Source of the DNA: Escherichia coli
GTDB taxonomy: Bacteria > Pseudomonadota > Gammaproteobacteria > Enterobacterales > Enterobacteriaceae
Direction: 5' to 3' (one strand)
Assembly (NCBI RefSeq): GCF_003334335.1
Contig: NZ_QOWQ01000189.1
Length of the DNA: 447 nucleotides
Part shown: one piece after another, positions 1-447 of the stretch
How the letters are laid out: each line of letters begins with the position of its first letter
How positions within the stretch are numbered: position 1 is the stretch's first letter
Translations under genes and position numbers: made by a program
Notes under the pieces: generated by a model
Database searches by the model: none
What the model saw: the letters and a program-made list of their open reading frames with translations, nothing else
Told to the model about the DNA's origin: nothing

Positions 1-152
1 ACCCACTGTGGAATGAGGCCAAAGTGCTGCGGCCAGAAGCTGATGCGCTGTTCATCAGGGACTATGGTGGCAACCAGCTGAGGCTGGTCATTCCCTGATG
101 CAGCGGTTACGGAAACAGAAGGAGTGGTGGAATTATGCAAGACGGTTGTCAT
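1..152 (-). CDS. Antirestriction protein, ArdB/KlcA/YfjX family; N-terminal 50 codons, 5'-partial in window (continues past position 1)
   Basis: ATG is the complement of 150-152, with an in-frame stop upstream (complement of 216-218) and no alternative ATG/GTG/TTG between them. An AAGGA Shine-Dalgarno (complement of 161-165) sits 8 nt upstream. The frame is open to the window edge. Translation: MTTVLHNSTTPSVSVTAASGNDQPQLVATIVPDEQRISFWPQHFGLIPQW. The VPDEQ-I-FWPQHFG-IPQW block matches my recollection of E. coli YfjX and the corresponding region of plasmid KlcA; this is recalled similarity, not a search result. Confidence 0.75.
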   Translation of the reverse strand, partial: MTTVLHNSTTPSVSVTAASGNDQPQLVATIVPDEQRISFWPQHFGLIPQW

Positions 153-160
153 GAGATTAT

Positions 161-165
161 TCCTT
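161..165 (-). promoter_or_regulatory. Shine-Dalgarno sequence (AAGGA) for the antirestriction CDS
   Basis: Minus-strand AAGGA followed by an 8-nt spacer (AUAAUCUC) and then the ATG at 152-150. Confidence 0.6.
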
Positions 166-243
166 ATAAAAAGTAAATGAATGGAAGAAATCCCGGGGGA
201 AGGGACAGACGTGAGTCAGAACTGCGCTTTCAGGGAAACGGCA

Positions 244-447
244 TCAGCGCATACTCTCCAGCAGCGTTTCAGCCATCACCCACAATGCGCGGTTGAGCTT
301 AATGTCGGTGTCGATGCTGTGAATGGCACGGGTATGGATACGTTTTCCTCTGGCACTGCGACCGGAAATCCCGCCTTTCAGCATATTCTCCTGAATGGTC
401 TGATAAGCACTCCACAGGTCCTTACCGTAATCCTCCCGGCGTCGTGG
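244..447 (-). CDS. Hypothetical protein, C-terminal 67 codons plus stop; 3'-partial in window (N-terminus lies beyond position 447); family not recognised
   Basis: Minus-strand frame is open from the window edge to TGA (complement of 244-246). Translation: PRRREDYGKDLWSAYQTIQENMLKGGISGRSARGKRIHTRAIHSIDTDIKLNRALWVMAETLLESMR*. The sequence is protein-like with mixed composition and a basic tract (GRSARGKRIHTR). It is in the same orientation as the downstream antirestriction gene, 91 bp upstream of it. The other two minus frames are interrupted by stops. Confidence 0.65.
   Translation of the reverse strand, partial: PRRREDYGKDLWSAYQTIQENMLKGGISGRSARGKRIHTRAIHSIDTDIKLNRALWVMAETLLESMR

Follow-up and report, generated by a model that had tools for sequence, protein, structure and literature searches.

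The 447-nt stretch of Escherichia coli DNA analyzed here (the window) very probably carries, at positions 152 to 1 on the minus strand, the start of an antirestriction gene of the ArdB/KlcA family on a CP4-type island at serW, encoding a disordered N-terminal leader that lies outside the functional fold. The identity and family of the gene, its predicted fold, its genomic context, the variability of the N-terminal tail, and the predicted disorder of this tail were established from the window and from matching loci in complete genomes, as described in the following sections.

Window layout and gene identity

The whole window occurred with 100% identity in many E. coli chromosomes and was matched in 4464 of 5426 complete genomes, with a median of three copies per genome. 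All coding sequence of the window was located on the minus strand, and the following features were delineated.

1–152, minus strand: 5′ end of the ArdB/KlcA-family antirestriction gene (codons 1–50 plus 2 nt, of 161 codons), from translation, RefSeq annotation, and Pfam and PDB matches
152–150, minus strand: ATG of the antirestriction gene (WP_000214307.1), from translation
78–152, minus strand: Ser/Thr/Asn/Pro-rich variable leader, predicted to be disordered (codons 1–25), from composition, entropy, pLDDT, dN/dS, and a step in identity
3–77, minus strand: start of the folded domain, LVATIVPDEQRISFWPQHFGLIPQW (codons 26–50), with the first β-strand and helix, from invariant residues, alignment with KlcA, and the structural model
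161–165, minus strand: Shine–Dalgarno sequence AAGGA, 8 nt 5′ of the ATG, read directly
153–243, minus strand: 91-nt spacer that separates the antirestriction gene from the DUF932 gene
244–447, minus strand: last 67 codons and stop codon of the upstream DUF932 gene (WP_001234732.1, 272 aa), from Pfam PF06067 (E = 7e-52)
1–98, plus strand: 3′ end (last 32 codons) of an antisense 303-codon "shadow" ORF, not a gene

The reverse complement of positions 1–152 translated exactly as MTTVLHNSTTPSVSVTAASGNDQPQLVATIVPDEQRISFWPQHFGLIPQW, corresponding to residues 1–50 of a protein of 161 aa. Both peptide strings quoted in a preliminary description of this DNA were thus exact and encoded on the minus strand; that description left the strand unstated, and only 50 of the 161 codons fall within the window. 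We obtained the full-length protein from the identical locus of E. coli SMS-3-5 (L001: 20296–20781), where RefSeq labels the two genes "DUF932 domain-containing protein" and "antirestriction protein".

Membership in the antirestriction family, as initially proposed, was borne out by database searches and by homology with K-12 YfjX and YafX. In the full-length protein, Pfam Antirestrict (PF03230) matched residues 66–161 over the full model (1–92; E = 3.2e-37), and PHROG 10132, "anti-restriction protein", matched residues 25–161 (E = 1.4e-63). No NCBIfam model named the 161-aa protein. Among known structures, it matched ArdB of E. coli CFT073 (PDB ID: 2WJ9; E = 2.5e-98), with a core that is ~97% identical, and KlcA (PDB ID: 2KMG; E = 7.8e-21), aligned over residues 22–161. 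The protein is small and acidic (20 Asp and Glu versus 8 Lys and Arg residues) and ends in MRIID. Across 41 homologues, R36, F39, W40, F44, P48, Q49, and W50 were invariant, and the terminal D161, which aligned with KlcA D142, was at least 90% conserved. Codons 26–50 were conserved family-wide, yet lie outside the 92-residue Pfam model, and aligned with KlcA residues 5–30.

The AlphaFold2 model of the 161-aa protein (pTM 0.72) placed a strand at residues 27–31 and a helix at residues 33–44. The KlcA/ArdB fold is characterized by two small β-sheets flanking a three-helix bundle, and a Foldseek search with this model gave significant matches only to 2WJ9 and 2KMG (TM 0.70–0.80), a fold match resting on a prediction whose training data probably included these two structures.

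In the 91-nt spacer upstream of the gene, a scan for promoters and terminators gave no promoter-like or terminator-like site, and an Rfam scan of the window (E ≤ 1) returned only a chance snoRNA match, which scored 15 bits where the gathering score is 90. This spacer was swapped for unrelated sequence in other paralogues. In CFT073-type alleles (L007 22–362 and L009 2–247), the spacer between the DUF932 and antirestriction genes was ~340 nt, versus 91 nt here, and in one CFT073-type genome it contained an annotated 81-aa hypothetical ORF.

Reading frame and translation start

Two long ATG-initiated ORFs run antisense to these genes, one of 303 codons opposite the antirestriction and JAB genes (L001 20350–21261, minus strand) and one of 291 codons opposite the DUF932 gene (L001 19392–20267, minus strand). 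Their existence is what speaks for the opposite-strand frame (window positions 1–98, plus strand) being the true one and the sense ORF being spurious, a case that the preliminary description had named as refuting its proposal and a reading to which we gave practically no credence. Both antisense ORFs occupy the codon-aligned frame, in which stop codons correspond to TTA, CTA, and TCA codons of the sense strand. The island genes have a GC content of 55–58% and use these three codons at only 0.4–0.7%, a near absence that explains the long antisense ORFs; the Ag43 gene likewise contained a 406-codon antisense run. Moreover, dN/dS was 2.0 in the antisense frame versus 0.10 in the sense frame, and the 303-codon ORF was interrupted in paralogues L002 and L012, so that we rejected it as a compositional shadow ORF. 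It is the sense product that is matched in Pfam and the PDB, and a protein nearly identical to it has been purified, crystallized, and assayed. It was just as implausible that annotation has wrongly added the N-terminal extension, with translation starting downstream and the tail never being made. The Pfam model covers only residues 66–161 and plasmid relatives are 134–144 aa long (PMC2836571), as such an artefact would lead one to expect, but the only in-frame ATG, GTG, or TTG codon between codon 1 and Met61 was TTG at codon 5. Since residues 26–50 are conserved 5′ of Met61, the tail must be translated. In addition, AAGGA or GGAG was kept at the same place, at optimal spacing before the ATG, in all 12 paralogues examined, and ArdB_CFT has been expressed as a 157-aa protein including its tail, with its mass confirmed (PMC2836571). 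A downstream start codon was rejected on the basis of the start-codon scan, the conserved residues 26–50, and the conserved ribosome-binding site.

Genomic context

The preliminary description had placed the gene in horizontally acquired accessory DNA and proposed inspecting its flanks for an integrase, a tRNA, a RadC-like gene, and CbtA-type toxin–antitoxin genes. In SMS-3-5, all of these were found, including a YeeU/CbtA pair. The co-oriented gene order was GTPase, Ag43 autotransporter, DUF932, antirestriction, JAB/RadC-like, DUF987, and hypothetical protein, followed by YeeU antitoxin, CbtA toxin, DUF5983, DUF957, and DUF4942. This block (L001 14969–24736) ended 150 nt from a tRNA gene, and the ends of the island were defined by the following elements.

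L001 24886–24973: tRNA-Ser(GGA) (serW) of SMS-3-5
L013 15354–16562: tyrosine-type recombinase/integrase WP_000279862.1, by annotation only, at the far end of the SMS-3-5 island
L013 16723: 14-nt direct repeat of the 3′ end of the tRNA, CCCCCTCACCGCCA, between the integrase gene and clpA

The island, bounded by tRNA-Ser (serW) and the 14-nt att-like repeat, is ~41.6 kb long and combines the hallmarks of a CP4-type island, namely insertion at a tRNA with a direct repeat, a tyrosine integrase, and a conserved gene module. From the antirestriction gene onward, K-12 CP4-57 and CP4-6 had the same gene order; in the current K-12 annotation of CP4-57 (L011 7920–9783), yfjX and yfjY have been renamed lfgA and lfgB.

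The same SMS-3-5 island contained further genes. A type I restriction–modification M subunit gene (L001 13134–14705), abutted by IS1, had no hsdS or hsdR annotated beside it and appeared to be an orphan or a remnant of a type I system. An O-antigen-like polysaccharide cluster (L001 1–12284 and L013 1–4604), comprising glycosyltransferases, glf, an ABC exporter, and a pyruvyl transferase, was broken up by many insertion sequences (IS903B, IS3, IS5, IS256, IS1, ISL3, and IS66). Near the integrase end (L013 8561–9449), we found an inovirus-type Gp2 gene as well as a pseudogene with a frameshift ("TOTE conflict system archaeo-eukaryotic primase domain").

Composition and predicted disorder of the N-terminal leader

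The estimate in the preliminary description of about 30 residues before the conserved block was accurate, as exactly 30 residues precede VPDEQR. Ser and Thr made up 9 of the first 25 residues (36%) versus 10 of the remaining 136 (7%; Fisher p = 4e-4), and residues 1–25 included no aromatic or basic residue. This composition was conserved across homologues and the sequence was not: Ser, Thr, Asn, and Gln accounted for 48% of 69 distinct tails versus 17% of cores, and aromatic residues for 1% versus 13%. AlphaFold pLDDT was <50 for residues 1–21, and the first strand began only at residue 27. In 2WJ9, 138–145 residues per chain were modelled out of a 181-residue construct, and the missing residues are consistent with an unmodelled tag and leader. 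KlcA has a short N-terminus that is flexible by NMR. It is speculation only that a leader of this kind, uncharged and rich in Ser, Thr, and Asn, might act as a type III secretion-like signal; an injectisome is absent from hosts such as K-12.

Variation, selection, and recombination

Whether the extension is conserved or variable had been left to alignment in the preliminary description, and the alignment of homologues showed it to vary in both sequence and length. Among 120 enterobacterial homologues, almost all full-length proteins had a leader before VPDEQR. It was 18–30 residues long in homologues of typical length (about 150–165 aa), shorter in a few, and longer where the called start lay further upstream. 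Column entropy was 1.53 bits for residues 1–25 versus 0.42 bits for residues 26–161, making the tail three to four times more variable.

Beyond the close homologues, the leader was compared at four levels of core identity in a 50%-identity representative library, for which the best 150 matches were listed. Most of these were fragments or E. coli copies with frameshifts, and only ~18 distant full-length members were usable. The medians were as follows.

Core identity ≥85%: median leader of 25 residues
Core identity 60–85%: median leader of 22 residues
Core identity 45–60%: median leader of 16 residues
Core identity <45%: median leader of 10 residues

Selection was assessed in ten E. coli paralogues by the Nei–Gojobori method. 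The core was under strong purifying selection, with a dN/dS of 0.10, versus 0.66 in codons 2–25; the latter is a low-powered value, based on 24 codons of 10 non-independent paralogues at a recombining locus. Because the tail value did not exceed 1, there was no sign of diversifying selection in this comparison of ten paralogues, with its low power and confounding by recombination. Differences in the tail were spread evenly over the three codon positions (233/218/301), whereas 564 of 776 differences in the core fell at third positions. Furthermore, dS was 0.43 in the tail versus 0.16 in the core, and this excess indicated that much of the contrast between tail and core reflects different ancestry or recombination rather than faster protein evolution.

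Signs of recombination were found at two places in the gene. In several allele pairs, nucleotide identity was 33–80% up to about codon 30 and ≥97% beyond it, and some alleles combined a core of 97–100% identity with first 30 codons of 33–80% identity and an unrelated upstream spacer (L001 20296–20781 compared with L002–L010). This jump in identity, together with replacement of the spacer, indicated that the 5′ end has a recombination history unlike that of the core. A second breakpoint lay in the middle of the gene, where L001 and L002 were identical for 80 codons and 83–97% identical thereafter. The mosaic structure suggests frequent exchange among the roughly three copies per genome.

Relationship to characterized ArdB/KlcA proteins

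The closest characterized relative is ArdB of CFT073 PAI-II (ORF14, NP_752219; 2WJ9), which matches residues 26–161 of this protein at ~97% identity, has the same fold, and is likewise encoded in a pathogenicity-type island. The leaders of the two proteins differ in sequence and length, with MKTLSQNTTSSACAPETGLQ in the 157-aa CFT073 ArdB versus MTTVLHNSTTPSVSVTAASGNDQPQ in the 161-aa protein, and the spacer 5′ of CFT073 ardB is unrelated to that of the window. K-12 YfjX (LfgA, CP4-57) and YafX (CP4-6) are 68% and 67% identical to this protein, respectively, and their genes are followed, as here, by genes for a RadC-like JAB protein, DUF987, and a CbeA/CbtA-type toxin–antitoxin. They are, however, 152-aa proteins with an unrelated 18-residue leader, MTTQTQYDLVPANGSEFE, and, unlike here, no DUF932 gene is located immediately upstream of yfjX or yafX. 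KlcA of the IncP plasmid pBP136 (2KMG) belongs to the same Pfam family and has the same fold (TM 0.70/0.78). KlcA and the plasmid ArdB proteins (pKM101 and R64) are, like this protein, small and acidic with a conserved terminal Asp, and they confer antirestriction without antimodification. They differ from it in being plasmid-encoded rather than located on a chromosomal island, in sharing only ~36% identity with it, and in having only a four-residue flexible leader before the first strand.

In vivo, ArdB_CFT, YafX, YfjX, and KlcA reduce type IA–ID restriction by 10- to 9000-fold (PMC2836571), with little antimodification (Serfiotis-Mitsa et al., PMC2836571), and in vitro they neither inhibited nor bound EcoKI (PMC2836571). 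Of two proteins with very short leaders, KlcA136 (four residues) was active in vivo against each of the four type I families and the 134-aa ArdB_LPP against three of them, its effect on type IC falling below the assay threshold (PMC2836571). A 2025 study reported that ArdB(R64) directly inhibits the Bacillus type I enzyme BlihIA in vitro, that ArdB(R64) needs D141 for its activity and is inactivated by loss of this residue, and that ArdB binds DNA nonspecifically (PMC12429846). In view of the published activities of ArdB_CFT, YafX, YfjX, KlcA, and ArdB(R64), we infer an antirestriction function for the present allele with high confidence, by analogy with these near-identical and related proteins. 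With regard to the exact target of the family, the in vitro results for EcoKI and BlihIA conflict. The activity of distant members with leaders of only 3–10 residues suggests that the tail is probably dispensable for this function.

Evaluation of alternative explanations

The preliminary description had offered two roles for the extension, a disordered lead-in or a specificity determinant, and the variability and predicted disorder of the tail favored the former. As a specificity determinant, the tail would be under diversifying selection and would tune which restriction systems or host targets each paralogue neutralizes. Its three- to fourfold higher variability, the quite different tails of alleles with 97–100% identical cores, and the antirestriction values published for ArdB_CFT, YafX, and YfjX, which diverge for types IC and ID (PMC2836571), would agree with such a role. 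Those published differences are not assignable to the tails, because the compared proteins differ in the core as well. The tail dN/dS of 0.66 and the even distribution of differences over codon positions are instead those of near-neutral drift, the higher dS of the tail points to ancestry and recombination, the nearly tailless KlcA136 and ArdB_LPP are active against four and three type I families, respectively (PMC2836571), and the tail is of low complexity and predicted to be disordered. We therefore regarded a specificity determinant as unlikely. Slightly less probable still was the idea that leader and spacer are exchanged as a 5′ cassette, with recombination independent of that in a homogenized core, and that the tail serves as a functional, modular tuning element rather than neutral filler; if this were true, the leader variants would each give an otherwise identical antirestriction domain properties of its own, for instance in turnover rate, choice of partner, or export. 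The best reading is that the leader is disordered, weakly constrained, lineage-specific, and not needed for antirestriction. The persistence of a polar tail across the enterobacterial clade could reflect a weak function, for example in solubility, expression, or turnover.

A different question is whether the island protein still acts in antirestriction at all, or has been co-opted, together with the RadC-like protease and the toxin–antitoxin, into stress physiology or nonspecific DNA binding. In K-12, yfjX opens the lfgABCDE operon, which is repressed by MqsA, is induced under oxidative stress, and has been linked to stress response rather than to DNA entry (PMC10846083), and both the reported nonspecific DNA binding of ArdB (PMC12429846) and the wide distribution of the gene (in ~83% of E. 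coli genomes, with three or more copies being frequent) could be read in this direction. The phenotype of the lfgA deletion, however, reflected polarity on lfgB, and supplying LfgA did not complement it (PMC10846083), so the lfg data leave the antirestriction assignment in place. Moreover, chromosomal YfjX, YafX, and ArdB_CFT have been directly shown to be active in antirestriction (PMC2836571), and the core dN/dS of 0.10 fits a retained molecular activity. Co-option of this kind thus appeared about as improbable as a specificity role for the tail.

Implications for the ArdB/KlcA family

According to the preferred reading, an antirestriction domain preceded by a dispensable leader, the folded domain would start at about residue 26 and, judging from its near-identical and related proteins, would suppress DNA cleavage by type I restriction–modification systems and leave methylation unblocked, without acting by DNA mimicry. 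The first ~25 residues would form a polar, intrinsically disordered leader that is weakly constrained and lies outside the functional fold, differing between paralogues through near-neutral evolution and through its location, together with the spacer, in a 5′ segment with a recombination history unlike that of the core. Suppression of cleavage would in turn protect unmodified island DNA on its entry into a new host.

As an allele, the gene is ordinary and already known: its family has been characterized in structure and function, and it lies on a very common type of E. coli island. The window adds no leverage on the purpose of the leader, if any, or on the manner in which ArdB-type proteins block type I restriction. 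Beyond correct annotation the finding has little importance; what the gene does provide is a marker that the window belongs to the accessory DNA of E. coli.

Follow-up and report, generated by a model that had tools for sequence, protein, structure and literature searches.

The window analysed here, i.e. the whole 447-nt stretch of Escherichia coli DNA, carries parts of two genes on its minus strand. The 3′ part of a gene for a DUF932-domain protein occupies positions 244–447 (minus strand) and ends with a TGA stop codon at 246–244, according to the RefSeq annotation and a script check. It is followed, after a 91-nt spacer (153–243, minus strand), by the 5′ part (codons 1–50; positions 1–152, minus strand) of a gene of the ArdB/KlcA antirestriction family, as assigned by RefSeq, Pfam and PDB matches. 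The start codon of this gene, ATG 152–150, agrees with the RefSeq annotation of the identical sequence in E. coli SMS-3-5, and the minus-strand frame opening at 152 begins MTTVLHNSTTPSVSVTAASGNDQPQLVATIVPDEQRISFWPQHFGLIPQW. A Shine-Dalgarno (SD) sequence, AAGGAA, is present at 160–165 (minus strand), with AAGGA (165–161) lying 7 nt before the ATG. The encoded protein carries the Pfam domain PF03230 (Antirestrict; E value of 3.2e-37, residues 66–161, model positions 1–92 of 92). In the PDB it matches 2WJ9, the ArdB protein of CFT073 (E value of 2.5e-98), and 2KMG, KlcA (E value of 7.8e-21). NCBIfam gave no model for either the ArdB or the DUF932 protein. The PF03230 and 2WJ9 matches bear out the assignment of the minus-strand gene to antirestriction in an earlier note on this DNA, and to judge from its sequence the gene is an ordinary ArdB antirestriction gene. 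Serfiotis-Mitsa et al. (2010, PMC2836571) describe yafX and yfjX from K-12, together with ORF14 from CFT073, as homologues of ardB and cloned them for study; the title of the paper credits KlcA and ArdB proteins with an in vivo antirestriction activity that acts on type I systems. The K-12 paralogue yfjX has been renamed lfgA in the literature, where it heads the lfgABCDE operon.

No promoter-like or terminator-like site is found in the 91-nt spacer on either strand. Because the two genes are on the same strand and their spacer contains no promoter-like site, ardB is presumably co-transcribed with the upstream DUF932 gene. The length of the spacer is polymorphic in E. coli, with 91 nt in the window, ~54 nt in locus L035 and ~340 nt in locus L036; the corresponding region of locus L037 holds an additional 81-aa hypothetical gene beside a truncated DUF932 pseudogene. 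The window has matches of 100% identity in many complete E. coli chromosomes, and its homologues occupy 12,465 places in 4,464 of the 5,426 complete E. coli genomes. The exact sequence lies at 2265900–2266346 of NC_010498.1 in SMS-3-5, where the RefSeq annotation places it in an island adjoining a tRNA-Ser gene; NCTC86 is another strain with this allele. There the order of the genes, all of which are on a single strand, is GTPase, Ag43 autotransporter, DUF932, antirestriction, RadC-like JAB, DUF987, a hypothetical gene, YeeU-family antitoxin, CbtA-family toxin, DUF5983, DUF957 and DUF4942. The cryptic prophages CP4-44, CP4-57 and CP4-6 of K-12 have this gene set, and the locus is an E. coli island of the CP4-44/CP4-57-like kind, linked to tRNA-Ser. 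At its far end (L001 13743–16005; NC_010498.1, 2271642–2273904), the SMS-3-5 island abuts the gene of a type I restriction-modification M subunit, directly followed by an IS1B copy, and this restriction-modification locus is possibly disrupted. A repeat search of the window returned nothing beyond short chance matches.

The part of ardB that concerns us here is its 5′ end. The first ~25 residues of ArdB (window 77–152, minus strand) are hypervariable in sequence and length among the homologous loci L002–L037, and residues 26–161 are near-invariant. Residues 26–161 of the window protein are nearly the same as those of CFT073 ArdB; its N-terminal ~25 residues differ from those of CFT073 ArdB, YafX and YfjX/LfgA, and KlcA has nothing that corresponds to them (residues 1–21). 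The loci compared comprise 13 further E. coli copies taken across the identity range, the two K-12 paralogues and 21 loci of other species or genera. The N-terminal type of the window, MTT..HNSTTPS, is kept by close Escherichia relatives only. Ten copies of this type, including the window and 91–100% identical to it, make up the set of close homologues used below, in which constraint was measured as mean pairwise diversity per codon position. At codon positions 1 and 2, diversity amounts to 0.07–0.13 in codons 1–25, compared to 0.014–0.021 in codons 26–50. This higher diversity suggests that the N-terminal tail may be evolving freely; alternatively, it may be a disordered linker or be under diversifying selection. 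No statement about a disordered N-terminus was found in the ArdB paper (PMC2836571). In a freely evolving tail, motifs on the opposite strand that mirror its codons would come and go.

The plus strand of this region contains an SD-like hexamer, AAGGAG, at 119–124, followed by an ATG at 135–137 and a 13-codon open reading frame, MQDGCHEIIPYKK, closed by TAA at 174–176 (mini-ORF, 135–176, plus strand). A script check gave TGGTGGAATT, of 10 nt, as the spacer between AAGGAG and ATG. The coordinates of the hexamer, gap, start, 13 codons and stop put forward previously are exact to the base, and the mini-ORF does run antisense over the ardB start codon (152–150) and SD (165–161), as had been described. 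Its codons align with those of ardB read as their reverse complement. On the opposite strand, the hexamer corresponds to CTCCTT within the codons for Thr10 (ACT), Pro11 (CCT) and Ser12 (TCT) of ArdB. It is completed by the A at position 123, which is the site of the third, synonymous base of the Thr10 codon, and the ATG lies opposite CAT, the codon for His6. Codons 2 to 6 of the mini-ORF mirror ArdB Leu5, Val4, Thr3, Thr2 and Met1, and codons 7 to 13 together with the TAA mirror the AT-rich ardB leader, CTTTTTATAAGGAATAATCTC, which contains the ardB SD. A 39-codon ATG ORF, MNGRNPGGRDRRESELRFQGNGISAYSPAAFQPSPTMRG, lies directly after the mini-ORF stop and in frame with it (177–296, plus strand), antisense to the spacer and the C-terminus of the DUF932 protein. 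This second ORF has no SD and is probably due to chance.

Conservation of the mini-ORF was examined in the set of close homologues. AAGGAG is present in only two of the ten (the window and L025, at 97.5% identity); six carry AAGGTG and two AAGGCG, these variants corresponding to synonymous changes of Thr10 from ACT to ACA or ACG. Thr10-Pro11 is kept in nine of the ten, the exception being L029 with Ala10, and no site between 115 and 179 varies more than position 123 (A, T or C; pi of 0.62). Thus eight of the ten copies retain the N-terminus of ArdB without the hexamer, and neither the SD nor the mini-ORF passes the conservation check that had been proposed for them. The peptide varies at four of its 13 positions (2, 3, 7 and 8). 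The stop is lost in three of the ten copies (L029, L032 and L004), where TAA is replaced by CAA and the mini-ORF joins the 39-codon ORF to give 48–53 codons. The ATG is kept in all ten, a point that counts against a chance origin. This invariance is unremarkable, since 36 of the 50 third positions of ardB are invariant in the same ten copies and since variants with a CAC codon (GTG on the plus strand) exist in five genomes. In loci with other N-terminal types the pattern is lost. L035 and L005 have an ATG immediately followed by TGA, and CTG replaces ATG in L033, L034, L036 and L037 because residue 6 is there a Gln encoded by CAG. L037 is of the N-terminal type of the CFT073 ArdB protein that was crystallised and is active in vivo. 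No equivalent mini-ORF was found in the distant homologues, namely yafX and lfgA of K-12 and 19 loci of other genera. A start, frame, stop and ribosome-binding site (RBS) conserved together, as would be expected of a small-protein gene, are not found at the mini-ORF.

The invariant stretches within the mini-ORF give further information. Among the ten close homologues there are two such blocks only, 144–154 and 159–173. They correspond to the ardB start codon and to its SD and leader, i.e. the conserved parts of the mini-ORF appear to be those needed by ardB itself. Synonymous-site constraint in the overlapped ardB codons had been suggested as a check. In ardB codons 1–12, which lie under the SD-like hexamer and the mini-ORF, diversity is 0.080, 0.098 and 0.111 at codon positions 1, 2 and 3, respectively. 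The values are 0.126, 0.067 and 0.104 in codons 13–25, 0.014, 0.021 and 0.095 in codons 26–50, and 0.018, 0.019 and 0.117 in the last 66 codons of the DUF932 gene. Third positions under the mini-ORF (0.111) therefore show no excess constraint compared to those elsewhere (0.095–0.117), in a test whose power is low with only six overlapping codons. As third-position diversity is equal under the mini-ORF and elsewhere, nothing points to a second reading frame.

Exact-sequence searches in the 5,426 complete E. coli genomes were used to count the alleles. The 58-mer covering the whole pattern (119–176) is found in 402 records. The 31-mer from upstream of the SD through the ATG (108–138) occurs at 530 places in 511 genomes, and the same 31-mer with A123T, which reads AAGGTG, occurs at 2,218 places in 1,854 genomes. 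The A123T form with a CAC codon for His6 accounts for five places in five genomes. The complete SD-start-stop pattern appears confined to one young allele lineage of one ardB N-terminal type.

How often such a pattern is expected by chance was estimated by shuffling the 447-nt window 2,000 times with its dinucleotides preserved. A 6-mer SD (AAGGAG or AGGAGG) located 4–12 nt before an ATG appeared at least once in 7.45% of the shuffles, and the 5-mer version in 37%. The 6-mer motif is moderately rare, yet many occurrences are expected per genome. Real E. coli DNA (36.4 kb, L001–L003) contains nine such 6-mer sites, seven of them annotated starts and two not, the mini-ORF being one of the latter. 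Since seven of the nine sites are real starts, the motif alone has some predictive value, and this counts against the chance reading. AAGGAG is moreover a strong SD that could still allow initiation at a 10-nt spacing, which counts in the same direction. The seven annotated genes with a 6-mer SD in these loci have gaps of 6–8 nt, compared to 10 nt at the mini-ORF.

Evidence for transcription of the plus strand was sought in the sequence, the annotation and the literature. A consensus scan, which is an insensitive method, found neither a sigma-70-like promoter nor an intrinsic terminator on the plus strand of the window, nor any upstream of the site in the 2.3 kb around it in L001 (7100–9400). 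Rfam, searched at a permissive E-value, gave only a eukaryotic snoRNA noise match on the other strand (15.4 bits compared to a gathering score of 90). The hypothetical plus-strand RNA 90–200 is predicted to fold no better than its shuffles (z of -0.63), and in the predicted minimum-energy fold AAGGAG is paired with 156–165. No plus-strand PGAP annotation was found among the 90 matches listed, i.e. the 30 best-ranked ones and 60 spread down the ranking. The literature searched reports no antisense RNA, antisense control or small protein at the ardB starts of such islands, and that on the K-12 paralogues gives context only (the lfgABCDE operon and ArdB activity). The K-12 paralogues have another N-terminus and leader than the ardB gene of the window, so that K-12 transcriptome data are not applicable to the mini-ORF.

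Taken together, hexamer and mini-ORF are very probably an accidental, non-functional mirror of the translation-initiation region of ardB. AAGGAG would arise as the reverse complement of ACT-CCT-TCT in ArdB, the ATG from the CAT codon of His6, the five codons that follow from ArdB codons 5 to 1, and the final seven, with the TAA, from the AT-rich leader and RBS of ardB. On this account 119–176 would really be the translation-initiation region of an ordinary ardB gene, and we infer that the mini-ORF is not expressed. The earlier note had itself called the arrangement most likely coincidental. The lack of conservation of SD, peptide and stop, the absence of plus-strand signals in the regions scanned and the chance frequency of 7.45% agree with that opinion. 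Its other proposal, an antisense transcript or micro-peptide positioned to control antirestriction, finds no such backing. It fails the check that the note had set for it, because most homologues with the same ArdB N-terminus lack the SD.

Three functional readings were weighed against this one. In the first, a non-coding cis-antisense RNA over the ardB start would block translation or trigger RNase III cleavage, the SD and ORF being mere passengers. Any plus-strand transcript crossing 135–176 would indeed complement the RBS and start codon of ardB without a mismatch, and antisense transcription is pervasive in E. coli. Against such an RNA stand the plus strand itself, devoid of promoter or terminator consensus and of an Rfam family, and its predicted fold, which the shuffles equal. 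The conservation observed nowhere exceeds what the ardB RBS explains, and the literature on antisense RNA and ArdB, KlcA or antirestriction offers nothing relevant to these islands. The features by which a cis-antisense RNA is recognised, a promoter and terminator of its own and a stable or conserved fold or known family, are not found at the mini-ORF, and we consider this reading very unlikely.

A young, allele-specific micro-protein gene would have a different history, in which A123 created an RBS and the antisense 13-aa peptide, or the ribosome traffic that makes it, dampens the translation of ardB. The strong 6-mer SD, the ATG at 10 nt and the 13 intact codons speak for it, as do the mostly real starts found at 6-mer SD and ATG sites in the sampled loci. 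The AAGGAG allele, found in ~511 of the 5,426 genomes, is moreover no singleton. The sister allele without the SD is four times more common, however, and conservation of the peptide is lacking among the close relatives, three out of ten of which have also lost the stop. Synonymous sites show no excess constraint, the upstream plus strand has no promoter-like site, AAGGAG is paired in the predicted plus-strand fold and its gap to the ATG is wider than in the real genes of the sampled loci. A micro-protein gene therefore seems extremely improbable to us. The same holds for its population-level version, in which a recent synonymous change in ArdB codon 10 would have given ~10% of E. coli genomes an RBS on a weakly transcribed antisense strand, and with it a de novo micro-ORF that hampers ArdB synthesis; we give this version hardly any credence.

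Finally, a control acting in the sense mRNA, in which CUCCUU of codons 10–12 would occlude the ardB SD AAGGA as an anti-SD, was rejected as scarcely credible: UCCUU (123–119, minus strand) is complementary to AAGGA (165–161), but the sense strand allows no more than five contiguous pairs, the minimum-energy fold predicted for the sense leader does not use them (z of -1.39, not significant, 20 of 200 shuffles being equal), and the completing base, 123, is the most variable site, with CACCUU in most copies.

The accidental mirror favoured here can be set beside several known classes of antisense elements. It shares its frame with the spurious codon-aligned antisense ORFs of bacterial genes, its start and SD mirroring a His CAT codon and a Thr-Pro-Ser run. 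Unlike most of these, it has a 6-mer SD, a feature seen at two of the sampled loci only, and this makes it look more gene-like. The validated small proteins and antisense overlapping genes of E. coli that came to light through ribosome profiling, e.g. in K-12 and EHEC, have measured ribosome occupancy, often with tagging and conservation. Compared to the validated small proteins, the mini-ORF is equally short, SD-bearing and antisense, but its SD, peptide and stop are not conserved. Some cis-encoded antisense RNAs occlude the RBS of mobile-element genes, as in the type I toxin-antitoxin system Sok/hok. The hypothetical plus-strand RNA would resemble these in being complementary to a mobile-element gene at its RBS and start codon; unlike RNAs of that type, the plus strand of the window lacks a promoter, a terminator, a conserved structure and an Rfam match.

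Were the mini-ORF expressed, it would show on a small scale how an antisense micro-ORF is born on a mobile island, and it might put a brake on an antirestriction gene. The negative outcome is useful as well: ordinary Thr-Pro-Ser and His codons can yield a strong antisense SD and ATG at a start region, and a comparison of alleles differing at one synonymous site (530 and 2,218 copies) suffices to dismiss the mini-ORF.

Antisense ORFs as such are common at this position. Some unrelated antisense ATG-ORF runs across the ardB start codon in 34 of the 38 homologous loci. In the window the ardB start lies in the palindrome CATG (150–153), so that the plus strand carries an ATG at 151–153 opening a nine-codon ORF, MRLFLIKSK; this antisense ATG is a trivial product of the palindrome and is seen again in most homologues. 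Furthermore, in L031 and L037 the antisense frame aligned with the ardB codons stays open for 147–157 codons, and in the window it is closed by TGA at 96–98. This long antisense ORF is polymorphic and of the kind expected from codon bias.

Follow-up and report, generated by a model that had tools for sequence, protein, structure and literature searches.

The window, a stretch of 447 bp of Escherichia coli DNA, contains four copies of the hexamer CTGATG or its reverse complement CATCAG, which are very probably a chance coincidence of a word that is intrinsically common in this organism and that was noticed post hoc, and which would thus carry no function at the level of the motif. The positions reported for these copies in the first-pass annotation are exact: CTGATG is found at 40-45 and 95-100 and CATCAG at 53-58 and 242-247, with the copies at 40-45 and 53-58 forming a 6-bp inverted repeat with a 7-nucleotide spacer within the coding region of an antirestriction gene, which is read from the minus strand and whose start codon is located at 152-150. 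Three of the copies are located at the start of the antirestriction gene, each in a codon context unrelated to the other two, and the fourth is created by the last arginine codon and the TGA stop of the upstream DUF932 gene in combination with two bases of the spacer. Since two of the copies mark both ends of one 9-bp inverted repeat, fewer than four coincidences are independent.

The window is 100% identical to a region of the strain SMS-3-5 (NC_010498.1, 2265900-2266346) and of many other strains. Among 5426 complete E. coli genomes, 4464 contain a match to it, at a median of three places each. In SMS-3-5, it is located inside a CP4-type island adjoining a tRNA-Ser gene, at the junction between the DUF932 and the antirestriction gene. 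The genes of this island are arranged in the order GTPase, Ag43, DUF932, antirestriction, JAB/RadC, DUF987, hypothetical, YeeU-CbtA, DUF5983, DUF957 and DUF4942, and the same order is found in nine further E. coli strains. The locus is thus an ordinary member of the cryptic islands of the CP4-44/CP4-57 type, which comprise a GTPase, Ag43, DUF932, an ArdB/KlcA antirestriction protein, RadC/JAB, DUF987 and the YeeU-CbtA toxin-antitoxin pair; the CTGATG hexamer is not among the described features of these islands. The features of the window that are relevant for our analysis are as follows:

1-152, minus strand: 5' part of the ArdB/KlcA-type antirestriction gene (first 50 codons; WP_000214307.1), with its ATG at 152-150
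153-243, no strand: spacer of 91 bp between the DUF932 and the antirestriction gene, the most variable stretch among copies
447-244, minus strand: 3' part of the DUF932 gene (last 67 codons and stop; WP_001234732.1), with the stop TGA read from 246 to 244
40-45, plus strand: copy 1, CTGATG (CATCAG on the coding strand), cgC-ATC-AGc, encoding R-I-S, phase 2
53-58, minus strand: copy 2, CATCAG on the plus strand (CTGATG on the coding strand), cCT-GAT-Gaa, encoding P-D-E, phase 1
95-100, plus strand: copy 3, CTGATG on the plus strand (CATCAG on the coding strand), gCA-TCA-Ggg, encoding A-S-G, phase 1
242-247, minus strand: copy 4, CATCAG on the plus strand (CTGATG on the coding strand), cgC-TGA-TGc
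46-105, minus strand: predicted mRNA stem-loop in antirestriction codons 16-36, lineage-specific and without covariation

Copies 1 to 3 are contained within the first 113 nucleotides of the antirestriction gene, where they are clustered within 61 bp, and copy 4 consists of the last base of the final arginine codon of DUF932, its TGA stop and two bases of the spacer. The antirestriction gene extends past the left end of the window, and its full protein of 161 amino acids matches the Pfam family PF03230 (Antirestrict, ArdB/KlcA family) with E = 3.2e-37 between residues 66 and 161. The hexamers are located before this domain, in an N-terminal extension (residues 18-38). A scan of the window found neither a sigma-70-like promoter nor the pattern of an intrinsic terminator, and a search of the same region against Rfam retrieved a single match at the level of chance (190-269, with 15.4 bits compared to a gathering score of 90, E = 0.36), which is unrelated to the hexamers. 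On the plus strand, an open frame enters the window at its left end and runs antisense to the antirestriction gene from 3 to 98, where it ends with a stop (translation PLWNEAKVLRPEADALFIRDYGGNQLRLVIP). This frame does not correspond to an annotated gene and is unannotated in every record examined.

In some strains, copies of the island are in decay. The antirestriction copy of strain NC19 (L011 4667-5151) carries a 1-bp deletion at the equivalent of window position 10 and is annotated as frameshifted, and an IS3 element interrupts the neighbouring cbtA in EDL933. The island around the window also includes a lone gene encoding the M-subunit of a Type I restriction-modification system, which abuts IS1B (L001 25743-28005), and no S or R subunit is annotated beside it. 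This gene is apparently the remnant of a system.

The weight that can be attributed to four copies depends on the frequency at which the hexamer is expected. The value of 0.2 occurrences put forward in the first-pass annotation assumes equal base frequencies and is too low, with realistic nulls ranging from 0.40 to 0.89. Dinucleotide shuffles of the window place the expected count between 0.40 and 0.46 per window, a 215-kb portion of the core genome of the same strain provides an expectation of 0.51 per window, equivalent to 1.15 per kb, and the remainder of the island one of 0.89 per window. In the 215-kb core, CTGATG/CATCAG ranks 54th among 2080 strand-merged hexamers, with about 2.7 times the median count. 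CTG, ATG, GAT, CAG and ATC are favoured codons in E. coli, and we infer that the hexamer is common since it is built from them. Considered alone, four copies of the hexamer in the window are nominally rare, with P of about 0.0005-0.005. At least four copies are found in a fraction of 0.0002 of the dinucleotide shuffles and in 2 of 444 core windows, and four copies are present in 0.0005 of shuffles of synonymous codons, which keep both proteins and the codon usage of each gene.

Since the hexamer was picked because it was repeated, the right statistic is the maximum count over all hexamers, and the post-hoc choice was thus corrected by use of the largest count reached by any strand-merged hexamer in a window. 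Some hexamer with at least four copies is present in 20% of the dinucleotide shuffles, in 11% of the synonymous-codon shuffles, in 51% of overlapping real windows of 447 bp within the locus and in 54.5% of non-overlapping windows of the core genome. With a maximum count of at least four in 11-55% of null and real windows, the window is therefore typical. The modest enrichment claimed in the first-pass annotation, which itself rated its significance as weak, thus holds as a nominal excess of the hexamer considered alone, but the count ceases to be unusual after correction for its post-hoc choice, and the option of chance, which had been listed next to codon context and a methylation or recognition motif, finds support in both kinds of shuffles and in the counts from real windows.

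A nominal excess of the hexamer is also found on the scale of the island. The 10-kb CP4-type module contains 23 copies, twice the 11.5 that the rate in the core would predict (Poisson P = 0.002), and the module without the window contains 19 copies, compared to 11.0 expected (P = 0.018). This excess is surpassed by that of 69 other hexamers, so that CTGATG ranks 70th of 1798, and stronger enrichments are found for CCCCGG (21 copies versus 3.3 expected), CCCTGA (21 versus 4.4) and CAGGGA (18 versus 4.2), all of which are distributed across many genes. The two-fold excess of CTGATG in the island is an ordinary compositional difference of acquired DNA, and an island-wide enrichment of the motif was rejected in light of its rank of 70 and the differing composition of the island. 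With respect to the frequency in the surrounding region, which had been proposed as a refuting comparison, the hexamer is thus nominally more abundant than in the genome background but not beyond the general composition of the island. When the proteins are held fixed, all coding sequences of the island together contain 20 copies, compared to 13.7 expected (P = 0.008). Under these conditions, the excess originates mostly from the antirestriction gene, which contains 4 copies compared to 1.2 expected given its protein (P = 0.003), with no other gene outlying.

Two words, CCCTGA/TCAGGG and CAGGGA/TCCCTG, are enriched four- to five-fold in the island (L001 15563-25600) relative to the core, which is far above the enrichment of CTGATG, and they are found in most genes. 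Within the window, TCAGGGA is present as a heptamer in three places (55-61, 92-98 and 230-236). The enrichment of CCCTGA/CAGGGA probably reflects the differing codon and oligonucleotide usage of the island.

The comparison with related islands relates the persistence of the copies to the conservation of the surrounding sequence. In an alignment of ten E. coli copies of the locus, which are 83-100% identical overall, copy 1 is present in all ten and copy 2 in nine. Copy 3, which is located in the variable N-terminal part, is present in six and replaced by CTGGTG or CTGAAG in the others, and copy 4 is present in nine and changed to TATCAG in CFT073. The number of hexamers per homologue ranges from two to four, and no gain of new or compensating copies was seen among the homologues. 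The identity among copies varies between blocks of the window:

1-62: mean identity 98%, range 94-100% among copies
63-152: mean identity 81%
153-243 (spacer): mean identity 79%, range 54-97%
244-447: mean identity 95%, range 93-97%

Across 14 related copies, the retention of the hexamers tracks the local conservation of the protein, with copy 3 being the only copy in a variable stretch and also the one that is decaying. Copies 1 and 2 are conserved, yet the whole block 1-62 surrounding them has a mean identity of 98%, and both copies are lost in the homologue from Klebsiella pneumoniae, which retains the neighbouring DEQR...FWPQ codons but reads CCCCGG at the position of copy 1 and CAGATG at the position of copy 2. 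As judged from these alignments, the persistence of the copies in related islands would be a by-product of the coding conservation of the surrounding blocks, and no sign of selection on the hexamer itself is apparent. Beyond these copies, a search with a degenerate pattern of 34 nucleotides in one genome per species detected two loci only, in E. albertii and in an Enterobacteriaceae MAG, and a plasmid collection contained few informative copies, with distant matches covering the DUF932 part only and one Klebsiella copy being useful.

The pattern of conservation along the window is mosaic. The outer blocks 1-62 and 244-447 are conserved at 93-100%, which must include synonymous positions, and for those copies the identity of antirestriction codons 1-30 and of the spacer falls to 54-63%. 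The mosaic suggests either that paralogous islands have recombined or that the N-terminal segment evolves fast.

Two alternatives to chance concern codon context and recognition by an enzyme. Following the first, the repeats would reflect a recurring amino acid or codon-pair context in the encoded proteins. All copies are located in coding sequence, save part of copy 4, and the hexamer can be read as the favoured codon pairs CTG-ATG and CAT-CAG. However, none of the copies in the antirestriction gene is read in frame as either of these pairs, their phases are 2, 1 and 1, the residues they encode (R-I-S, P-D-E and A-S-G) are unrelated and copy 4 spans the stop codon of DUF932. In light of these three differing contexts, the overlap with a stop codon and an expected count of only 0.54 per window in synonymous shuffles, where proteins and codon usage are fixed, codon context does not account for the repeats and is in our view a very improbable explanation. 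The second alternative, which we regard as still less probable and in fact exceedingly unlikely, holds that a restriction-modification system recognising CTGATG, such as a Type III system resembling PstII, targets the copies, and that these might be retained for methylation, for regulation or as a sensor tied to the antirestriction gene. Type III enzymes need inversely oriented sites, and the window contains copies in both orientations, with those at 40 and 95 on the plus and those at 53 and 242 on the minus strand. The locus also encodes an antirestriction protein. The ArdB/KlcA proteins are protein inhibitors of Type I systems, whose sites are bipartite, and to our knowledge they do not act through sites in their own gene. 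CATCAG is in turn recognised by the Type IIG enzyme PlaDI. In Providencia stuartii, the Type III enzyme PstII has CTGATG as its published site, in which it methylates the adenine at position 4 (PMC3874151, PMC2790903, PMC8259958). The resemblance to the PstII system thus comprises an identical hexamer and the inverse orientations required for Type III cleavage, but it is a string match only, at a frequency in the window that does not exceed background after correction for the post-hoc choice. Most short words match the site of some enzyme and such a match carries little weight, and neither PlaDI nor PstII is linked to the locus of the window. Moreover, the hexamer belongs to the most frequent ones of the E. 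coli core, where it is neither avoided nor special, and a departure in frequency beyond that of other words, as in case of a Type III-like site, was not found in either the core (rank 54 of 2080) or the island (rank 70 of 1798). The copies are not retained beyond coding constraint and are lost freely in diverged homologues, and the only restriction-modification gene nearby is the lone Type I M-subunit next to IS1. From the suggested recognition motif, it is thus the match to the PstII site that stands, whereas neither a departure from background nor a retention beyond coding constraint was found.

A further alternative concerns the inverted repeats in which the copies are paired. A perfect 9-bp inverted repeat, CATCAGGGA (53-61) and TCCCTGATG (92-100), has copies 2 and 3 at its ends, and copies 1 and 4 are contained within an 8-bp inverted repeat, GCTGATGC (39-46) and GCATCAGC (241-248), which is why the four copies amount to fewer than four independent coincidences. 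Copies 1 to 3 could in this respect be part of a real structure of RNA or single-stranded DNA in the 5' coding region of the antirestriction gene, where copy 2 would pair either with copy 3 in a stem of 9-14 bp or with copy 1 in a local hairpin of 6 bp, and where a switch between both pairings could modulate translation or the stability of the mRNA. The region 46-105 is predicted to fold with an energy of -30.8 kcal/mol (z = -2.97, with 2 of 200 shuffles folding as well), into an interrupted outer stem of 14 bp, in which 105-101 would pair with 50-46 and 100-92 with 61-53, and an inner hairpin of 7 bp. A similar fold is predicted for the copy of ST131 (z = -2.74), and one pair of the inner hairpin, and this pair alone, shows changes on both sides (CG in 5, UA in 3 and UG in 2 cases). 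In contrast, z is only -1.39 in EDL933, which like ST131 is one of the closer copies, and the structure is not retained in diverged copies, with z-values of -0.11 in strain 21964, 0.01 in ET479 and -0.49 in Klebsiella. In a test for covariation based on an alignment of 15 sequences, 12 of which are distinct, 8 of the 14 pairs of the outer stem vary by breaking only, with one pair broken in 9 of the 12 distinct sequences, and the overall covariation score is matched by 68 of 500 shuffles. The hairpin of 6 bp formed by 40-45 and 53-58 is invariant among E. coli copies and lost in Klebsiella and is thus uninformative. A 9-bp inverted repeat would by itself be expected about 0.4 times in 447 bp, assuming approximately 10^5 pairs of positions divided by 4^9. 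A conserved RNA structure was thus rejected as candidate, as the fold is stable here but lost in diverged copies and without covariation, and a real structure involving copies 1 to 3 appears to us unlikely, although less so than either of the two explanations discussed above.

In its predicted stem-loop located 48-107 nucleotides downstream of the start codon, and in the availability of two alternative partners for one arm, the region resembles hairpins in 5' coding regions that modulate translation. It differs from them by the lack of conservation and covariation, and by the fact that neither the ribosome-binding site nor the start codon is overlapped. An operator-like placement was not found in the window, where the 6-bp and 9-bp inverted repeats are both located inside coding sequence (codons 18-38) and where no promoter-like site was detected. 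We consider it highly improbable that a lineage-specific structure with two states, formed early in the antirestriction mRNA or in a transferred single strand, tunes the expression of the gene. The predicted hairpin is best interpreted as an accident of this lineage, in an N-terminal coding stretch that evolves fast, and the hairpin may have a modest local effect on the mRNA.

Several observations speak against the coincidence of a common word that we favour. These include the rarity of the hexamer taken by itself (2 of 444 core windows, P = 0.0005 in synonymous shuffling), its abundance in the antirestriction gene (4 compared to 1.2, P = 0.003), and the proximity of three copies within 61 bp, two of which are part of a 9-bp inverted repeat in a region whose fold is more stable than that of most shuffles (z = -2.97). 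None of these residual oddities holds up when the post-hoc choice is corrected for or homologues are compared. With the true background frequency of the hexamer and its post-hoc choice both taken into account, there is no real enrichment.

Collectively, our analysis illustrates that the count of a hexamer noticed post hoc in a short window has to be corrected for how frequent the word really is in the background, which in the present case amounts to 2.5 to 4 times the expectation from uniform base frequencies, and in a second step for the roughly 2000 words that could equally have caught attention. Corrected in both respects, the window resembles typical E. coli DNA and the repetition of CTGATG in it has little significance. 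All that is left is an inverted repeat specific to this lineage, located where the N-terminal coding sequence of a very common island gene is variable.

Follow-up and report, generated by a model that had tools for sequence, protein, structure and literature searches.

The 91-bp spacer between a DUF932-domain gene and an antirestriction gene (ard) of Escherichia coli is, on balance, probably an unexceptional intergenic segment of a polycistronic operon in a genomic island, in which the stump of a decayed small gene adjoins the native leader of ard. So read, it is not a new regulatory element and exemplifies features of known kinds, namely, a gene remnant and a translation initiation leader. 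The DNA analyzed here (the window) is 447 nucleotides long and consists of the 3' end of the DUF932-domain gene, the spacer and the 5' end of the antirestriction gene, with both genes on the minus strand. A sequence-only reading had placed the spacer at 153-243, and the stop and start codons of the flanking genes bear this out:

244-447, minus strand: 3' end of the DUF932-domain gene, an open reading frame with a 100% match to WP_001234732.1 in E. coli 503025; stop codon TGA at 246-244.
190-244, minus strand: relic of a small Cys-rich gene (codons 1-19, frameshifted; nhmmer, 11.4 bits), containing the distal half of the CU-rich tract.
230-244, minus strand: mini-ORF ATG CCG TTT CCC TGA (MPFP*), the truncated start of the lost small gene; its A is shared with the DUF932 stop in TGATG.
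153-189, minus strand: conserved leader of ard, in which a U-rich tract (one G in 28 nt) precedes the Shine-Dalgarno (SD) sequence.
160-165, minus strand: SD sequence AAGGAA (-13..-8 from the ATG); TAAGGA is invariant in our alignment of spacer paralogues (A2).
1-152, minus strand: 5' end of the antirestriction gene (PF03230, ArdB/KlcA-type; WP_000214307.1); ATG at 152-150.

The window is 100% identical to the corresponding DNA of E. coli strain 503025, where the island adjoins a tRNA-Ser gene and encodes, entirely on one strand, Ag43, a hypothetical protein, IrmA, DUF905, DUF932, the antirestriction protein, YeeS (RadC/JAB), YeeT, another hypothetical protein, CbeA, CbtA, DUF5983, DUF957 and DUF4942. 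Of 5426 complete E. coli genomes, 4464 contain the DUF932-ard junction (median, three copies each), and 2746 contain the 91-nt spacer type, of which there are roughly 3800 copies. The literature searches on lfgA/lfgB, on the combination of DUF932, antirestriction and CbtA, and on yeeS/yeeT transcription start sites returned nothing on the window spacer or on the small gene described below.

The origin of the spacer emerges from a comparison with 21 loci of other Enterobacterales that were fetched by homology to the antirestriction protein, along with further E. coli copies. The antirestriction genes at the homologous loci carry PF03230, and the gap between DUF932 and ard across the fetched loci ranges from 30 to 367 nt. 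The long gaps, among them those of Leclercia, Yokenella, Pseudocitrobacter and one of two copies in Enterobacter wuhouensis, are filled by an ORF of 81-86 codons, and the Edwardsiella and Rahnella copies contain the same small-gene sequence with frame disruptions. The gene order DUF932, small ORF, antirestriction gene, RadC is shared by Yokenella, Leclercia, Edwardsiella, Enterobacter, Pseudocitrobacter and Rahnella, and is also found in three E. coli loci (L037, L038 and L039). The ATG of the intact small gene overlaps the DUF932 stop codon as TGATG (L007, L010, L018, L022, L037 and L039). The following intact copies were delineated:

L039, 645-890: intact small gene of E. coli MEI005 (WP_001164966.1).
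L037, 1501-1755: intact small gene.
L038, 1501-1728: intact small gene.
L018, 2179-2433: intact small gene.
L010, 2094-2354: intact small gene.

The encoded protein is Cys-rich, with the invariant core RSxSDDDLCAWC..YRPGE.SLC...WP...DGY..C and seventeen invariant columns; a shorter invariant pattern of the family can be written as SDD.LC..C..L.Y.PG....C. At 90% identity, searches retrieved at least 200 clusters (E < 1e-24), all annotated as 'hypothetical protein' or with the name of a neighbor, and 323 representatives at 50% identity (E <= 0.001), in some of which the sequence is a domain of a 160-290 aa protein. The clusters, the representatives and the invariant columns together establish that the small ORF is a genuine gene family, and its Cys-rich products probably bind metal. 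The small protein has no match in Pfam, NCBIfam or PHROG and no sequence relative in the PDB, its AlphaFold2 model has a pLDDT of 42, and the longer proteins that include the domain gave only single DUF6876 and DUF3846 matches. The position of the family is always between DUF932 and the antirestriction gene. This widespread, unnamed small Cys-rich gene upstream of antirestriction genes is the only item of wider interest here, and the family, which accompanies antirestriction genes on mobile elements, may deserve a study of its own.

The small gene exists in E. coli in three states, intact (L037, L038 and L039), frameshifted (L025) and internally deleted (L002 and L026), and its internal part is detectable in 2614 of the 5426 complete genomes, with roughly 4300 small-gene copies in all. 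The DUF932-ard gap measures 54 nt in L003 and L005, 76 nt in L004, 81 nt in L033 and L034, 259-263 nt in L002 and L026, and 341 nt in L025. The islands of E. coli and E. albertii together display at least six gap-length variants, from the intact gene through frameshifted and deleted copies to short spacers, and this range suggests repeated decay of the small gene across these islands. The DUF932-ard module of CP4/Ag43-type islands, which most E. coli possess, would thus originally have carried a third gene, coupled to DUF932 and belonging to a broad Cys-rich family that no database names, with intact, frameshifted and deleted forms of it carried by E. coli.

The homology of the distal part of the spacer to this gene was assessed with an nhmmer DNA profile built from eleven small-gene regions, with 3000 dinucleotide shuffles and the reversed sequence as controls. 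Profile positions 3-57 are colinear with spacer nucleotides 3-55 at 11.4 bits, the best shuffle reached 1.6 bits, and the reversed spacer sequence did not match the profile. In local alignment, spacer nucleotides 1-54 correspond to codons 1-19 of the intact E. coli MEI005 gene. The profile and the local pairwise alignments replaced a MAFFT multiple alignment of short and long spacers, in which the leader was misplaced, and cheap-gap global alignments, which were over-fitted.

The reading frame of the relic is destroyed: a stop codon occurs at codon 5, and the SDDDLCAWC..YRPGE core is missing from all three frames. After a 2-nt gap, the +1 frame reads FPESAVLTHVCPFPRD, where the family has ..P......YPFPL., and it preserves the N-terminal spacing of the family along with its P-x9-(Y/C)-P-F-P pattern, as in P0093 (MQRIPDGLLQVSLYPFPLS). 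Read against the family, the C/U run GUCUGUCCCUUCCCCCGGGA is the former coding sequence for Val-Cys-Pro-Phe-Pro-Arg-Asp, and the CU-richness of the distal spacer is inherited from Pro and Phe codons (V-C-P-F-P). Relative to MEI005, approximately 247 nt are missing from the window spacer, and the deleted segment is flanked in intact copies by the C-rich words CCCGAC and CCCCGG. The junction is at or beside CCCGGG, and the similarity of these words suggests a deletion between short repeats; with about 30% divergence from the closest intact copies across this stretch, the exact breakpoint cannot be assigned. The TGATG overlap, colinear homology, destroyed frame and relaxed constraint (see below) are all found in the distal spacer, and they show that 244-190 is a frameshifted stump of roughly the first 19 codons of the small gene. 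The nhmmer profile did not match the 76-, 54- and 81-nt E. coli spacers or the short spacers of other genera, and relic status is therefore claimed for the 91-nt type only; the 76-nt spacer derives from the 91-nt type by a further net loss of 15 nt (14 gap columns in A2).

The relic resembles the remnants in E. coli CP4-type islands (ypjI, ykfK, ykfL and yfjV; CP4-57 and CP4-6 of K-12), which belong to the same island family as the window: in both, a disrupted frame and an internal deletion leave an unannotated 'intergenic' stump. Unlike those remnants, the lost gene belongs to an unnamed family of 81-86 aa proteins for which there is no Pfam, NCBIfam or PHROG model, and the relic itself is only about 55 nt long and is not annotated in RefSeq. 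The mini-ORF at its start is kept as MPFP, MPFH, MLFP or MPFT in 10 of 10 aligned copies. These copies include a type with 83% identity in which the downstream spacer is otherwise different. As in UGAUG stop-start coupling, and as with the small gene in intact loci, one base belongs both to the DUF932 stop and to the ATG that follows; unlike in such coupling, the coupled ORF in the window has 4 codons and ends 76 nt before the ard ATG, and for this reason it cannot couple DUF932 to ard.

We propose that the present arrangement arose as follows. An 81-86 aa Cys-rich gene (motif SxSDDDLCAWC..YRPGE.SLC) would ancestrally have been located between DUF932 and ard, translationally coupled to DUF932 through the overlapping stop and start codons in TGATG. 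The stop at codon 5 would have been created in this lineage by a 2-nt loss, and a deletion of about 247 nt, from approximately codon 20 to some 45 nt past the small-gene stop, would then have removed most of the gene. The remaining piece (244-190) would now drift neutrally, while the piece at 189-153 would be the native ard leader, held by purifying selection. This leader most likely works as a translation initiation region, an unstructured A/U-rich landing or enhancer tract beside a strong SD sequence. The antirestriction gene would be translated independently on mRNA read through from DUF932, in an operon that would run through DUF932, ard, yeeS and yeeT and then on to cbeA and cbtA.

The base composition that drew attention to the spacer is real. 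As the sequence-only reading had noted, the strand bias is strong, with 66% C+T in the mRNA sense (A17 C27 G14 T33), and the 43-nt segment that it had quoted, 208-166, is 79% C+T. Nowhere else in the 12.4-kb island L001 is a stretch of this length so pyrimidine-rich: only 0.03% of 43-nt segments, all in this cluster, reach the same level, and 0.37% of 91-nt segments match the entire spacer. The same reading had drawn attention to a CCCGGG palindrome, which is present but has no significance beyond chance:

192-197, palindromic: CCCGGG, at or beside the deletion junction; a chance feature.

Where 1.06 palindromes of 6 bp are expected, the spacer has two, CCCGGG and TTATAA, a number reached or exceeded in 27% of dinucleotide shuffles. 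CCCGGG is retained in 4 of the 8 aligned copies of the 91-nt spacer type, having been lost in L035, L029, L031 and L004. Its position corresponds to GCC CCG GAG (A-P-E) in the intact small gene, and a similar word (CCCGAC/CCCCGG) also occurs in the leader downstream of that gene. A CsrA-type site with two GGA motifs was considered and rejected, as the upstream GGA (within CCCGGGA) is not conserved among the paralogues. For annotation, the spacer is a caution: a striking 'intergenic' strand bias can have a mundane origin, here the Pro/Phe codons of a dead gene together with a U-rich ribosome-binding leader.

The proximal part of the spacer has a different history. Spacer nucleotides 55-86 align with the leader that follows the intact E. 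coli small gene (TTACTCCCTCTCATTTATTCACATTACAAGGA), the leader at 153-189 is homologous to the one behind the small gene in L039, L025 and L002, and the CATTYATTTRYT...TAAGGA core recurs in the spacers of 54, 76 and 81 nt as well as downstream of the intact small gene. All 25 of the 25 loci examined have (A/G)AGGA or GGAG at an equal distance from the start codon. The tract at -40..-13 (G1 A6 C5 T16) is unpaired in both the MFE and the centroid structures. Its pyrimidine-richness is not universal: the fraction is 0.54-0.75 in the E. coli types but 0.39-0.50 at loci where ard directly follows an intact small gene. The suggestion that a CU-rich leader acts as a translation enhancer or a binding site therefore has to be divided. 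The tract is not one element, given that its distal part (208-190, with CCCGGG) is the fastest-evolving portion, a coding relic; conservation is confined to the proximal part (189-166; 11% of columns variable), which may serve as a standby tract or A/U-rich enhancer.

A/U-rich enhancers in E. coli act cooperatively with SD sequences (PMC2176067), and unstructured upstream tracts are described as ribosome standby sites (PMC5934652). The window leader has what such a role calls for, an A/U-rich, G-poor stretch without predicted structure immediately 5' of the SD sequence. Like A/U-rich (S1-dependent) enhancers and standby tracts, it is a segment of about 25 nt, nearly G-free, U-rich and predicted to be unstructured, located 5' of the SD; unlike the classic A/U enhancers, it has more C and would be internal to a polycistronic mRNA rather than part of a 5' tail. 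We infer that the U-rich tract has an enhancer or standby role. The SD itself is mostly paired in the predicted ensemble (unpaired probability approximately 0.3), which would fit a simple 'open' initiation region poorly.

The two halves of the spacer differ sharply in conservation. Variable columns were counted in alignment A2, which contains seven 91-nt-type paralogues that are not independent of one another, and compared by Fisher tests:

190-226, minus strand: hypervariable middle of the relic, including CCCGGG; 18 of 37 columns variable (49%) among the seven paralogues, mean pairwise identity 0.767.
153-189, minus strand: ard leader; 4 of 37 columns variable (11%), mean pairwise identity 0.964.
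Third codon positions of both flanking genes: 33 of 117 columns variable (28%), mean pairwise identity approximately 0.89.
First and second codon positions: 22 of 236 columns variable (9%).

The relic middle is more variable than the leader (p = 0.0007) and than third codon positions (p = 0.03). The difference between the leader and third positions is marginal (p = 0.045, with 7 non-independent paralogues), and gene conversion between island copies could have inflated the identity of the leader. In its share of variable columns, the leader resembles first and second codon positions (11% and 9%). From this contrast in variable columns, the relic drifts at or above the neutral rate, and the leader appears to be constrained.

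A competing explanation is that everything in the spacer except the SD sequence is functionless filler, with the conservation of 166-189 resulting from hitch-hiking or gene conversion with the start of ard. The small, non-independent sample, the marginal contrast with third positions and the fact that the pyrimidine bias of the tract is not common to distant homologues are all compatible with such an explanation. We nevertheless consider it unlikely, given that the leader is far more conserved than the adjoining relic and that the core ending in TAAGGA was kept across spacers of three other lengths and behind the intact small gene.

A second alternative is a regulatory RNA switch, formed by the leader and the start of ard, in which the SD is sequestered alternately by the UUCC at -34..-31 or by the one at +20..+23, and an sRNA, a protein or a ribosome passing upstream shifts the balance, thereby controlling antirestriction expression. 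The sequence-only reading had proposed a weak pairing of an upstream UUCC with the SD, which folding did not support: this pairing has p of about 0.02 in the predicted ensemble, and the favored partner of the SD (GGAAU, -11..-7) is the UUCC at +20..+23 within ard, part of the following site:

129-133, minus strand: AUUCC (+19..+23 of ard), predicted partner of the SD; pair probability approximately 0.96.

The predicted hairpin has a local energy of -7.3 kcal/mol, and the SD is predicted to be unpaired with a probability of only about 0.24-0.31. Among close paralogues, the predicted partner alternates between the upstream and the downstream UUCC. These predictions, and the conservation of the leader, are what a switch would lead one to expect, but the spacer RNA folds no better than shuffled sequences (z = +0.32; 123 of 200 shuffles are equally or more stable), and in a G-poor, pyrimidine-rich sequence any GGA finds a UCC partner, so that such pairing is expected from composition. 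Furthermore, the bases of the candidate SD pairs do not vary, which leaves zero covariation to count in favor of a structured cis-regulatory leader, and L032 breaks the downstream partner (AGCUCC) without a compensating change. An Rfam search (E-value mode) yielded only two snoRNA models, at 15 bits against gathering thresholds of 90 and 36 (E = 0.36 and 3.6), with no match that would speak for a switch. Altogether, we regard an RNA switch as rather improbable. More doubtful still is the specific model in which the competing UUCCs of the leader (153-189) would keep ard silent on read-through mRNA until a trigger arrives, candidates for which would be transfer of the island, an sRNA, or ribosomes that terminate translation at the MPFP mini-ORF.

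The signals for transcription are consistent with the proposed relic-plus-leader spacer inside an operon. The absence of a terminator, noted from the letters alone, was confirmed, with zero terminator-like sites on both window strands and an MFE fold that consists only of 5-6-bp stems without a U tail. A convincing sigma70 promoter is likewise missing: the standard scan is empty on both strands, and the best sense-strand PWM candidate scores 5.2 bits, with a -10 element that ends 2 nt before the ard ATG and would yield a transcript lacking the SD. In L001, strong terminator-like hairpins are located just before DUF932 (5308-5337) and after DUF957 (9841-9867); between them are three weak sense-strand candidates with 5-9-bp stems (5388-5403, 8901-8921 and 9156-9173), none of which is between DUF932 and ard. 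The plus strand of L001 has terminator-like hairpins at 4999-5027 (after IrmA), 5308-5337 (after DUF905) and 9841-9867 (after DUF957), all three with stems of 10-13 bp and T runs, and the one at 5308-5337 is 49 nt upstream of the DUF932 start.

The bracketing by strong hairpins suggests that the genes from DUF932 to DUF957 form one transcription unit, the promoter of which must then be within or overlap the 49-nt gap. Given that there is neither a terminator nor a promoter in the spacer and no hairpin candidate between DUF932 and ard, read-through from DUF932, as the earlier reading had suggested, is the simplest interpretation, and we infer that the two genes are co-transcribed.

An internal promoter inside the conserved 37 nt, from which ard and the downstream genes would be transcribed independently of DUF932, appears very improbable. 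The 37-nt tract is A/T-rich as well as conserved, and the weak candidate TTCATT-16-TAATCT ranks at the 99.4th percentile of island positions. This is the 5.2-bit candidate considered above, invisible to the standard scan and placed such that its transcript would miss the conserved SD; moreover, about 80 positions of the 12.4-kb island score equally well, and there is no better -35/-10 pair upstream. The plus strand contains one further promoter-like site:

146-151 (TTGTCA) and 169-174 (AAAAGT), 17 nt apart, plus strand: antisense promoter-like site; PWM score 8.06 bits.

That this site drives a purine-rich antisense RNA through the spacer into the DUF932 3' end, with the strand bias reflecting such an RNA, is scarcely credible: the score is at the 99.95th percentile of that island strand and both hexamers are conserved in the 91-nt type, but the -10 lacks its first T, the -35 is the complement of ATG-ACA-A at the ard start and is hence conserved for coding reasons, the standard scan does not flag the site, no terminator follows it on that strand, the RNA would cover the least conserved region, and frameshifts disrupt the 39-aa antisense ORF in L030 and L035. 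This ORF (177-296, plus strand) was also rejected as a candidate in its own right, being absent in L033 and L034 in addition to these frameshifts.

Frpo-type single-strand promoters are found upstream of anti-restriction genes in plasmid leading regions and require a long, stable ssDNA hairpin. The window spacer likewise precedes an antirestriction gene, within a module of a mobile element. Unlike Frpo, however, the spacer is only 91 nt long, and the single strands of 120-280 fold no better than shuffles (z = +0.56 for the plus strand and -0.64 for the minus strand), with no excess stability.

The ard-type copies of E. coli K-12 are in other surroundings, yafX following ykfF, and lfgA/yfjX following the ypjI pseudogene, and their spacers are unrelated to the 91-nt type. 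K-12 was considered as a proxy through which published transcription start site data could be used, and was rejected because yafX and lfgA/yfjX differ in upstream context. In the gap between ypjI and lfgA of the K-12 element CP4-57 (L027, 5817-5919), a terminator-like hairpin, GCCAGCcatcgccGCTGGC, is followed by TTTTTT about 20 nt before the SD. With an unrelated upstream spacer that includes this hairpin, the yfjX/lfgA copy of K-12 may be regulated differently from the window type.

Follow-up and report, generated by a model that had tools for sequence, protein, structure and literature searches.

Members of the DUF932 protein family have been described from the leading region of the F plasmid and from the CP4-57 and CP4-6 islands of Escherichia coli K-12. 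The F member is YgeB (YubP, gene 32), a 273-residue protein encoded at L003:12439–13260. By placing the published recombineering primers (Couturier et al. 2023; PMC9849209) on the F sequence, we identified the DUF932 gene as ygeB, a 95-residue ORF as ygeA and an SLT transglycosylase gene as ygfA. The order in F is Frpo1, ygeA, ygeB, then the oppositely oriented ygfA, and oriT; in F and its IncF relatives, the DUF932 gene is the last gene transcribed towards oriT and the second from it. The same leading region also carries ssb, a DUF905 gene, a ParB-like gene, psiB, hok and an ArdB-like antirestriction gene.

Upon T-strand entry, the single-stranded DNA promoter Frpo1 drives ygeA and ygeB (PMC9849209). 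In K-12 × K-12 matings, deletion of Frpo1 lowered the transconjugant frequency from 93% to 25%, deletion of Frpo1-ygeA-ygeB gave 33% transconjugants, and deletion of ygeA alone gave 3.9%, while a single ygeB deletion could not be constructed in F (PMC9849209). Part of the Frpo1 phenotype may be due to priming of complementary-strand synthesis, independently of the gene products. In F, the ArdB-like gene lies 7 kb from ygeB under its own single-stranded DNA promoter, ssp2, whose effect is confined to recipients that are non-isogenic or restriction-proficient (bioRxiv 10.64898/2026.01.09.698686). Samuel et al. 2024 ranked the family (YubP, UPF0380, YgeB, PF06067; 4661 members) as the third largest of those enriched in leading regions, and labelled it putative anti-restriction (PMC11541004).

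The K-12 members, YfjQ (CP4-57) and YafZ (CP4-6), belong to UPF0380 and are chromosomal. Here we analyse a 447-nt window of E. coli DNA that carries the 3' end of a DUF932 gene beside the 5' end of an antirestriction gene. As an annotated yfjQ/yafZ paralogue, the window itself adds nothing new, and the general interest lies in the DUF932 family. DUF932 is a worthwhile target: in F-type resistance plasmids its gene lies close to oriT and is expressed while the entering DNA is still single-stranded, and identifying what the protein does would supply a missing part of the account of how such plasmids become established in new hosts.

The window carries the end of a DUF932 gene

The DUF932 gene occupies positions 244–447 of the minus strand, where it contributes codons 206–272 of 272 with the TGA stop at 246–244, and it extends past the window edge at 447. 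The reverse complement of 244–447 is free of internal stops and translates to PRRREDYGKDLWSAYQTIQENMLKGGISGRSARGKRIHTRAIHSIDTDIKLNRALWVMAETLLESMR (67 residues and the stop codon), as the first-pass annotation had read it when it took this segment for the C-terminal 67 residues of a gene. In strain NCTC86, the full gene has 272 codons (L001:11386–12204).

The first-pass annotation could place these residues in no known family, but even the 67-residue fragment matches Pfam DUF932 (E 1.5e-4, model positions 182–227 of 227). The full protein matches PF06067 with E 7.3e-51 (residues 36–261 on model positions 1–227 of 227) and PHROG 12094 with E 5e-127. Of the two families offered as guesses, DUF932 or DUF905, the first is the right one, and DUF905 turned out to be the gene directly upstream in the island. 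The protein is not a member of the family of TIGR03299 ('phage/plasmid-like protein') and PHROG 1221, as it scores 17 bits against a curated cut-off of 110.7. A representative search with the DUF932 protein returned 5324 clusters (50% identity) at E < 1e-3.

Identity of the protein is 73.5% to YfjQ and 74.3% to YafZ over 272 residues, and 61% to F YgeB. YfjQ and YafZ equal it in length and in C-terminal motifs, and YgeB has the same motifs. The family-conserved motifs H82, E99, N104-S-H-D-G, C123-x-N125-G and H140 are all present, as are the C-terminal motifs PRRxxD, LW, QENxxxGG, TR and LNRxLW. Judged by sequence comparison, the window gene is a known, annotated paralogue of yfjQ, yafZ and ygeB, from a family that is very common on mobile elements.

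To place the window within the species, we searched it by megablast against 5426 complete E. coli genomes. It matches 4464 of them, at a median of 3 places per genome, and many chromosomes contain it at 100% identity, annotated as 'DUF932 domain-containing protein' and 'antirestriction protein'. A place covering at least 80% of the window, and with it the junction between the two genes, was found in 3970 of the 4472 matching records; these records are copies of one island family. The plus strand of the window also contains an ORF of 39 codons from an ATG (177–296), which runs antisense across the spacer into the 3' end of the DUF932 gene and is most likely a chance shadow ORF. Shadow ORFs lying over DUF932 genes also clustered artefactually in our neighbour analysis (clusters 1, 2, 3, 9 and 14).

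A compact predicted fold with conserved polar residues

We built an AF2 model of the full protein on 100 homologues (mean pLDDT 93.2, pTM 0.89). The model is a compact two-domain fold, the same as that predicted for other DUF932 members. Its N-terminal alpha/beta domain contains strands 61–68, 82–88, 96–104, 112–120, 125–128 and 136–138; its C-terminal helical domain contains helices 144–157, 159–171, 176–191, 216–229 and 250–271 with a small hairpin at 233–243. The window codes for the final two long helices (216–229 and 250–271) and the hairpin. Structure searches of the PDB and a sample of the AFDB found nothing outside DUF932 that resembles the fold.

Conservation was assessed from the 100 homologues and from a second set that extends to phage homologues only 25% identical. 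P29, Q68, H82, N104, G108, G117, C123, N125, H140, L174, Q224, G230 and N257 are invariant, and Y44, T49, G60, R72, E99, R120, G126, R208, E225, R245 and W261 are nearly so. The conserved motifs encoded in the window are PRRxxD, LW, QENxxxGG, TR and LNRxLW, all on the minus strand. R207-R208-R209-E210-D211, the family motif PRRxxD in the alignments, is encoded at 430–444, with R208 kept in 99% and D211 in 94% of the 100 homologues. Q224-E225-N226 to G230-G231, the motif QENxxxGG at the end of helix 216–229 by alignment and model, is encoded at 370–393, and Q224 and G230 are unchanged even in phage homologues of 25% identity. T244-R245 and the C-terminal helix 250–271 with its LNRALW motif, placed by the same two sources, are encoded at 247–333; within LNRALW, N257 is invariant and W261 is found in 93%.

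Between the last two of these segments lies the basic tract to which the first-pass annotation had drawn attention, residues 231–243 (GISGRSARGKRIH), encoded at 334–372 on the minus strand and delimited by the alignment, by the model strands 233–235 and 241–243 and by the charge profile. The fragment was described as rich in Arg, Lys and His, and it is moderately basic: of its 67 residues, 9 are R, 4 are K and 2 are H, its net charge is +5, and R, K and H make up 22% of it versus 16% of the other 205 residues. The whole protein is likewise basic, however, with a pI of 9.3. Nor is there a basic tail. The run GRSARGKRIH is internal, 30–40 residues ahead of the C terminus, between GG (230–231) and TR (244–245), and the protein ends in the long helix 250–271, with a net charge of −1 in the 15-residue windows of its last 22 residues. 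The run is also the least conserved part of the window; its loop varies in sequence and length across DUF932, and some homologues from phages and metagenomes have ~4 to 10 residues inserted there. We therefore rejected the idea of a basic C-terminal tail as a nucleic-acid-binding appendage, since the run is an internal variable hairpin and the terminus a conserved helix.

From their conservation and from strand topology, the conserved polar residues are predicted to cluster in a pocket where the sheet meets the helical domain. An HNH or His-Me-finger reading of H106...N125...H140, considered for its motif spacing, was dropped because H106 is not invariant and no such fold was matched.

We compared the gene across 80 Enterobacterales loci collected by peptide patterns. 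Purifying selection was evident: median dN/dS against the query was 0.12 over the full gene and 0.24 within the segment that the window covers, and the closest pair gave 0.013/0.169 = 0.077. The ORF is intact in 77 of 79 orthologues, from many genera.

The gene probably heads a transcription unit in a CP4-like island

The antirestriction gene is of the ArdB/KlcA type and occupies positions 1–152 of the minus strand, from its ATG (152–150) through the first 50 full codons, with a ribosome-binding site AAGGA at 165–161. In full it encodes 161 residues, which match PHROG 10132 ('anti-restriction protein') with E 1.4e-63 and are 70–71% identical to K-12 YfjX (LfgA) and YafX, and 31% identical to the F ArdB-like protein. 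Both genes lie on the minus strand and are separated by a spacer of 91 nt (153–243, from the ORF ends), in agreement with the first-pass annotation, which had the DUF932 gene co-directional with the antirestriction gene and 91 bp upstream of it. That annotation had also noted that no intrinsic terminator intervenes, and a consensus scan of the window found neither a terminator-like nor a promoter-like site. With co-directional genes, a short spacer and no such match between them, the shared transcript that it considered plausible is also what we would predict. An RNA element or attenuator in the spacer was considered and rejected, as Rfam gave only a chance-level match and the predicted RNA fold was no better than that of shuffled sequence (z = 0.17).

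In NCTC86, the host element is a CP4-like integrative island adjoining a tRNA-Ser gene (L001). The island begins with a GTPase pseudogene, Ag43, a hypothetical gene, IrmA, DUF905, DUF932 and the antirestriction gene, and continues with RadC/JAB, DUF987, a hypothetical gene, YeeU/CbeA, CbtA, DUF5983, DUF957 and DUF4942. On the gene strand, which is the + strand of L001, a strong terminator-like hairpin (13-bp stem, T-run) stands between DUF905 and DUF932 (L001:11307–11336), and the next strong one (11-bp stem, T-rich tail) follows DUF957 (L001:15841–15867), with only weak terminator-like matches between the two. DUF932 thus probably heads a predicted transcription unit of ~4.5 kb, comprising DUF932, the antirestriction gene, RadC/JAB, DUF987, a gene for a 227-residue hypothetical protein, the CbeA/CbtA toxin–antitoxin genes, DUF5983 and DUF957. 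By analogy, this unit probably resembles a leading-region cassette carried on a chromosomal element.

In the current K-12 RefSeq annotation (L094:12920–13869), yfjX has become lfgA (putative antirestriction) and yfjY has become lfgB (CP4-57 prophage protease). Cleavage of the antitoxin MqsA is reported for LfgB (PMC10846083), so that the RadC/JAB gene, the second gene after DUF932, has a K-12 paralogue with published protease activity.

No sigma-70-like promoter was detected in the ~50 nt before the DUF932 gene when L001 was scanned. In E. coli Nissle, transcription of yfjQ has been measured, and fluC (Ag43) and yfjQ increase together (PMC11056357), which suggests read-through into yfjQ from upstream.

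CP4-type islands are cryptic, and the island copy of DUF932 could be a functionless relic of a decayed mobile element. Besides the cryptic state of the islands, the GTPase pseudogene and the lack of a detected promoter of its own in the scan would fit such a relic. We consider this reading highly improbable: the low dN/dS values (median 0.12, closest pair 0.077) and the intact ORFs across many genera argue against decay, every family-invariant residue is retained, and the yfjQ transcription measured in Nissle (PMC11056357) points the same way.

Like the window's island, the K-12 yfjQ and yafZ islands carry RadC/JAB, DUF987 and a CbtA-type toxin–antitoxin pair downstream on the same strand. They differ upstream: yfjQ and yafZ stand directly behind the GTPase genes yfjP and ykfA, whereas the window's gene stands behind DUF905 and abuts the antirestriction gene. 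The gap between the YfjP/YkfA-type GTPase gene and DUF932 is 91 nt in both K-12 islands (L094, L095), and such a GTPase gene also directly precedes DUF932 in 11 of 80 more distant loci (cluster 13, for example L142:6598–7470). In the window's island, Ag43, a large hypothetical gene, IrmA and DUF905 lie between the GTPase pseudogene and DUF932, a layout that suggests insertion of cargo.

Direct adjacency to the antirestriction gene is limited to some islands

Conservation of the gene pair was counted in the 70 Enterobacterales loci that extend far enough downstream. An antirestriction gene is directly adjacent to DUF932 in 24 of these (downstream in 13, upstream in 11 from Providencia and Proteus), lies more than 500 nt away (2.4–4.1 kb) in 9, and has no homologue within 7 kb in the remaining 37. 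RadC/JAB follows within 7 kb downstream in 46 of the 70. In the 80 more distant loci, antirestriction genes were found in 8 and RadC in 13. The distance between DUF932 and the antirestriction gene is 6.4 kb in K-12 CP4-57 (yfjQ), 2 kb in CP4-6 (yafZ) and 7 kb in F. Although common to the E. coli copies, the pair does not appear to be a conserved unit across genomes, a point for which the first-pass annotation had proposed a check. Direct adjacency is typical of CP4-like islands only, and because it occurs in only some loci while the K-12 and F genes are kilobases apart, DUF932 and the antirestriction gene share a loose cassette in CP4-type islands and are not an obligate pair.

In the 11 Providencia and Proteus loci (L057, L059, L063–L066, L072, L073, L076, L077 and L082), the two genes stand in the opposite order to that in E. 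coli: the antirestriction homologue is 20–111 nt upstream of DUF932, and neither RadC nor CbtA is found within 7 kb.

The neighbourhood raises the possibility that DUF932 is itself an anti-restriction or anti-defence protein, a partner of its ArdB/KlcA-type neighbour that directly inhibits host defence. The adjacency in CP4-like islands (24 of the 70 Enterobacterales loci; 3970 of the 4472 E. coli records) is in its favour, as are the putative anti-restriction label of Samuel et al. 2024 and the position of phage DUF932 genes within arrays of small early genes. In addition, a DUF932 gene in an integrated plasmid of Variovorax was repeatedly mutated after phage selection (bioRxiv 10.1101/2025.06.20.660599). 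Against a direct inhibitor, adjacency is missing from most loci outside CP4-type islands, and a basic pI of 9.3 sets the protein apart from DNA mimics, which are acidic.

Comparison with known antirestriction proteins likewise gave no support. PDB sequence and profile searches and PDB/AFDB fold searches showed no similarity to ArdA, ArdB, KlcA, Ocr, ArdC or DarA. Homology to DarA or ArdB, considered in view of the label in PMC11541004, was rejected on hhalign comparisons, which gave probabilities of 0.1% for P1 DarA and 0.8% for the ArdB-like neighbour, and membership of a known defence system was rejected for want of a PADLOC match. DUF932 and the ArdB/KlcA neighbour share an element, a strand and probably a transcript, and both kinds of gene occur in plasmid leading regions, but the proteins have no sequence, profile or fold match and differ in size, charge and architecture. 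Finally, the Frpo1 and ygeA phenotypes in F were seen in K-12 × K-12 matings, in which loss of ssp2 has no effect. Phenotypes in isogenic matings point to a role independent of the restriction barrier. On balance we regard a direct anti-defence function of DUF932 as unlikely.

A possible early role on incoming DNA

In PLSDB, at least 5000 plasmids carry a homologue at ~62% identity; among the matches listed, 4450 are conjugative, and most are from Escherichia or Klebsiella. F ygeB has the features of a leading-region early gene, being close to oriT and behind a Frpo-type promoter, on the strand transcribable from the incoming T-strand; the island copy differs. No oriT or tra genes were found within 12 kb of the island DUF932, and the island has no Frpo-like element, as F and island DNA are similar only inside the coding region. 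F ygeB is preceded by Frpo1 and ygeA and followed by a palindromic terminator, whereas the island copy has neither ygeA nor Frpo-like DNA. The palindrome, AAGTAAAGCCCCGAAATTTTTCGGGGCTTTACTT (L003:13258–13310), directly follows the ygeB stop and is near-perfect, and for this reason the homology arm of primer OL514 maps on both F strands. From its sequence, it is likely to be a bidirectional terminator between ygeB and the convergent ygfA.

The first-pass annotation had proposed an accessory or anti-defence partner by association with other anti-defence or establishment genes. This association gains some support from the wider context (F YgeB lies near oriT and is driven by Frpo1, and the family is enriched in leading regions, with a putative anti-restriction label), while a direct anti-defence role is weakened by the weak conservation of the pair, by the isogenic-mating phenotype in F and by the lack of similarity to known inhibitors. 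Compact in its predicted fold, under purifying selection and widespread in conjugative plasmids, CP4-like islands and phages, the DUF932 protein may be an early establishment factor of mobile DNA that acts through its conserved polar pocket, a reading to which we give about even chances. Under this proposal, mobile DNA would make the protein early after cell entry. The pocket would be lined by Q68, H82, E99, N104, C123, N125 and H140 from the beta-sheet domain and by R208, Q224, E225, R245 and N257 from the helical domain whose end is encoded in the window. An enzyme, or a specific binder of nucleic acid or of a host factor, would fit better than a DNA-mimic inhibitor because the DUF932 protein is basic, and the variable basic hairpin may add non-specific contact with nucleic acid. 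Within a non-mobile cryptic element, chromosomal copies might act in another way or have no role at all.

More speculatively, DUF932 could be a new kind of early-acting enzyme, with an invariant His/Cys/Asn/His/Gln pocket in a fold that has no relative in the PDB or the AFDB sample, for processing incoming DNA or disarming a host factor. We put this forward as a doubtful but consequential possibility: if true, conjugative plasmids, CP4-like islands and phages would use the enzyme in the first minutes after DNA entry, and its activity would first have shown itself in the F data, through the strong ygeA phenotype and the failure to obtain a ygeB deletion.

The same F data can be read differently, with DUF932 as a harmful protein that a small partner (YgeA in F) keeps in balance, the two forming a toxin–antitoxin-like or tightly regulated pair that favours retention of the element. 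Loss of ygeA (3.9% transconjugants) is worse than loss of Frpo1-ygeA-ygeB (33%), and ygeB alone could not be deleted (PMC9849209). The island also has a CbtA/CbeA toxin–antitoxin pair downstream, and 29 of 80 viral-contig loci have a 97-residue ORF (PHROG 6244) just ahead of DUF932. However, no YgeA homologue was found in the island or in 78 non-F-like Enterobacterales loci, the 95-residue F ORF matching only the F-like loci L080 and L084, and the 97-residue family has no similarity to YgeA. The gene directly upstream also varies (DUF905, GTPase or antirestriction), and the matching places in E. coli genomes (median 3) have no dedicated partner. We consider such a pair improbable, and return to the early establishment factor as the preferred reading.

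DUF932 in phages and metagenomes

We found DUF932 in 27 phage records and 391 IMG/VR stretches. The phages are jumbo myoviruses of the GAP32, CBB and XbC2 types, in which DUF932 lies within arrays of small hypothetical genes, and a few others. The 80 IMG/VR loci (L103–L182) are mostly temperate-phage-like contigs with DUF932 between the terminase genes on one side and primase-helicase, RusA and HNH-like genes on the other. Phage DUF932 genes thus sit among early or accessory genes.

In 29 of these 80 loci, DUF932 is closely preceded on its own strand by the 97-residue ORF of PHROG 6244, with a median gap of 273 nt (for example, L128:6368–6661). The ORF has no detectable similarity to F YgeA or to DUF905, and it could be a recurrent small partner of DUF932. 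The idea of a YgeA-like partner in island or phage loci was rejected, no such partner being found and this common upstream ORF being unrelated to YgeA.

A DNA ligase gene lies 0.5–4 kb downstream of DUF932 in three phage-like metagenomic contigs (L004:7271–9202, L006:4371–5255 and L096:8570–10426); the ligase is NAD-dependent in two and ATP-dependent in one. A general association with DNA ligase was rejected, as ligase is absent from the 25 most recurrent ORF clusters of the 80 IMG/VR loci. Three contigs from metagenome-assembled genomes labelled Clostridiales, Lachnospiraceae and Collinsella (L014, L080 and L081) carry a DUF932 gene of the enterobacterial-island or F-plasmid kind, either 74% identical to the query or 97–99% identical to F ygeB and accompanied by ygeA. 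They are most likely enterobacterial or plasmid contigs mis-binned into Firmicutes and Actinobacteria bins.
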